Part shown: positions 1 through 64,000 of the stretch, piece by piece
Numbering within the stretch: position 1 is the stretch's first letter
How the letters are laid out: each line of letters begins with the position of its first letter
From: a candidate division WOR-3 bacterium
GTDB taxonomy: Bacteria; Hydrothermota; Hydrothermia; LBFQ01
NCBI GenBank assembly: GCA_039802605.1
Contig: JBDRWW010000002.1
Coordinates: forward strand, 128,001-192,000
Reading direction: 5' to 3'
Length of the DNA: 64,000 bases
Made by a program: the position numbers and the translations under genes
Notes under the pieces: model-generated
The model's input: the letters and a program-made list of their open reading frames with translations, nothing else
Database searches by the model: none
Told to the model about the DNA's origin: nothing

Positions 1-2
1 AA

Positions 3-89
3 ACGCCCGCAGGCATAGGCTTTGATGGGAAAACCCTTTATATTCCCTTGCTTGAAAGCGGTAAGGTTATAACCAAAAGAATACGATAA
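3..89 (+). CDS. 3' end of a gene entering the window (possible beta-propeller-like C-terminus)
   Basis: Open frame TPAGIGFDGKTLYIPLLESGKVITKRIR ending at TAA 87-89. Confidence 0.45.
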   Translation, partial: TPAGIGFDGKTLYIPLLESGKVITKRIR

Positions 90-96
90 ACGGGGG

Positions 97-102
97 TATA
101 AT
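97..102 (+). promoter_or_regulatory. -10 box (TATAAT) 8 nt before nuoM ATG; leaderless-type promoter
   Basis: TATAATACCCGCTTATG, no SD. Confidence 0.65.
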
Positions 103-110
103 ACCCGCTT

Positions 111-1571
111 ATGCTCAGCCTGATAGTTTTCTTCCCCTTATTGGCCGCAATACCCGTATTATTCTTTGATCCCTCGTGGAACAGGAGGGTATGGGCTTAT
201 GGAACCGTGGTCGCACTTTTTGAATTCGTTTTATCCCTCTTTCTCGTGTATTATTTTGATTTCGGAAGGGCTTCGGAATTTCAGTTTTTGGAAAAATATG
301 TTTTCTTGGGTTTAGAAAACGCCCCGTATTATGTGGGAATAGACGGATTGGCCTTAGTGCTAATAGTTTTAACCACATTCCTAACCTTTCTCGGTATAGT
401 TTCTTCTTACAACTACATCAAACATCAGATAAGGGAATATGTAGTTTCAATGCTCGTACTTGAAACGGCCATGTTGGGAGTGTTCGCAAGTTTAAACCTT
501 ATACAATTCTTCATATTTTGGGAGGCTCAGTTAATACCCATGTTTATCCTCATAGCCTTGTGGGGACACGAAAACAGGGTTTATGCGGCCTTTAAGTTCC
601 TTATATATACCGCCATAGGCTCCGTACCGATGTTGGTGGCCCTTATATGGCTGTTTTTGAACTATGGAACCTTTGATTACACATATCTCGTCAATGAAAC
701 CCCAAAACTCGCCTTATATACGCAGAATTTGTTGTTTTTGGCCTTTTCATTTGGATTTGCGATAAAGGTTCCCATGTTTCCATTCCATACCTGGCTTCCC
801 GATGCCCATGTTGAGGCCCCCACGGCTGGCTCCGTAATCCTCGCCGGCATTCTTTTAAAGATGGGTGTATTCGGCTTTATGAGGTATTCCATTCCAATGT
901 TTCCAGATGCCTTTGAAACCTTCCGCACCCTTATAGCCGTCTTGGCGATCATTGGAATAATATACGGAGGTCTTATGGCATGGGTGCAGTCCGATATGAA
1001 AAAACTCGTAGCATACTCATCCGTAGCCCATATGGGTTTTGCGATGCTGGGGTTGGCATCCGGAAATCCGATCGGTTTTCAGGGTGCGGTAATAGTTATG
1101 ATAAGCCACGGTTTGGTGACGGGGGCGTTGTTCTTTTTGGTCGGGATGCTTTACGAGAGGAGGCATACAAGGCTTATAAGGGAGTATTCGGGTATAGGGA
1201 AGTCCGTACCCAATTTATCCACATTCTTTGTAATAATGTCGTTGGCATCCATCGGTTTGCCCGGGCTTTCCGGATTTGTCGGGGAGTTTATGTGTTTAAT
1301 GGGTGCATACCAATACGATCCTTTGTGGGGTTATTTTGCGGTTCCGGGTGTAATAGTGGCGGCCGTTTATATGCTCTCACTGGTTAAAAGGGTTATATTT
1401 GGGGAATTGGACCCCGAGAGCGCAAAAATGCCGGATCTATCGTATAGGGAACTGTTTATACTCGTATTGCTTATAATCTTTGTTATTTGGATAGGCGTTT
1501 ATCCCAAAACATTTTTAGATTTTACAAACGGCGTATCCGAAACCCTTTACACCATCCTCTATATGAAATGA
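111..1571 (+). CDS. nuoM: NADH-quinone oxidoreductase subunit M
   Basis: Polytopic membrane protein with FWEAQLIPMF, KVPMFPFHTWLPDAHVEAP, KKLVAYSSVAHMG, GLPGLSGFVGEF. Confidence 0.95.
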   Translation: MLSLIVFFPLLAAIPVLFFDPSWNRRVWAYGTVVALFEFVLSLFLVYYFDFGRASEFQFLEKYVFLGLENAPYYVGIDGLALVLIVLTTFLTFLGIVSSYNYIKHQIREYVVSMLVLETAMLGVFASLNLIQFFIFWEAQLIPMFILIALWGHENRVYAAFKFLIYTAIGSVPMLVALIWLFLNYGTFDYTYLVNETPKLALYTQNLLFLAFSFGFAIKVPMFPFHTWLPDAHVEAPTAGSVILAGILLKMGVFGFMRYSIPMFPDAFETFRTLIAVLAIIGIIYGGLMAWVQSDMKKLVAYSSVAHMGFAMLGLASGNPIGFQGAVIVMISHGLVTGALFFLVGMLYERRHTRLIREYSGIGKSVPNLSTFFVIMSLASIGLPGLSGFVGEFMCLMGAYQYDPLWGYFAVPGVIVAAVYMLSLVKRVIFGELDPESAKMPDLSYRELFILVLLIIFVIWIGVYPKTFLDFTNGVSETLYTILYMK

Positions 1572-2302
1572 ACCCCTTTGAGGCTCAGGCCTATATAATG
1601 GGGAATATAAAAAAAACCGAAGAGATGGAGATACCTTTGGGTGAAGCCTTGGGTTTTTATACATCAAAACCCGTAATTTCAAGCGATGGGAGTATAGTCC
1701 TTGAAAAGGGGGAGAGGATAGATAGCAGGAGGTTGATATTTGCAAGGATGTTTAACATTAAAAGGTTAAGCGTTCATAGGAAACCCGTAGTTCGTATAGA
1801 TTTGGAAGACGATAATATAAGGAAACTTTTAACCCTTATAGTCGTTGAAGAGGGTTTTAAGTTGGGATACGGTAAAGTGGATTTCATAATAACCTCCAAC
1901 AAGCCCCAAAAGGTGGAGTTTTTGGTTTCAAAGGTGGAACAAAAACCCGCCTCAAACCTCGCCTTTTTTGTGGACAATCAAGGAACGGCCGGGTTTTATA
2001 TAGGTGGCTCTATACCGGATATAATAGTAGCCACATATGTCTTTATACTTCCGGCATTGAGATCCGCCTTCGGTTCGGCAAATCCTTATCAGAAAAAGAT
2101 GTATTTACCGTCGGCAAATTCATACCAAAGAACCCTTGGAGGCAAAAGCCTTTTTTTACCCGCAAGGATAACGGATGATAGTTTGGTTGAAATCCTAAAT
2201 CCAGATGAAGAGAACTACCTTTTATGCGATGCTTTAATACATATAACACCGGATATGTTTGGAATTCAGGAAGAACAGGAAATAGAGGTTTATCTCTTAT
2301 AA
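1568..2302 (+). CDS. Short, degenerate MoeA-like protein
   Basis: ATG 1568 overlaps nuoM stop (ATGA); EIPLGEALG..., VHRKPVV, FILPALR, CDALIHI resemble MoeA domains; catalytic segments absent. Confidence 0.5.
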   Translation: MNPFEAQAYIMGNIKKTEEMEIPLGEALGFYTSKPVISSDGSIVLEKGERIDSRRLIFARMFNIKRLSVHRKPVVRIDLEDDNIRKLLTLIVVEEGFKLGYGKVDFIITSNKPQKVEFLVSKVEQKPASNLAFFVDNQGTAGFYIGGSIPDIIVATYVFILPALRSAFGSANPYQKKMYLPSANSYQRTLGGKSLFLPARITDDSLVEILNPDEENYLLCDALIHITPDMFGIQEEQEIEVYLL

Positions 2303-2856
2303 TGAAAAAACGCATAATTTTGGTAATATCATCCCCTTCGGGTGGTGGTAAAACTACGATAGCAAGGGAATTAAAAAGGTTTGGTTTTGAACACATAACG
2401 ACGGCAACCACGAGGCCGAAAAGACCCAATGAATGGGAAGGGGTGGATTATTACTTTGTTAGTAGGGAAACATTTATCAAATGGATTGATGAGGGTAAAT
2501 TGTTTGAATGGGCGGAGATTTATGGGAACTACTACGGTGTTCCAAAAGAAAACCTTTATAAAAACCTTGAAATGGGGAAAAATGTGGTTTTAACCCTTGA
2601 TGTAAACGGTAAAAGGGCATTGGAGAGGGTTTTTAAGGGGGATAATAATTACAGGTTTATAAGCGTTTTCCTTATTCCACCTTCCTTAGAGGAACTGGAA
2701 AGGAGGCTTAAAGAGAGGGGGGAAAGCGGTGAAAGGTTAAAGCTGCGATTGTCAAAGGCCAAAGAGGAAATGGATTATGCAGGGGAATACGATTATAAAC
2801 TAATAAACGACAGGGTGGATAGGGTGGTAAGGTTTATCCTGTGTAAAATTATATAA
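2302..2856 (+). CDS. gmk: Guanylate kinase
   Basis: SSPSGGGKTT P-loop, TTRPKRPNEWEGVDYYF, GNYYG; ATG 2302 overlaps the upstream TAA. Confidence 0.95.
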   Translation: MKKRIILVISSPSGGGKTTIARELKRFGFEHITTATTRPKRPNEWEGVDYYFVSRETFIKWIDEGKLFEWAEIYGNYYGVPKENLYKNLEMGKNVVLTLDVNGKRALERVFKGDNNYRFISVFLIPPSLEELERRLKERGESGERLKLRLSKAKEEMDYAGEYDYKLINDRVDRVVRFILCKII

Positions 2857-4354
2857 ACTTCTTGGCGTTTTCCTCTATAAGCCCCTTTATCCTTTTGGCG
2901 TTTTCTATATACCTATCCCTATCGTTCCAACCGTTTATAGGCATTAAAATCTTATCGGGAATACCATCAACCCTCTTGGGTATCAAGAAGCCAAATATTT
3001 CATCCCTTACAAACTCCCGTATTTCACCCTTTAAGGCCGCCGAAATCAACCTACGGGTATAATTTATGTCTATCCTATGCCCAACACCGTAAGGTCCCTC
3101 TATCCACCCCGTATTTACCAACCAAACATTTACATTATGCTCTTTAACCTTCTCCACAAGCATATTGGCATAGACTTTTGGATTCAATGGTAAAAACGGG
3201 GCCCCGAAACAGGCGGAGAATGTCGGTTGGGGTTCGTTTATACCCCTTTCCGTTCCCGCTATTTTTGAAGTATATCCCGCTAAGAAATATGTTCTTATCT
3301 GCTCCGGTTCAAGTTTTGCTATTGGGGGTAATACGCCGTACGCGTCAAGGGCCAAAAAGAATATATTTTTTGGATGCCCTCCCCTACCCTCGGGAACTAT
3401 GTTATCCAAAAAGTTTATAGGGTAGGAAGACCTGGTATTCTCGGTCTTTTCTGCGGAATCAAAATCAACCTCCCTTGTATAGGGGTCAAAAACAACGTTT
3501 TCCAATATTGTACCAAACCTTGTGGATGCCTTATATATTCCCTCTTCCTTTTCGGGATTTATCCTTATAACCTTTGCATAACACCCGCCTTCAAAGTTAA
3601 AAACCCCATCTTCCGCCCATCCGTGCTCGTCATCCCCTATTAAAGGCCTTTCCGGATCGGTTGAAAGGGATGTTTTTCCGGTACCGGATAAGCCGAAGAA
3701 AAGGGCAACATCCCCTTCCTTTCCCATGTTGGCCCCGCAATGCATGGATAACACGCCGTTTAGGGGATAGTAATAGTTTAAAAACGTGAAAACGGACTTT
3801 TTTATCTCGCCGGCGTACGGAGTACCCCCTATTATTATCTCACCTTTTGTAAGGTTTAGGATTATGAAAACCTCACTCCTTGTACCATCCTCTTCGGGTT
3901 TGGCCTTTAAGAATGGTGCATGGTAGATTTTTATAAAGGGTTGGAAATCTCTCAACTCTTCCTTCTTAGGCCTTATGAACATATTCCTTGCAAAAAGGGC
4001 ATGCCAAGGACTTTCGGTTATAACCCGAACACCGAGTTTGTAATTGGGATGGTTCCCCACAAAGAGGTTTTCAACATACACCTCCCTTTCGGACAAATAA
4101 TTTATGACCTTTTCCTTTAACCTCTCAAACCTATCCGGGTCAAAAGGTTGATTCAAATCTCCCCACCATACAAGGTTTTCGGTATTTTCATCCCTAACGA
4201 CGAATTTGTCTTTCGGAGACCTACCGGTATAGGGTGTGGTATCCACTATTAAAGCCCCGTTGTTTGCGAGGTATCCCAACCCCTTCCTTATGGTCTCTTC
4301 GTAGAGCAAGGCCTCCTTTAAATCTTCATAAACCTCCTTAAATGCGCTTATCAT
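2849..4354 (-). CDS. pckA: Phosphoenolpyruvate carboxykinase (ATP)
   Basis: TGRSPKDK, FFGLSGTGKT, LIGDDEHGW, NFEGGCYAK. Confidence 0.97.
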   Translation of the reverse strand: MISAFKEVYEDLKEALLYEETIRKGLGYLANNGALIVDTTPYTGRSPKDKFVVRDENTENLVWWGDLNQPFDPDRFERLKEKVINYLSEREVYVENLFVGNHPNYKLGVRVITESPWHALFARNMFIRPKKEELRDFQPFIKIYHAPFLKAKPEEDGTRSEVFIILNLTKGEIIIGGTPYAGEIKKSVFTFLNYYYPLNGVLSMHCGANMGKEGDVALFFGLSGTGKTSLSTDPERPLIGDDEHGWAEDGVFNFEGGCYAKVIRINPEKEEGIYKASTRFGTILENVVFDPYTREVDFDSAEKTENTRSSYPINFLDNIVPEGRGGHPKNIFFLALDAYGVLPPIAKLEPEQIRTYFLAGYTSKIAGTERGINEPQPTFSACFGAPFLPLNPKVYANMLVEKVKEHNVNVWLVNTGWIEGPYGVGHRIDINYTRRLISAALKGEIREFVRDEIFGFLIPKRVDGIPDKILMPINGWNDRDRYIENAKRIKGLIEENAKKFI

Positions 4355-4381
4355 AAGTTGTGTATTTTACGGATGATTACA

Positions 4382-5728
4382 CTACAATTTTTCCCAATCT
4401 TTACGAATGCTTTCAAATATATCCATCAACTTCCTCTCTTCAATTTTCCTAACCTGAACATTTACTTCCTTTACCCCAAAGGCTTCTTTTAAAAGCTCCA
4501 AACCGTTCTCTATTTTATTTTTAACCACATTATCCGGAGCGACAATTTTTAAAACCCCATCCTCAACGGAATAATTACAACCCTCTAAGTATGCGGCCAA
4601 AGAGGGGCTTTTGCCCCTCAACACCTCTAAGGGTTCCAAATTTACGGGTTCCGCTTTTGTTTCCTTCCCTTCATATTCCGGAATACCGAATAACTTACTA
4701 ACCTCGTTTATATTAACCACCCTCTTAAAGGAACACATTCTCGCAAGGTCATACACTATCCAGGAGTGTGGGGAAAATGTATCCCTTAAATGGTATTCCA
4801 TATCCAGGGCCATCCTCAAAAGTATAGTCTTTTCCTCAAAGGTCAAATTTTCATCCCTTCTTAACAACGATTCTTCCAAAAACTTTACAAAACCGCTTGC
4901 AAACTCTTGGGGTGAGAACTCCTCTAAAATTTTATCAACCTTTGATATTGCGGACTTAAAATCACCCTTTGAAATATCTTCCAAGAGTTGTGAATACCTC
5001 TCATTTGGAACAACCCCAAGCATTTGGGAAACCTCATCCTCGGTTATATGCTTGTCCGAAAATATCGCCGCCTGCTCCAATAAAACGAGGGCATCCCTGA
5101 GGCTTCCCTCAGACCTTTGGGCTATCATGCGTAAAGCCTGATCCGTTGCAAATATACCCTCCTTTGAACAAACCTGTTTTAACCTGCTGACTATTGCGCT
5201 TGTGGAATGAGGTTTTAGGGCAAACTTTTGAAGCCTTGACATAACAGTTGCTGGAATTTTGTTGGGTTCCGTTGTTGCTAAGATAAATACTATATAAGGT
5301 GGCGGTTCTTCAAGGATTTTTAACAAAGAGTTAAAGGCCTCATTTGTTAGCATATGCGCCTCATCTATGATATAAACCTTATACCTCGCCAAAGGTAAAA
5401 ACCTCGCCTGGTTTTGTATCTCCCTTATGTTCTCTATACCGCGATTGGAAGCGGCGTCTATTTCTATAATATCCGGACTTTTACCTTCGTTAAACTCATT
5501 GCAAAATCTACACCTATTACAGGGTTTTGATGTTGGTCCCAATTCGCAGTTTAAACCCTTTGCGAAAAGCCTCGCTATTGTGGTCTTCCCTATACCCCTA
5601 GGTCCGGCCAAAAGGATTGAATGGGGAATTTCCTTTTTATCCAAAGCCCTCATCAAAACTCTAACTATTAACTCTTGACCAACAACCTCCGAAAAATCCT
5701 TTGGCCGGTATTTATTCGCAAGGCTCAT
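4382..5728 (-). CDS. dnaX: DNA polymerase III subunit gamma/tau
   Basis: KYRPKDFSEVVGQ, GPRGIGKTT, Zn-binding Cys cluster, EIDAASN, IIDEAHML; ATG 5728 with AAGGA upstream. Confidence 0.95.
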   Translation of the reverse strand: MSLANKYRPKDFSEVVGQELIVRVLMRALDKKEIPHSILLAGPRGIGKTTIARLFAKGLNCELGPTSKPCNRCRFCNEFNEGKSPDIIEIDAASNRGIENIREIQNQARFLPLARYKVYIIDEAHMLTNEAFNSLLKILEEPPPYIVFILATTEPNKIPATVMSRLQKFALKPHSTSAIVSRLKQVCSKEGIFATDQALRMIAQRSEGSLRDALVLLEQAAIFSDKHITEDEVSQMLGVVPNERYSQLLEDISKGDFKSAISKVDKILEEFSPQEFASGFVKFLEESLLRRDENLTFEEKTILLRMALDMEYHLRDTFSPHSWIVYDLARMCSFKRVVNINEVSKLFGIPEYEGKETKAEPVNLEPLEVLRGKSPSLAAYLEGCNYSVEDGVLKIVAPDNVVKNKIENGLELLKEAFGVKEVNVQVRKIEERKLMDIFESIRKDWEKL

Positions 5729-5897
5729 CTTCCTTAAACCCCTCGGCCTCCTCAACCAACAGGATTGGTATATCGTCCTCTATACGGTATTTAAGATTGC
5801 ACTTTGGACATCTCAACTCGTTCATTTTTGGACAATAAACCAGATCCCCTTTACACTTTGGACAAGCGATAACTTCCAAAAGCTCTTTACTCAACAT
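5712..5897 (-). CDS. Trm112-family (YcaR-like) small protein
   Basis: LLEVIACPKCKGDL...CPKC..YRIEDDIPILL. Confidence 0.9.
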   Translation of the reverse strand: MLSKELLEVIACPKCKGDLVYCPKMNELRCPKCNLKYRIEDDIPILLVEEAEGFKEDEPCE

Positions 5898-6717
5898 TTT
5901 TCAAATTGGGTAAAATATCAACAAACCTCCTTACCTCATCCTCGGATGAAAACCTAAGCTCCAACGAAAGATACCTTTTAGCCCTTTTTATTTTGGCGTT
6001 TAAACCCTTTTCCTTAATTCTATTGGCTATATCCATTACAAAATCCTCATCGGTATTGGTTTTCTTTTGGGAAGGGGATATAAGGTTTTCCAAATCCCTA
6101 ACGCTTAAATTCTCCTCCACTACCCTCTTAGCCCACATTATCATTTCCGAGGGGGATTTTAACCTCAAAAGGACCCTTGCGTGCCCCTCGCTTATCTTTC
6201 CCTCGGCTAACATATCAAGGACCTCAAGGGGTAGGTTTAAAATCCTCAAAATGTTTGTAATTGCACTCCTACTTTTTCCGATATATTTTGCTATCTCTTC
6301 ATCCGTTAGGTTTAATTCCTCTTTCAGTATCTTTATAGCCCTCGCCCTCTCAACGGGATTCAAGTCCTCCCTTTGCAGGTTTTCAACCAATGAAATCAAT
6401 AAAACCTCTTCATCGGAAAAATCCTTAACTATTGCGGGAATTCTCGTTAAGCCCGCTATTTTTGCCGCCCTCCACCTCCTCTCCCCGGCAACTATTTCGT
6501 ATTTACCATCCTTTTCCCTAACCAAAATGGGCTGCAATACGCCATACCTTTTTATTGATTCCGCCAATTCATATATTTCGTTTTCAGAAAACCTCTTCCT
6601 CGGCTGATTGGGGTTGGGAACTATATCTTCAATTGGAATAAGCCTTTGAATGTCAATATCCTCGTTTATTGAGAGTATTGAGGCCAATCCCTTACCCAAT
6701 CTTCCCGCTCTTTTCAT
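5887..6717 (-). CDS. parB: Chromosome partitioning protein ParB/Spo0J
   Basis: LGKGL N-terminal peptide, PNPNQPR, IVAGERRWRA, ENLQREDL, HTH. Confidence 0.95.
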   Translation of the reverse strand: MKRAGRLGKGLASILSINEDIDIQRLIPIEDIVPNPNQPRKRFSENEIYELAESIKRYGVLQPILVREKDGKYEIVAGERRWRAAKIAGLTRIPAIVKDFSDEEVLLISLVENLQREDLNPVERARAIKILKEELNLTDEEIAKYIGKSRSAITNILRILNLPLEVLDMLAEGKISEGHARVLLRLKSPSEMIMWAKRVVEENLSVRDLENLISPSQKKTNTDEDFVMDIANRIKEKGLNAKIKRAKRYLSLELRFSSEDEVRRFVDILPNLKNVE

Positions 6718-7468
6718 TCTTCAACAATTCAACTATTTCCTTTGCCAAATCCATATACGCATAGGATCCTAGGGAATCTGGGGCATAGAATATGGCCGGA
6801 AGGCCAAAACTCGGAGCCTCGGCCAACTTTATATTTCTCGGTATCACCGTTTTAAAAACCTTATCTTCAAAGTGCTTATATATGTCCTCATAAACCTCTT
6901 GGGAAAGCCTAACCCTCTTATCGTACATAGTAACGAGGATCCCCAATATTCCGAGTTTGGGATTAACAGTCCCCTGAATATACCTGACCGTTTGCAAGAG
7001 TTGTCCCAAACCTTCAAGGGCATAGTATTCCGCCTGAACGGGTATAATTATGTTATCCGCCGCTACCAAGGAGATAACCGTAAGGGTTCCCAAAGATGGG
7101 GGTGTATCTATAATTATCCAGTCGTATTGCAATCCCCTTAAAATTTCCTTTAAGGAGTACTCCCAGTCCTTCTTCCCTTTGAAAACCCCGTCTATACCTA
7201 TGAGGTCGGGAGTAGAGGGTATGCAATCCAAGCCGTTAAACCTCGTCCTGTATATTACGCTTTTTACACTTACATTCCCAACGAGGGCATCGTACAGGTT
7301 TGGTTCCTTCCTATCCAAACCCAAGCCAATGCTCGCGTTCGCCTGGGAATCGGCATCCACAAGTAAAACCCTATAACCCATCAATGCCCAAGCCGCGGCC
7401 AAATTAACCGCCGTTGTCGTTTTCCCAACCCCACCCTTCTGGTTAGTTATCGCTATCTTCACTACCAC
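6692..7468 (-). CDS. parA: Chromosome partitioning ATPase ParA/Soj
   Basis: [36 protein letters not shown]. Confidence 0.95.
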
Positions 7469-8343
7469 CCCCTTGTTTGCAGGAGTTCTTTTTCCTCCAA
7501 TTCCCTTATATCTATTCCCCTCATTGGTTCTCCAAGGCCTGCGGATATCCTGGCCAACACCTTAGGGTTATCGTAGTATGCAACGGCCTCAACGATGGCG
7601 GAGGCCATCCTTTCGGGATTCGAGGATTTGAATATTCCGCTACCCACAAAAACCGCCTCCGCACCCAACTGCATCATTAATGCCGCATCCGCGGGGGTTG
7701 CTATGCCGCCCGCTGCAAAGTTTGGTACCGGTAATCTCCCATGCTCTGCGACATATTTTACCAATTCGTAAGGGGCTTGGAGGTTTTTGGCCTCCGCGTA
7801 AAGCTCATCATCCCTCAAAGAGGTTAGCCTCCTTATCTCCTTTTGGATTAACCTCATATGCCTTACGGCCTCAACCACATTTCCCGTACCCGCCTCCCCT
7901 TTTGTCCTTATCATAGCGGCACCCTCTGAAATCCTCCTCAAAGCCTCTCCGAGATTCCTCGCCCCGCAAACAAAGGGAACCTTAAATTTGTGTTTGTCTA
8001 TGTGGTTTTCCTCATCAGCCGGTGTTAAAACCTCACTCTCGTCTATGAAATCAACCCCCAATTCCTCCAATATTTGCGCCTCAACAAAATGCCCTATTCT
8101 TACCTTTGCCATAACCGGGATGCTTACGGCATCCATTATCCTTAGTATTATCTCAGGATCGGCCATCCTAGCGACGCCACCCTGTTTTCTTATATCTGCG
8201 GGAACCCTTTCAAGGGCCATAACGGCAACAGCCCCCGCCCTTTCCGCAATTTTTGCCTGCTCGGGGGAGGTAACATCCATTATAACCCCTCCCTTCAACA
8301 TCTGCGCCAAACCCACCTTTACCCTCCAAGTGCCCGTAATCAT
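7462..8343 (-). CDS. pdxS: Pyridoxal 5'-phosphate synthase lyase subunit
   Basis: [35 protein letters not shown]. Confidence 0.97.
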
Positions 8344-8377
8344 AATCGTTGGGTATTTTAAAGTTGAAAACGATTAT

Positions 8378-9151
8378 TTATGCACCCATAGCGGAATACC
8401 TTTTCAAACCCGCCTTCCACACAAGTCTATTAACGATCCAAAAGAACACCGTCCAAGCCAAGAGTATAAAAATCCCCATGGTATCAACCCCTTTACCGGT
8501 TAGTATATTAACCGGCAGGTAAATCATATACGGAAATGGCGTTAGATACGCCAAATCCTTGGCGAATTTTGGGAATACATCAAGGGGGGCAAAGTATCCG
8601 GATAGAAACATGTATATTGCAAAGTTTATATTTTCAAGTTGGCTAACCCTTTCCGTCCAAAAGGCCAAAAATGACAATGTGTATTGTATCAAAAACCTAA
8701 GTATGAATACCAAAATTACCACGGGTATGTATATGAGAATATCAAGCAACTTTGGTACCCAAAAAGCCGACGGATAAATCGCAAAGAATGCCGCTATTAA
8801 CCCCAACATAAAGGGCAACCTTGACAACCTCTCGGATATGTGCTGGGCGATAAACCTCCAAGCGGGATCCAAGGGTTGCAATAAATACGGGGATAAGGTT
8901 CCGTTTAAAACCGCCGATTCAAACTCCCATATAACCCATACAACAACGAGTTCGTGCGTTATAAAAACCGATAAAAAATACCTCGCGAAATCCACCCCGT
9001 CCATTTTCGTAAAGCCCAAGTTTGCGAGTTTTATCCATATACCCATAAGGATGAAGGGCAATATACCCGCAAGCATCCACAAAACTATTTCCGCCCTGTA
9101 TTCAAGCATGTACGCGTAATAAACCCTCGTCAATGTGATAAACTTCCTCAT
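8378..9151 (-). CDS. ABC-2 family transporter permease
   Basis: About 6 TM segments; LNGTLSPYLLQP, LSGYFAPLDVFP, C-terminal YSAMGA. Confidence 0.85.
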   Translation of the reverse strand: MRKFITLTRVYYAYMLEYRAEIVLWMLAGILPFILMGIWIKLANLGFTKMDGVDFARYFLSVFITHELVVVWVIWEFESAVLNGTLSPYLLQPLDPAWRFIAQHISERLSRLPFMLGLIAAFFAIYPSAFWVPKLLDILIYIPVVILVFILRFLIQYTLSFLAFWTERVSQLENINFAIYMFLSGYFAPLDVFPKFAKDLAYLTPFPYMIYLPVNILTGKGVDTMGIFILLAWTVFFWIVNRLVWKAGLKRYSAMGA

Positions 9152-9489
9152 TTAAAAATCTTTGAATAAATCCATCTAAAAGTAAAGGCAAAAACCACAA
9201 AAAAGGCAAACATCACGAATACGAATATTGGTGATATCGTTCGTTGGAGCAGATAAGACCTTATGGTTATTGACCAGGGTATTGTTATAAGGGATGCCAA
9301 GAGTATGCCTTTGGGGTCAAAGGGTTTTTTTATCAAAGAAGACATTTTCGCGGACAACATCCAAAAGGCCAATGTTCCAAAGTATGTTATGAAAAAGCGG
9401 TATATGGCATCAAAGCCGAGGGTTGAGTGAAAAAGAAAGCCCGTCAATACAAATAGGAATATCCAAAAGGCGTCGTATATGTATATCAT
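9148..9489 (-). CDS. Small 4-TM membrane protein (DUF3054-like)
   Basis: Hydrophobic; D...F...G...H pattern near N-terminus; 4-nt overlaps with neighbours. Confidence 0.55.
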   Translation of the reverse strand: MIYIYDAFWIFLFVLTGFLFHSTLGFDAIYRFFITYFGTLAFWMLSAKMSSLIKKPFDPKGILLASLITIPWSITIRSYLLQRTISPIFVFVMFAFFVVFAFTFRWIYSKIFK

Positions 9490-10097
9490 TTCGGCTTTTG
9501 CCTTATTTTTTCCCTCTCCTCCTTCTTTCTTTGGCCTTCAAAGAATTCCTGTTCCGATTCGGGTCCGTAAAACACATACAAAATCCCCCTTACCATAACC
9601 CCGCTGTTCATGTTTAAGGTTATGGCGGGAACCCCCGATATTTCGGGCATAATCTCAAAACTCCCAAACCTCATGCTAAAAGCCGCCCTTACGGGGAATT
9701 CCAAAACCGGCGCTTGATTTTTTTCCTCACCGGGGAAGGGTAATCCATCATCACCCCAAGAGTAATAACCGCCGAGAATTCCTATACCGAGGTGAAAGGC
9801 AAATCTACCCCCAAACCTCGTGGTCCTTCGCTCGTAAAGTAATCCTCCGCTTGCGTGCCAAAAATTGGATGTGAAACTGTAAGCCCCTCCTCCCAAAATT
9901 GTAAAGTATGCCCTCGGGTCATCCGTGCGGATTATCCTTATTCCCACAAAACCCACGGGAGCGTTGGGATTTTTACCCGTTATAAAATACTCATACCCCG
10001 CCCCAAAAACCACATAACTACCCCTTTTGCTCATCTCTTCGTAATAAATATCTCTATCCTCGTAATCGTACTGCGACAAAAGTAGTGGGATTAGCAT
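9486..10097 (-). CDS. Hypothetical exported/outer-membrane beta-strand protein
   Basis: Short hydrophobic N-terminus MLIPLLLSQ; amphipathic Gly/aromatic strands; -10 box 7 nt upstream. Confidence 0.55.
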   Translation of the reverse strand: MLIPLLLSQYDYEDRDIYYEEMSKRGSYVVFGAGYEYFITGKNPNAPVGFVGIRIIRTDDPRAYFTILGGGAYSFTSNFWHASGGLLYERRTTRFGGRFAFHLGIGILGGYYSWGDDGLPFPGEEKNQAPVLEFPVRAAFSMRFGSFEIMPEISGVPAITLNMNSGVMVRGILYVFYGPESEQEFFEGQRKKEEREKIRQKPK

Positions 10098-10104
10098 AAC
10101 GGGA

Positions 10105-10140
10105 ATTATAAGCCCGTATTAAACTTTCCAAGCGTATAAT
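10105..10140. promoter_or_regulatory. Divergent pair of -10 boxes
   Basis: Minus-strand TATAAT at 10105-10110 (7 nt before ATG 10097); plus-strand TATAAT at 10135-10140 (6 nt before ATG 10147). Confidence 0.6.
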
Positions 10141-10146
10141 ATCACG

Positions 10147-11964
10147 ATGCCTTTAAGGTTTATAGCAACGGATTGCGGAAGTACAACGACAAAGGCCATA
10201 ATGGTTGAGAAGAGGGAGGAGGGTTGGAGGCTTATAGCAAGGGGTGAGGCGCCAACCACCGTAGAAAAGCCCTTTGAGGATGTTACGGTTGGTGTTAGGA
10301 ATGCGATAAGGGAATTGGAAGAGATAACGGGGGTTAAACTCCTTGATGAAAACGGGGAAATAATAAAAATGGAAAACCCAACGGAGGATATGGGTACAAA
10401 TGCCTATGTTTCAACATCTTCGGCGGGTGGTGGCTTACAAATGTTGGTGGTAGGTGTTGTTAAGAGCATGACGGCAGAATCCGCCGCAAGGGCGGCTTTG
10501 GGTGCGGGTGCGATAGTTATGGAGATTATTTCAATAGATGACGGGAGAAAACCTTACGAAAAGGTTGAACTTATAAGAAAACTAAGGCCAGATATGATTC
10601 TGCTCGCCGGTGGGGTTGAAGGGGGTACGATTAAACATGTGGTTGAATTGGCGGAACTAATAGCCGCGGCCAATCCGAAACCCAGATTCGGTTCAACCTA
10701 CAAAATGCCCGTAATTTATGCGGGGAATTCGAAGGCGAAGGAAGAGGTTAAAAAAATCCTCGGGGAAAAAACCGCCCTTTATATCGTTGATAATATAAGG
10801 CCTTCCCTTGATACGGAAAATTTACACCCGGCAAGGGAGAAAATACACGACCTGTTTTTGGAACATGTGATGCAACAGGCACCGGGATATTCCAAACTTA
10901 TGGGGATGACCGATGCCCCGATAGTGCCAACACCTGGGGCGGTTGGTATGCTTATAGAAAGGGTTGCCAAGATGGAGGGTATAGAGGTTCTCGGTGTGGA
11001 TATAGGTGGTGCAACAACGGATGTTTTTAGCGTGTTTAAGGGTATATTCAACAGGACGGTTTCCGCAAACCTGGGGATGAGTTATTCGATATCAAATGTA
11101 ATGGTTGAGGCGGGCATAGAAAACATAATGAGGTGGCTACCCTTCAAAATAAATCCTTCATCCTTAAAAAACAGGATTCGAAATAAGATGATTAGGCCAA
11201 CAACAATACCGCAGACGTTGGAAAGCTTAATAGTTGAGCAGGCAATAGCGCGTGAGGCTTTGAGGCTTTCCCTTGAGCAGCACAAAATGTTTGCCACCGA
11301 GTTAAAAGGGGTTCAAAGGGGCGGCGATATATCAAGGGCCATTGAGGATGTCGGGGAATACACCCTCGTTAATATGATGACATTAAATTTAATAATAGGT
11401 TCCGGAGGGGTTTTATCCCATGCCCCCAGGAGGGTTCAATCCGCCCTAATGATGATAGACGCCTTCCAACCCAGGGGTATAACCAAGTTGGCCGTGGATA
11501 GCATATTCATGATGCCCCATTTGGGTGTTATATCAACCATAAACGAAGAGGCCGCATGGCAGGTTTTTGATAAGGATTGCCTTATAAGGCTGGGAACGGT
11601 TATAGCCCCGGTTGTCGTTGAAAAACCCGGGAAAACCGTTTTAAGGGCTAAGGTTGAGTATCCCGATGGGAGGGTTGAAGGGGTGGATTTAAAGTTTGGC
11701 GATATAATAAAACTTGAACTCCCCCTTGGGGTTAAGGCCAAGGTTTACCTTGAACCCATTAGGGGTGCGGATGTTGGGGAGGGAAGGGGAAAGAAGTATA
11801 TGGCGGAGGTTGAAGGGGGTGTTGTGGGTCTAATATTTGATGGTAGGGGAAGGCCTTTGTACATTCCCGAAAACGACGACGAAAGAATTGAGAGTTTGAT
11901 AAAGTGGTACGAATCCCTGGATGTATATCCGAGGATACTTGAAACCGTGGTAAGCGGTGTATGA
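10147..11964 (+). CDS. GlmL/MutL-type (glutamate mutase accessory) ASKHA-fold ATPase
   Basis: DCGSTTTK, SSAGGGL, VDIGGATTDVFS, NRTVSANLGMSYS. Confidence 0.85.
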   Translation: MPLRFIATDCGSTTTKAIMVEKREEGWRLIARGEAPTTVEKPFEDVTVGVRNAIRELEEITGVKLLDENGEIIKMENPTEDMGTNAYVSTSSAGGGLQMLVVGVVKSMTAESAARAALGAGAIVMEIISIDDGRKPYEKVELIRKLRPDMILLAGGVEGGTIKHVVELAELIAAANPKPRFGSTYKMPVIYAGNSKAKEEVKKILGEKTALYIVDNIRPSLDTENLHPAREKIHDLFLEHVMQQAPGYSKLMGMTDAPIVPTPGAVGMLIERVAKMEGIEVLGVDIGGATTDVFSVFKGIFNRTVSANLGMSYSISNVMVEAGIENIMRWLPFKINPSSLKNRIRNKMIRPTTIPQTLESLIVEQAIAREALRLSLEQHKMFATELKGVQRGGDISRAIEDVGEYTLVNMMTLNLIIGSGGVLSHAPRRVQSALMMIDAFQPRGITKLAVDSIFMMPHLGVISTINEEAAWQVFDKDCLIRLGTVIAPVVVEKPGKTVLRAKVEYPDGRVEGVDLKFGDIIKLELPLGVKAKVYLEPIRGADVGEGRGKKYMAEVEGGVVGLIFDGRGRPLYIPENDDERIESLIKWYESLDVYPRILETVVSGV

Positions 11965-12887
11965 GGGTTTTAAACCTTTCAAGGAGATTAAGGGTTAAGG
12001 AATACGAGCAGGTTTTTGATCTATCCCACATGCCCGATATAGTTATAGCGGATAAAACAACGCCAAAAGATTACCTAAATGCCATTTCTCAGCACTTTAT
12101 AACCGCATTTGTCGGTAAAACGGATATACCCACGGTTGATTATAGGTTTTCAAGTGAGAAGGATTTAATTGAATTCCTTGAAGAATATTCTTCAAAAGGC
12201 ATAAGGAGGAGGCTGAAAGACCTATACAATTCGGTTTATGAATTAAAGGACGACGAGGTTGTCCCGTATGTAATATATTTTGGGTATTCGGCTTATATTT
12301 ATGAGAGGATAAAGACCGTTTTACTCCACCCGTTAAAGCCTTGGATAGTAATATACGGCCCGGTTGGTTCCGGAAAGTTGGCCCTTGTGAAATCCATTCT
12401 CGGGGATAATTATATAGACATCTTTCACATATCCGAAAAGCATAAGATAGGATTTAGGGTTGAGGATAAACCGGAAGAGATTAACGGTGTTGTAATAAAC
12501 ACTTCCCTTTTGGAAGGTGAATCCGAAATAAAGGAGATTATGGATTTCCTTTATTCAAGGGGTTATCAGGCAACCTTTATAGTTGAAAGTAAGAAAATAC
12601 CGCAGATATTAAAAACAATCCCATCCTTTTACATTCCGGCGTTAATAGAAAGACCCATAAAGGAGAGGCTTTTAATACTTGAGCACCTTTTGAGGAACCT
12701 TTCAAAAATCGTTAAAAAGGATGTTGAGGTTGACGAGGACTTTATAAGGGTATATTTCTCATACGATTGGCCTAAGAATTTCAGCGAGCTTGAAAACGCC
12801 ATAAGGTTTGCCCTGTCTATAAACGACGGGGTTCTTAAAGCGGAAAATTTGCCCGAACACATAAAAGGGTTTTCCGGCATAGAATAG
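11961..12887 (+). CDS. Degenerate sigma54-activator-like AAA+ protein
   Basis: GPVGSGK Walker A, IPALIER, YDWPKNFSELENAI (cf. WPGNVRELEN); no GAFTGA, no C-terminal HTH. Confidence 0.65.
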   Translation: MRVLNLSRRLRVKEYEQVFDLSHMPDIVIADKTTPKDYLNAISQHFITAFVGKTDIPTVDYRFSSEKDLIEFLEEYSSKGIRRRLKDLYNSVYELKDDEVVPYVIYFGYSAYIYERIKTVLLHPLKPWIVIYGPVGSGKLALVKSILGDNYIDIFHISEKHKIGFRVEDKPEEINGVVINTSLLEGESEIKEIMDFLYSRGYQATFIVESKKIPQILKTIPSFYIPALIERPIKERLLILEHLLRNLSKIVKKDVEVDEDFIRVYFSYDWPKNFSELENAIRFALSINDGVLKAENLPEHIKGFSGIE

Positions 12888-12893
12888 ATGATT

Positions 12894-13925
12894 ATGAAAA
12901 GGGGCATTTTGTTGATTTTGTTTGCACAATGGTTGTACGCAATACCCTTCTTTTCAAGAAAGTTTAATATATCCTGTACAGAATGCCATGCGGGTTATCC
13001 AAAACTGACATATGAGGGAGAAAAATTAAAGGAAAACCTATATTTACCGCAAAATTTCAACCCAAGGCTTCAAACGATGGATTTAAAGGGTGATAGGAAG
13101 ATATACCTACAAAGGGATATTCCGATTTCCGGGAGGATAAGGACACTAATGGGTTTAGTGGCCATGGAAAAAAAGTTTTACGGGCATACTTCAACATACG
13201 CAACGGTTTATGCGTCATCAAATATGAGCTCAAACTCTTCCTTTTTTGTGGCCGTGGAGGGTGGAAAGGATACATTTTATATAAGGGAGGCCTTTTTTAG
13301 GATAAATTTACCCCTTAATTCTTCCGCCTTTATCGGAAAAACAGACCTTTCGGAGTTTTTCTTCAAGAGATATAACAGGATAACTTATGAGGATTACTCG
13401 GTTTATGATTTTGCGGGATTAAACGGAACAGGAATAACTTTAAGGTTTTCACCGTATATATGGCTTGGGTTTATCGATGTGGAAAGGGGAATATGGTTTG
13501 GTAGAGCCGGCTTAAACTCAAAATACTTTTCCTTTGGGGTTTTCGGAATACCCAAAAATAACGCCCAAAGGTACGGTTCGGATATAAGGTTTAGGTTTGG
13601 GCCTTTTGATTTTATCACAAGTGTTGTGTTCGGCTTTGATCAGGAATTGGGGAGCTTTGAAAGAAACGAAAATTCATTCGTAGCCGGATACTCGGCCCTT
13701 GATATGGTTTTTGGGTATAACTTTTTCATATCTTTACTTTACAACTACATAGGCTCATTTCACGAACCCCATAATAAAGACTTTCACAAAAGTATAATAA
13801 CCCTCGCCTTCGGGCACTACCCTTTGAGGAATTTAAGGGCTGGGATAGAAGTGGGTTATAACACCGCGGCAAAATATCCGGCAAATGGGACATACGGGGG
13901 TATAACCCTTGACTGGGCTTTCTAA
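12894..13925 (+). CDS. Cyc2-like monoheme cytochrome c fused to outer-membrane beta-barrel
   Basis: Signal peptide then A-IPFFSRKFNISCTECHAGYPKL..G; beta-strand-rich remainder; C-terminal LDWAF barrel signal. Start could be 12888. Confidence 0.75.
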   Translation: MKRGILLILFAQWLYAIPFFSRKFNISCTECHAGYPKLTYEGEKLKENLYLPQNFNPRLQTMDLKGDRKIYLQRDIPISGRIRTLMGLVAMEKKFYGHTSTYATVYASSNMSSNSSFFVAVEGGKDTFYIREAFFRINLPLNSSAFIGKTDLSEFFFKRYNRITYEDYSVYDFAGLNGTGITLRFSPYIWLGFIDVERGIWFGRAGLNSKYFSFGVFGIPKNNAQRYGSDIRFRFGPFDFITSVVFGFDQELGSFERNENSFVAGYSALDMVFGYNFFISLLYNYIGSFHEPHNKDFHKSIITLAFGHYPLRNLRAGIEVGYNTAAKYPANGTYGGITLDWAF

Positions 13926-14799
13926 GGAGGTTAAGGAAAAGTGGGATTATTATGTTGAACTGATAAACACGGCCTTGGATATATTTTTACCCTGCGAGAA
14001 GGAAGAACCCACGGAACTGTATAAGGCGATAAGATATGCCGTATTTTCGGGGGGTAAGAGGTTAAGGCCTACCTTATCCTTGGCAACGGCTGAGGCCTTT
14101 GGGGCGGATCCAAAGGCCATATTACCCCAAGCGGCGGCCATAGAGATGATACACACATTTACATTGGTTCATGACGACTTACCGGATATAGATAACGACG
14201 ATTTCAGAAGGGGTAAACCCACCGTACATAAGGTTTTTGGAAACGACATAGCAATATTGGCGGGCGATGCCCTATTCGCCTGCGCCTTTAAGACGGCCCT
14301 AAGGGGTTCTTTATCCGATGATAAAAAGATAAAGATTTTAAAGGAGATAACAAACGCGCTATGTTATAAGGGGGTTATAGAAGGGCAGGTTGCGGATATA
14401 AAATCCACAAAAAGGAAATCCACATACGAAGATATGATCTTTATACACACCCACAAGACGGGAAAGTTAATAGAATGCTCTGTAATGGTTGGCGTAATAG
14501 GTGCGGATGCCCCATTAGAAGTGCATGGTTATATGAGGAAATTCGGTCAAAATTTGGGTCTGGCATTTCAAATAAAGGACGACCTTCTGGATGCATTTGG
14601 AGACGAAGAAAAGGTTGGGAAGAAGCTGAGGAAGGACTACAATAAGGCCTCTGCCGCCGCAATACTCGGTAAGGAGAAGGCCGAGAAGATGATGAGGGAA
14701 TTAATAGACGAGGCAAAGAAAAATCTGAGGAAAGCGGTGGGTGATAATGGGAAATTCTTGGAAGAACTTGCGGAGTATATAATAACACGAGAAGAATGA
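13909..14799 (+). CDS. ispA: Polyprenyl (farnesyl/geranylgeranyl) diphosphate synthase
   Basis: GGKRLRP, LVHDDLPDIDNDDFRRG, FQIKDDLLD. Confidence 0.9.
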   Translation: MTGLSKEVKEKWDYYVELINTALDIFLPCEKEEPTELYKAIRYAVFSGGKRLRPTLSLATAEAFGADPKAILPQAAAIEMIHTFTLVHDDLPDIDNDDFRRGKPTVHKVFGNDIAILAGDALFACAFKTALRGSLSDDKKIKILKEITNALCYKGVIEGQVADIKSTKRKSTYEDMIFIHTHKTGKLIECSVMVGVIGADAPLEVHGYMRKFGQNLGLAFQIKDDLLDAFGDEEKVGKKLRKDYNKASAAAILGKEKAEKMMRELIDEAKKNLRKAVGDNGKFLEELAEYIITREE

Positions 14800-16058
14800 T
14801 AAAACTCAGCGTATCGGGTTTAAGGGGCATTGTAGGGAAAGGTTTAACGCATAAGGAGGTTTTAGACTATTCCTTAGCATACGGCATCATTTATGAGGGT
14901 GGGAAATTGGCCGTTGGTATGGATACTAGGGAAAGCGGTTTTGCCTTAAAAAGCCTTGTAAAAGGCGCTTTAATGCTTTGTGGAAGCGATGTTTATGATT
15001 TTGGAATAATACCAACACCGGCGTTTTTAAGGATGATAAAGGTTTTAAACCTTGACGGTGGAATAATCATAACGGCGAGCCACAACCCGCCACAATGGAA
15101 TGCGTTAAAATTTGCTTTTGGGGATAGGTTGAGTAGGGATTCCGAGGTTGAAAAGGTTAGGAATAATCTGGGAAAGGAACCAAAATACGCAACATTCGGT
15201 AAGGAATATAGCGTAGAGGTGCTGAACATATACCTTACAAACTTTCCGAAGTTTGACCTAAGCGGCCTGAAAGTCGTTTTGGACTTTCAAAACGGGGCAA
15301 CATCGGGGTGGGTTGATAGGGTTTTTGAGAAACTCGGCGCGGAAGTATTTACGATAAGGGGAAGTGGGAAATTACCCGAAGACCCGGAACCGAAAAGGGA
15401 AAAGTTTTTTTTAATGGATGAAGTTTTAAGGGAAGGGTATGCGGATGTGGGGTTTGGATTTGATCCGGATGGGGATAGGGTTATATGCGGTTTAAAGGGA
15501 TTGGGTATGCTTTCCGAAGAGCAAACCACAGCCTTAGCGCTATACTCGGCGGCAAAAACTTTTAATATTCCCAAAAAAGCCGTTTTAAACCTATCAACAT
15601 CGGTTCTATCGGAGAGGGTTTTGAGGGATTTGGGGTATGAGGTTTCGAGGTGGAAGGTTGGGGAACCCAACATAATTGAATATATGGAAAGCATTGGCGC
15701 AAAATTGGGGGGTGAGGGAAATGGTGGTTTGATATATTACGATTTCACAAAGGGTAGGGATGGGATATTGGCATCGGTTTTAATAGGTAAGTTGGTAAAA
15801 GAAGGGGACATTCCCGATTTTATTCTAAAAAACCCTTACGATATGGTAAAATTGAAGTTTTCGGGAGAAATTGAAGACATTATGGAAAGGGTAAAAGTTT
15901 TGATAGATGGCTGGGATTTTGTGGGAATTGACGGTTATTATTTTAGGAATGGTGATAATTGGCTTCATATAAGGCCCTCAAATACCGAACCCGTAATAAG
16001 GGTTGTTGTTGAAGGGGATGAAAAGTTTGTGAAGGGTATCCTAAAAGTTTTAGAGTAA
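14796..16058 (+). CDS. Phosphohexomutase (PMM/PGM or GlmM family)
   Basis: ITASHNP, FDPDGDR, GGEGNGG, RPSNTEP. Confidence 0.9.
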   Translation: MIKLSVSGLRGIVGKGLTHKEVLDYSLAYGIIYEGGKLAVGMDTRESGFALKSLVKGALMLCGSDVYDFGIIPTPAFLRMIKVLNLDGGIIITASHNPPQWNALKFAFGDRLSRDSEVEKVRNNLGKEPKYATFGKEYSVEVLNIYLTNFPKFDLSGLKVVLDFQNGATSGWVDRVFEKLGAEVFTIRGSGKLPEDPEPKREKFFLMDEVLREGYADVGFGFDPDGDRVICGLKGLGMLSEEQTTALALYSAAKTFNIPKKAVLNLSTSVLSERVLRDLGYEVSRWKVGEPNIIEYMESIGAKLGGEGNGGLIYYDFTKGRDGILASVLIGKLVKEGDIPDFILKNPYDMVKLKFSGEIEDIMERVKVLIDGWDFVGIDGYYFRNGDNWLHIRPSNTEPVIRVVVEGDEKFVKGILKVLE

Positions 16059-16084
16059 TATTTTCTTATAAATTTATTTGTCGC

Positions 16085-16114
16085 TTGACTTTGAAAACAC
16101 TACACTCTTAGAAT
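16085..16114 (+). promoter_or_regulatory. Sigma70-type promoter
   Basis: TTGACT (16085-90), 18 nt, TAGAAT (16109-14), 9 nt before ATG 16124. Confidence 0.6.
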
Positions 16115-16123
16115 TGCAGCATC

Positions 16124-17206
16124 ATGAAAAGGTTTATAGTTTTGTTTATCCTGCCGTTTGTGCCCCTGTTTGGAGAAGCTCCAATCGGAATGTGTGGGAA
16201 AACCCCCTTTACCCCTGTGGATGTTTCACCTATGGCAACCCCGTTTTTCCAACTTTACAGGGAAGTTGTCAACGGCGATTTCGTCGCAGGAGGTTGTGCC
16301 CTTAGTTCCGGAGGTTCTTGTTCTATAACGATAAGCGGAATTCCCGCGGGTTCATCCGTCGTTAAAGCTTATCTGTTTTGGGTCACACAGGGTTCCGTCA
16401 CATCTGGTGTTTTCAACGGAACACCCATAACGGGAACATTGGCCGGAAGCGATTGCTCAAGTTGTTGGGGCGGATATCCCACAAATGTATATTACGCGGA
16501 TGTAACGCCATATGTATCGGGCAACGGTACATACAGCCTTTCTAGTTTTGGGTCTATAACCTGCGGGGGCCCCGGGCCGGAAGGTGCGGCTCTCATCGTG
16601 GTGTATGGCAACGGTGCGGAAACCAAAAGAACTATAACCGTATATACGGGTGCTTGGGAGTGGGTCTGTTCAGGGAATTACACATGGACACATACCGGTT
16701 TTACCGCCACAAATCCCGTAACATCGGCTAAGTATTTGGTAGCATTTGGCAATGGACAAAACTTTGGAGAAGTTGGAGGAGAATATGTATATCTTAACGG
16801 AAACCTGATAACCACTGACATAGACGGTTTAACCGGTCCGGGTTCCGGTCCCTGTGGAAACGGTTCCCTTTGGGATGTATTCCAGGGAAGCGCGACCAGC
16901 TGGATACCCGGAGGGGCAACGAGTGCAACTTTTTCTTTTAATAATTCGGAGGCTGCCGATTGTTGGCATATTACTGTGAGTGTTTTATCGGTTTCCTCGG
17001 ATGATGCTTTAACATATACCTGTGCTGCGGGTTATGATGATCCGGTTCTCGTTGATGAAAGCAAAGGCGTATATTACGAAGGGGATATGACGGTTTATAG
17101 TATAGGCGGCTCGGTGATTTACAAGGGTAAAGGGTTTGTAAAATTGCCCAAGGGGGTTTATTTCATAAGGTATAAGGATGGGGTTAAGAAGGTGTTAGTC
17201 CGTTAA
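16124..17206 (+). CDS. Secreted Cys/Gly/Ser/Thr-rich protein with short T9SS-like C-terminal domain
   Basis: Signal peptide; IPAGSSVVKAYLFW jelly-roll-like region; C-terminus VYSIGG...LPKGVYFIR...KKVLVR. Confidence 0.7.
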   Translation: MKRFIVLFILPFVPLFGEAPIGMCGKTPFTPVDVSPMATPFFQLYREVVNGDFVAGGCALSSGGSCSITISGIPAGSSVVKAYLFWVTQGSVTSGVFNGTPITGTLAGSDCSSCWGGYPTNVYYADVTPYVSGNGTYSLSSFGSITCGGPGPEGAALIVVYGNGAETKRTITVYTGAWEWVCSGNYTWTHTGFTATNPVTSAKYLVAFGNGQNFGEVGGEYVYLNGNLITTDIDGLTGPGSGPCGNGSLWDVFQGSATSWIPGGATSATFSFNNSEAADCWHITVSVLSVSSDDALTYTCAAGYDDPVLVDESKGVYYEGDMTVYSIGGSVIYKGKGFVKLPKGVYFIRYKDGVKKVLVR

Positions 17207-19314
17207 ATTACAGACAAGGGGTCTATATTGAATATTCGCTTGCCCCGTAGTTTTAGGTTATTCAATGTTTGGAACAACCGACCGATTTTTCTGTAATCAT
17301 CGCCTATCAAAACCAACCTTATGCGGTATTTACCGTATAACTTTGAAATCGGAGGGGGTGAGGGGCCCCATACCTTTACATCCCCTTTATAGTTATTCAC
17401 AAATTCGCTTAAAACCTTAAAATTAAATCCGTTGTTTTCCTCGGAAGATGTTCTAACCTCAAAAAATGCCATCCTTGTAAACGGTGGGAAACCGAGCCTT
17501 TTCCTTTCATTGTATAACATTTGATAAACATCATCAAAATTCCCATCAATCAAAGCCTTAAAAACCCTATGTGTTGGATTGTATGTTTGTATTAATGTTA
17601 GACCCCCTTTCCTTATCCTTCCCGAAACCTGGGCCAAATATTGCAAGGCCCTCTCTTCCGCGCGGAAGTCGTTCCCCCTATACAGAAACTCATCGGCGTT
17701 TAAAACCCCAACAAAACCAACATTCTCAAAATCCAAACCCTTTATAACCATTTTTGTACCCACCAAAACCCTAACCTTACCCTCACCAAATTCCTTTAAA
17801 ATCTTTAAGGCTTCACCCCTTTTCCTAATAACATCCGAATCCATTCTAAAAACTTCAACCTTTAACATTTCCCTTAAATACCTTTCTACCCTTTGCGTCC
17901 CGAACCCAACACCCCTTAAATTCGTTCCCCCGCAGTACTCGCATGTTAAAGGTATATCCTGAGAAAACCCGCAGATATGACACTTTAAGTATTCCCCCTT
18001 TTGCCCTTTGTGAAGGGCTAAGACAACATCACAGTTTTCACACCTTACGGGGTTTCCGCAATCACCGCAGAAGAAATAGGGCAAATATCCCCTTCGGTTT
18101 ATGTATATTATAGCATTTTTCCCCTTTTCCAATGTGGAATTTAATTCTTCTAAAAACTTCTTGGAAAACACCCCGTTTATCAACTTTTGTTTTCTCAAAT
18201 CCACGATTTCTATTTTTGGGTTTTCGTATTCATAAATCCTCTTGGTTAAAATCAATCGCTTGTATTTCCCGAGTTTCATATTGTGAAAGCTTTCCAAAGA
18301 GGGAGTGGCACTCCCAAGAATAACGGGGATTCCCAAGAGTTTAGCCCTATAAACCCCCAAGTCTCTGGCGTTAAAAAACGGTAGCCTTTCCTCCTCCTTA
18401 AAACTCTCTTCAAATTCCTCATCAACAATGATTATCCCCAAGTCTTTAAAGGGTAAAAAAACCGCATTTCTCGTTCCCATAACAACGGTTATATTACCGT
18501 CAAGAACCCCTTTCCAAACGCTCAACCTATAACCCTCCGGCATGCCGCTATGGTATAGGGCAAACCTATTACCGAAAGCGTTTTGAAAAACCTTCGCAAG
18601 GTGATAGGATAAAAATATTTCCGGAACCAGTATTAATACACTTTTGCCGGAATTAACAACCTTTTCGGCGGATTTCAGATATACATAAGTCTTTCCCGAA
18701 CCCGTTGGTCCCCATAAGTAAAAAGGCGAAAACCCATCTCTTTCAATGGCGGAATAAATTGAATTTAAAACCCTCATCTGTTCAGGTGTGGGTGTGTTGG
18801 GTATGTTAAAGCTTCCAAATTCATAAATCTTAGGGGGTTTGAAATTGGGAAATTTGAAATCTTCAAATCGTTTAACCAAACCCATCCTTTCCCATTTTTT
18901 GAGGTAATAGGTCAAATCCCTACCGAATTTTTTCTTAATTGAGGACCTAGTCCTCGGCTCTTTAATGTAATCCCAAAGTTCCAGCATTTTGGTTTTTGGG
19001 GGTTTATCCCCCACCCTGAGGTAATATACCCTTATAGCCTTATGGAAAGCACCGGGAAGTATTAGGTTCAAAAAAAGGTTTAACGGGTTGTGATAGTATT
19101 CGGATGCAAACTCTACCAATTTTAAAACATCCTCCGGAAGCGTTATGTTTAGGTTTTCTGCCCTTTTTAAACCGTTTGTATTAATGCCTTCATCAACCGA
19201 CCATACAACGCCTATATTGGTGTTGTTCCTTACATCAACCCTTACAACATCCCCTATCCTTCCATCCCCCTTATACTGGAACAAACCCGCCTTTGTTAAT
19301 ACGTTTAGTTTCAA
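17203..19314 (-). CDS. priA: Primosomal protein N'
   Basis: GPTGSGKT, LVPEI, IVDEE, GSATPSLES, four CxxC pairs, KGLDF. Confidence 0.95.
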   Translation of the reverse strand: MKLNVLTKAGLFQYKGDGRIGDVVRVDVRNNTNIGVVWSVDEGINTNGLKRAENLNITLPEDVLKLVEFASEYYHNPLNLFLNLILPGAFHKAIRVYYLRVGDKPPKTKMLELWDYIKEPRTRSSIKKKFGRDLTYYLKKWERMGLVKRFEDFKFPNFKPPKIYEFGSFNIPNTPTPEQMRVLNSIYSAIERDGFSPFYLWGPTGSGKTYVYLKSAEKVVNSGKSVLILVPEIFLSYHLAKVFQNAFGNRFALYHSGMPEGYRLSVWKGVLDGNITVVMGTRNAVFLPFKDLGIIIVDEEFEESFKEEERLPFFNARDLGVYRAKLLGIPVILGSATPSLESFHNMKLGKYKRLILTKRIYEYENPKIEIVDLRKQKLINGVFSKKFLEELNSTLEKGKNAIIYINRRGYLPYFFCGDCGNPVRCENCDVVLALHKGQKGEYLKCHICGFSQDIPLTCEYCGGTNLRGVGFGTQRVERYLREMLKVEVFRMDSDVIRKRGEALKILKEFGEGKVRVLVGTKMVIKGLDFENVGFVGVLNADEFLYRGNDFRAEERALQYLAQVSGRIRKGGLTLIQTYNPTHRVFKALIDGNFDDVYQMLYNERKRLGFPPFTRMAFFEVRTSSEENNGFNFKVLSEFVNNYKGDVKVWGPSPPPISKLYGKYRIRLVLIGDDYRKIGRLFQTLNNLKLRGKRIFNIDPLSVI

Positions 19315-21668
19315 TCCCTTTCCACCCGAACCTCCTCAAATACTTCCTTTAACACATCCCCAACGGTTTCGACAAAGACGAATTCAAGCCTGTTTTTCAC
19401 CGTTTGGGGAACATCTTCAAGGTCCTTTTTGTTCCAAGATGGCATTATAACCTTCTTAATACCAGCCCTGTCGGCCGCCAAAACCTTTTCCTTTATACCA
19501 CCAACGGGTAATATCTTCCCCCTTAATGTTATTTCCCCGGTCATCGCAATGTCCGCGGGTACGGGTATGTTTAAGGCCAAGGAGTAAAGGGCAACAAACA
19601 TGGTTATACCGGCGGATGGGCCATCCTTAGGTATTGCCCCGGAAGGTACATGTAGGTGTATAAACCCCTTATCCCAGAATTCCGGCGGAACACCCCTTTC
19701 GGCGGAATACTTTCGGGCCAATGTTAAAGCCGCTTCTGCGGATTCCCTCATAACCTCACCCAACTTACCCGTAAGTTTAAACCCCTTTTCACCCGGTACC
19801 CTTATCGCCTCAACAAAGAGGACCGAACCACCCACGGGTGTCCACGCCAATCCCGTAGCCACACCTACCTTTGCTTCCCTTTCGGCCAGTTCGGGGAAGT
19901 ATTCCGGTTTTCCTAAGAATTCTTCAACATTTTCCGGGGTTATGACAAAATCGCAGGCCTCCCCCTCCTCCGTAACCTTCAGGGCTATCCTCCTAAAAAT
20001 CCTGTTAATCTTTCTCTGCAACTCCCTAACACCCGCTTCCCTCGTGTATTCCTCTATTATCCTCGTCAAAGCCCTCTCATTAAATTCAACCCTACAATCC
20101 TTTAAACCGGTTTCTTCCTTTTGTTTGGGTATTATGAAGTTTAAGGCTATTTGGATCTTTTCCTCTAAGACATATCCGGGTATCTCTATGACTTCCATCC
20201 TATCAAGCAACGGTGCGGGAATGGTTAATGTCGTATTTGCGGTGGTTATAAAGAAAACCTTTGAGAGGTCAAAGGGGAGGTCCAAATAATGGTCTTTAAA
20301 GGAATGGTTTTGCTCCGGGTCTAAAACTTCAAGTAAAGCGGAGGCCGGATCTCCCCTCCAATCGGTGCCGAGTTTGTCTATTTCGTCGAGCATCATAACG
20401 GGATTATTACTACCCGCTTCCTTCAAGGCCATAATTATCCTTCCCGGCAAGGCGCCCACATATGTCCTCCTGTGCCCCCTTATTTCGGCCTCATCCCTAA
20501 CACCCCCAAGGCTCAACCTAACAAACTTTTTATTCAAGGCCCTCGCTATTGACCTACCCAAACTCGTCTTTCCGACACCCGGAGGACCTACAAAGCAAAG
20601 GATGGGGGCTTTACCCGTAGGGTTTAACTTTTTTATTGCTATATACTCTAAAATCCTCTCCTTAACCCTTTCAAGGTCGTAATGGTCTTCGTCCAAAACC
20701 CTCCTCGCGTTGGCCACATCCATGTTATCCTCTGTGCTTTCAAGCCATGGGAGGTCTAATATCCATTCCAAATATGTTCTTATAACATGGTATTCCGGGG
20801 ATGCGGATGGCACCCTTTGGAGCCTCCTCAACTCCGTTTCCGCAGCCTTTCTAACATAATCCGGTAGGGGCTTCTCCTTTAACCTCTTTTCAAGCTCCGC
20901 TATTTCGGACTGTTCATCGGATATTCCCAATTCCTTTTGTATTGCTTTTAGTTGCTCCCTTAGGAAGTATTCCCTCTGCGCCTTCTCCATTTCCTCCTGA
21001 ACGCTCCTTTGTATCTTCTGAGATAACTCTTGCAATTCAACCTCACGAGTGGCGTATTTTAAAACCAATTCCAAGCGCTTCTTTACATCCAATGTTTCCA
21101 AAATCTCATACCTCTCTTCCGGTTTAAGGTTCTGTAAAAGCGACGCCGAAACATCCGCCAACATAGATGGTTTGGGTAAATTTGAAAGGGCTCCAACGGC
21201 TTCCTGAGGTATCTTTTGGTAATCCGCCAACTTCCTCATGGTTTGTAGTAATGCCTCCTTTAAGGGTAGGAGTTCATCATCCGGGTAGTCTATTTCGTGT
21301 AATTCTTCAACCTCGGCCATTATGTAAGGTTCGAGTTGTACCTGTCTTAAAATCTTTATCCTCTTTACGCCGCTTAGGATTATACGGATGTTTCCATCGG
21401 GCAACCTGTTCATCCTCATAAGGATGGATGCCGTTCCTACCGGATATAAATCTTCTATACCCTGAACATCCCTTTCCGGGTCTTTTTGCATAAAGGCGCC
21501 TATGATTTTCGGCTCGGTGGGTGTGGAAAGTACGGAATTTACAAGCCTCTTAGACCTTTCAACCCCAACCAAAACTGGAACCGTTGAAAAGGGGAATATG
21601 ACCCCCCCCTTAACGGGTAAAATTGGCAATTCCCTTGGTACATCAATTTGCTCAAAAGGCACTTGCAT
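19311..21668 (-). CDS. lon: Lon protease (endopeptidase La)
   Basis: GPPGVGKT, RGHRRTYVGA, PKDGPSAG, GGIKEK. Confidence 0.97.
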   Translation of the reverse strand: MQVPFEQIDVPRELPILPVKGGVIFPFSTVPVLVGVERSKRLVNSVLSTPTEPKIIGAFMQKDPERDVQGIEDLYPVGTASILMRMNRLPDGNIRIILSGVKRIKILRQVQLEPYIMAEVEELHEIDYPDDELLPLKEALLQTMRKLADYQKIPQEAVGALSNLPKPSMLADVSASLLQNLKPEERYEILETLDVKKRLELVLKYATREVELQELSQKIQRSVQEEMEKAQREYFLREQLKAIQKELGISDEQSEIAELEKRLKEKPLPDYVRKAAETELRRLQRVPSASPEYHVIRTYLEWILDLPWLESTEDNMDVANARRVLDEDHYDLERVKERILEYIAIKKLNPTGKAPILCFVGPPGVGKTSLGRSIARALNKKFVRLSLGGVRDEAEIRGHRRTYVGALPGRIIMALKEAGSNNPVMMLDEIDKLGTDWRGDPASALLEVLDPEQNHSFKDHYLDLPFDLSKVFFITTANTTLTIPAPLLDRMEVIEIPGYVLEEKIQIALNFIIPKQKEETGLKDCRVEFNERALTRIIEEYTREAGVRELQRKINRIFRRIALKVTEEGEACDFVITPENVEEFLGKPEYFPELAEREAKVGVATGLAWTPVGGSVLFVEAIRVPGEKGFKLTGKLGEVMRESAEAALTLARKYSAERGVPPEFWDKGFIHLHVPSGAIPKDGPSAGITMFVALYSLALNIPVPADIAMTGEITLRGKILPVGGIKEKVLAADRAGIKKVIMPSWNKKDLEDVPQTVKNRLEFVFVETVGDVLKEVFEEVRVERD

Positions 21669-21669
21669 T

Positions 21670-22053
21670 TTACTTTACCTCTATTTGTATTGTCCTCTTT
21701 TTCTTTGGTATCCTAATTTCCAAAAGCCCGTTTTCGTATTTACTCGTTATCCCATCCACATCTATATCCGCGTTTAAATATAGCCTCCTTTCAAAGGGTC
21801 CGAAATATATTTCCGCTATGTGGTAAATCCTGTTTCCCGGACCTTCCGGTTCCGGTCTTTTGCCGGAAATTATCAATGTCCCGTTATCGTATAAAACTTT
21901 TAAAGAGTTTTTATCCGCCCCTCCAACGGCCATATATACCACAAATTCGTCATCCGTTTCGTAGGCGCTTATGGGAGGTTTATAAACCCTATACCCAACC
22001 CTTGATATGTTTCCAAAAAACTCTTCAAACTCTTCAAAGGGGTCCTTAAACAT
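21670..22053 (-). CDS. Hsp20/alpha-crystallin small heat-shock protein
   Basis: EIYFGPFERR, SKYENGLLEIRIPK. Confidence 0.9.
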   Translation of the reverse strand: MFKDPFEEFEEFFGNISRVGYRVYKPPISAYETDDEFVVYMAVGGADKNSLKVLYDNGTLIISGKRPEPEGPGNRIYHIAEIYFGPFERRLYLNADIDVDGITSKYENGLLEIRIPKKKRTIQIEVK

Positions 22054-22244
22054 TACTTTAACCCCAAACCCGCCAAAACCTTTATTGCGTCCCCTTTCTT
22101 TAAGTATGCGGCTTTCCTTAGTCTCCTCTTTCTCGCCTTACTCTTTTTAGGCCCCAAATTGTGCCTCCTACCGCTCCTCTGGTGTTTCACCTTGCCATTT
22201 GCGGTAATTTTAAACCTCTTTGCTATGGACTTCTTGGTTTTCAT
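22053..22244 (-). CDS. rpmI: 50S ribosomal protein L35
   Basis: MKTKKSIAKRFKITANGKVK...RRHNL..K...RKRRLR. Confidence 0.95.
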   Translation of the reverse strand: MKTKKSIAKRFKITANGKVKHQRSGRRHNLGPKKSKARKRRLRKAAYLKKGDAIKVLAGLGLK

Positions 22245-22252
22245 AAACGGTA

Positions 22253-22284
22253 ATTCTAAGGCCGGAAAAAAACCGTTATATAAT
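22253..22284. promoter_or_regulatory. Divergent -10 boxes for rpmI (-) and Argonaute (+)
   Basis: Minus-strand TAGAAT at 22253-58 (8 nt before ATG 22244); plus-strand TATAAT at 22279-84 (9 nt before ATG 22294). Confidence 0.6.
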
Positions 22285-22293
22285 ACCCCGTTT

Positions 22294-24327
22294 ATGCCGA
22301 GAATTAACGCTTTTAAGATTGATATTTCAAAAATCCCGAGTATAAATTATTACAGGCTTAACGAGGGGTTTCAGAATGATGCGGAAATGTTTTCATTTTC
22401 GTGGAGAAACGGTGGAATTTTTTGGGAGGATTATTTTTTAACACCCTTAGAGTATAGTGAAATACCCGATAAAGACCGTTTAAAACAAGTTAAAAGTTTT
22501 CCCTTTCTTTCCAAAGATTTGAACACGGAAACCCGCATAGATTTACTGCACCGTTATACCTCCTTTAAACTCAAAAAATTGGGCGTTTTGAAAAAGATAA
22601 AAAACAATATAAAACAAAGCCTTTTAGAAAGGGGGATAAAGGAGGTTATAGGTAGGTTTGTCTGGGATGTTGAGGTCCTTGACGATGTAATATTTAACGG
22701 CGAATTTTACTATGTCCTGAATTTTAGAATTAGAATATTCTTTAACCAAAACCTATGGGATTATGTGGGGAGAAATCCGGAAAGGTTAAACGGTTTAAAA
22801 GGCAAGGGTTTTAGGTTTAAATTGAACCCAAAGTATATATACTACATTGAAAAAGTTTATAAGGATGAGGCGAAAAGCAAGGAAATATTAGATTACCTAC
22901 ACTTTAAGTATCCGAAATATATGCAAAAAGTTAATCTTGACGAAAATCAGCCGATAATATTGGGTTCCCGGGGTTATCGCAAATACCCGTATTTACCCCA
23001 GCTGTGTTATTTATCCGCTAAAATGGATGAAATTGATGGATGGGAGATAAGGGAATTTAAGAATCTATGGATTTTAACGAATCAACATAGGTTTGAGATT
23101 ATAAGATCTGCATTTGAAAATAGCACGAATAAACGACCCGAGATTTTAGAGGTTAATAGCAGGATATACCCAAAGCCGGAAATTTTGGTAAATCAGAAGG
23201 ATGGGAAGATATTGGGGGAAGGTTTTAGACCTTACTATGTTCCCAAAATCCTACCAAAGGAATTGGATACATACATACTTATTGATAAAAATCTGGGCTA
23301 TAACTCCGTAAAAGATTTCGTTGAGGATTTCTTAAAAGCCTTTAATTCAATTTCCCAAATCCCAAGGTTAAGGGTTGTAAAAAGGATAGAATTCTCCCCG
23401 GAAAAAATAATAGATGCGGATAAAGAAACGGAAGTACGCGATCCCCTGGCGTTTTCATTAATCATATTCCGCATTAAATACACATCAAACAACGGGGAAA
23501 AACCCTATGAAAGTATTAAAAGGTTGCTATTCAACAAAAACATAATTTCGCAGACCTTGATATACTCCAACATAAAAGAAAACAACATGGAAATAATCCT
23601 TAAAAACCTCATCGTTCAGAGTATGTCAAAGTTGGGTATAAGGGCTTTTACATTAAAAAGCGAAATCCCCTACGATTATACTATTGGGGTTGATGTTGGG
23701 AGGACTTGGAGGGGAAATTTGGGAGTGGGTGGTTGTTCGGTTGTGATAACGGGCGACGGTGTGGTCAAAAGGATAGTTCCGATTCCTCAACCCACAACCG
23801 GAGATACTTTAAAAATCTCGTGGTTTTTGGGAAGGATACATGCAAAGGATAGGCTTTCGGGTAAAAGGGTTTTGGTTTTGAGGGATGGGAATTTGAGGAA
23901 GGAAGAATTGGATGATTTGTATCATTTTGTTAAGGATTACGGGGTTGAAGTTTTAACATATATGAATGTTGTAAAAAGGCATAGGGTTTTTATGGTTTCG
24001 GAGGAAAACGGGGAAGGGGTTGTATTTGGCGATGGTTCAGGGCTTTTATTACCGCACGGAAGGGACTATAAGGAGGTTGGTCCAAAGCCCATAAGGATAA
24101 AGGACAAGTATGTATTTGATAAAGGGGGATTTCAAAAGGTTGAAGTACTCTATCAGGATTTAAAGGTTTTGAACGATTTGACATATTTGGTATTTTCAAT
24201 GCTTCCCTTAAAAAAGACCAAACTGCCCGCACCCATAGGCCTTGCGGATAAGTTCGTTAAGGCGTTGGGTAAAAACTGGTCGATAAGGGAGGAACTTTTG
24301 GAAAACGGGTTGCTTTATTTCCTGTAA
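22294..24327 (+). CDS. ago: Long prokaryotic Argonaute (N-PAZ-MID-PIWI), MjAgo-like, 677 aa
   Basis: PIWI: IGVDVG, LRDG, LPAPIGLADKFVKALGKNW...LLYFL; MID: YESIK..ISQ..SKLG; PAZ-side motifs DENQPII, PYLPQLC; ATG 22294 follows TATAAT. Confidence 0.95.
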   Translation: MPRINAFKIDISKIPSINYYRLNEGFQNDAEMFSFSWRNGGIFWEDYFLTPLEYSEIPDKDRLKQVKSFPFLSKDLNTETRIDLLHRYTSFKLKKLGVLKKIKNNIKQSLLERGIKEVIGRFVWDVEVLDDVIFNGEFYYVLNFRIRIFFNQNLWDYVGRNPERLNGLKGKGFRFKLNPKYIYYIEKVYKDEAKSKEILDYLHFKYPKYMQKVNLDENQPIILGSRGYRKYPYLPQLCYLSAKMDEIDGWEIREFKNLWILTNQHRFEIIRSAFENSTNKRPEILEVNSRIYPKPEILVNQKDGKILGEGFRPYYVPKILPKELDTYILIDKNLGYNSVKDFVEDFLKAFNSISQIPRLRVVKRIEFSPEKIIDADKETEVRDPLAFSLIIFRIKYTSNNGEKPYESIKRLLFNKNIISQTLIYSNIKENNMEIILKNLIVQSMSKLGIRAFTLKSEIPYDYTIGVDVGRTWRGNLGVGGCSVVITGDGVVKRIVPIPQPTTGDTLKISWFLGRIHAKDRLSGKRVLVLRDGNLRKEELDDLYHFVKDYGVEVLTYMNVVKRHRVFMVSEENGEGVVFGDGSGLLLPHGRDYKEVGPKPIRIKDKYVFDKGGFQKVEVLYQDLKVLNDLTYLVFSMLPLKKTKLPAPIGLADKFVKALGKNWSIREELLENGLLYFL

Positions 24328-24331
24328 TTTA

Positions 24332-24357
24332 TGTAGTGAAAAAATATTTACACTACA
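24332..24357. promoter_or_regulatory. Inverted repeat, candidate operator upstream of hsdM
   Basis: TGTAGTG-N12-CACTACA; right arm ends 16 nt upstream of TATAAT 24374-79. Confidence 0.45.
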
Positions 24358-24388
24358 AAATTTGAATCAACCTTATAATACCCGTACT

Positions 24389-26074
24389 ATGGAACCGAGG
24401 TTTTTGAAGGCTTATGAAATGCTGTTCGCAAATTTTGGGGAGAGCGAATTTACATATGAGGATGCGGAAAGCGTGCTCGGAAAGGATTTCGCCAATATTA
24501 GAGAAGTTATATCCCAACTAAAACGGGAAAAATTAATAAAGTATTTGGGGAGATACGAAAACGATAACAGAATAAAGAGGTTTAAACTGGTACCCTTAGC
24601 CAAGGTGGTAAATTCCAGAGGGGAACTTATAAGCATACTTAAACAATCCGCCGATCTTATAAGGACAAGGGTGGATTATAGGGTTTTGTTAATCCTCCTA
24701 TTCTACAAGTCCATAAGCGACAAGTGGTATAAAACCGTTGAGTATTATAAAAGGCAGGGATATAACGAGAATACCGCCAAGGATCTGGCCGATGCGGATG
24801 TTTTACGCCTACGGGATAAAAACGGGGACGAAATAACATGGCATAGTGCGGGAAATAATTCCCAAAAATTGGTTGAAAACCTTTCAAAGTTGGAAGACCT
24901 AAACGGTGATGAACTGAAAGGGTTTAAGAGTTTGCTCCAAATAACTCAAATCGCCGATCTGGTGAATAACTCCGGTAATATCTCCATATTTTCGCAAATA
25001 ATACAACTTTTCGGCAATATTGACTTTTCCAATTATCCTTACGATGTTCTTGGAGATGGATACGAGTGGATACTCGGATATTTTGCCCCTCAGAAAGCCA
25101 AAGAGGGGGAAGTTTATACACCCAAAGAGGTCAGTAGGCTGTTGGCCGAAATCCTTGATCCAGAAACCAATTACGATATACTTGACCCCGCAAGTGGTTC
25201 CGGTTCTTTATTAATAGAGATGTATAAAAAGATGGCGGAAAAAGGCGAACCCAATGGTATGCTTTACGGTCAAGAGGTAAATAGCGTTATGGCGATTATT
25301 TCAAGGTTAAACTTTAAACTCCATAATATTACCAACTTCAAGATATATGAAGGCGATTCCTTATTATCTCCCCAGTTTGAACATGCGGATATAGTGGTTG
25401 CAAATCCGCCTTGGAATCAGGACGGATATAACGAGAAAAATCTCGGAAATATAAGGGATATATACTATTATGGCTTTACAAATAAAAAATCCGCCGATTG
25501 GGCTTGGATACAGTTGATAACTTACTACGCCAAGAAAAGGGCGGGTGTTATCATAGATACCGGGGCGCTTACAAGGGGTGGAAGGGAAGGAAAGATAAGA
25601 AGGAAATTTATAGAATCCGGGATAATAGACGCTGTAATCCTTTTACCTGAAAAGTTGTTTTATAACACCCAAGCACCCGCATGCATAATAATTTTTAACA
25701 AGGAGAAACCTAAGGACAAAAACGATAAAATTCTGTTCATAAATGCGAGTTATCTATACAAATCCCACCCAGATGTTAAAAAATTAAACATATTGGGTGA
25801 GGATAACATAGAGGAAATAGTGGATGCTTATAACGGTTATTATGAGGGAAGGGAACTTCCGGAATTTGCAAGGGTTGTATCAATTGATGAAATCGCAAAT
25901 AACAACTATAACCTTAATGTTTCCCTATATGTTCATTTGGGTGAAGAAAATGAAAGGGTTGATATTTTTGAAGAGTTTATGAACCTTATGAGTTTAAACG
26001 AAGAGTACGAGGCACTGTTTAATAGGATAAGCGGGTATATGGAGGAAATAAAGAAATTGGAGGGTGAGATATGA
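24389..26074 (+). CDS. hsdM: Type I R-M methyltransferase with extra N-terminal wHTH-like domain
   Basis: LKQSADLIR, GEVYTP, DPASGSG (motif I), NPPW (motif IV), LPEKLFYNT, NYNLNV; ATG 24389 follows TATAAT. Confidence 0.93.
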   Translation: MEPRFLKAYEMLFANFGESEFTYEDAESVLGKDFANIREVISQLKREKLIKYLGRYENDNRIKRFKLVPLAKVVNSRGELISILKQSADLIRTRVDYRVLLILLFYKSISDKWYKTVEYYKRQGYNENTAKDLADADVLRLRDKNGDEITWHSAGNNSQKLVENLSKLEDLNGDELKGFKSLLQITQIADLVNNSGNISIFSQIIQLFGNIDFSNYPYDVLGDGYEWILGYFAPQKAKEGEVYTPKEVSRLLAEILDPETNYDILDPASGSGSLLIEMYKKMAEKGEPNGMLYGQEVNSVMAIISRLNFKLHNITNFKIYEGDSLLSPQFEHADIVVANPPWNQDGYNEKNLGNIRDIYYYGFTNKKSADWAWIQLITYYAKKRAGVIIDTGALTRGGREGKIRRKFIESGIIDAVILLPEKLFYNTQAPACIIIFNKEKPKDKNDKILFINASYLYKSHPDVKKLNILGEDNIEEIVDAYNGYYEGRELPEFARVVSIDEIANNNYNLNVSLYVHLGEENERVDIFEEFMNLMSLNEEYEALFNRISGYMEEIKKLEGEI

Positions 26075-26334
26075 GGGTATCCAAAATTAAGGAAAACAAT
26101 TACTCCGAGGCTTATGTAGGAAGAACGAGCAATGTTAATAGGAGAATAAACCAAATCCGACGAAGTATTGGAAAGTTTAAAGATGTGTATATAGTTTATG
26201 CAACCAAAAATTTAGAACATGCCAAAAGTATGGAAGGCGAGATGAGATCGTTATCCATTCTAAACCAATCAGATGGTTCCGATGGTTCAAAAGGCCAACC
26301 ACCTTATTATGTATATGTCGCTTTTAGGAGGTAA
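26071..26334 (+). CDS. Small GIY-YIG-like protein (87 aa)
   Basis: AYVGRTSNVNRRINQ, AKSME, C-terminal YYVYV; ATGA overlap with hsdM, SD upstream. Confidence 0.55.
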   Translation: MRVSKIKENNYSEAYVGRTSNVNRRINQIRRSIGKFKDVYIVYATKNLEHAKSMEGEMRSLSILNQSDGSDGSKGQPPYYVYVAFRR

Positions 26335-26337
26335 AGT

Positions 26338-27543
26338 ATGAATGGGATAAGGTTTTATAAGGAATTGGATTTTAAGGATACGGAAGTTGGGAGGATACCG
26401 AAGGATTGGGAGGTTAGGAGGTTGGGGGAGGTGGCAGAAATAAAAAATGGAAAATCAGATGTAAAGGATGCGGTTCCGGGTGGGTTATATCCCTTCTTTG
26501 ATCGTTCAACCGTAGTAAAAAAGAGTAACAGATACCTTTTTGATACGGAAGCCGTAATAATACCGGGTGAAGGGTATAAATTCATACCAAAGTATTATAA
26601 CGGTAAATTTGATTTACACCAAAGGGCTTATGCTTTATTTAACTTTGATATATCAACTTATGCCCCATATGTCTTTTACGCTTTACAATGGGATAAAATT
26701 CAAAACATCCTAATACGCCGAGCGGTTGGATTTACAGCATTATCGCTAAGAAAACCTATTATTCAAAACTTCCCCATCCCCCTCCCCCCTCTCCCAGAAC
26801 AGAAAGCCATCGCTAAGGTTTTGAGCGATTTTGATAAGCTTATTGAGGTTATAGACAGGAAAATAAAGGCTTTGGAAAGGATAAAGAAGGGTATGATGGA
26901 TATTTACTTTACGAGGGGAGTGTTTGAACACAAAGAATTTATTTACAGCAAGGAACTGGGGCATGAGATACCGAAGGATTGGGAGGTTAAAAAATTAACA
27001 GATTTGGCCGATCTGGAAAGGGGTAAAGAGGTGGGTTCTAAAAATTACAATAGGAAAGGGGAGGGAATAAGGTTTATAAGGGTTGTTGATCTTTCGGGTG
27101 CCCGTGATGATGTAGTTTATACGACTTCAAAAGATGTAAAAATTTGTAAAAAAGACGACATTTTAATAACCCTTGATGGGAGTGTAGGGATTGTAAGAAT
27201 GGGATTTGAAGGGGCTTATTCTTCGGGTATAAGGAAGGTGGTAATAAAGGATAAGGAGAAAGTTTTAAAGGATTTCCTATTCTTCGCTTTACAGGGCGAT
27301 TTGGTTCAATATGTTATAAAATCCTATTCTCGTGGAACTACAATTCAACATGCCGGCGAATCCGTTAAACATATTCCCATCCCCCTCCCCCCTCTCCCCG
27401 AACAGAAAGCCATAGCCGACAGGTTAAAATCTATTGATGATTTGATTGAAAACCGCAAAAGAATGAGGGAAAGTTTGGAGAGGATGAAAAAGTGGTTTAT
27501 GGGGAAATTGCTTATGGGTGAAATAAGGGTTAAGGAGGTGTAA
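26338..27543 (+). CDS. hsdS: Type I R-M specificity subunit (two TRDs)
   Basis: Two copies each of IPKDWEV and IPLPPLPEQKAIA; AGGAGG SD. Confidence 0.95.
   Translation: MNGIRFYKELDFKDTEVGRIPKDWEVRRLGEVAEIKNGKSDVKDAVPGGLYPFFDRSTVVKKSNRYLFDTEAVIIPGEGYKFIPKYYNGKFDLHQRAYALFNFDISTYAPYVFYALQWDKIQNILIRRAVGFTALSLRKPIIQNFPIPLPPLPEQKAIAKVLSDFDKLIEVIDRKIKALERIKKGMMDIYFTRGVFEHKEFIYSKELGHEIPKDWEVKKLTDLADLERGKEVGSKNYNRKGEGIRFIRVVDLSGARDDVVYTTSKDVKICKKDDILITLDGSVGIVRMGFEGAYSSGIRKVVIKDKEKVLKDFLFFALQGDLVQYVIKSYSRGTTIQHAGESVKHIPIPLPPLPEQKAIADRLKSIDDLIENRKRMRESLERMKKWFMGKLLMGEIRVKEV
26394..26989 (+). repeat. 23-bp perfect direct repeat at the 5' side of each hsdS TRD (26394-26416; 26967-26989)
   Basis: GATACCGAAGGATTGGGAGGTTA twice. 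Confidence 0.9.
26773..27413 (+). repeat. 38-bp direct repeat (1 mismatch) at the 3' side of each hsdS TRD (26773-26810; 27376-27413)
   Basis: CCCATCCCCCTCCCCCCTCTCCC(A/C)GAACAGAAAGCCAT twice. Confidence 0.9.
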
Positions 27544-27545
27544 AG

Positions 27546-30500
27546 GTGTATAAGGAGAGGTATGATTACAAACATATAAAGGAAGAGTTGAAAAAACTGG
27601 GTTGGCAGGAGAATGTTGGGGAAAAGGAGGGCTTGTTTATAGATAATGATTTAAGGCAGATATGCAAAATCAACGGGGTTTATGAGCATTGCGATAAACT
27701 TTTAGATGAGATAAAAAAGGCGTTTGAAAATAGTGATGATAATGGGTTTTTGCTTATGCTTCAAATGGGCTTTAATTCCAAGGTTTTAAACAACAGGGTT
27801 ATAAAACTCATAGATTTTGATGATTGGAGGGAAAACATTTTTAGGTTTTCACAAGAGCATAAGTTTGAGGGCTATCCGAGAAATATAATTCCGGATTTTG
27901 CGCTTTTTATAAACGGGATACCGGTGGTAATAATAGAGGTTAAGAAAACCAGAGGAGAGGATAAAGTTGAAGAGGCCGAGGATCAAATTGAAAGGTATGA
28001 GATGTATTCGCCAAAACTGTTTAAAAGCGTTTTCTTGGGTATAGCATATTCAAAAACAAAGAGATATGCCGCCACATACCCAAACCATACCCAGAAACCT
28101 TTTAATAAACCCTTTCAGGAGTGGAAGGATGAGATAAGCAAAAATTCTAATATATTTGAGATTTTAGAACCCACCAGACTTTTAAGAATCCTCAGGTATT
28201 ATACAATACCTTTAAAAAACGGCACAAGGGTGGTTCCCAGATATATGCAATTTTACGCGGTTGAAAAGGTGGTGAATGAAAGGATTATCCCATATCTAAA
28301 CGGTAATAATTATAAAAATAAAGGCTTGATATGGCACTGGCAGGGAAGCGGAAAGAGTTGGGAAATCGTATTTTTAAGCCGTATATTTTTACAAGATTAC
28401 AGGGAAAAATATACGGATGTTTTTATCGTGGTTGATAGGTTGGAACTGGAAAGCCAAATACTTGATGAATACTTCAATAACATTTATGGCGGAATTATCC
28501 CATACGAGAGAATTGATAATAGGTATAGTTTGAACAGAATTTTACAAAGGTTAAAGGAAAAAGAAGAGGGTAAAAGTATAACGGAATCCAAGGTTTGGAT
28601 TGTCATGCTTCACAAATTTGGAGGAGAAGGAATCGGGAATATTACAGAAATTCGGCGGAAGCACATATTAATACTTAGGGATGAGGTTCATCGCTCCGAA
28701 TACGGCATACTTGCGGATAACCTACACGGCATTTTCCCAAATGCTATAAAGGTAGGTTTCACCGGAACTCCAAACACCAAAAACGATAAAAACACATTTG
28801 AAGCATACTCTTATCCAAATGAAGGGGAATTCTATCTCCACAAATATTTTGTGGGGGATTCAATTGGAGATGGATATACATTACCAATAGTTTGGATGTC
28901 GGTGGAAAACGAGAATATAAAATTACCGGAAGAAAAAACAAGGGAAATCGTTAGGAAAATAATAATCGGGGATATACCCGAAGAATCTTATGAAGAACCC
29001 GCAAACATAACCTTAAAGGATTACCTAACCTCACCCAAAAGAATACAAAAAGCGGCTGATTACATATTACAAAGGATAGAAGAAGATACGGAAAAATTTA
29101 AATTCAAAGCCTTTGTTGTGGCTCAAAACAGGTATGCGGCCGTTATGTTTTGTAGAATGTTAAGGGAAAAACTCGGACATGAAAAGGTAGGAGTGGTATT
29201 TACCGGTTCCGGAAGCGTTAAAGTTGCCGATTGGCAAAGGGAAATAGATGAGTTTATAAATCAAGAGGAAAAAACCAACGGAAAAAAGTGGGATGAGATA
29301 ATAAGGGATAGAAAAAGGAGTTTTAAGGATGAAAACAGTCCGTTAAAGGTTTTAGTGGTTTCGGATATGCTATTACAGGGATACGATGCGCCAATATTAA
29401 AGGTTATGTATATTCATAAGGTTATGAGTGGGCACACACTATTACAGGCCACCGCCCGGGTGAATAGACCGTATAAAGGCAAAAATAAATCCTTTGGTTT
29501 GGTGGTAGATTTAACCGGAATACTTTTAAGTGAATACATTGATACCCTCAGGAATTATGAACTTTACAAAGAGGACATAAGCGAGGACATACTTAAAAAC
29601 CTGTTTATTAGTTCTGACGAAAAGTTTAACGAATTTCTCGGTAGTTTTGAAAACTTAAAAAAGGAGTTAAACGATATATTAGCGCCCATCGGCTATAATT
29701 ACGAAAAACTAAAAAGTGAATGGAATAATTTGGATGAGAAAGAGGTTAAGCGATTGGTATTTTGGATTTTTTCAAATTATTGGGAAATTTTTGCAAACAT
29801 TAAGGAAACTTTAAGGACTTACAAATCCATAGGCGCATATCCCAAAAAGAGGGAATACGCAAGGGATGTAGAATTTTTGGAAGAACTGTTTAATGAATTA
29901 AGAGGCTTACTTAACTCCAAGAAGAGAAGGAGAATAAAAAACTTAAAGTTAGAAATTCTTGAAATACTAGAAACCGAACTCAAACCGGGGGGATTGGCCT
30001 ATATTGATGAAAGCATAGACAAAATCCTAACGCCCAAGTTCCCCGAAAAAATCATAATAGCCAATTTCTTATTAGTGGAAATGGAAAAATATCAAAGGGA
30101 AAAAGTGAAAACTCCGCTTCACTACGAAGTGATTAGAAACCTCAAATCTTTAATAAAAAGGATCCAAACCCTTCAAGAGGAAAACGCCAGACTCATCCTT
30201 GAAATCATTCTATCAAAAAGCGAAAAAAGATTAATAAGTCAATTAAAACAAACCCAAGATAAGAATTTGAGGGGGATTTTAATGCGGATAAGAAACATAT
30301 GGTTTTATGGAAAACTTATTCAAAAGGGAAATATATCCGAAGCGGAAGCCCTTGCATATACTATAGTTAGGAAATTTATAGGGAGAAAAGCCAAAAAAGT
30401 AATGAAAGATTTAATTTTAATATGCGAAAAAATCCATAAAAGGCGGGATAAAGCGGAAAAGATAACCCCAGAAATAAAAAAGCAATTGGAAAGGCTTTTA

Positions 30501-30611
30501 ATAATATCGGGATACAAACAAAATAGAAACGAGATTTTACAAAACATTGAGCAATATATAACTGATTTTTATGGATGGAAAAGCTTTAAGAAAACTCTTG
30601 GAGGAAGTTAA
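27546..30611 (+). CDS. hsdR: Type I R-M restriction endonuclease/translocase subunit
   Basis: IPD..FINGIPVVIIEVK nuclease, QIERY, WHWQGSGKS, DEVHRS, GFTGTP, LLQGYDAP, QATARVNR. Confidence 0.95.
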   Translation: MYKERYDYKHIKEELKKLGWQENVGEKEGLFIDNDLRQICKINGVYEHCDKLLDEIKKAFENSDDNGFLLMLQMGFNSKVLNNRVIKLIDFDDWRENIFRFSQEHKFEGYPRNIIPDFALFINGIPVVIIEVKKTRGEDKVEEAEDQIERYEMYSPKLFKSVFLGIAYSKTKRYAATYPNHTQKPFNKPFQEWKDEISKNSNIFEILEPTRLLRILRYYTIPLKNGTRVVPRYMQFYAVEKVVNERIIPYLNGNNYKNKGLIWHWQGSGKSWEIVFLSRIFLQDYREKYTDVFIVVDRLELESQILDEYFNNIYGGIIPYERIDNRYSLNRILQRLKEKEEGKSITESKVWIVMLHKFGGEGIGNITEIRRKHILILRDEVHRSEYGILADNLHGIFPNAIKVGFTGTPNTKNDKNTFEAYSYPNEGEFYLHKYFVGDSIGDGYTLPIVWMSVENENIKLPEEKTREIVRKIIIGDIPEESYEEPANITLKDYLTSPKRIQKAADYILQRIEEDTEKFKFKAFVVAQNRYAAVMFCRMLREKLGHEKVGVVFTGSGSVKVADWQREIDEFINQEEKTNGKKWDEIIRDRKRSFKDENSPLKVLVVSDMLLQGYDAPILKVMYIHKVMSGHTLLQATARVNRPYKGKNKSFGLVVDLTGILLSEYIDTLRNYELYKEDISEDILKNLFISSDEKFNEFLGSFENLKKELNDILAPIGYNYEKLKSEWNNLDEKEVKRLVFWIFSNYWEIFANIKETLRTYKSIGAYPKKREYARDVEFLEELFNELRGLLNSKKRRRIKNLKLEILEILETELKPGGLAYIDESIDKILTPKFPEKIIIANFLLVEMEKYQREKVKTPLHYEVIRNLKSLIKRIQTLQEENARLILEIILSKSEKRLISQLKQTQDKNLRGILMRIRNIWFYGKLIQKGNISEAEALAYTIVRKFIGRKAKKVMKDLILICEKIHKRRDKAEKITPEIKKQLERLLIISGYKQNRNEILQNIEQYITDFYGWKSFKKTLGGS

Positions 30612-30894
30612 GGAAAAACTGGGATTAAAGGATAAGGTTTATTTGAGGGTAAAACCTTTAAAAAGATCAATAGCAATTATATCGCTTAAAACCAAGAGAA
30701 TAACGATAAACAAAAACATATTGAACATATTCACAAAGGACGAAATAAAATACATCTTGGCGCACGAACTATTACACCTCAAATACGGGAAAACCCACAC
30801 CTTGGAGATGGATCGGGAACTTGAAAACCTCTTTGGAAAAGATGTAAAACCGTCAATATTAAAGAAAATCAAATCGTTAATCCAATCCTCTTAG
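30571..30894 (+). CDS. Small HEXXH metallopeptidase-like protein (M48/YgjP-type, R-M associated)
   Basis: ITIN...EIKYILAHELLHLKY..H; overlaps hsdR 3' end. Confidence 0.8.
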   Translation: MDGKALRKLLEEVKEKLGLKDKVYLRVKPLKRSIAIISLKTKRITINKNILNIFTKDEIKYILAHELLHLKYGKTHTLEMDRELENLFGKDVKPSILKKIKSLIQSS

Positions 30895-32188
30895 AAAAAT
30901 CCGAATATATCAAACCCTGAGGATCATACTTAGCCCTTATTTCCATCCACCTCTTTGCGTTTGGATACATATCAAAAAACCTTTCCTTGGTTAAAACCGC
31001 ATCCTTTGTTAAATAAACCCTTCCCCCAAACTTTATTACCTTATCCGTTAAAGCCTTTAAAAATTCAAACAAACCACCCCTTATCGGGAAATCAAGGGCA
31101 AGGGTCCAACCCTCCATACCAAAGGCCAAATAACCATCCTGCTTACCCATCTTCTTTAAAACCGCCAAAAAGGAATTCCCTCCAAAGCCCACAATATCGG
31201 AGAATATTTCCTTTAAACCCGCATCGTCGGGGACGACAAACTGAAATTGGACAAAACCCCTCTTCCCATAAGCCCTATTCCAATTTAAAACGGAATCCAA
31301 GGGATAAAAAAACCTTTCGTAATCAACAACCCCCCAACAATCCGGATGGGTTAAGTAATAAAACTGGTTAAAAGCCTTTACCGTCCAATCGCTTAAAACA
31401 AAGTCCGGAAGATAAAAGGGTACATTTATCTTAGTCTTACCCAAAAACATTAAAGGATTGCTTTTTAAATCTTTGGGTAAATCCGAGAGTTTTGCATGCT
31501 CGCCAAACATAACAACACCCCTACCAAAGTTTTTACCCCTTGAAAGGCAGTCTATCCAAGCAACGGAATATGTGTATTTTGGATCGTTTTCCTCAAAGGT
31601 TGCCAACATATGGTCTAAATCCTTAACCCTAACACTCCTATAAAGGATATAAGAGGTTTCAACCCTTCTGAGTTTTATTTTTGCATCCAATATAAAACCC
31701 GTTAAACCCATACCCCCAAGGGTAATGTAAAACAATTCGGCATTTTCGTCCCTAGTGCAATAAACCCTTTCCCCACTCGGAATGATTAGATTAAAACCCA
31801 AAACATAGTTTGATATTGAACCCTCCTTGTGGTGGTTTTTCCCATGTACATCGCTCGCAATCGCGCCACCTATGCTAACAAACTTTGTGCCGGGTGTTAT
31901 GTAGGGAAACCAACCCCTTGGTAAAAAGTATCTCAGAATATCCTCAAATGTAGCACCGGACTCAACCCATAGTATTCCGTTTTCCTCATCAAAATCCAAA
32001 AATCTGTTCAAGTATCCACTCTTAATCACAAAATCCGATAAAGACTGATCCGCATAACTTCTACCCATCCCCCTAGGAATACTACCCTTGAAAAATTCAA
32101 AATTATTAATTGCAAATGGATAAAGAACCTTACAATTCCTTACCGGATAATTACCCCAACCGCTCAACCTTTCTATTTGTACCTGCAT
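30869..32188 (-). CDS. FAD-binding oxidoreductase (DprE1-like)
   Basis: RGMGRSYAD, PGTKFVSIGGAIASDVHGKNHH, SFLAVLK, GRVYLTKD. Confidence 0.88.
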   Translation of the reverse strand: MQVQIERLSGWGNYPVRNCKVLYPFAINNFEFFKGSIPRGMGRSYADQSLSDFVIKSGYLNRFLDFDEENGILWVESGATFEDILRYFLPRGWFPYITPGTKFVSIGGAIASDVHGKNHHKEGSISNYVLGFNLIIPSGERVYCTRDENAELFYITLGGMGLTGFILDAKIKLRRVETSYILYRSVRVKDLDHMLATFEENDPKYTYSVAWIDCLSRGKNFGRGVVMFGEHAKLSDLPKDLKSNPLMFLGKTKINVPFYLPDFVLSDWTVKAFNQFYYLTHPDCWGVVDYERFFYPLDSVLNWNRAYGKRGFVQFQFVVPDDAGLKEIFSDIVGFGGNSFLAVLKKMGKQDGYLAFGMEGWTLALDFPIRGGLFEFLKALTDKVIKFGGRVYLTKDAVLTKERFFDMYPNAKRWMEIRAKYDPQGLIYSDFSKRIGLTI

Positions 32189-33299
32189 TCCCCAGTTTTA
32201 TAAGATTTTTCGGGGTTTATGGAAAACAAAAACGATGCTATCAAGGCCTGTAATGATAGTATTAACCAAGCACCCCTGTTAAAGTTTTCAAATAAAAGGC
32301 CACCCCAACTGGGTCCCAAAGAATAACCCATACCCTGGAAGGTACTCCAAAAACCCATATAAGCCCCCAATTCTCCCTCGGGTGCCCTATTGGATGCGGA
32401 GGCCATAATAACCGGAAAAACGAACATCTCACCTAGTGTTATGAAAACTACGGCAAAGATTAAATGCGTATAGTTTTGTGAAAGGAATAGGACAATATAC
32501 CCCAAAGCAAACAATATTCCACCGCTTACAACCGAAAGGGTATAACCCAGTTTTTCCAATAGCTTTGTTATAGGGAGTTGGAAAAGGATTATTAAAAGCC
32601 CGTTTAAACTGAAAAGATAGGCAACCATATGCTTTGGTATATCCAAATCTTTTACGGCAAACAAACTGAAATTACTCGTAAGTTGGGAGGATAGGGTAAA
32701 TACCAAAACGGAAGTTATGGAGAAACCGATGAAGGAGTAATCGGGAAAAACCATTTTAAAACTCCTAAGTCCCGTATGCCTTTTAATCTCCTTTAAAAAC
32801 AAAGTGAAGATTATTGCAAGGAAAATTCCTATGGATGATGCCAAGAATAGATATACATAAATGTACCGATTGCCCAACCGCCGTTTATCGCAATCCTCAC
32901 CAAACTGAAAACCCTAACCCTATCATCCGAAATATCGGCAACATAGGAATCGGCCACGGGTAAAAATAAGGAAAATCCAAGGGATGTTAAGAATGTGGCC
33001 ATAAAAATATAAGGCAAGGGGAAGTTTAAAGATACAAAAATCGCAAGGAATACTAGCATCAAAAAACGAAAGGAAAGTATGAACCTCAGGAGGATAACCC
33101 TGTCCATTATATCTGCGAGATTTCCCATAAAAATCCTTAAAAATGTAGCCACAAACACAGCAGAGGTTATAAAAATACCTATGTTTAGTACCGAAAGGCC
33201 CCTATCGTTCAAGTATAGTGGTATAAAGGGCCAAGATAAGGAAAAGCTAACCGATAACAAAAACCGTATAAATGTTATAGCATAGAGTTCCCTTTTCAA
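32173..33299 (-). pseudogene. MFS transporter split by a frameshift near 32865
   Basis: N-half (33299-32829; GNLADIMDR motif A, ...INGGWAIG) continues in another frame (YIYVYLFLASS...; 32877-32173). Confidence 0.7.
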
Positions 33300-33306
33300 C
33301 TTTTAT

Positions 33307-33852
33307 TTATTGAGCGTAGGCCCTTACTACCCTATCAACCTCCTCGGGGGTACGCATAGCGCCCACATGCCTTTTGCCGTTTATAAAGAATGTTGGGGTT
33401 CCCCTAACCCCCACTTTAAAGCCCAACATTAGGTCGCTTTCCACCCTCTTTTTACCGTCATCGTTATTAACGCATTCCTTAATCTCCTTAACAACCTTTT
33501 TATCCATACCCGAGAGCCAATCCCAACTGAAAGGTTCCCTTGAGCCGTGTTCCTCTATAATGTGCATAACATCCGGGAAATATTCGTTTGGGGTACAGGC
33601 CAGAATCTCGGCCTTTCTATAAGCGTTCGGGTGGATTTGAACTAGGGGGAATAGCCTTATATAAAGGGCAACATCCGGCCTACTTTTCGCGTATTCAATA
33701 ATATTGCTATGTGTCATACGGCAGTACGGACAATCCGGATCCGTAAACATAACTATTTTTATGGGGGCATCCTCAACCCCTATTATGGGCTTTATACCCT
33801 CGGTTAGTTTTTGTACATCCGCATCACCTTGTGCGAGTAAAAGTATTATCAT
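33307..33852 (-). CDS. DsbA/DsbC-family thioredoxin-fold protein
   Basis: FTDPDCPYC, GVRGTPTFFING. Confidence 0.9.
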   Translation of the reverse strand: MIILLLAQGDADVQKLTEGIKPIIGVEDAPIKIVMFTDPDCPYCRMTHSNIIEYAKSRPDVALYIRLFPLVQIHPNAYRKAEILACTPNEYFPDVMHIIEEHGSREPFSWDWLSGMDKKVVKEIKECVNNDDGKKRVESDLMLGFKVGVRGTPTFFINGKRHVGAMRTPEEVDRVVRAYAQ

Positions 33853-34685
33853 GGTTGTGTTGGTATTCTAAGGCTGAAATGAAAGGTATATATGGGGCTT
33901 TTGGTTTTGTGCTTAAATTCTTCAACCGTTTCAAAGCCCAAGGATAGCATGAGTTCCTTAATTTCGTTTTCAAGATTCCAACCGTGGGTTTGGATATACC
34001 ACTCCGGTATTTCCCTTATTAACTTAGGGTTTGCTTTTAAAAGAAATCTCTCGCAACCTTCACAATTAAACTTAACCAAATCGGGTTTTAATTTCAATAC
34101 TTCGTCTATATGTTTAACCTTAATTTTTGTCCTCTTTTTTCCACCAGTTCTCCCAAAATCCGCCCCAAACTCTTCATATTCTACCTCAACAAAACCATCA
34201 ACATCCCCTATCCCAAATTCATATATTTCCACCTTATCCGAAACACCGTTTATTCTAAGGTTTTCTCTAATTACCTCAACATTTTCCGGTATAGGCTCAA
34301 CTACAAAAACCTCTTTGGCCCCCTTTGATAGAAAAAATAAAGCGCTTTCGCCTAAAAAACCCCCCACATCCAATACGGTTTTCCCACTTATATTTTTTAT
34401 CTTCCAATAAGGGGAGGATTTGTCAAGAACCGCGGGCATCCATTTCAACTTATTCCTCGGGACGAAAAGTTTATAACCGTAAAAGTCGAATAAAAACCCT
34501 TCATCCTTTTGCCCCAAAATCCAATGACCCGAATCTATTAACGACACTATCCTCTTATACTCATAAAAATCAACGGAAACCTCCGCATCGTTGATAAACT
34601 TAATTTTTATGGCTTTATTACGAAAAAACCTTAAAAGTATTAATTTTGGTATTTCGTGGGGTTTTACGCGATTTACCCTTCCCAA
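33849..34685 (-). CDS. FkbM-family SAM methyltransferase
   Basis: VLDVGGFLGESA, VEP, VKFNCEGCE. Confidence 0.85.
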   Translation of the reverse strand: MGRVNRVKPHEIPKLILLRFFRNKAIKIKFINDAEVSVDFYEYKRIVSLIDSGHWILGQKDEGFLFDFYGYKLFVPRNKLKWMPAVLDKSSPYWKIKNISGKTVLDVGGFLGESALFFLSKGAKEVFVVEPIPENVEVIRENLRINGVSDKVEIYEFGIGDVDGFVEVEYEEFGADFGRTGGKKRTKIKVKHIDEVLKLKPDLVKFNCEGCERFLLKANPKLIREIPEWYIQTHGWNLENEIKELMLSLGFETVEEFKHKTKSPIYTFHFSLRIPTQP

Positions 34686-36151
34686 GTGTCTATTTGTGCC
34701 CTCTGTAGCCTTCCGGAGTAGTCTATATACACTGTCTTCAATTCCGTAAATATTTCAAAAGCCGTCCAACCGCCTTCCCTGTGGCCGTTTCCGGTTTGCT
34801 TAACGCCTCCGAAGGGTAAATGCGTTTCCGCACCAATAGTTGGGGCATTTATATATGTTATACCCGCCTCAAGGAGTTCAATGGCTTCCATAGCCTCCCT
34901 TATGTCGTTTGTGTATATTGAAGATGAAAGGCCGTATTTGGTGTTGTTTGCCAACTCTATCGCCTCCTCAAAAGATTTAACCTTAAATACGCATAGAACC
35001 GGTCCAAAAATCTCCTCCTGGGCTATCCTACTGTTCGGATCCACATCAACGAATATAGTGGGTTCAAAGAAATAACCTTCCCTATCAATCCTCTTCCCAC
35101 CGTAAACCAACTTTGCACCGCTTTCAATCCCATACCTAACATAAAGTTCCACCTTCTTTAAAGCCCCTTCGTTTATTAAAGGCCCCATGTTCGTATCTTC
35201 AAGTAAGGGGTTATCAACCTTTAAGGTTTTAACCTTTTCAAGGAGCATATCCATAAACTTATCGTAAATAGCCTCGTGCAGTATAAGCCTGCTCGTGGCG
35301 GTACATCTCTGCCCCGTGGTCCCAAACGCCCCCCAAAGGACTCCATCCACTGCGAGTTCAAGGTTGGCCGAGGGCATTACGATTATGGGGTTTTTACCCC
35401 CCATTTCAAGGGCAACCTTTTTATATGTCCTCCCCGCTATCTCCGCAATTCTAGCACCCACCACACTTGAACCCGTAAAGGAAACCACCCTAACATCCGG
35501 ATGGGCCGCCAAAATTTCCCCAACGCTTTCACCACCTCCGGTTACAACATTCACAACACCTTCCGGAATTCCCGCCTCTTCAAGGGCCTTTACGAATTCC
35601 AAACCGGAAGCGGGGGCATCGGACGCGGGTTTAAAAACAACGGTGTTTCCAGATACAAGGGCGGGGAATAACTTCCAAGAGGGTATAGCCATTGGGAAGT
35701 TCCATGGGGTTATGGCGGCAACCACACCAACAGGTCTCCTTATCACATACGCCGCCTTATTTGGCAGCTCGCTTGTAGTCGTATATGCGAAAAGCCTCCT
35801 ACCCTCTCCAAAGGCGTAAAAACCCGTGTCTATCGCTTCCTGAACATCGCCCCTAGCCTCTTTAATCGGCTTCCCCATTTCCCTCGTCATCAAACGGGCC
35901 AATTCCTCTTTCTTTGACAAGAGTATTTCCGTGGCTTTTCTTATGATCTCCGCCCTTTTTGGGGCCGGAACCCTTGACCAGTGTTTAAAGGCCCTTTTTG
36001 CGGCCTCAACGGCCTCGTTAACATCTTCCGCCGTAGATAGGGGATGAACCGAAACGACTTCCGAAGGTTTAGCGGGATTCCTATTTTCAAAGAACTTACC
36101 GCTTTTTGAAGGCACCCATTTCCCGTTTATGTAATTCTTGTACTCCATCAT
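34673..36151 (-). CDS. Aldehyde dehydrogenase family protein
   Basis: ITPWNFP, FTGS, LEMGGKN, GQRCTA, EEIFGP. Confidence 0.95.
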   Translation of the reverse strand: MMEYKNYINGKWVPSKSGKFFENRNPAKPSEVVSVHPLSTAEDVNEAVEAAKRAFKHWSRVPAPKRAEIIRKATEILLSKKEELARLMTREMGKPIKEARGDVQEAIDTGFYAFGEGRRLFAYTTTSELPNKAAYVIRRPVGVVAAITPWNFPMAIPSWKLFPALVSGNTVVFKPASDAPASGLEFVKALEEAGIPEGVVNVVTGGGESVGEILAAHPDVRVVSFTGSSVVGARIAEIAGRTYKKVALEMGGKNPIIVMPSANLELAVDGVLWGAFGTTGQRCTATSRLILHEAIYDKFMDMLLEKVKTLKVDNPLLEDTNMGPLINEGALKKVELYVRYGIESGAKLVYGGKRIDREGYFFEPTIFVDVDPNSRIAQEEIFGPVLCVFKVKSFEEAIELANNTKYGLSSSIYTNDIREAMEAIELLEAGITYINAPTIGAETHLPFGGVKQTGNGHREGGWTAFEIFTELKTVYIDYSGRLQRAQIDTWEG

Positions 36152-36215
36152 ATACGGTTATTCTACATCCGATAAAAATTTTATCCCGCATTGAACGGGA
36201 ATATAATTCCCAATT

Positions 36216-37109
36216 ATGTTATCGGCACCGGTACTGATATTGAAGTCTTTTTCCTTTTATTCGGACAGCGTTGAAATGGTTTTAAAATCCCAGTTGCAGG
36301 GAATGGCCCAAGTTTTTGATTGGAAGAAAAGCGCAAAGGGTTCCCCGGAAGATTTTTATAAAAATCTGTGGGAAAAAACAAAGGATAAGTATTTGGCGGT
36401 TGTTGTCCTTGGAGATGAGCCTTTACAATTCGCAATGAAATACATAAAGGAAAAACCCGTGATATATGTATATAACTATCACCAAATGGATACGCTTTTT
36501 GTTCCTAAAAACTTCATAGGGGTCTTTGGTGCAATCTCGCCGGTTTTACATTTGGAAAAGATGATATGTGCCTTTGAAGAGGGGAAGATCTTGGGAATTT
36601 TAATATATAGAAACGAATGGGAGGTTTTAAGGGATGTTTTTGAAAAGGCTCCAAATGTATCCGGTAAAAATCCCATAAACGAAATACACATAAGGCTGAT
36701 AGATTACCCAACGCAAATACAAACGGCATTAAAGGATTTGAAGGACTTTGGTGTTAAAGTGGTATGGATACCCCCAACATCTTTATTAAACTTCGGGAAA
36801 TATTCGGAGGAAATAGCGGATTATTCTAAAAAGTTTAAAGTTGGGGTATCCTCTTATGATGTGTCAAATGTTCGCGTGTGGTCGGTATATGCGTGGCAAC
36901 CCTCACCCTCGGATATGGGAAGTTTAATACTTGAAACCCTATACGAAATTGATAAAGTTTTAAAAGAAAGGGAAAACCCTACATTTCCCAAGGTAAAGGT
37001 GCATTATATATTTTCGGTCTCATCGGGTATTCCAGCATTAAACAAAACCCTTGCAAACAAATTAAAGTTGAAAGTATCGGAGTCGTGCTATTTTAAGCAG
37101 GTTTATTAA
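36216..37109 (+). CDS. Putative ABC substrate-binding-type (periplasmic binding fold) protein
   Basis: VVVLGDEPL..KPVIY, IGVF, VVWIP pattern; TATAAT 8 nt upstream; no clear signal peptide. Confidence 0.45.
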   Translation: MLSAPVLILKSFSFYSDSVEMVLKSQLQGMAQVFDWKKSAKGSPEDFYKNLWEKTKDKYLAVVVLGDEPLQFAMKYIKEKPVIYVYNYHQMDTLFVPKNFIGVFGAISPVLHLEKMICAFEEGKILGILIYRNEWEVLRDVFEKAPNVSGKNPINEIHIRLIDYPTQIQTALKDLKDFGVKVVWIPPTSLLNFGKYSEEIADYSKKFKVGVSSYDVSNVRVWSVYAWQPSPSDMGSLILETLYEIDKVLKERENPTFPKVKVHYIFSVSSGIPALNKTLANKLKLKVSESCYFKQVY

Positions 37110-37635
37110 TCAGTTCCTCTAAGGTTTTGGCAAAGGCGTTATATGCGCTTTCCGAAAACAGCACAAACCTTACGAGTTTAACATTTTTCAGGGTGGGAAG
37201 GGTGTTTAAAACTGTTGATAGGGTTATTTTTGCGGCTTCATCCATCGGATAACCAAAGGCACCCGTGGAAATTGCGGGAAATCCTATAGATACTATTCCC
37301 TTTTCATCGGCCAACCTTAGAGCGTTTTCATAGGTTTTTGAAAGGAGTTTATCGGATGGCATATCAACCCCATAAACAGGACCAAGGCAATGTATGACAT
37401 ACTTATTGGGTAGATTGTACGCACCCGTTATAACACATTCCGAAACCTTTATTGGGGCATATTTTTTACACTCTTCGTACAGTTGGGGACCGGCAGCCCT
37501 GTGAATTGCACCCGCAACACCACCCCCAGGGGCGAGTTGGGCGTTTGCGGCATTCACCACGGCTTCAAGGTCGTCTTGTTTTGTTATATCCCCCTTTACT
37601 ATTTCCAAAACCTTCCCGTTTATTTCCACTTTCAT
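37093..37635 (-). CDS. Macrodomain protein (ADP-ribose binding/hydrolase, YmdB-like)
   Basis: GDIT, VNAAN, GGGVAGAIH, PAISTGAFGYP. Confidence 0.93.
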   Translation of the reverse strand: MKVEINGKVLEIVKGDITKQDDLEAVVNAANAQLAPGGGVAGAIHRAAGPQLYEECKKYAPIKVSECVITGAYNLPNKYVIHCLGPVYGVDMPSDKLLSKTYENALRLADEKGIVSIGFPAISTGAFGYPMDEAAKITLSTVLNTLPTLKNVKLVRFVLFSESAYNAFAKTLEELINKPA

Positions 37636-38246
37636 TTTTCAAGGCTTTGCTTTATCTGGGAGAGCAAATCAGCGGGGGATTTTATGGGATATTTCAGGTT
37701 TTCAAGGATTTCGTTCACGCTTTTGTCCTCAATCTTCAAACCGGATAACCTTTCCTTCAACACTTCCTTTTCCACGGGGAAATCCAACCCCTTTATCCTC
37801 CTCAAAACCTCAACGGGCCAGAATATCCCCAGTGTCTCCGAAGCAACTTGTAATGCATGGGAAAATATAACGAGGTTATCCCTACCCTCTTTAACCTCTC
37901 GGTAGGCTAATTTTGCCAAACCACCCGCAGTATGGGCCCTCGGGGTTTTCTCTTCCAGCTCGCCTTCCAACTTTTTTATGACCAGTTCGGGTTCCGCCCT
38001 CAACATGTTCCTAACGGTTTGACGGGTTAAGCCCAAGAATTCCGCTATTTCCGTTTCCGTCTTCATAGCCATATCCTGTAAAACTATCGCATAAGATGCC
38101 TCCATTAAACTCGGTATCCAGGTTAGGTTCCTATACTCTATTAACTTTCTAGGACCCCCTATTATCTCAAGGGCCTTTAAAAACACCCTAATTGCCATTG
38201 CATCTATATCAAATTCCTTTATCTCATCCGGTCCAAGTATTGGCAT
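37632..38246 (-). CDS. KaiC-associated HTH regulatory protein (TIGR03879-like) with extra small C-terminal helical domain
   Basis: LTWIPSLMEASY, EIAEFLGLTRQTVRNML HTH, HTAGGLAKLAY; C-terminal LDFPVEKE...YPIKSPADL (DUF2795-like). Confidence 0.7.
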   Translation of the reverse strand: MPILGPDEIKEFDIDAMAIRVFLKALEIIGGPRKLIEYRNLTWIPSLMEASYAIVLQDMAMKTETEIAEFLGLTRQTVRNMLRAEPELVIKKLEGELEEKTPRAHTAGGLAKLAYREVKEGRDNLVIFSHALQVASETLGIFWPVEVLRRIKGLDFPVEKEVLKERLSGLKIEDKSVNEILENLKYPIKSPADLLSQIKQSLEK

Positions 38247-38247
38247 A

Positions 38248-39087
38248 TTACACCTCCTTTTTTGTCAAACTTGGCATAAAAAGCCCCGACCCCGGTCTTA
38301 AAGGGTTTGAAGGTTGGGGGTATAAGTTCATAAGTTCATAAACCTCGGCCGGCACATTGGTACTGACCTTTAAACCCAACTCCTTTAATTTTTCGTAAGT
38401 TATCGGATAGTCATGCGTCCAAACTCCTGAGGATAAAACCCTTGCCAATTCCTTAGATTTATCATCCCCATACTTATCCCTCAAAAGTTCAAAAACAAAA
38501 TCCTCAACCTGTTTTATGGCCTTTTTTGCCACATCGGCGAACAAGAGTAGTTTATCTCCAACCTTATCGGGATGCTCTTCTACGGTTCTAACAATTGAAG
38601 GAGCTGGGACAACGCCCATATCGGGTATCTGGATTTGGGGATCCACAGGCCCCAGAACGGCATTTGGATCCATTATTATCTCATCGGCCGCCAATGCTAT
38701 CAATGTGCCCCCACTCATGGCGTAATGGGGTATTATAACCGTGGTTTTCGCCGGATGACTTTTTAAAGCCTTGGCTATTTGTGTGGCGGCCAGCAGTAAT
38801 CCCCCGGGTGTGTGTATTATTAGGTCTATCGGCATATCCTTTGGTGTATTCCTTATTTCTCTCAATATTTCCTCGGAATCTTCAATGTTTATAAACCGCA
38901 TTATGGGTATTCCGAAAAACAGGAATTGCTCTTGTCTGTGTACTAAAAGCAAAACCCTGCTTTTCCTTCTTGTTTGCAGCCTCCTTATAACCTCCAACCT
39001 TTTATTCCGGATAATATCGTATTGTATTCTTGGCATTATAAGGCTCCACAGAATCAATGTCCAAAATAAAAGTCCTATTAACTCCAT
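38248..39087 (-). CDS. SDH-family ClpP-fold serine protease, membrane anchored
   Basis: N-terminal TM; HTPGG, AMSGGTLIALAADEI, LGPVDPQ, WTHDYP. Confidence 0.9.
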   Translation of the reverse strand: MELIGLLFWTLILWSLIMPRIQYDIIRNKRLEVIRRLQTRRKSRVLLLVHRQEQFLFFGIPIMRFINIEDSEEILREIRNTPKDMPIDLIIHTPGGLLLAATQIAKALKSHPAKTTVIIPHYAMSGGTLIALAADEIIMDPNAVLGPVDPQIQIPDMGVVPAPSIVRTVEEHPDKVGDKLLLFADVAKKAIKQVEDFVFELLRDKYGDDKSKELARVLSSGVWTHDYPITYEKLKELGLKVSTNVPAEVYELMNLYPQPSNPLRPGSGLFMPSLTKKEV

Positions 39088-39089
39088 AC

Positions 39090-39965
39090 CTATTTCTTTT
39101 CCCTTTTAAGCAACTCCTTTAAACTCGGCCCTATTCTAATTAAACCCGTTTCTGTTATCTCCATTATATGCGTTGATGTGTCGTGTCCGCACATTCTACA
39201 ACCGTCTATCCTAAAAAACCTAATTATTTCACCTATTGGTAACCCGTAAAGCCTTTCATCGTATCTGCTCAATATGGTTTGTTTTGACATAACCATTGTG
39301 CAATCAACTATATGGCTAACCGCATAACCACCGGCCGCCTCCGCGGACAGTTCCTCATGCCCGGATCTCTTTTGTGATACGAATAAAGCCGTTTGATACC
39401 ACTTTTTCATAAAGTTAAAGAGTTGCCTTACAATACTCCTCGCCATCATTTCCCTGGCCTCGTAGAGGCCGGTAACGGAATCTATGATTACAAAGTTGGA
39501 TTTGTATTTTCTTATCGCATAGGCCAACGTGTCCAAGAGTGCCGGTATGTTTTCCCTTAAAGTATGGTATGAAGCCGCATCAATAATAACTATGTTTTCC
39601 TCTATTTTGTTCTCATCTATGCCCATAGATTTTGCCCTTTCCTTCAAAGACATTGAAACAAAGGGTGCGGGGGTTTCAACGGTGATAAATATAACAACAT
39701 CGCCTTCGGACGCCCTCTTTACCGCGAACTGCTCAACGAACAGGGATTTTCCGGTATCGGATACACCCGTTATGTTTATCACCGCATACTTAGGAATTCC
39801 CCCCAAGGGTATTTTTTTCGCCTTTCCATCAACGATTTTTGATGTGAAGAACATACCGTCCAAACCCTCTACACCCGTAGGTACCCCTTCAAGTTTTGGG
39901 GCATCCTTACCGGCCTCCTTTAATGTTAAAAGACTTTCTATAACCGGTTTGTGTTGTTCGGACAT
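39090..39965 (-). CDS. Single-domain KaiC-like ATPase (AF_0795/TIGR03878-like)
   Basis: VPTGVEGLD, GVSDTGKS, IIDSVT, SQKR, AAGGYAVSHIVD, RIDGCR. Confidence 0.85.
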   Translation of the reverse strand: MSEQHKPVIESLLTLKEAGKDAPKLEGVPTGVEGLDGMFFTSKIVDGKAKKIPLGGIPKYAVINITGVSDTGKSLFVEQFAVKRASEGDVVIFITVETPAPFVSMSLKERAKSMGIDENKIEENIVIIDAASYHTLRENIPALLDTLAYAIRKYKSNFVIIDSVTGLYEAREMMARSIVRQLFNFMKKWYQTALFVSQKRSGHEELSAEAAGGYAVSHIVDCTMVMSKQTILSRYDERLYGLPIGEIIRFFRIDGCRMCGHDTSTHIMEITETGLIRIGPSLKELLKREKK

Positions 39966-39987
39966 CCGAGAATTATAAAGCGGTTTT

Positions 39988-40503
39988 TTAAAAAACCTTT
40001 ATCTCTACCTGCCTATAACTACTACCAACGCCTTCCGCCCTACTATCCCCATAGGATACCGCCTTTAACTTTTTTGAATCTATACCTCTACTTATCATAT
40101 ACCTAACTATTGCGGCGGCCCTTGCACCCGCCAACTCCCAATTCGTAGGGTATTTATCCTTATTGGTCTGCACCGGACTTTTATCGGTATAAACTCCCAC
40201 CTCTATCCCGTTAAATCCGCTTTGTAATAATTCCTTCACCAAACTGTCCATTTTTTCCTTACCACCCTTTGATATTTCAATACTTCCTGGCTCAAATACT
40301 TCATCGGAAGGAATGACTATCGTTAAAACGCTATCGGAAGAGGTGGATCTGCTTTCCGATAAACTCCTCAACAGGTTTAGATTTTCTTCGTTTAAATCCT
40401 TTATGACCTTTTCCAAGGTGGGTATTCTGACAAACCAAAGGTATCCGCTAAAACCTATGCTCAGTATAAACAGTATATAAACGAGAACCCTTATAACCCT
40501 CAT
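39988..40503 (-). CDS. OmpA/MotB-family peptidoglycan-binding membrane protein
   Basis: N-terminal TM; YTD, NWELAGARAAAI, SYGDSR. Confidence 0.85.
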   Translation of the reverse strand: MRVIRVLVYILFILSIGFSGYLWFVRIPTLEKVIKDLNEENLNLLRSLSESRSTSSDSVLTIVIPSDEVFEPGSIEISKGGKEKMDSLVKELLQSGFNGIEVGVYTDKSPVQTNKDKYPTNWELAGARAAAIVRYMISRGIDSKKLKAVSYGDSRAEGVGSSYRQVEIKVF

Positions 40504-41681
40504 TCAACCAACTCAACGGCCATGGCTACTGAACCGCCACCCCCAAGGCAGAGGGCGGCCAACCCCCTTTTGCCTCCGGTTCTCCTCAAAGCGTATATTA
40601 AGGTGGTTAATATCCTCGCGCCGGATGCCCCTATGGGATGGCCTAAGGCTATCGCTCCGCCGTGGATGTTAAACTTCTCCCAATCCCATTGGAGTTCCTT
40701 GTGGTCCGCGAGAACTTGGGCCGCAAAAGCCTCGTTTATCTCTATAAGGTCAAACTCGTTTATGTGTTTGTATCCGAGCTTTTCCAAAACCTTCTTAATT
40801 GCTATTGTGGGGGCAAAAAACAGGTTTTTCGGTTCCGTAAATCCGCTCGCGTATGTTAAAACCCTCGCCAAAGGCTTTAATCCGTTCTTTTCCGCAAACT
40901 CCAAAGAAGACAATACCAATGCGGATGCCCCATCGGATAGGGGAGGGGCGTTTCCGGCGGTAACCGTTCCGTCCTTTTCAAATGCGGGCTTTAAAGTGGC
41001 CAATATTTCGGGGCTCGTATCCCTCCTCGGGGTTTCGTCGGTATCAACCATAACGGTTCCATTTTTTGTTTTAACCTCTATGGGAATTATTTCATCCTTA
41101 AACCAACCGTTATCAATGGCCTGAATGGCCTTCCTATGACTTTCGTATGCCAACCAGTCCTGCCGTTCGCGCGTTATACCGGCAACCCTTGCGGTATATT
41201 CCGCCAAGTTCCCCATATGGGTGTTTTCAAAGGCACACCAAAGTCCGTCCTTTATCATTAAATCTTCTAAGGACAACGACCCGTATTTTACACCTGACCT
41301 TATAAAGGCCGCGTGTGGGGAATTTGTCATAGACTCTTGACCCCCGGCAACCCCCACATCTATATCCCCAACCCTAATGGCCCTTGCTATCTGTATAACG
41401 GCCTCTAAACCAGAACCGCAAACCTTATTAACGGTTTCCGCCGGAACCGTTGGGGGTAATCCCGCCTTTAAGGCCGATTGCCTTGCGGGGTTTTGACCGC
41501 TCCCACCCTGAATAACCTGCCCCATAATAACCTCTTCTATTCTTTCCGGTGAAACCCCCGACCTTTTAACGGCCTCCTTTATGACCAAGGCGCCCAAGTC
41601 GGTTGCTTTAAACTGGGCCAAATTACCCAAAATTTTCCCAATAGGGGTTCTTACCGCAGAGAGTATTACCACATCCCTCAT
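40500..41681 (-). CDS. Acetyl-CoA C-acetyltransferase (thiolase)
   Basis: NKVCGSG, NEAFA, GHPIGASG, LCLGGG; start 41681 follows TAAACT. Confidence 0.95.
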   Translation of the reverse strand: MRDVVILSAVRTPIGKILGNLAQFKATDLGALVIKEAVKRSGVSPERIEEVIMGQVIQGGSGQNPARQSALKAGLPPTVPAETVNKVCGSGLEAVIQIARAIRVGDIDVGVAGGQESMTNSPHAAFIRSGVKYGSLSLEDLMIKDGLWCAFENTHMGNLAEYTARVAGITRERQDWLAYESHRKAIQAIDNGWFKDEIIPIEVKTKNGTVMVDTDETPRRDTSPEILATLKPAFEKDGTVTAGNAPPLSDGASALVLSSLEFAEKNGLKPLARVLTYASGFTEPKNLFFAPTIAIKKVLEKLGYKHINEFDLIEINEAFAAQVLADHKELQWDWEKFNIHGGAIALGHPIGASGARILTTLIYALRRTGGKRGLAALCLGGGGSVAMAVELVE

Positions 41682-41733
41682 AATCCGCATAGTTTAAAGG
41701 TGATAAATTTCCCACCTTAGAATTTTCAACCGT

Positions 41734-43914
41734 ATGTTTCGCAAATACAGGGAAGACCTCTTGTTTTTTGCCTTCTCGGTGGTTTCAACCTTGGTATTCT
41801 TTTTTCCCGGATGGATTAAAGGGAATATGTTTATAATGACGGATTTTTTAACCGCCACATATCCCTTTCACAAAATGGCATCGGAATTACCCATACCCAA
41901 ATGGGACCCTTATATCTTTGGTGGAATGCCCTTTTGGGGTGCCCCACATGCGGATGTGTTTTATATAAACCAGATTTTTAGGTTTATAACGGATCCGGGG
42001 CATGCGGCATCTTTATCAATGGTTTTCCATTCAATTTGGGCTTACATATTCGGTTATCTGTTTTTAAGAAAACTCGGTGTTGATAAAGGATGGGCGTTTC
42101 TATTATCGGTTGCGTATTCAACCGCAACATTTTGGACGAGTTTGGTTTTCAGCGGGCATTTGGCAAAGATGTCAATAATTTGCAATCTTCCCGCAATATT
42201 TTGGGCGTTAGAAGGTACCTTGGAAGGAAAAGTGAAATACGCCGCACTCCTCGGATTATTTGCCGGTATAACTACAAACGCGGGGCATGCCCAATTGATC
42301 TATTACACATTTATAGCGGTTCTCATTTATGCTTTGGGGTGGATAATATATTCTTTAAGGCAAAGGGAATACAATAAGGTTTTAAAGGTGGTTTTATACG
42401 GGGTTTTCTCGCTGGCAATAGCAATAGCCATAAGTTCCCCGTTCCTGTGGAATCAATGGGAGTATATAAGGGAGTATTCTCTGAGGGGTGAGGTTAAGGG
42501 AATAGAGTTTTCAAAGAGTTGGTCTTTGGATTGGGCAGACTTTTTCTCCATGTTCTTTGGAATGTATTCCGGGGTATTTGAGAATTACTGGGGTTCAAAT
42601 CCCTTTAAGATAAACAGCGAGTATTTAGGGGCGATATTGGTATTCTTTGGAATTATCGGAATTATAACAAACTTTAAGAATTGGAGGGTTATTTCGTTAT
42701 CCCTTGCGGCGTTTATACTCTTTGTTTTAATGACGGCAAAGGTGAATCCCCTATTTCCATTGTTTTATGAGTTTTTCCCTATGGTAAAACTTTTTAGGGC
42801 ACAATCAATGGCCTCGGGTGTCTTTGGGTTTTTGATTTTTGCACTCGGGGCCTTTGCCTTCAAGGATATTGAAAGGTTAAAGGAATTGGCGCCAAGGGTT
42901 ATAATAGGCGGGTTGATAGTTGCATTGTTCCTGTTAATGTTTGGGAAGTCTTTAACGGTTTGGGGTCTTGAAAGCGATATGCAGAGATTGGCGATATTCT
43001 CGGCAACATCAACCGACAGGTTTTTTGCAATAAGTAAAACACTGGTTATATGGTTTCTGGCGTATATGATTATAAGGGGAAATACAAAATCCCCAAGCAC
43101 ACCGTTATTTTTGGCGATTATTGGATTTGCCGACAACTTTTTGGGTAAATCCACATTTTATAAACCCATAAACGAAAATGCATATTTTGCAAAGGACGAT
43201 ATAGCAGCATACCTTGAAGGAAACAGAGGAATTTATAGGGTTTTGGATTTGGGGTACAAGATGGACGATAACTATTTGGTTTTATTCGGGATACAAATGG
43301 TTGGAGGACACCACGGGCAACATATGAAGACTTATTACGAATATTTGAAGTGTGAGGGGCTAATGTTTAATCCGTTTTTGTGCGAAAAGATAAGAAACAA
43401 TCCCGAAGTATTGGATACCCTTGGGGTTAAATTCGTAATAGCACCAATGGGTCTAAAGGGGGAAGTACAAAACTACCCAGAATTTTCAAAGTTTGGGGAA
43501 TACATCCAAAAGTATAAAGCCGTATATTCAAACCAAAGGTTTGAGATATTAAAAAATCCGGATTATTTCCCGAGGTTTTTCCTTATGTGTGGGGATAGCG
43601 TGGAAAAAAACATTAAGGTCTTAAACTACTATCCAAGGGGGGGATTTTACGAAGTTGAGTATTCTTCGGATAAACCTTGCAAACTCGTATTAACGGAAAA
43701 TTATTACCACCATTGGAAGGCTTTTGTTGACGGTAAAGCCACAAATGTTGAAAGGTTTAGGGGAACATTCATGGCTATAAATGCCCCTATCGGAAGGCAT
43801 AGGGTTAAGTTCATATACGAAAGTCCCCTAGAAAACCTTACATTAAATCTGTTTTTCGTGGGTATAGCGGTTTCCCTTGCCGGATTTTTGATAGGATGGA
43901 GGTTTAGAATATGA
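41734..43914 (+). CDS. YfhO-family (GT-C-like) multipass membrane protein
   Basis: WDPYIFGGMPF, AGHAQLIYY, C-terminal LVLTENYY.HWKAFVDG...GRHRVKFIY. Confidence 0.8.
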   Translation: MFRKYREDLLFFAFSVVSTLVFFFPGWIKGNMFIMTDFLTATYPFHKMASELPIPKWDPYIFGGMPFWGAPHADVFYINQIFRFITDPGHAASLSMVFHSIWAYIFGYLFLRKLGVDKGWAFLLSVAYSTATFWTSLVFSGHLAKMSIICNLPAIFWALEGTLEGKVKYAALLGLFAGITTNAGHAQLIYYTFIAVLIYALGWIIYSLRQREYNKVLKVVLYGVFSLAIAIAISSPFLWNQWEYIREYSLRGEVKGIEFSKSWSLDWADFFSMFFGMYSGVFENYWGSNPFKINSEYLGAILVFFGIIGIITNFKNWRVISLSLAAFILFVLMTAKVNPLFPLFYEFFPMVKLFRAQSMASGVFGFLIFALGAFAFKDIERLKELAPRVIIGGLIVALFLLMFGKSLTVWGLESDMQRLAIFSATSTDRFFAISKTLVIWFLAYMIIRGNTKSPSTPLFLAIIGFADNFLGKSTFYKPINENAYFAKDDIAAYLEGNRGIYRVLDLGYKMDDNYLVLFGIQMVGGHHGQHMKTYYEYLKCEGLMFNPFLCEKIRNNPEVLDTLGVKFVIAPMGLKGEVQNYPEFSKFGEYIQKYKAVYSNQRFEILKNPDYFPRFFLMCGDSVEKNIKVLNYYPRGGFYEVEYSSDKPCKLVLTENYYHHWKAFVDGKATNVERFRGTFMAINAPIGRHRVKFIYESPLENLTLNLFFVGIAVSLAGFLIGWRFRI

Positions 43915-44126
43915 GCCAATTATCCTTTTTGTTTGCCGGTTTGTTTCTCCTAAGCATATTTTTATACCTGTTCTTTCCCGAGAGGATAAAGTTATGGGTT
44001 ATCTTGGGGCTTTCCTCCCTTGGTGCAACTTTAATGGGTTTTTGGGGTTATAAGGATCCGTATATAATCGCTACATTTTTGGTGGTCCTAATACTATCGT
44101 CCATAGGGGCATTAATAAAAAAATAG
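43911..44126 (+). CDS. Small hydrophobic membrane protein
   Basis: 71 aa, 3 TM, ATGA overlap. Confidence 0.6.
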   Translation: MSQLSFLFAGLFLLSIFLYLFFPERIKLWVILGLSSLGATLMGFWGYKDPYIIATFLVVLILSSIGALIKK

Positions 44127-44144
44127 GGGGGCTTTAAGCCCCCC
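44126..44144. terminator. Bidirectional intrinsic terminator
   Basis: GGGGGGCT-TTA-AGCCCCCC stem-loop flanked by an A-run and ATTTT, between convergent genes. Confidence 0.8.
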
Positions 44145-44169
44145 ATTTTCAGGTTTTTGCGCGAAACTT

Positions 44170-46248
44170 TTACCGTATTATCACCTTTAACACCCTATCC
44201 CCAGCTTTCACGAAGTATATTCCGCCTTTACGGAAGGTGTATTTCTTGTTGAATTCCGCAACCTTTCTACCCGTTATATCGTATATAACACCGGAACCGT
44301 TGAAAGTTATCGTCCTTCCAAAAACCTCTATACCCTCAAACCTACTACTCATAACACTTTCGGAAACGCCTAGCTGATCGCAGTAAAATCCAGTGGCCAT
44401 TTTTACCAATGTGTTGCTCGGGTCGTTTATGGTTATGAAGGCAAATATTGGGGCGGTACTATCTGGGCAGTAATTCCAAACATCAACATCCGCCATATTA
44501 ACCATATCGGCGCTGTCGTTTACGGCTAAGGAACTCCTTATTATGCTGTAAATCATATTCTGGTTCCAACCGCCGTAATATATTCTATCCGCCTCCGGGA
44601 AAGAACTTATACCCCTAAGGGATATACCCGTGTGGTTGGGTATTGTGCCGGTACTCGTGTAGGTAATTGGGTCTATCTTGTATATATTGTTTGATCCGCC
44701 AACATAAACACCCAATACGACATTATCAACCCTATCGTAATCCATACCCGCCATCCACCAACCACTTTCAATATTTGCCCATATGTCAAAGCTATCTATG
44801 AGATTGCCATTGCCATCGTATATACCCATCTTGTTCCCAATAAAGGAAGAACCATCAAATCCTACATGGGATACCCAGAATTTTCCATTAACATACGCTA
44901 TACCCCAAGGTATGTCGTATGTACCGAAGAATGGGCGAAGGGTCCATGTCGTAACCATACTAAATGTCCCCGATGGGTTTGTCGGGTCAAATTTAAACAC
45001 TCTTGAAGGCGGATTCATGGTTATTACATAAAACTTACCGCTATCAGGTGCGTAGGTTATGCCCGCAAAGCTATAACCGCTACCATCCCCCAAGCTCGGG
45101 AATGTCCAAATTCCGAGGATATCCCCGAATATGTAATAAGTTCTGAGTATTCCCGAGAGGGTATCGTTGTCATGAACCGTATCCATAGGCTCCCCGGCAA
45201 TTACAACCGCGCGGTAAAAGGACCTAGGAGAGGGCGTAAATGGATCAAATGTTATGTTATTGGATGTTAAAGCGGGTATTGAGGCCAATTGGGTATCGGC
45301 AAAAACCAATGTACTCGTGGTTGTATCATAAACGAAAAGGTATATTGGGGAGTTTGTGGTATTTACATTTCCGTTGTTCCTTACCGTGGCAACTATGCTT
45401 ATGGGTGCAACATCAACCGAACCTAAGGGTGTAATATCAACAACCCTCAGATCGTAATCAATGGGTGTCGGTGGTTGGAAAAGTATTGCGGTTCCGCTGT
45501 CGGGTATATGCCCGGAGGGCGATCCGTTATAAACGTATTGCAAGTACCATGTTGGATTTGTTCCAGCAGCCGCCGTAGAATCCTGAATACCAATAGTTGC
45601 ATCACCGTAATCTATGGTACTGTTGTATTGTAGCTTTATATTCCCGTTATCGTAAATGATTACCTGGAAGGTCATAAAGATGGCCCTACCGTAAATAGGA
45701 ACATCGTTCCACTGAACAACCGCACACGCTCCGGAATACCCATCGGGACAGGTGGAAAACGATTGGAAATATATGTCATCCGCACCAGATGCCGCGGGGT
45801 TCAAATCATCCCACATCACGGCTACAAAGCCATGTTCGCCATAAGAATTACTCGGGAGGGATGTATTACTAAAACCAAGATAATCGTACTTGTTGTTGAA
45901 TACCACCGTTCCGTTTGAGCATATTGATATTGAATCCGTGGTTTTATCGTAGAATGGAAAAGTAAAGCCGAGGTAATAGAGGGTTGAAGCATTCGAACCT
46001 GAACACCAGTCATCACCAGCACCCACAGGTGTTCCCGTGGAGGATATGTCTATGAAGTTGAATGTGACCGCATCTCCATCCTGTGTGGATAGATATGTGT
46101 ATCCATAGCCATCCGGTCCTCCTCCTAGGATCCTTGGAGCTTTTACGGTGCTTCTTTTGGGAAGCACCGGCTCTACTTTTTGATATTTCGGGGCCTCATA
46201 CCCCTTGGCATTTATGAAGTTTGGTGATGCTACAAGAAACCACATCAT
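44170..46248 (-). CDS. Large secreted surface protein (NIDO-like + CARDB-like + propeller-like) with T9SS-like CTD
   Basis: GGPDGYGY, LGFTFPFY, WDDL, VATVRNNG; C-terminus IYDITGRKV...GIYFVK...KVIIR. Confidence 0.7.
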   Translation of the reverse strand: MMWFLVASPNFINAKGYEAPKYQKVEPVLPKRSTVKAPRILGGGPDGYGYTYLSTQDGDAVTFNFIDISSTGTPVGAGDDWCSGSNASTLYYLGFTFPFYDKTTDSISICSNGTVVFNNKYDYLGFSNTSLPSNSYGEHGFVAVMWDDLNPAASGADDIYFQSFSTCPDGYSGACAVVQWNDVPIYGRAIFMTFQVIIYDNGNIKLQYNSTIDYGDATIGIQDSTAAAGTNPTWYLQYVYNGSPSGHIPDSGTAILFQPPTPIDYDLRVVDITPLGSVDVAPISIVATVRNNGNVNTTNSPIYLFVYDTTTSTLVFADTQLASIPALTSNNITFDPFTPSPRSFYRAVVIAGEPMDTVHDNDTLSGILRTYYIFGDILGIWTFPSLGDGSGYSFAGITYAPDSGKFYVITMNPPSRVFKFDPTNPSGTFSMVTTWTLRPFFGTYDIPWGIAYVNGKFWVSHVGFDGSSFIGNKMGIYDGNGNLIDSFDIWANIESGWWMAGMDYDRVDNVVLGVYVGGSNNIYKIDPITYTSTGTIPNHTGISLRGISSFPEADRIYYGGWNQNMIYSIIRSSLAVNDSADMVNMADVDVWNYCPDSTAPIFAFITINDPSNTLVKMATGFYCDQLGVSESVMSSRFEGIEVFGRTITFNGSGVIYDITGRKVAEFNKKYTFRKGGIYFVKAGDRVLKVIIR

Positions 46249-46269
46249 ATAGAAGATATTATAAAGGGG

Positions 46270-47253
46270 TTATTCCTCGGCATGTGAAAAATTTTCGCCA
46301 ACAAATCCCCATGCCCCCATTTTGCGGTATTTTTTATACCTCTCCCTAAGCAATGCCCCTTTACCCTTTCTCCTCAACTCCCTGAAAGCCTTTAAGAATG
46401 TTATCTTTATTCTCCTTGCCGTTTCATCGTAATCCCTGTGAGCACCCCCTAAGGGCTCCTTTATTATCCCGTCTATTATACCAAACTTTAAAAGGTCATC
46501 GGCGGTTAGTTTTAAAATCTCAGCGGCTTCTTTGTTTTTACTCGCATCTCTAAACAATATACTCGCCGCTCCCTCCGGCGATATCACGGAATATATTGCA
46601 TATTCAAGCATATAAACCCTGTCGGCGGCCGCAATCGCCAAGGCCCCACCACTTCCACCTTCTCCGGTGATTATGGAGATTGTTGGAACCCTTATTTCCA
46701 ACATTTTTTTAATGCTATAAGCAATTGCCGAAAACTGTCCCCTTTCCTCCGCCCCTATTCCCGGATATGCACCCGGCGTATCAACGAGGGTTAAAACCGG
46801 CAAACCGAGTTTATCCGCCAAAGAAAACATCCTTATAGCCTTCCTATACCCCTCGGGATGCGCCATACCGAAATTCCTTTTAATTTTCTCCTCGGTTTCC
46901 CTTCCCTTTTGTATTCCAACAATAACAACCCCGTAATTCTCTATTTTCCCCAAGCCGGCAACTATGGCCTTATCATCCCCAAACAACCTATCCCCATGCA
47001 GCTCTATAAAATCGTCGCAAATCCTCTGAATTATATCCAAAGGGTATGGCCTGTCCGGGTGTCTTGCCAGTTGTACCTTTTGCCACCTCGTAAGGTTTGA
47101 GAATATCTCCTTTCTCAATTCTTCCAAATTCCTTTCTAACTCCTTAACCCTTTTCAAAAGGTTTTCGTCCTTTGTTTCATCCGCCTGTTTCTTTAACTTT
47201 TCTATCTCCACTTCAAGGGTGGCCAAAGGTTGTTCAAAATCCAAATATCTCAT
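46270..47253 (-). CDS. accA: Acetyl-CoA carboxylase carboxyltransferase alpha
   Basis: LARHPDRP, ELHGDR, DTPGAYPG, GEGGSGGA. Confidence 0.96.
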   Translation of the reverse strand: MRYLDFEQPLATLEVEIEKLKKQADETKDENLLKRVKELERNLEELRKEIFSNLTRWQKVQLARHPDRPYPLDIIQRICDDFIELHGDRLFGDDKAIVAGLGKIENYGVVIVGIQKGRETEEKIKRNFGMAHPEGYRKAIRMFSLADKLGLPVLTLVDTPGAYPGIGAEERGQFSAIAYSIKKMLEIRVPTISIITGEGGSGGALAIAAADRVYMLEYAIYSVISPEGAASILFRDASKNKEAAEILKLTADDLLKFGIIDGIIKEPLGGAHRDYDETARRIKITFLKAFRELRRKGKGALLRERYKKYRKMGAWGFVGENFSHAEE

Positions 47254-47265
47254 TGATTGGGCATT

Positions 47266-48201
47266 CTAAGGTTGAAAGATTTCCCAACCCCTATACACAA
47301 AACCCGTATAAACTTGTGTTAATACGGCCCCAAAGGATAGCTTTTTCTCCACATCCCTTAAAGAGAATATTCCCCCAACCCCTATTACGGGGATATTACT
47401 TATTTTTACCCATTCGGAAATCCTGGCATTTGAGATTTCAAACAAAGGTTTTCCACTCAACCCCCCGTTTTCAACCTTTAAGGTATTCGTCAGTATAACC
47501 CCATCTATATCGTTCTTCTCGCAGATTTTGGCAATTGCCTCCAAATCCTCACCCGATATTTCCGGGGCGAGTTTAACCATAACGGGTTTGTAGGGTTTTC
47601 CCCTTCTAAACCTCCAAATTTCACCCAATATAACTTCAAGATTTTCCCCCTTTTGTAGTTCCCTTAACCCCTCCGTATTCGGAGAACTAACATTTAATAC
47701 AAAATAATCGCCCAAATCGTATAACTGCCTTAAAACAAATATGTAATCCTCATAAGCCCTATCGTTTGGCGTATCCCCGTTTTTCCCTATGTTTATACCA
47801 ACCGGCACAACCCTCGGATCCTTCAAAAGCCTTTCCTTTGCAACCTTAACCCCCACATTGTTAAAACCCATACGGTTTATTAAGGCTTTTTCCCTTTCCA
47901 ACCTGAAAAGCCTAGGCCTTGGATTTCCCCGTTGCGGTAAGGGCGTTATTGTACCCACTTCAACAAATCCGAAACCAAAGGCCCCCCATAAACTCCCAAT
48001 ATCACAATTCTTATCCAAACCGGCTGCAAGCCCCAATTTTCCAAGGAATTCAATATTCCAAACCCTTGTCCTCTCCACCCTTCTACCGTTGAAAATCTCC
48101 AACAATACGGGTTTTATAAAGGATAAACCTTTAATCGTCAAATTGTGCGATATTTCCGGGTCAAGGGAGAATAGCAACTTTCTCAATAAATTATACACCA
48201 C
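47266..48201 (-). CDS. pyrD: Quinone-dependent dihydroorotate dehydrogenase
   Basis: GLAAGLDKN, INRMGFNN, NVSSPNT, GGLSG. Confidence 0.95.
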   Translation of the reverse strand: MVYNLLRKLLFSLDPEISHNLTIKGLSFIKPVLLEIFNGRRVERTRVWNIEFLGKLGLAAGLDKNCDIGSLWGAFGFGFVEVGTITPLPQRGNPRPRLFRLEREKALINRMGFNNVGVKVAKERLLKDPRVVPVGINIGKNGDTPNDRAYEDYIFVLRQLYDLGDYFVLNVSSPNTEGLRELQKGENLEVILGEIWRFRRGKPYKPVMVKLAPEISGEDLEAIAKICEKNDIDGVILTNTLKVENGGLSGKPLFEISNARISEWVKISNIPVIGVGGIFSLRDVEKKLSFGAVLTQVYTGFVYRGWEIFQP

Positions 48202-48781
48202 CCTTTCCCCTTATCTCCAAAGGTATCCCAGATTTACACAGAGGGCATTCCATTTCGGGATAAACCGGAAGGCTGAGTTCAAGGACATAGAAAAACGGAA
48301 TTTCAATTTCCATCGCTCCCCTTTTAACCATAACCCCCGCCACAACCGGATTGCCACCCTGTCTTAAAACCGCCTCGTATGTATCCCTTAAAGACTTTCC
48401 CGTTGTTAATACATCATCCACAACCGCAACCCTTTTACCGTAAAGGTCGTATCCCCTTTTTAAAACCCTTTTTTCCCCTTCTTTTTCCGCGTATGCGGCC
48501 ATTATACCCATAAAGGACGCCACATCGTAGGCGAGAATTGCCCCACCCGTAAAAGGACCCACAACCCACTCAACATCAAAAGCCGCAAACTCTTCGGCGA
48601 GTTTTTGAGAAAATTTTCTTAAAAGTACGGGGTTTTCCAAAATCCTAAACTTTTCAAAGTAATATTCGGAATGATATCCGGAGCTCAGGAGGAAGTGCCC
48701 CCTGTATAAAGCATTATTTAGAATAACTTCTTTATCTCTACCCTTAATACCGCCAGCGGCAAGCCCTCCACCTCTAAGCAT
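48191..48781 (-). CDS. pyrE: Orotate phosphoribosyltransferase (start uncertain)
   Basis: GHFLLSSG.HS, VVDDVLTTG, adjacent to pyrD. Confidence 0.9.
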   Translation of the reverse strand: MLRGGGLAAGGIKGRDKEVILNNALYRGHFLLSSGYHSEYYFEKFRILENPVLLRKFSQKLAEEFAAFDVEWVVGPFTGGAILAYDVASFMGIMAAYAEKEGEKRVLKRGYDLYGKRVAVVDDVLTTGKSLRDTYEAVLRQGGNPVVAGVMVKRGAMEIEIPFFYVLELSLPVYPEMECPLCKSGIPLEIRGKGGV

Positions 48782-49746
48782 ACCAGGTCTTCCCCTTTAA
48801 AAATGAAGTAATAATCCGGATTTCCGGGTATAAACAATTCTTCCCTTTGGAGGGATTTTAGGAGTTTCTTTATACTTTTTGCAGATTCTTGGGTTATACT
48901 TGCACCATCGGAGGAAATATAGTGTTCCCCTATCAATACCCCGACACCTTTTATACCTTTAACGGCTTTAACCATTTCTATTATCCCACTTGCCTTACTT
49001 TTAACATCTTCGGGAATTTCTTCTTCAACCTCAAAGGAACCCAGGAGGGACCAACTCTCCAAATCCACGGATTGTTGAGCCTGAGCCTCTTCCGAAGCGG
49101 ATACGGTTCTTAATAGCAAGGAATCAAGGGATTCGTAAATCGTCTGTTTATCGGTTTCCACACCCCTTTTAACCGAGAAGGAACCCCCTTCAAGGGACAA
49201 GATCCTTTCAAAGGCTTCAACCCCCGATATTTCCCTTATTTCCGCGTGTACAACCTTTCCGTCCTTTATCCATATCCTCCCCATACCCTCAACCGATGAT
49301 ACCTCAACCAAGGCCGTACCGCTTTCATAAGCCAGTAGTTGCAGGACATCCACGAGGGTTAATTCCTGCATTACACCCCTAAACCCCTTGGATGTAATAA
49401 CCTTCTTTAAAACCCCCATGAAGTAATCAAGGTCAAAGGGCTTTTCAACATAGGCATCCGCACCCATTGAAACCACTTCCCTTTCCATTTCGGGGGAACC
49501 CTTAGCCGTCATAATAACGGTTCTAAGGTCTTTTTTAGTGGATTTTATCTCCTGCAAGAATACGAGACCGCTTTCACCGGGCATTCTTACATCCGTAACC
49601 ACGACATCAACGGGCTGCGTATTCAAAATTTCCCTTGCCTCCTCCACGCTTCTCGCCGTTAAAACCTCCCAACCCCCCCTGCTTAAAATCACCGATAAGC
49701 CGTAAAGAATATCTTCCTCGTCATCAACTATTAAAACCCTTGGCAT
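48718..49746 (-). CDS. Response regulator: receiver + DUF4388 + possible roadblock-like domain
   Basis: LIVDDE, TDVRMP, EKPF; GFRG...LVDVLQL...GRIWIKDGKVVHA. Confidence 0.85.
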   Translation of the reverse strand: MPRVLIVDDEEDILYGLSVILSRGGWEVLTARSVEEAREILNTQPVDVVVTDVRMPGESGLVFLQEIKSTKKDLRTVIMTAKGSPEMEREVVSMGADAYVEKPFDLDYFMGVLKKVITSKGFRGVMQELTLVDVLQLLAYESGTALVEVSSVEGMGRIWIKDGKVVHAEIREISGVEAFERILSLEGGSFSVKRGVETDKQTIYESLDSLLLRTVSASEEAQAQQSVDLESWSLLGSFEVEEEIPEDVKSKASGIIEMVKAVKGIKGVGVLIGEHYISSDGASITQESAKSIKKLLKSLQREELFIPGNPDYYFIFKGEDLVCLEVEGLPLAVLRVEIKKLF

Positions 49747-49747
49747 T

Positions 49748-50803
49748 CTAAAACAGTTTAAAGTTCCTCTTTACAAACCCCACTCCAAACCTCAAATTCG
49801 CTTTAACATCCACATCTCCCGTTTTGTTAAACTCGTATATGTTCGTATCGTCCGCTATATCCAAGAATAGACCCTTGTAATTTATTCCTCCCCCAAATGT
49901 CCAACCTATACGGGCACCCCTTTTGTCGTAGAAGTATCCAACCCTGAAAGATACCAGGTCGTAAAACGTATAGTTTGCCCCTATGTGCATCCAAGCGTCC
50001 GCCAAAACGCTGTCTATACCCATTTCCCTAATATCCTTGGTTATATACACTAGAACCTTGTGAATGTCAAATGCTATTTGGAGTTTGTTTACGGTATCGT
50101 AAACGGGAACCACTGCAACCCCAAGCCTCGCGCTATAGGGCAAAGGATCCGGTGGGGAGTTTCCAAACCTTATTCCCGGGCCAAAATTCATAAGCCCAAA
50201 GGATATACTATATCCCGGCCATTTCCTCAAATACACGCTGCCATCAACGGCGTAAGCCCAAGCGGACCCGCTATTGGGGTCATCCCCCATCCTTATAAGT
50301 ATCTGTCTAGGTATTAAAAAAGAATAAAGCAGCTTTGCGGCACCTCCGGCATAAAGGTTTCCAAGGTTGGTTTTCAACAACTCCTTACCGTATCCAAGTG
50401 TAAAAACCATGTCAAAGGGGGTGGTTGTCCCATAATCTATACCGTCATAAACGAGATCAACCTCCCCAACCGTTAAATATGTGAAAGAAAAGGAAAAGGT
50501 TCCAAAGGAGGTTTTTGATGTTAAACTTGCAAATTCAAAGTAAGAATCCCCGGTTTGTACCAAGGTTCTCAACCAAGGGGCATGGACAAAATACAAAATA
50601 CCCCCTTGAAGGGCCCCCAAACCTGCGGGGTTATACCAAATCGTTGATGGGTCATCCGCGATAGCGGAAAAAGCCCCACCCATACCTATGGCCTTAGAAC
50701 CGGGGTAAATGGTCAAAACAACGGCCCCGGCGGCATTCGCATCCGCATAAACCCTCCCCACAAATCCGGCCAACAAACCAAAAGCCATTAAAGCCCTTTT
50801 CAT
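49748..50803 (-). CDS. PorV/FadL-like outer-membrane beta-barrel (T9SS shuttle-like)
   Basis: Signal peptide; [44 protein letters not shown]. Confidence 0.75.
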
Positions 50804-51345
50804 CCCTTTCTTTTCCTCAATTCTTTGGCCTGCAACTTTATCTTTTCCTGTAATTGCCTAATTCCGTCTATCAAAGCCTCGGGTGAAGGGGGGCATCCGG
50901 GGACATAAACATCAACCGGCACTATTTTATCAACACCGGGAACCACGCTATAAACATTCCTGTAATGGTCGCCGGATATAGCGCATGAGCCCATTGCTAT
51001 CACCCATTTTGGATAAGGCATCTGCTCGTACAACCTCCTTAGCCTTGGAGCCATCTTTATGGTTACCGTACCGGCGACTATCATTAGGTCCGCTTGCCTG
51101 GGGGTTGCCCTAGTAATGGTTCCAAACCTTTCAAGGTCAAACCTACCCATGTAGCTCGCTATCATTTCAATTGCGCAACACGCCAAACCAAATGTTAGCC
51201 CCCAAACGGAATTCGCCCTGGCCTGCGCCAATAGGTCTTCCAACAACCCAACGCTCGTTAAGAGTATTTCCCCACCCGGAAACCTTTCAAGGTGTAGGGC
51301 GATATCGTATAATGTTGAAGGTGGATATAAAGTTTGGTTTTTCAT
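50800..51345 (-). CDS. nuoB: NADH-quinone oxidoreductase subunit B
   Basis: [26 protein letters not shown]. Confidence 0.95.
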
Positions 51346-51436
51346 CGGGTTAAATATTATAAGGTTGAAAAAGGTTAAGGGTTTTACGGCCGTTTGTTTT
51401 AAGGAGCATTTTTTTCAGCGGTATAATACCCCCCTT

Positions 51437-52624
51437 ATGAACAAGTTGTGTATAACGGATGAACCGGAATATTTTAAGGACAAAAGGGTAATCCTTAGGG
51501 TTGATTACAATGTCGTAAAGGATGGCAAAATAGAGGATACCTTCCGCATAGATTCAACGCTGGAAACCATAAAGAAACTCTTGGAATATGGGGCAAAGGG
51601 TATTATACTCCTATCCCATAGCGGTCGCCCCAAAGGTAAGGATGAGAGTCTATCATTAAAACCCGTTGCGGGTTATTTGAAGGATAAGTTGGGATTTGAG
51701 GTTTATTTCCACGATGATGTGGAAAAGGAAATTCCGGAAGGTCATAGGGTTGTTTTAGTTGAAAATTTGAGGTTTTGGGAAGGGGAAGGGAAAAACGATA
51801 AGAAATTTGCGGAAAAACTCGCAAGGTTCGGCGATGTTTATGTAAACGATGCCTTTGCCGTATCCCATAGGGAAAACGCATCCGTAAGCGCGATTGCGGA
51901 ATTCTTTGAAAAGAGGTTTGCGGGCATGCTGATGAAGAAGGAGTTGGAAAACCTTACAAAGGTTAGAGAAAACCCCGAAAAACCCTTTTATGTCCTCTTC
52001 GGAGGCGCAAAGGTAAGCGATAAAATTCCGATCCTTGAAAAGTTGGTGGATAAGTCCGACAAGATACTCATAGGGGGTGCCATGGCATATACATTTTTAA
52101 AGGCTAAGGGAGAAAGTGTAGGTAAATCCAGGGTTGAGGAGGAACAAATGGAATGGGCTAAAAACTTCATAAGCAATAACGGTAATAAGGTTGAACTCCC
52201 GATAGACCATGTGGCTTTAAAGGGGGAAAAGGAGTGTAAAGATGTTAAGGAAGAAGAGGTTGAGGAGGTAAAGGATTTGGGCTCGGATTATGTGGGTTAT
52301 GACATAGGTTTTGAAACGGTTAAAAGGTATAGGGATATCTTAAAAGGTGCAAAGATGATATTCTGGAACGGCCCTATGGGTATGTACGAATGCGAACCCT
52401 TTGAGTGTGGGACAAAACTCTTGGCGGTATTCCTGAGTTGTCTAAAGGATGAAGGTATAAAGGTTATAGTTGGTGGTGGCGATACGGTGGCGGCCATACG
52501 CAAGTTTGACATACCCATCGAAGACTTTGAGTTTGTTTCAACGGGTGGAGGCGCAACTTTGGAGTTCTTAGCGGGTAAGGATTTGCCCGGAATTAAAATA
52601 TTAACCGATAAACAAGGGGGTTAA
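51437..52624 (+). CDS. pgk: Phosphoglycerate kinase
   Basis: RVDYNV, SHSGRPKG, NDAF..SHR, GGAKVSDK, WNGPMG, STGGGA; ATG 51437 follows TATAAT. Confidence 0.96.
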   Translation: MNKLCITDEPEYFKDKRVILRVDYNVVKDGKIEDTFRIDSTLETIKKLLEYGAKGIILLSHSGRPKGKDESLSLKPVAGYLKDKLGFEVYFHDDVEKEIPEGHRVVLVENLRFWEGEGKNDKKFAEKLARFGDVYVNDAFAVSHRENASVSAIAEFFEKRFAGMLMKKELENLTKVRENPEKPFYVLFGGAKVSDKIPILEKLVDKSDKILIGGAMAYTFLKAKGESVGKSRVEEEQMEWAKNFISNNGNKVELPIDHVALKGEKECKDVKEEEVEEVKDLGSDYVGYDIGFETVKRYRDILKGAKMIFWNGPMGMYECEPFECGTKLLAVFLSCLKDEGIKVIVGGGDTVAAIRKFDIPIEDFEFVSTGGGATLEFLAGKDLPGIKILTDKQGG

Positions 52625-52626
52625 AG

Positions 52627-53442
52627 GTGAGGGTTTTTAACAAGGTTTTGGCAGCAGTTGACGGCTCCGATATAACGGAATATGTTAAAAGTTGGAGTGA
52701 AGGTTTGGGAGAGGGTATGAATTCGTTGGTGGATTACATAACGGTGTTTCAAGTAGTACCGGATATATACATGCCCTTGGTGGGGTGGAATAAAGAGCTG
52801 GAAAACAACCTAAACCTCTCAAAAAAGGAAATGTTCTCCCATCTCGGCGATATGCTTAGGAAAAACGGGTACAACTTTCACGAGTTGGAGGGGAAACCGG
52901 ATAAGGTTATAGTGGATTTCGCCAAAAAAGGGAATTATAACCTTATCATCCTCGGATTTAAGGGTGGTGGTAAGAGTAGGATTCCAATAGGTAGCACGGC
53001 ACTTAATGTGACAAAGGATAGCCACACGAATGTTTTACTCGTAAACGGAAGGTTTAAAGGTTTAAAATCCATAGGATTTGCCGAAAGCCTTGAGGGCAAA
53101 AATAAAACGCCCCTTTTAATGGTTTTCGCCCTAGCAAAGATCTTTGGTGCAAAGGTTTATAGGGTTCATGTAATAGACGAACACTTCGTTGAACACTCCC
53201 CCGACGACCTCTTACAGGAATTAAGGTTTGAGATAGGCCTTGAACTCCAAAAGGCGGTTCCGGGTGTTAATGTAAAACCCGTAATATTGGAGGGAGACCC
53301 TTCCTTTGAATTATATTATTGGGCGGCAAAAAACAACATAGACCTTATGGTTTTCCCCGAACCTCCCGGAGAGTTGGGCCTTATAACCGAGGAGTTTTTA
53401 ATGCAAACCCCAACAAATGTACTGATTTGCCGTGGATTATAA
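52627..53442 (+). CDS. Tandem-domain universal stress protein
   Basis: VLAAVDGS, GKP..VI, IILG..G, GSTA. Confidence 0.85.
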   Translation: MRVFNKVLAAVDGSDITEYVKSWSEGLGEGMNSLVDYITVFQVVPDIYMPLVGWNKELENNLNLSKKEMFSHLGDMLRKNGYNFHELEGKPDKVIVDFAKKGNYNLIILGFKGGGKSRIPIGSTALNVTKDSHTNVLLVNGRFKGLKSIGFAESLEGKNKTPLLMVFALAKIFGAKVYRVHVIDEHFVEHSPDDLLQELRFEIGLELQKAVPGVNVKPVILEGDPSFELYYWAAKNNIDLMVFPEPPGELGLITEEFLMQTPTNVLICRGL

Positions 53443-54086
53443 CATTTATCGGTGATATAAGGGGTTTTTATCCATCCGGAAATCCGGAGTACGTTTTCCC
53501 TTCAAAGTTTTCGGATGTTTTAACATTTAAAGGGGGAGGAAGTAGGGTTTTCGGGGAATTGTATGAGGGTTTTCTCGGATGGGGGTATATGGGGGTTGGG
53601 GGAGGTTTTAGGTTTTTTGGAACATTGGATGGGGTGTTTCGTGATAATTCCATATATGTTGGCGGCAAATATAAAGGTTTTGGAATATCCGCCATATACG
53701 GTTGGGTATCAATTGGAGATTATTACGAAAACGCCTTAGGGGCAATGTTATCGGCGGGTAATAGGGGGGAAGTTTTGGATGTTTGGATAAGCGCGGGGTA
53801 TTTATATACCCCAATAATAGCCTTTGAGGGGTATTTTAAGGGAAACTTTGCCACACTCTTTATAAACTCCTTTGCGAGACCCGGAATATATGAGGTCTTT
53901 ACGGTTGGGGTGATCCTTGATTTTGGGGATATTGATGTTGGAGGGGTTTATAGAAACCTGGGAAATACCTTTGGTATAACGGTTTCGCATAATATCCCCT
54001 TAGGGTTTATGAACATATCGGTGCTAAACCACGAGGATTTGGGAGAGGTTATATCCTTTCAAAATGCATTTGTTTTTCCGAGATGA
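53427..54086 (+). CDS. Hypothetical beta-strand-rich (outer-membrane-like) protein; start uncertain
   Basis: Alternating Gly/aromatic strands; likely TTG start overlapping usp end. Confidence 0.5.
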   Translation: MPWIITFIGDIRGFYPSGNPEYVFPSKFSDVLTFKGGGSRVFGELYEGFLGWGYMGVGGGFRFFGTLDGVFRDNSIYVGGKYKGFGISAIYGWVSIGDYYENALGAMLSAGNRGEVLDVWISAGYLYTPIIAFEGYFKGNFATLFINSFARPGIYEVFTVGVILDFGDIDVGGVYRNLGNTFGITVSHNIPLGFMNISVLNHEDLGEVISFQNAFVFPR

Positions 54087-54271
54087 GGTTTTTTAGTTTG
54101 TTTATGGCAAAGTTTGCCCAGGCGAGTGGAATGGGTTGGATGTTCCTCGGATTATATGCGGGTATAGTTAGGGGAAGTTTGAAATGGGAATGGATATTGT
54201 TCTTTGTGGGTTTAATACTCTTTGGATTGGGCTATGCCCTTGAAAGGGTTTTGATGAAAACCCAACGATAA
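54083..54271 (+). CDS. Small 2-TM membrane protein
   Basis: 62 aa hydrophobic, ATGA overlap. Confidence 0.55.
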
Positions 54272-54299
54272 AAACTTTTCAACGGTAGAATGGCGGGTT

Positions 54300-55493
54300 A
54301 TGGCCGGAGAAAAGATAAAGGTAATTGATGGGAAGCTTGTTGTGCCGAATAACCCGATAATACCGTACATAGAAGGTGATGGTACCGGTCCCGAAATAAT
54401 GGCCTCGGTAAGGGCGGTTTTGGACGCGGCCGTTGAAAAGGCCTATAAGGGGGAGAGGAAGATTTACTGGAAGGAGGTTTTGGCTGGCGAAAAGGCCTTA
54501 GAAGAAACCGGAGAACTTCTACCCGAGGAAACAATAGAGGCTATAAAGGAGCATTATGTCGCCATAAAGGGGCCTCTAACCACACCCGTGGGAGGGGGAT
54601 ATAGGAGCTTGAATGTGACATTAAGGCAGGTTTTAGATCTCTACGCAAATATAAGGCCTTCGCGGTACTTTCCCGGAGTTCCGAGTCCCCTAAGGTATCC
54701 CGAGAAGGTTAATATGGTGGTTTTTAGGGAGAATACGGAGGATGTATATATGGGAATAGAATGGCCTATGGGTTCCGAGGAATGCAATAGGGTTAGGAAA
54801 TTCCTGGTAGAAGAAATGGGTGCGGATATACCCGAGGACGCCGGAATAGGTATAAAACCCATATCAAAGTTTAGAAGCCAAAGGCTTGTCAGAAAGGCGA
54901 TAGAGTACGCCTTGAAAAAAGGTTATCACACTCTAACCCTTATGCACAAGGGGAACATAATGAAATACACGGAAGGGGCTTTTAGGGATTGGGGTTATGA
55001 ACTTTTGAGGGAGGAGTATTCCGATAAGGTCGTCTTTGAAGGGGAAGGTGATAGGGTTGAGGGAAAGGTTTTTGTAAACGACAGGATAGCGGATAATATG
55101 TTCCAACAAATACTCCTAAGACCCGACGAATACGGTGTTATAGCAACTACCAACCTTAACGGCGATTATATATCGGATGCCCTTGCGGCTTTGGTGGGTG
55201 GTTTGGGTTTGGCGGCCGGGGCGAATGTGGGGGATTATCACGCCCTATTTGAACCCGTTCACGGAACGGCACCAAAGTATGCGGGAAAGAATGTTATAAA
55301 TCCAACGGCTGGAATACTTTCCGGTGTTTTGATGCTTGAATATTTGGGTTGGATGGAAGCGGCCAAACTCATAGAAGATGCCATTGTCAGGACCTTTGAG
55401 CAGAAAAAGGTTACCTATGACCTCGCAAGGCATATGGGAGTAGAACCACTTTCCACCACGGATTACACGCAAGCCCTAATAGACAACTTATAA
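54300..55493 (+). CDS. icd: Isocitrate dehydrogenase (NADP)
   Basis: [48 protein letters not shown]. Confidence 0.96.
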
Positions 55494-55904
55494 GTGTTTA
55501 GAAAGGTTGTAGTTTATTTTGATGGTTCTCCCAGGGGGAAAAGGGTTGTAAAGACGGCAATAGTTTTGTGTTATCACTTGGGAAGCGAACTCTTTATAGT
55601 TTCGGCCGTTAACCCCATTGACGAATTGGATCTAAGTTTTGGGGAGTTTGAACAGGAGGTTGAAAGGGGAATATACTCCTTGGTAGAGGATGCCCAGGAG
55701 GTTAATGTAAAAACCGAAGTCAGGTTGCTCTTTGGCTCCCCCGAGGATGTCCTCATTAAGGTCATTGATGCGGAAAGGCCGGATCTCGTGGTCCTCCCGT
55801 TAATTCAATTGGGTGGAGGCTTTTTCGGAAGGGGAGAAACCCTACACTCCAAAATATTAAACCTATACGCAGATAGGGGTTTGGCCGTTATGGTAATACC
55901 CTAA
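55494..55904 (+). CDS. Universal stress protein (single domain)
   Basis: VVVYFDGS, GSPEDVL, DLVVL. Confidence 0.75.
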   Translation: MFRKVVVYFDGSPRGKRVVKTAIVLCYHLGSELFIVSAVNPIDELDLSFGEFEQEVERGIYSLVEDAQEVNVKTEVRLLFGSPEDVLIKVIDAERPDLVVLPLIQLGGGFFGRGETLHSKILNLYADRGLAVMVIP

Positions 55905-55928
55905 TTTCAGTAGTATAATACCCGCCTT

Positions 55929-56306
55929 ATGTCGGAAAAGGAAATACTTGACCTATGGATAGATATAACGGGCTTTGAAGAGGATTGGAGAACTTTGATT
56001 GAGGAGATTATAGACGATTTACACTCTTTGGCAAAGGAACCTACAGGCGAAGAGGAGGAGGAAGAGAATGTTGAGGATGTTTTGTTAAGGGTTGAAACGC
56101 CGGAAACCCTTATACAAAGCCTATACGATTTACTTGAAGACCTTGAAGATAAGATTGAAGAGGCCAAAAGCGGAAGGCTAACGGAACAGGAGTTATCGTA
56201 TGTTTTCAGAAAGGCCGGGGAATATATAGAGAGGGCGAGGGAACTGGTGAATTCATGGATTTACGAGGAGGCGGAGGAAGAACCGGAGGAAGAGGAGGAA
56301 GAATAG
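55929..56306 (+). CDS. Highly acidic helical hypothetical protein
   Basis: Very Glu/Asp rich; TATAAT 9 nt upstream; abuts glyQ. Confidence 0.65.
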   Translation: MSEKEILDLWIDITGFEEDWRTLIEEIIDDLHSLAKEPTGEEEEEENVEDVLLRVETPETLIQSLYDLLEDLEDKIEEAKSGRLTEQELSYVFRKAGEYIERARELVNSWIYEEAEEEPEEEEEE

Positions 56307-57155
56307 TTGAACTTTCAGGATATAATCCTTAAGCTCCACGAATTTTGGAAATCACAGGGGTGTGTGATACTTCAACCGTATAACTCCGAAGTTGGGGCTG
56401 GGACATTCAATCCGGCAACATTTTTGAGGTCATTGGGTCCAAAACCTTGGAGGGCCGCCTATGTTGAACCCACAAGGAGGCCAAAGGATGGAAGGTATGC
56501 GGAAAACCCCAACAGATTACAGCAATACCACCAATATCAGGTGATTTTAAAACCTCCACCCGACGATGTGGTTGAAATCTACATAAAATCTTTGGAATAC
56601 ATAGGGATAGATGTTTCGGAACACGATTTAAGATTCGTTGAGGACGATTGGGAAAGCCCTACTCTCGGGGCTTGGGGTCTGGGTTGGGAGGTATGGCTTG
56701 ACGGTCTTGAAATAACGCAATTTACATATTTCCAACAGGTTGGCGGTGTTGATGTTGATATAGTTAGCGCCGAAATAACATACGGTTTGGAAAGGATAGC
56801 GATGTTTGTTCAGGGGGTTGATAATGTCTTTGATATAAAATTTAACGATGGAATAAAGTGGGGGGATATTTATAGGGAATTTGAGAGGCAGTTTTGCCAT
56901 TTTAACTTTGAGGAGGCGGATATAGAGGAATACCGTAAAATGTTTGATTTCTTTGAGAAAGAGGCCCACAAACTCGCGGAGAAGGGTCTGTTGTATCCCG
57001 CCTATGATATGGTTATAAAGATGTCGCATGTGTTTAACCTTTTGGATGCCAGGAGGGCAATATCACCGGAGGAAAGGCAAAACTTTATACTGAGGGTTAG
57101 GAGGGCGGCTAACAAATGCGCCAAATTGGTGGTTGAGGATAAGGTTAGTTTATAA
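56307..57155 (+). CDS. glyQ: Glycine-tRNA ligase alpha subunit
   Basis: [42 protein letters not shown]. Confidence 0.97.
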
Positions 57156-58521
57156 TGTGTATAGCCCTTTTATGAACATTTCCCGCCGCTTCCATTAGTA
57201 TTTCCGAAATTGTTGGGTGTGGATGGATGGTTAAGTCTATATCCTCTGCGCTTGCCATAACCTCCAATGCCAATGTAGCCTCCGCTATCAACGATGATGC
57301 CTCCGGCGCTATTATATGAACCCCAAGGATTTCGTCCGTATCCGCATCAACCACGACTTTTGCCAACCCATCAACACCCCCCATGGTTAAAGCCCTCCCG
57401 GATGCGCTTAACGGAAACCTCCCAACCTTCACATTATAACCCAACTCCTTGGCCTGCTCCTCACCGAATCCCACGCTTGCAAATTCCGGATAGGTGTATA
57501 TAACCGATGGTATCCCCCTCCAAGACGCCCTTGAATACAACCCCGCTATGTTTTCAACCGCGACTATCCCCTCTTTTGAAGCCTTATGCGCCAAGAGGGG
57601 TGGCCCGGATACATCCCCAATGGCGTATATACCCTTTACATTCGTTTCCATCCTATCGTCCGTTTTTATAAACCCTTTTTCGTCCATATTTATCCCCAAG
57701 TGCTTAAACCCTTCGGAATTGGGAATCCTACCTATGGCCACAAGGATTTTATCAAACCTTTCCCTATACTCCTTACCCTCGGATACGAAAACGGCCGTTC
57801 CGTCCTCCGAAACATCCTTTAAAGTTGCCCTTAGATAAAACTCCAAACCCCCTTTTTTAAGAACCCTTTGATAATACCTTGCCATTTCCCCATCCATTCC
57901 CGGAACTATCTGATCCGCTATATCTATAACCACCACCCTTTTAGAGCCCACCATTTTGTAAAACTGGGCAAACTCCAAACCCACGGCACCCGCGCCCACT
58001 ACCAAAAGGCTTTCCGGGATTTCCGGGAAGGAAACCGCATGGTCGCTGTTCCAAATGAGTTTCCCATCCGCCTCAAAACCTTTTAATTCCCTAATCCTTG
58101 AACCCGTTGCTATTATTATATTTTTCGTTTCAAGGGTCTCAACCCCTTTATTGGTTTTAACCTTCACCTCATTTGGCCTTTCAACAAAACCCTCACCGTA
58201 AAATATTTCAACCTTTTGGTTTTTCAACAAAAACTCCACCCCTTTAACCAACTTATCCACAACCCCTTCCTTCCACTTGTTCGTTTTCGCAATATCCAAT
58301 TCCAAACTCCCCTTTATCCCGTATTTTTCCCCGTTTTTTGCCTCGTGGTAAATATGAGAAGCGTGTAGTAAGGCCTTTGTGGGTATGCAACCAACATTTA
58401 AGCAAACACCCCCGAGCTTCCACCTTTCAACTATTGCGACTTTTAACCCCAACTGCGCCGCCCTTATGGCCGCAACATAACCCCCTGGTCCAGAACCTAT
58501 TATCACGACATCGTATTTCAT
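57145..58521 (-). CDS. lpdA: Dihydrolipoyl dehydrogenase
   Basis: [31 protein letters not shown]. Confidence 0.96.
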
Positions 58522-58529
58522 AGGTGGGT

Positions 58530-58554
58530 ATTATAAACAGGACCCCTTTATAAT
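58530..58554. promoter_or_regulatory. Back-to-back -10 boxes
   Basis: Minus-strand TATAAT 58530-35 (8 nt before lpdA ATG); plus-strand TATAAT 58549-54 (8 nt before ATG 58563). Confidence 0.65.
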
Positions 58555-58562
58555 ACCCGTTT

Positions 58563-58751
58563 ATGAGCACAAAAACCCGGGATAAAAAAATTGAGGGGAT
58601 ATACGACCTCGTTGATTACGCCAAAAAGAGCAGAAAATACACAAGGCCCACCCGTAGGGGTATGGTTTATCAGTTGGAATTCATTGCCCTTTTGAAGGGA
58701 TACTTTGAAGACTATTTATGGGAGACTTTCTTCAAGGAGTTTTTTGAATAG
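58563..58751 (+). CDS. Small hypothetical protein (62 aa)
   Basis: Preceded by TATAATACCCGTTTATG, like bona fide genes; 3' end overlaps folD. Confidence 0.5.
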   Translation: MSTKTRDKKIEGIYDLVDYAKKSRKYTRPTRRGMVYQLEFIALLKGYFEDYLWETFFKEFFE

Positions 58752-59456
58752 GTTTTCAAACAAAACCAATGTTGTTATCCTACCAACACCACCCGGAACG
58801 GGAGTTATAGCCTTAACATAATCCTTTAACTCATCAAATTTCGCATCACCCACGAGCTTCCCGTCCTTAAAAACCGTTGATATATCAACGACTATGGAAT
58901 TTTCCGTAAAATATTCCCTTCCAAAGTATTCCCCTATACCCGCGGATAAAAATACATAATCGCTAAGCCTTGTAAATTCTTTAACATCCGGGGTTTTTGT
59001 ATGTGTAATTATCGGAGTGCCGTTTTTTAAGAGTATCAACATAGCCAAAGGCTTACCAACCCTAACACTCCTACCTATAATTGTGCAAACCTTCCCCTCA
59101 ACCTCAAAACCGTAAAACTCCAATATTTTTATGGCGGCGTAAGGTGTGGGTGGCAAAAACTTTGGCTTTCCATAAGAAAGTAAGCCTAGGTGGTAAGGGG
59201 ATATACCTTCAATATCCAAATCCGGAAGTATATCAACGCTTTCTTTCCCCAAGTTTATTACGCCATCCGCGTCCCCATCGTAAACGATTTCAACATCCAG
59301 ATTTTTGGCAACCCTTTTAATAGACCGTTCATAAGCCCTTGAATCCTCGGATTCATCCGTTATAACCTTTAAAACCGGTCTCTTTTTTATTCTCTCCCTA
59401 AGGGTTAAAAGTTCACGTAAATACTCATTTTCAACGGTTTTTCCTTCCAAAACCAT
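58716..59456 (-). CDS. folD: Methylenetetrahydrofolate dehydrogenase/cyclohydrolase (short)
   Basis: DIEG, PPTP, IIGRS..VGKP, LVGD, ITPVPGGVG. Confidence 0.85.
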   Translation of the reverse strand: MVLEGKTVENEYLRELLTLRERIKKRPVLKVITDESEDSRAYERSIKRVAKNLDVEIVYDGDADGVINLGKESVDILPDLDIEGISPYHLGLLSYGKPKFLPPTPYAAIKILEFYGFEVEGKVCTIIGRSVRVGKPLAMLILLKNGTPIITHTKTPDVKEFTRLSDYVFLSAGIGEYFGREYFTENSIVVDISTVFKDGKLVGDAKFDELKDYVKAITPVPGGVGRITTLVLFENLFKKLLEESLP

Positions 59457-59459
59457 GTT

Positions 59460-61334
59460 CTACTTCACCAAGAATTTCCTAAGAACACCTCCGGACTTAA
59501 CAAAATAAACACCTTTGGGTAGCTTTATTTTACCCCTTTCCCCACCTTTAAAAACCGCGCTTCCCTTTGTATCGTAAATTACAAATTCACCGAGGTATGA
59601 TAACACTTCAACATATCCCCCCTCAACCCTTATACTCATGCCCATTCTGGTATTACCAACATCTTCAAGGGCAACAAGGGAGCTGTCGTATCTTACCGTA
59701 TGCTCTTCAAGTACCCAGTAATCGGGGTCAAAGGTTATATTAAGGGGTTCGTTGGGTAGGGATATTATAAAGTCTTGTACGGGTAAGGAATCCCAAACCG
59801 TTATTGTAGTATCACCCGAAGGGTATAAAACCTTTATCTCCAATGGCATTTTGAATATTGGGGCGCTTGAAGGTTGGGTTTGGATTATCCTTAAATACAA
59901 ATCCCAGCCGCTCCCGTTAAAATTCTTTTGCCACCTTACATCGTATATAGGCCATCCGGGACTATACACCCATTGGTTAAAAAACCAAGTTAAATCCCTA
60001 CCCGTATAAGTCATAACATCGTTTATAAAATCGGAGGTTAAAGCGTATGAAAACTCGTGATTACCCCTATAATGCCTTAACGCACCGAAGAATAACGCCG
60101 TATCCTTACCCAATACATACCTTAGCATATGCAAAACCGCCGCGCCCTTTTCGTATGTGTATATTGAAAATATGTCGTTTAAGGATGGACCCGGGTTATA
60201 AACCGTTTTTCCGGGGAAAGAGGCGTAGGATAAAAATCTGTTTTCCACCCGGCTCATATAAAAGTTTTTGTAAGCCGTAAAACCACCCGAATCTTCCTTC
60301 CATATCAATTCGGAATATGTTGCAAAACCCTCATTAAGCCATATATCCTTAAAAGTCCCGCAGGTTACCAAATCACCCCACCACTGGTGGGCCAACTCGT
60401 GGGCTTGTGTCGAGTTTCCATAAGGCCCACCGAAAAAGGAATTCGTTTGATCCTCCATAGCCCACCCACCGGGCAAAACTATTGATTGCTCGTATTTTTC
60501 GGTATAAAAGGGATATACCCCGTACCTGTTTGAAAAGGCTGTAAGCATTTGGGTTAAGGATGACCCCCAACTTGTCCATCCGCTACCCTGAGGTATGTAT
60601 GCCCTAACGGGCATGCTTATCGCGCCGTAGTTCCATGTCCATTCGTTGTACTGTAAATTCCTTATGGCAAAGGTTATGAGGTATGGCGCTATCGCATAAG
60701 AGTGTCTATAATGCCATCTCTTATAAGTTCCAGTCCTGAAAGTATCAATTAAAACGCCGTTTGCCACAACCTCCATATCACCCCTTGCCGTTATTTCAAA
60801 CTCAACACCCTCATCGGCCTTTTCATAAGGTTGATCCCAAGAAGGAACCCAGCACCTGAAATTATACGGCTCGTTATCCGCATAAACGAATGTATCTCCC
60901 TCTATGGTCAATCCGGAACCAAAGGAACTACAATAAGAAGCGGGAGATCCGTGATAATACGCCCATATCCAAAGGGTATCGCCCGTATTAACCGTATATG
61001 GAAGGTTTATTATTAACATCCTACCCGTTCCCGTTCCGGAATATGTATGCGTTAGGTGATTTCCCCCGTTATCCTTCAAACTGTCAAGGACTATATCCAC
61101 GAGGTTTAATGCTATACTATCAAAGGGGGTTCTCGCTTGGAGTTTTATGCCTATTTCGGCGCTTTGTATTTGCCCACCATAAATGGCCATTTTTATGTAA
61201 TACTTTCTTATATCGTATGCCGTGGTTTCAACATCCGGCCAAGCCAAGAGATCCGCGGAATACAAACCCTTATATCGCCTTTTTTCAAGTTCAATAATAT
61301 CCGGTTCGGCAAACTGAGAAATTAACAATAGCAT
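59460..61334 (-). CDS. M1-family zinc aminopeptidase with T9SS-like CTD
   Basis: AMED, HELAHQWWG...WLNEGFA, YEKGA; C-terminus IYDTKG...LPKGVYFVK; ATG 61334 follows TAAAAT. Confidence 0.9.
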   Translation of the reverse strand: MLLLISQFAEPDIIELEKRRYKGLYSADLLAWPDVETTAYDIRKYYIKMAIYGGQIQSAEIGIKLQARTPFDSIALNLVDIVLDSLKDNGGNHLTHTYSGTGTGRMLIINLPYTVNTGDTLWIWAYYHGSPASYCSSFGSGLTIEGDTFVYADNEPYNFRCWVPSWDQPYEKADEGVEFEITARGDMEVVANGVLIDTFRTGTYKRWHYRHSYAIAPYLITFAIRNLQYNEWTWNYGAISMPVRAYIPQGSGWTSWGSSLTQMLTAFSNRYGVYPFYTEKYEQSIVLPGGWAMEDQTNSFFGGPYGNSTQAHELAHQWWGDLVTCGTFKDIWLNEGFATYSELIWKEDSGGFTAYKNFYMSRVENRFLSYASFPGKTVYNPGPSLNDIFSIYTYEKGAAVLHMLRYVLGKDTALFFGALRHYRGNHEFSYALTSDFINDVMTYTGRDLTWFFNQWVYSPGWPIYDVRWQKNFNGSGWDLYLRIIQTQPSSAPIFKMPLEIKVLYPSGDTTITVWDSLPVQDFIISLPNEPLNITFDPDYWVLEEHTVRYDSSLVALEDVGNTRMGMSIRVEGGYVEVLSYLGEFVIYDTKGSAVFKGGERGKIKLPKGVYFVKSGGVLRKFLVK

Positions 61335-61390
61335 ACCGAATATTTTAAGGGGGATATGAAAAAGCATTCGGAATTAGAATTCCCGTTCCG

Positions 61391-63076
61391 ATGAAATTTC
61401 CATATTTTGAGATTTTAAACGCTTTAAGGGAAGGTTTCGGTTTGGTGGAGTTGGAAAGGACACAAAACCCAGACCTCGGGGATTATTACACGAACTTAGC
61501 CTTTAAAAAGGCAAAGGAATTGAGGAAACCCCCCAAGGTTATAGCGGAAGAATTGGCAAACACTTTAAACATCAATGGAATAGAAATTGAAGCGGTAAAT
61601 GGATATTTAAACTTTTCGGTTGGCGATGATTTTTTATGCGATGTGGTGAATACCTTAGCCCAAGGTGTGGATTTAAAAAGGGATATAGACAAGAGGGTCC
61701 TTGTGGAATTCATATCCGCCAACCCTACTGGACCTTTAAATGTTGCAAACGCAAGGGCGGGGGCCGTTGGGGATGCAATTGTTAGGATTTTAAGGTTCTT
61801 GGGGTTTTATGCGGAATCGGAATATTATGTTAATGATTGTGGAAATCAGATAATAAACCTCGCCCTATCGGTTTTGCACAAGATAAATCCGGAAAATTAC
61901 CCATTCCCGGATGACGGTTATAAAGGGGATTATATAAACGAATTGGCCGCTGAATTTTCAAAAAGGGCCGATAGCTTTCAAGATTTGGAAGAATTCGGAA
62001 GGGAGATAGCGCACAGGATATTAGAAGATCAAAAGAAAAGCCTTGAAAGGTATGGAATCGTATTTAACAACTTCGTTTTTGAATCTCAAATACGCAATTC
62101 GGATTATCCAAATGGGGTTTTGAGGGCGTTAAAAGATAAGGGGCTTCTGTATTACTCAAAGGATGACGAGGTTTTGGAGTTCAAGGGAGAGGACTTTAAA
62201 GAAGCCGTTGAAAAGTGCAAAAGGGGTTATGCCCTTTACTTTAAGAGTTCCGAGTTTGGAGATGAAAAGGATAGGGTTCTGATAAGGTCAAACGGAGAAC
62301 CCACATACTTCTTTTGGGATTCCGCATACCACCTTTACAAGATCATAAGGGGATACGACTTTTTAATTGATATTTTCGGTCCGGATCACCACGGTTATGT
62401 TCCCAGAATAAAGGGGATGGTTGAGGCTTTAAAGGATTATTACGGTTTAAAAGGGGAATATTGCGTAATAATAAACGGTCAGGTTAATCTGTTTGAAGGG
62501 GGGAAAAGGCTTAGGATGTCAAAAAGGGAGGGTAGGATTTATACCTTAGACGATTTGGTTGGGGAGGTTGGTAATGATGCCGTTAGGTTCTTTATGCTTA
62601 TGAGAGCACCATCTTCGGAACTAAACTTCGATATAGACCTTGCGAAAAAGGCCGGAGTTGAAAACCCCGTATATTATACCCAGTACGCCCACGCGCGGAT
62701 AAAAAGCCTTTTGGATTACGCTTATGCCAATGGAATTAAGGGGGAAAGGATGGGGGATTTTTATAATGAAGATGAGAGAAATCTGGCAAGGGTTTTACAG
62801 TTTTTCCCGTATTACCTTATAAAAACCCTTCCGGTACCTTTGAGGGAAACCTATCTCTTTGGAATCTCTAAGGGTATTTCTCCGGAATTCAGCCCAAATC
62901 TTTTGGTGGATTATTTAATTGAACTTTCCCACGCATATCACAGATTTTATCAGAATAACAGGGTTGTAGGGGATAAACGGGCTTCCCAGAGATTAACGCT
63001 TTCCATTGCGGTTATGAATGTTTTAAAGGTTGGGCTAAATCTCTTGGGTGTAAGCGCACCCGAAAGAATGTTATAA
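61391..63076 (+). CDS. argS: Arginine-tRNA ligase
   Basis: VEFISANPTGPL, YYVND, DHHGY, MSKR, NPVYYTQYAHAR, GVSAPERM. Confidence 0.96.
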   Translation: MKFPYFEILNALREGFGLVELERTQNPDLGDYYTNLAFKKAKELRKPPKVIAEELANTLNINGIEIEAVNGYLNFSVGDDFLCDVVNTLAQGVDLKRDIDKRVLVEFISANPTGPLNVANARAGAVGDAIVRILRFLGFYAESEYYVNDCGNQIINLALSVLHKINPENYPFPDDGYKGDYINELAAEFSKRADSFQDLEEFGREIAHRILEDQKKSLERYGIVFNNFVFESQIRNSDYPNGVLRALKDKGLLYYSKDDEVLEFKGEDFKEAVEKCKRGYALYFKSSEFGDEKDRVLIRSNGEPTYFFWDSAYHLYKIIRGYDFLIDIFGPDHHGYVPRIKGMVEALKDYYGLKGEYCVIINGQVNLFEGGKRLRMSKREGRIYTLDDLVGEVGNDAVRFFMLMRAPSSELNFDIDLAKKAGVENPVYYTQYAHARIKSLLDYAYANGIKGERMGDFYNEDERNLARVLQFFPYYLIKTLPVPLRETYLFGISKGISPEFSPNLLVDYLIELSHAYHRFYQNNRVVGDKRASQRLTLSIAVMNVLKVGLNLLGVSAPERML

Positions 63077-63158
63077 CCAAAATCGCGAAACTAAGGGCCG
63101 GGATGGTTAATTTGAAGCTGTTATAAACCGGGTTTTTCAACCTTATAATATCCACCTC

Positions 63159-63231
63159 GGCCGGGTAGCTCAGGCGGTAGAGCAGGGGACTGAAAATCCC
63201 TGTGTCGGGGGTTCGACTCCCTCCCCGGCCA
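63159..63231 (+). tRNA. tRNA-Phe (GAA), CCA not encoded
   Basis: Acceptor GGCCGGG/CCCGGCC, D-arm TAGCTCAGGCGGTAGAGC, anticodon loop CTGAAAA, GTTCGA T-loop; TATAAT upstream. Confidence 0.96.
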
Positions 63232-63234
63232 TTT

Positions 63235-64000
63235 TTGAAGAAACTCATTCTCCCCGTAAGGGGGATGACATGCAATTCCTGCGCTAGAACCGTAGAAAAT
63301 GTCCTAAAATCAAAGGGTTTTGGTGAAGTATCCGTTGATTTTGCATCTGGAAGGGCCGTAATTTTGGTTGATAACCCAGAAAAACTACAAGAGGCCGGCA
63401 AAGAGTTAAGGGACTTCGGTTATGTTATATCCTACGGGGAGATAACGGTTAAACTACCGGATGCCGATTATGATGCTTTAAAGAAAGTTGCCGCGGAGTT
63501 GGAAAATTTGGATGGGGTTATAAAGGTAGATGTTGAAACGGTTGGGAATAGGCTGTTTGTATTTTATTCGCCTTTACAGGTTTCGGAAGAAAGCATTCTA
63601 CGAATGGTTAAAAAAAGCGGATATACATACGAAATTGAGGGAGAAGGGATAAAAAGGGAAAGGGGTTTAACGCTTTTTCAGAGGTTTTTGATAAGCCTAC
63701 CCCCCACCCTCTTGGTCTTGTTGGGGCATCACTTGGGGATAAAACCCTTTGATAACACGGTTTTGCAGGGGATATTGGCCACATTTGTGGTGCTGTTTGC
63801 GGGCTATCCAATAATCAAATCCGGGATAATGGGCTTTCTTAAACTCTCCTTAAACATGAACTCCCTAATAGCGCTTGGAACGATAAGCGCCCTCATATCC
63901 CTTAACTTTGAGCCCGCTGCGGTTATAATAACCCTTATCCTCTTTGGAAAATCCTTAGAGGAGAGGATTAGGGGTTTAGCGTATAGGGAACTGGGGAGTT
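63235..64000 (+). CDS. copA: Heavy-metal (Cu) P1B-type ATPase, 5' part; runs off window, absent from ORF track
   Basis: TTG start: MKKLILPVRGMTCNSCARTVE (HMA), second degenerate HMA, LNMNSLIALG, FEPAAVIITLILFGKSLE. Confidence 0.88.
   Translation, partial: MKKLILPVRGMTCNSCARTVENVLKSKGFGEVSVDFASGRAVILVDNPEKLQEAGKELRDFGYVISYGEITVKLPDADYDALKKVAAELENLDGVIKVDVETVGNRLFVFYSPLQVSEESILRMVKKSGYTYEIEGEGIKRERGLTLFQRFLISLPPTLLVLLGHHLGIKPFDNTVLQGILATFVVLFAGYPIIKSGIMGFLKLSLNMNSLIALGTISALISLNFEPAAVIITLILFGKSLEERIRGLAYRELGS

Follow-up and report, generated by a model that had tools for sequence, protein, structure and literature searches.

A long-A Argonaute and a type I restriction-modification system in a strain-variable bacterial defence island

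The DNA analyzed here, a stretch of 64,000 nucleotides that we call the window, carries a prokaryotic Argonaute (pAgo) gene, ago, immediately upstream of the genes of a type I restriction-modification (R-M) system. We consider it likely that these are two self-sufficient defence modules lying side by side, co-located and co-inherited in an island, and not a dedicated coupled machine. One module would be a stand-alone MjAgo-like long-A Argonaute with N-PAZ-MID-PIWI organization, presumably using small DNA guides against invader DNA; the other would be a type I R-M system, methylating the cell's own DNA and cutting DNA that is unmethylated. Each would begin at its own leaderless promoter, both would be inherited, gained or lost together in the source lineage, and their pairing would be an instance of the usual tendency of defence genes to cluster around type I R-M loci. 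Cooperation between them would probably be generic: the modules could act as layers of defence, and DNA ends made by R-M could join the pool from which any long-A Argonaute draws guides.

This reading follows from the intactness of both modules, their separate promoters, a single indel that spans them, R-M linkage restricted to 3 of 11 context groups, an unclustered R-M label on the Argonaute tree, a swap of partners between two near-identical Argonautes, and the finding of no HsdR above the family cut-off in any of five genomes that carry the Argonaute without adjacent R-M genes. It also follows from the breadth of the HsdM subfamily, which has 3664 homologs at E<=1e-40, against 63 representatives of the Argonaute family. 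The original prediction had proposed an Argonaute-restriction coupled system and named plain defence-island co-location as its fallback, and the fallback is the better-supported reading.

Extent and setting of the island

The ago gene and hsdMSR form one island (22265..30867, no strand assigned), gained or lost in the source lineage as a single block. Contigs from three DNA runs (X8, X10 and X11), belonging to three studies, join position 22264 to position 30868, with 8603 nt missing and 18 other letters in their place; therefore, the entire ago and R-M block is one presence/absence polymorphism. Filled-site and empty-site forms co-occur in the same hot-spring samples, and in the closest genome (G002) the contigs end at 22298 and resume at 30868. 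The island, about 8.6 kb long, has a GC content of 36.8% (0.368) vs 41.3% (0.413) for the genome, which places it in the lowest 1.4% of 1467 genomic segments of 8.6 kb each and confirms the A/T-richness that had been noticed by eye.

The island is set between rpmI and a gene for an FAD-binding oxidase. On the left, rpmI (ribosomal protein L35; 22053..22244, − strand) is followed by Hsp20, Lon and PriA, all assigned by family searches, and this synteny is conserved in all four same-genus genomes (4/4). Past rpmI the same genomes diverge, with ArgRS in two of them (G001 and G004) and NADH dehydrogenase and CTP synthase in another (G003). On the right, the oxidase gene (30869..32188, − strand), also assigned by a family search, has a counterpart whose 92% identical protein starts a contig of G002.

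No tRNA was found within 10000-45000, no Rfam family within 20000-33000, and no flanking direct repeats at the island junctions, and nothing longer than 9 nt in the island matches the 18 letters that fill the empty site. A pair of 20-nt repeats (D13) lies 33-42 nt inside the boundaries and was judged to be a chance match. Searches for relatives on mobile carriers found none in 72,556 plasmids and none in viral contigs.

The Argonaute and the restriction-modification genes

The ago gene (22294..24327, + strand) encodes a protein of 677 aa; its start is placed at the ATG at 22294, as a longer TTG frame from 22159 would overlap rpmI. The protein aligns end to end (E 4e-69, residues 3-677 against 9-713) with PDB 5g5t/5g5s, which we take to be the Argonaute of Methanocaldococcus jannaschii (MjAgo), and it matches the Piwi family PF02171 (E 1.6e-15; 57.6 bits vs a cut-off of 28.9) and PADLOC pAgo models, in agreement with the prediction of a long Argonaute. 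Alignment of residues 3-677 to this solved full-length Argonaute recovers the N-L1-PAZ-L2-MID-PIWI architecture, the Pfam PAZ match alone (Ago_PAZ_arc, 23.6 bits) being under its 27-bit cut-off. The motif of the MID 5'-end pocket, Y-K-Q-..-K as defined in a passage of PMC6299218, is present, with Y405, Q420 and K446 invariant and K409 nearly invariant among 20 sequences. By homology, the window protein is thus classed as an MjAgo-like long-A pAgo with a canonical 5'-phosphate pocket.

The active site departs from the canonical DEDX. The catalytic tetrad, D467-D504-D531-D652, reads DDDD and not DEDD, with all four carboxylates retained; at the glutamate-finger position, 504, Asp occurs only in the window Argonaute and its closest relative, P0002 (2 of 20 sequences), and Glu occurs in 18 of the 18 others. 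That relative is an intact protein of 678 aa with 75% identity. The lineage sits on a long stem branch of the Argonaute tree (1.26) and has changed 4 of 48 conserved columns, three of the four at or adjoining catalytic residues, and the conserved H-Y preceding the fourth catalytic Asp is altered. According to a passage of Ryazansky et al. (PMC6299218), 21% of long-A pAgos are without the canonical tetrad. A literature search for Asp at the glutamate finger returned irrelevant matches only (the anti-DDDDK tag), and we make no claim of absence from it. The DDDD protein may slice only weakly and profit from a nuclease encoded next to it. This Asp is the most unusual single feature of the locus, and it bears on the tolerance of the Argonaute active site.

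Downstream, all on the + strand, lie hsdM, a small gene, hsdS, hsdR and a gene with an HEXXH motif, in the layout originally predicted and with the spacings then given: 61 nt separate ago from hsdM, and the remaining genes overlap or lie 2-3 nt apart. The first, hsdM (24389..26074), encodes a 561-aa N6-adenine methyltransferase (N6_Mtase, E 1.4e-95) whose ATG at 24389 is backed by an identical N-terminus, MEPRFLKAYEML, in a homolog of 82% identity (P0071). Its SAM-binding DPASGSG and catalytic NPPW motifs are intact, and it scores 183 bits against TIGR00497, below the cut-off of 242.75. It overlaps by 4 nt (26071-26074) the small gene (26071..26334; 87 aa), which Pfam places weakly near T5orf172/GIY-YIG. 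The prediction of a GIY-YIG-like protein is only weakly borne out here, as T5orf172 barely clears its cut-off (20.4 bits vs 20) and GIY-YIG falls below it (17.3 vs 22.6). The sole relative found, P0190 (134 aa, 53% identity), has about 47 N-terminal residues that the window gene is without.

After 3 nt follows hsdS (26338..27543), whose product matches Methylase_S (E 1.4e-50) in two stretches corresponding to two target-recognition domains; the gene has internal conserved repeats, D1 and D2, and occurs as alternative alleles in public runs. A further 2 nt on, hsdR (27546..30611, start codon GTG at 27546) encodes a restriction/translocase subunit of 1021 aa (TIGR00348, 478 bits vs a cut-off of 284.55) with HSDR_N, SWI2_SNF2, ResIII and T1R_D3-like domains, an intact PD-(D/E)xK motif (D117..E133-x-K135), and intact GSGKS and DEVH motor motifs. 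Overlapping hsdR by 41 nt, the last gene (30571..30894; 107 aa) encodes a short YgjP-like/M48/M56-type metallopeptidase with an HELLH sequence, and the final 27 nt of the gene extend past the boundary of the island into the 3' end of the oxidase gene. A YgjP-like gene is also found 3' of hsdR in the other two Argonaute-linked R-M loci. The features of HsdM, HsdS and HsdR are those of the complete type I R-M system that had been predicted, and the operon from hsdM through the small gene, hsdS and hsdR to the HEXXH gene looks intact.

Both ago and hsdM are preceded, 9 nt ahead of the ATG, by a -10 box followed by ACCC (TATAAT-ACCC; 22279..22284 and 24374..24379, + strand) resembling a leaderless promoter. 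Across the genome, an ORF of 80 aa or longer has its start codon 5-14 nt after 94 of 201 TATAAT-NCCC sites, with a peak at 7-9 nt, vs 1 of 95 and 5 of 38 for control motifs. The two genes thus each have an exact copy of what is predicted to be the genome's standard leaderless promoter motif, and the -10 box earlier assigned to hsdM is real. No terminator-like site is predicted in the 61-nt gap between ago and hsdM, which leaves room for co-transcription by read-through. Contigs of a metatranscriptome (X14) cover the 3' end of hsdM, hsdS, the start of hsdR, Hsp20 and Lon and none covers ago; transcript start, strand and level cannot be read from such contigs, and the library may contain DNA.

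Linkage across the Argonaute family and competing explanations

A type I R-M system adjoins the Argonaute in 3 of the 11 context groups, and eight have none nearby; the linkage across homologs that the original prediction named as a check is missing from these eight. The three arrangements differ. The window has ago upstream of hsdM; in G011 the Argonaute lies between hsdM and hsdS (hsdM-ago-x-hsdS), with DarT-Macro between hsdS and hsdR; in the third, the Argonaute is convergent with the R-M genes in an archaeal island that also holds McrBC and GmrSD. (A 128-aa gene that follows ago in G011 was taken by eye for a GIY-YIG-like one and then rejected: its BLASTP match to P0190 has E 33, and Pfam gives no match.) The Hsd proteins at these loci are non-orthologous: HsdM from L012 has 37% identity (172 bits) to that of the window, and at least 120 other clusters are closer to the latter, at 44-52% identity and at least 479 bits. 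On the Argonaute tree the type I R-M label requires three changes, a count as low in 260 of 500 shuffles, and it shows no clustering. In this small family, Argonautes and type I R-M loci came to adjoin on at least three separate occasions.

Two near-identical Argonautes have different neighbours, a type I R-M system in L016 vs a DUF1156/DUF499/SNF2 system in L025. HsdR above the family cut-off occurs in none of the five Argonaute-bearing genomes that lack R-M adjacency (0/5), and it was detected in 18 of 61 related genomes. Across the clade, the type I R-M genes are not a conserved neighbour of the Argonaute of the kind that marks a dedicated pAgo-effector system. In L012 and L016, a frameshift at a homopolymer run splits the R-M-linked Argonaute; both shifts are in MAG contigs and may stem from misassembly. 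The closest relatives of the window's Argonaute (P0002, 75%), HsdM (P0071, 82%) and small protein (P0190, 53%) are all singletons, each on a 4298-bp contig; from this equal size, and not from the DNA itself, the three appear to lie on one contig with their order kept.

Block inheritance, the order apparently kept at 75-82% identity and the three unions tell against plain co-location, in that they exceed what random placement, as distinct from a baseline for defence genes at large, would give. These same observations are what remains of the predicted coupling, set against no family-wide linkage, non-orthologous partners and separate promoters. They lend themselves to a functional synergy without a complex, in which the ends that HsdR makes in unmethylated invader DNA, once processed, would supply invader-derived Argonaute guides, methylation would thereby bias the Argonaute between self and non-self, and selection would keep the pair together. 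Engineered I-SceI breaks do feed the guides of CbAgo, as described in a passage of bioRxiv 10.1101/2020.03.01.971358. We nevertheless think such synergy unlikely: eight of the 11 context groups have no type I R-M nearby, Argonaute relatives occur in genomes without HsdR above the cut-off, partners are interchangeable (L016 vs L025), and any nuclease-made break would serve equally well, so adjacency of the Argonaute to R-M is not needed. A more elaborate version is a co-adapted two-layer system, in which ends made by restriction of unmethylated invaders would load a slicer-attenuated DDDD Argonaute with invader-specific guides, methylation would discriminate self, and selection would keep the whole as one mobile cassette and would have brought Argonautes and R-M loci together repeatedly; we regard this as quite doubtful.

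Physical coupling, with the DDDD Argonaute acting as a guide-directed sensor that recruits or activates HsdR or the small GIY-YIG-like protein, in the manner of long-B or short pAgos that lack catalytic activity and act with effectors, strikes us as very improbable. The finger Asp confined to the window Argonaute and P0002, the altered columns in and around the active site and the long stem branch would suit it, and a passage of PMC6299218 finds nucleases commoner in operons of long-A pAgos without DEDX (53% vs 45%). However, the three catalytic Asp and the finger carboxylate are kept, and the Argonaute may therefore still be fully active; its gene has a promoter of its own and is not among the translationally coupled hsd genes, the window's copy of the small gene has lost part of its N-terminal region, and the HsdM/HsdR subfamily is widespread without an Argonaute. 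Least credible to us is that the Argonaute is fading and hitch-hikes with a functional R-M cassette: its open frame of 677 codons, its 75% identity to an equally intact 678-aa relative, the 44 of 48 conserved columns retained and the host-type promoter before ago all oppose decay, whereas its fast-evolving lineage with an altered active-site neighbourhood and the split Argonautes of L012 and L016 would favor it, with the caveat on misassembly given above for these two.

Comparison with known systems

How long-A Argonautes source guides and discriminate self from non-self is only partly understood, and a natural cassette that joins an Argonaute to methylation-based restriction would offer a practical setting in which to study R-M-primed Argonaute immunity. 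Using MjAgo residue numbers from a passage of PMC8464042, window Y405/K409/Q420/K446 align with MjAgo Y442/K446/Q457/K483, and window D467, D531 and D652 with MjAgo D504, D570 and D688. Unlike MjAgo, the window protein has Asp for the glutamate finger E541 and G-L for H685-Y686, comes from a bacterial host and belongs to a lineage on a long branch.

Among systems in which a nuclease could furnish guides, the cyanobacterial Argonaute with ACE1, a Cas4-family enzyme (PMC12094033), is likewise a long-A pAgo whose locus also encodes a DNA nuclease with a possible part in making guides; that pair is described as conserved and cooperative, whereas the window's R-M partner is not conserved across the Argonaute family. 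The CbAgo work (bioRxiv 10.1101/2020.03.01.971358) offers the generic route from endonuclease-made double-strand breaks to Argonaute guides, but with I-SceI and RecBCD in E. coli, neither a type I R-M enzyme nor the Argonaute clade of the window. That type I R-M components can stand beside pAgos is already known, HsdS (orthogroup og_11) being listed among proteins of pAgo operons in a passage of Ryazansky et al. 2018 (PMC6299218); the passages of that survey give no mechanism and no consensus pAgo operon, and four of its supplementary files contain zero occurrences of og_11 or Hsd.

The nearest parallel is with type I R-M systems themselves, which often contain embedded defence genes (passages of bioRxiv 10.1101/2024.01.29.577857 and PMC11411939). 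Like prrC in EcoprrI, tgvAB in Vibrio VPI-2 and the genes surveyed by Payne et al. 2024, the window ago is a second, independent module at a type I R-M operon; unlike them, it stands upstream of hsdM and outside the operon, under a promoter of its own, and nothing indicates a PrrC-like sensing link. An ago between the hsd genes of one operon, the PrrC/TgvAB arrangement, is found in G011 and not in the window. Passages of Payne et al. (bioRxiv 10.1101/2024.01.29.577857) name no Argonaute among the R-M-embedded genes. For now, the locus is an unremarkable example of a type I R-M site at which defence genes have accumulated.

An Argonaute and type I restriction-modification genes in one variable island

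The locus is confirmed as one strain-variable island, in which a long-A, MjAgo-like Argonaute accompanies an intact type I restriction-modification (R-M) operon. Reading frames at 22294–30894 bear out the originally described order, strand and spacings of six genes on the + strand: ago (22294–24327, 677 aa), hsdM (ATG at 24389, after a 61-nt gap), a small gene (87 aa, overlapping hsdM by 4 nt), hsdS (starting 3 nt past the small gene), hsdR (starting 2 nt past hsdS), and a HEXXH gene (107 aa, sharing 41 nt with hsdR). Searches with Pfam, NCBIfam and PADLOC models return a Piwi/PAZ Argonaute together with a full type I R-M set, so the claim of a complete R-M locus holds; HsdM keeps its DPASGSG and NPPW motifs, and HsdR its PD-ExK nuclease, GSGKS and DEVH motifs. 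Calling the small gene ‘GIY-YIG-like’ was partly right: a T5orf172/GIY-YIG likeness is present but weak, and the protein lacks about 47 N-terminal residues of its one relative, P0190. The HEXXH gene product is a short YgjP-like/M48-type metallopeptidase, and a YgjP-like gene lies 3' of hsdR in both other R-M loci examined. Housekeeping genes on the opposite (−) strand border the block, with PriA, Lon, Hsp20 and L35 to the left and an FAD oxidase and MFS transporter to the right. The A/T-richness noticed by eye is real: block GC is 36.8%, vs 41.3% for the 1.65-Mb genome, placing the block within the bottom 1.4% of 8.6-kb windows (n = 1467).

In Logan contigs from three DNA runs of three studies, 22264 is joined to 30868; 8603 nt are missing, and 18 different letters stand in their place. 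Island contigs are also present in two of these three runs, so filled and empty sites coexist in nature, and ago and the R-M genes occur either both or not at all. In the four runs compared, no joint deleting ago alone or R-M alone was reported. In G002, the closest genome (flank proteins 92–98% identical), one contig stops at 22298, just within ago, and another starts at 30868. The proteins most similar to Ago (P0002, 75% identity), to HsdM (P0071, 82%) and to the product of the small gene (P0190, 53%) are singletons, each from one 4298-bp contig, and their added lengths fit a contig of that size; we infer that the gene order is shared there.

Several smaller features were seen in and beside the island. 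The final 27 nt of the HEXXH frame (30868–30894) lie beyond the island edge and overlap the convergent FAD-oxidase 3' end; flanking DNA thus encodes the C-terminus of the HEXXH protein, whose gene seems to have been truncated at the island junction. hsdS contains, within 26394–27416, two internal repeat pairs (61 and 52 nt). Contigs in public runs share the ends of hsdS and differ between about 26402–26439 and 27373–27405, indicating alternative specificity alleles in the population, and one joint runs from 26434 to 27382. The MFS transporter gene (32173–33299) is broken into two overlapping frames of 234 and 156 aa. In X8, an empty-site run, one contig has 28 additional letters after 32858, so the window copy has probably lost 28 nt and, with them, its reading frame.

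As originally noted, hsdM has its own -10 box: TATAAT-ACCC stands 9 nt upstream of its ATG and, likewise, of the ago ATG. Genome-wide, 94 of 201 TATAAT-NCCC sites have a start codon (of ORFs ≥80 aa) 5–14 nt downstream, peaking at 7–9 nt, vs 1/95 and 5/38 for two control motifs; examples, start included, are 22279–22296, 24374–24391 and 36202–36218. The motif is probably the organism's usual leaderless promoter, which suggests that many of its genes are expressed as leaderless mRNAs. The island would then comprise two modules, ago and the hsd operon, each under a separate promoter. No terminator-like site was seen in the 61-nt gap between them, so read-through may occur.

Neighbourhoods of related Argonautes

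Ago relatives came from 61 related genomes (match in 6), a phylum sample (7/272 genomes), GTDB at one genome per species (6 loci), and metagenome contigs (29 loci). Short or one-ended contigs (L013, L020, L022–L024, L027–L029, L031, L033, L036, L044, L045, L048) were left out, and loci identical in sequence or synteny were merged into 11 context groups, assigned from Pfam scans and tblastn with three Hsd query sets. Type I R-M genes lie within 10 kb of ago in three groups: the window group, with ago upstream of hsdM; that of the related genome G011 (hsdM-ago-x-hsdS-DarT/Macro-hsdR-YgjP); and that of an uncultured archaeon (L016), where ago is convergent with hsdM-hsdS-GmrSD-AAA_15-hsdR-YgjP and McrBC is nearby. 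Two groups, L025 and L046 (the latter readable for only ~1.1 kb downstream of ago), adjoin a different methylase/helicase system. The remaining six have neither system beside ago: five (L014, L017, L019, the g4 group and G001/G004) have housekeeping neighbours, and L042 has IS605 TnpB, resolvase and HEPN genes.

The different system, an R-M-like set beside Argonautes of two further lineages, consists of a DUF1156 methylase, a DUF499 protein and an SNF2 helicase with NOV_C (L025:8633–18355; L046:148–7947). Directly 5' of the archaeal Argonaute is a 110-aa gene (L016:9656–9988; L025:5931–6254; 82% identical between loci), weakly UPF0102/YraN-like (22.3 bits vs a cut-off of 23.6) and showing a D..ExK pattern; L025 also has, immediately upstream, a string of HerA, Mre11, Rad50 and NurA genes. 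The G011 operon (L012) encodes a 410-aa DarT-Macro fusion (L012:5564–6796) between hsdS and hsdR, near the embedded Argonaute. The ago genes of L012 (about 2470, T5) and L016 (about 10830, A6) are each frameshift-split at a homopolymer run, reflecting either real decay, phase variation or assembly error. Within the genus, 38 intergenic residues of G003 (L009:422–535), among unrelated genes, are 47% identical to the Argonaute C-terminus and may be a remnant. The sister species G001 and G004 carry a different, distant pAgo (714–723 aa, Piwi E 2e-23; L062:9741–11885, L063:13–2184) in housekeeping surroundings, with R-M not found nearby.

Coupled system or defence-island clustering

The original prediction was of a coupled Ago–R-M defence system, with plain defence-island co-location as its fallback. 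Coupling is only partly borne out. In its favour, ago and the R-M genes co-travel in this lineage and apparently in its nearest relative, and pairings of this kind have arisen repeatedly; the comparison across the family points the other way. Linkage is not kept among the homologs, type I R-M being confined to 3/11 groups. On a quick IQ-TREE phylogeny (MID-PIWI, 42 sequences) the type I R-M label requires three changes and is unclustered, 260 of 500 shuffles being as low. L016 and L025, with different systems, have near-identical sister Agos. HsdM of G011 shares 37% identity (172 bits) with window HsdM, to which at least 120 other clusters are closer (44–52%, ≥479 bits); on these scores, the Hsd partners of the different Agos are non-orthologous. 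None of five genomes with an Ago relative but without adjacency has an HsdR above the family cut-off, and G015 (94% complete) and G061 gave no HsdR match whatsoever. At E≤1e-40 the subfamily of the window HsdM numbers 3664 members, far too many for the small Ago family to accompany, since 1.84 billion proteins yielded only 63 cluster representatives of the latter at E≤1e-3. Judged from these sequences, type I R-M linkage is not an Ago-family property. The family-wide evidence fits the fallback reading, in which defence genes cluster into islands at type I R-M loci, and any Ago/R-M synergy is likely generic.

A targeted literature search found no described functional link between Ago and R-M. 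In published work, HsdS is among the orthogroups of pAgo operons and a consensus operon was not found (Ryazansky et al., 2018, PMC6299218), embedded genes are frequent in type I R-M systems (Payne et al., 2024, bioRxiv 10.1101/2024.01.29.577857), with prrC and tgvAB as worked examples (PMC12707154, PMC11411939), and engineered I-SceI breaks feed CbAgo guides (bioRxiv 10.1101/2020.03.01.971358).

The Argonaute protein

The genome has one Piwi gene. Its product is closest to the solved structures 5g5t, which we take to be MjAgo, and 5g5s (E 4e-69, residues 3–677 aligned); other archaeal-type Argonautes follow, and the Thermus protein is distant. The 5'-end pocket residues (Y405, K409, Q420, K446) are conserved and three catalytic Asp are retained. 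The glutamate finger is Asp here and in P0002 (75% identity); the 18 other homologs in the alignment all have Glu. Of the 48 columns in which those 18 show at least 85% conservation, this lineage, on a long stem branch (1.26), has altered four (E504D, N633V, H649G/Y, Y650L), three at or beside catalytic residues. Slicing activity may be retained or lost, and the Asp-for-Glu finger is the sole feature meriting a bench test. The MjAgo catalytic tetrad, as published (D504/E541/D570/D688; PMC8464042), agrees in position with the numbering aligned to the window Ago.
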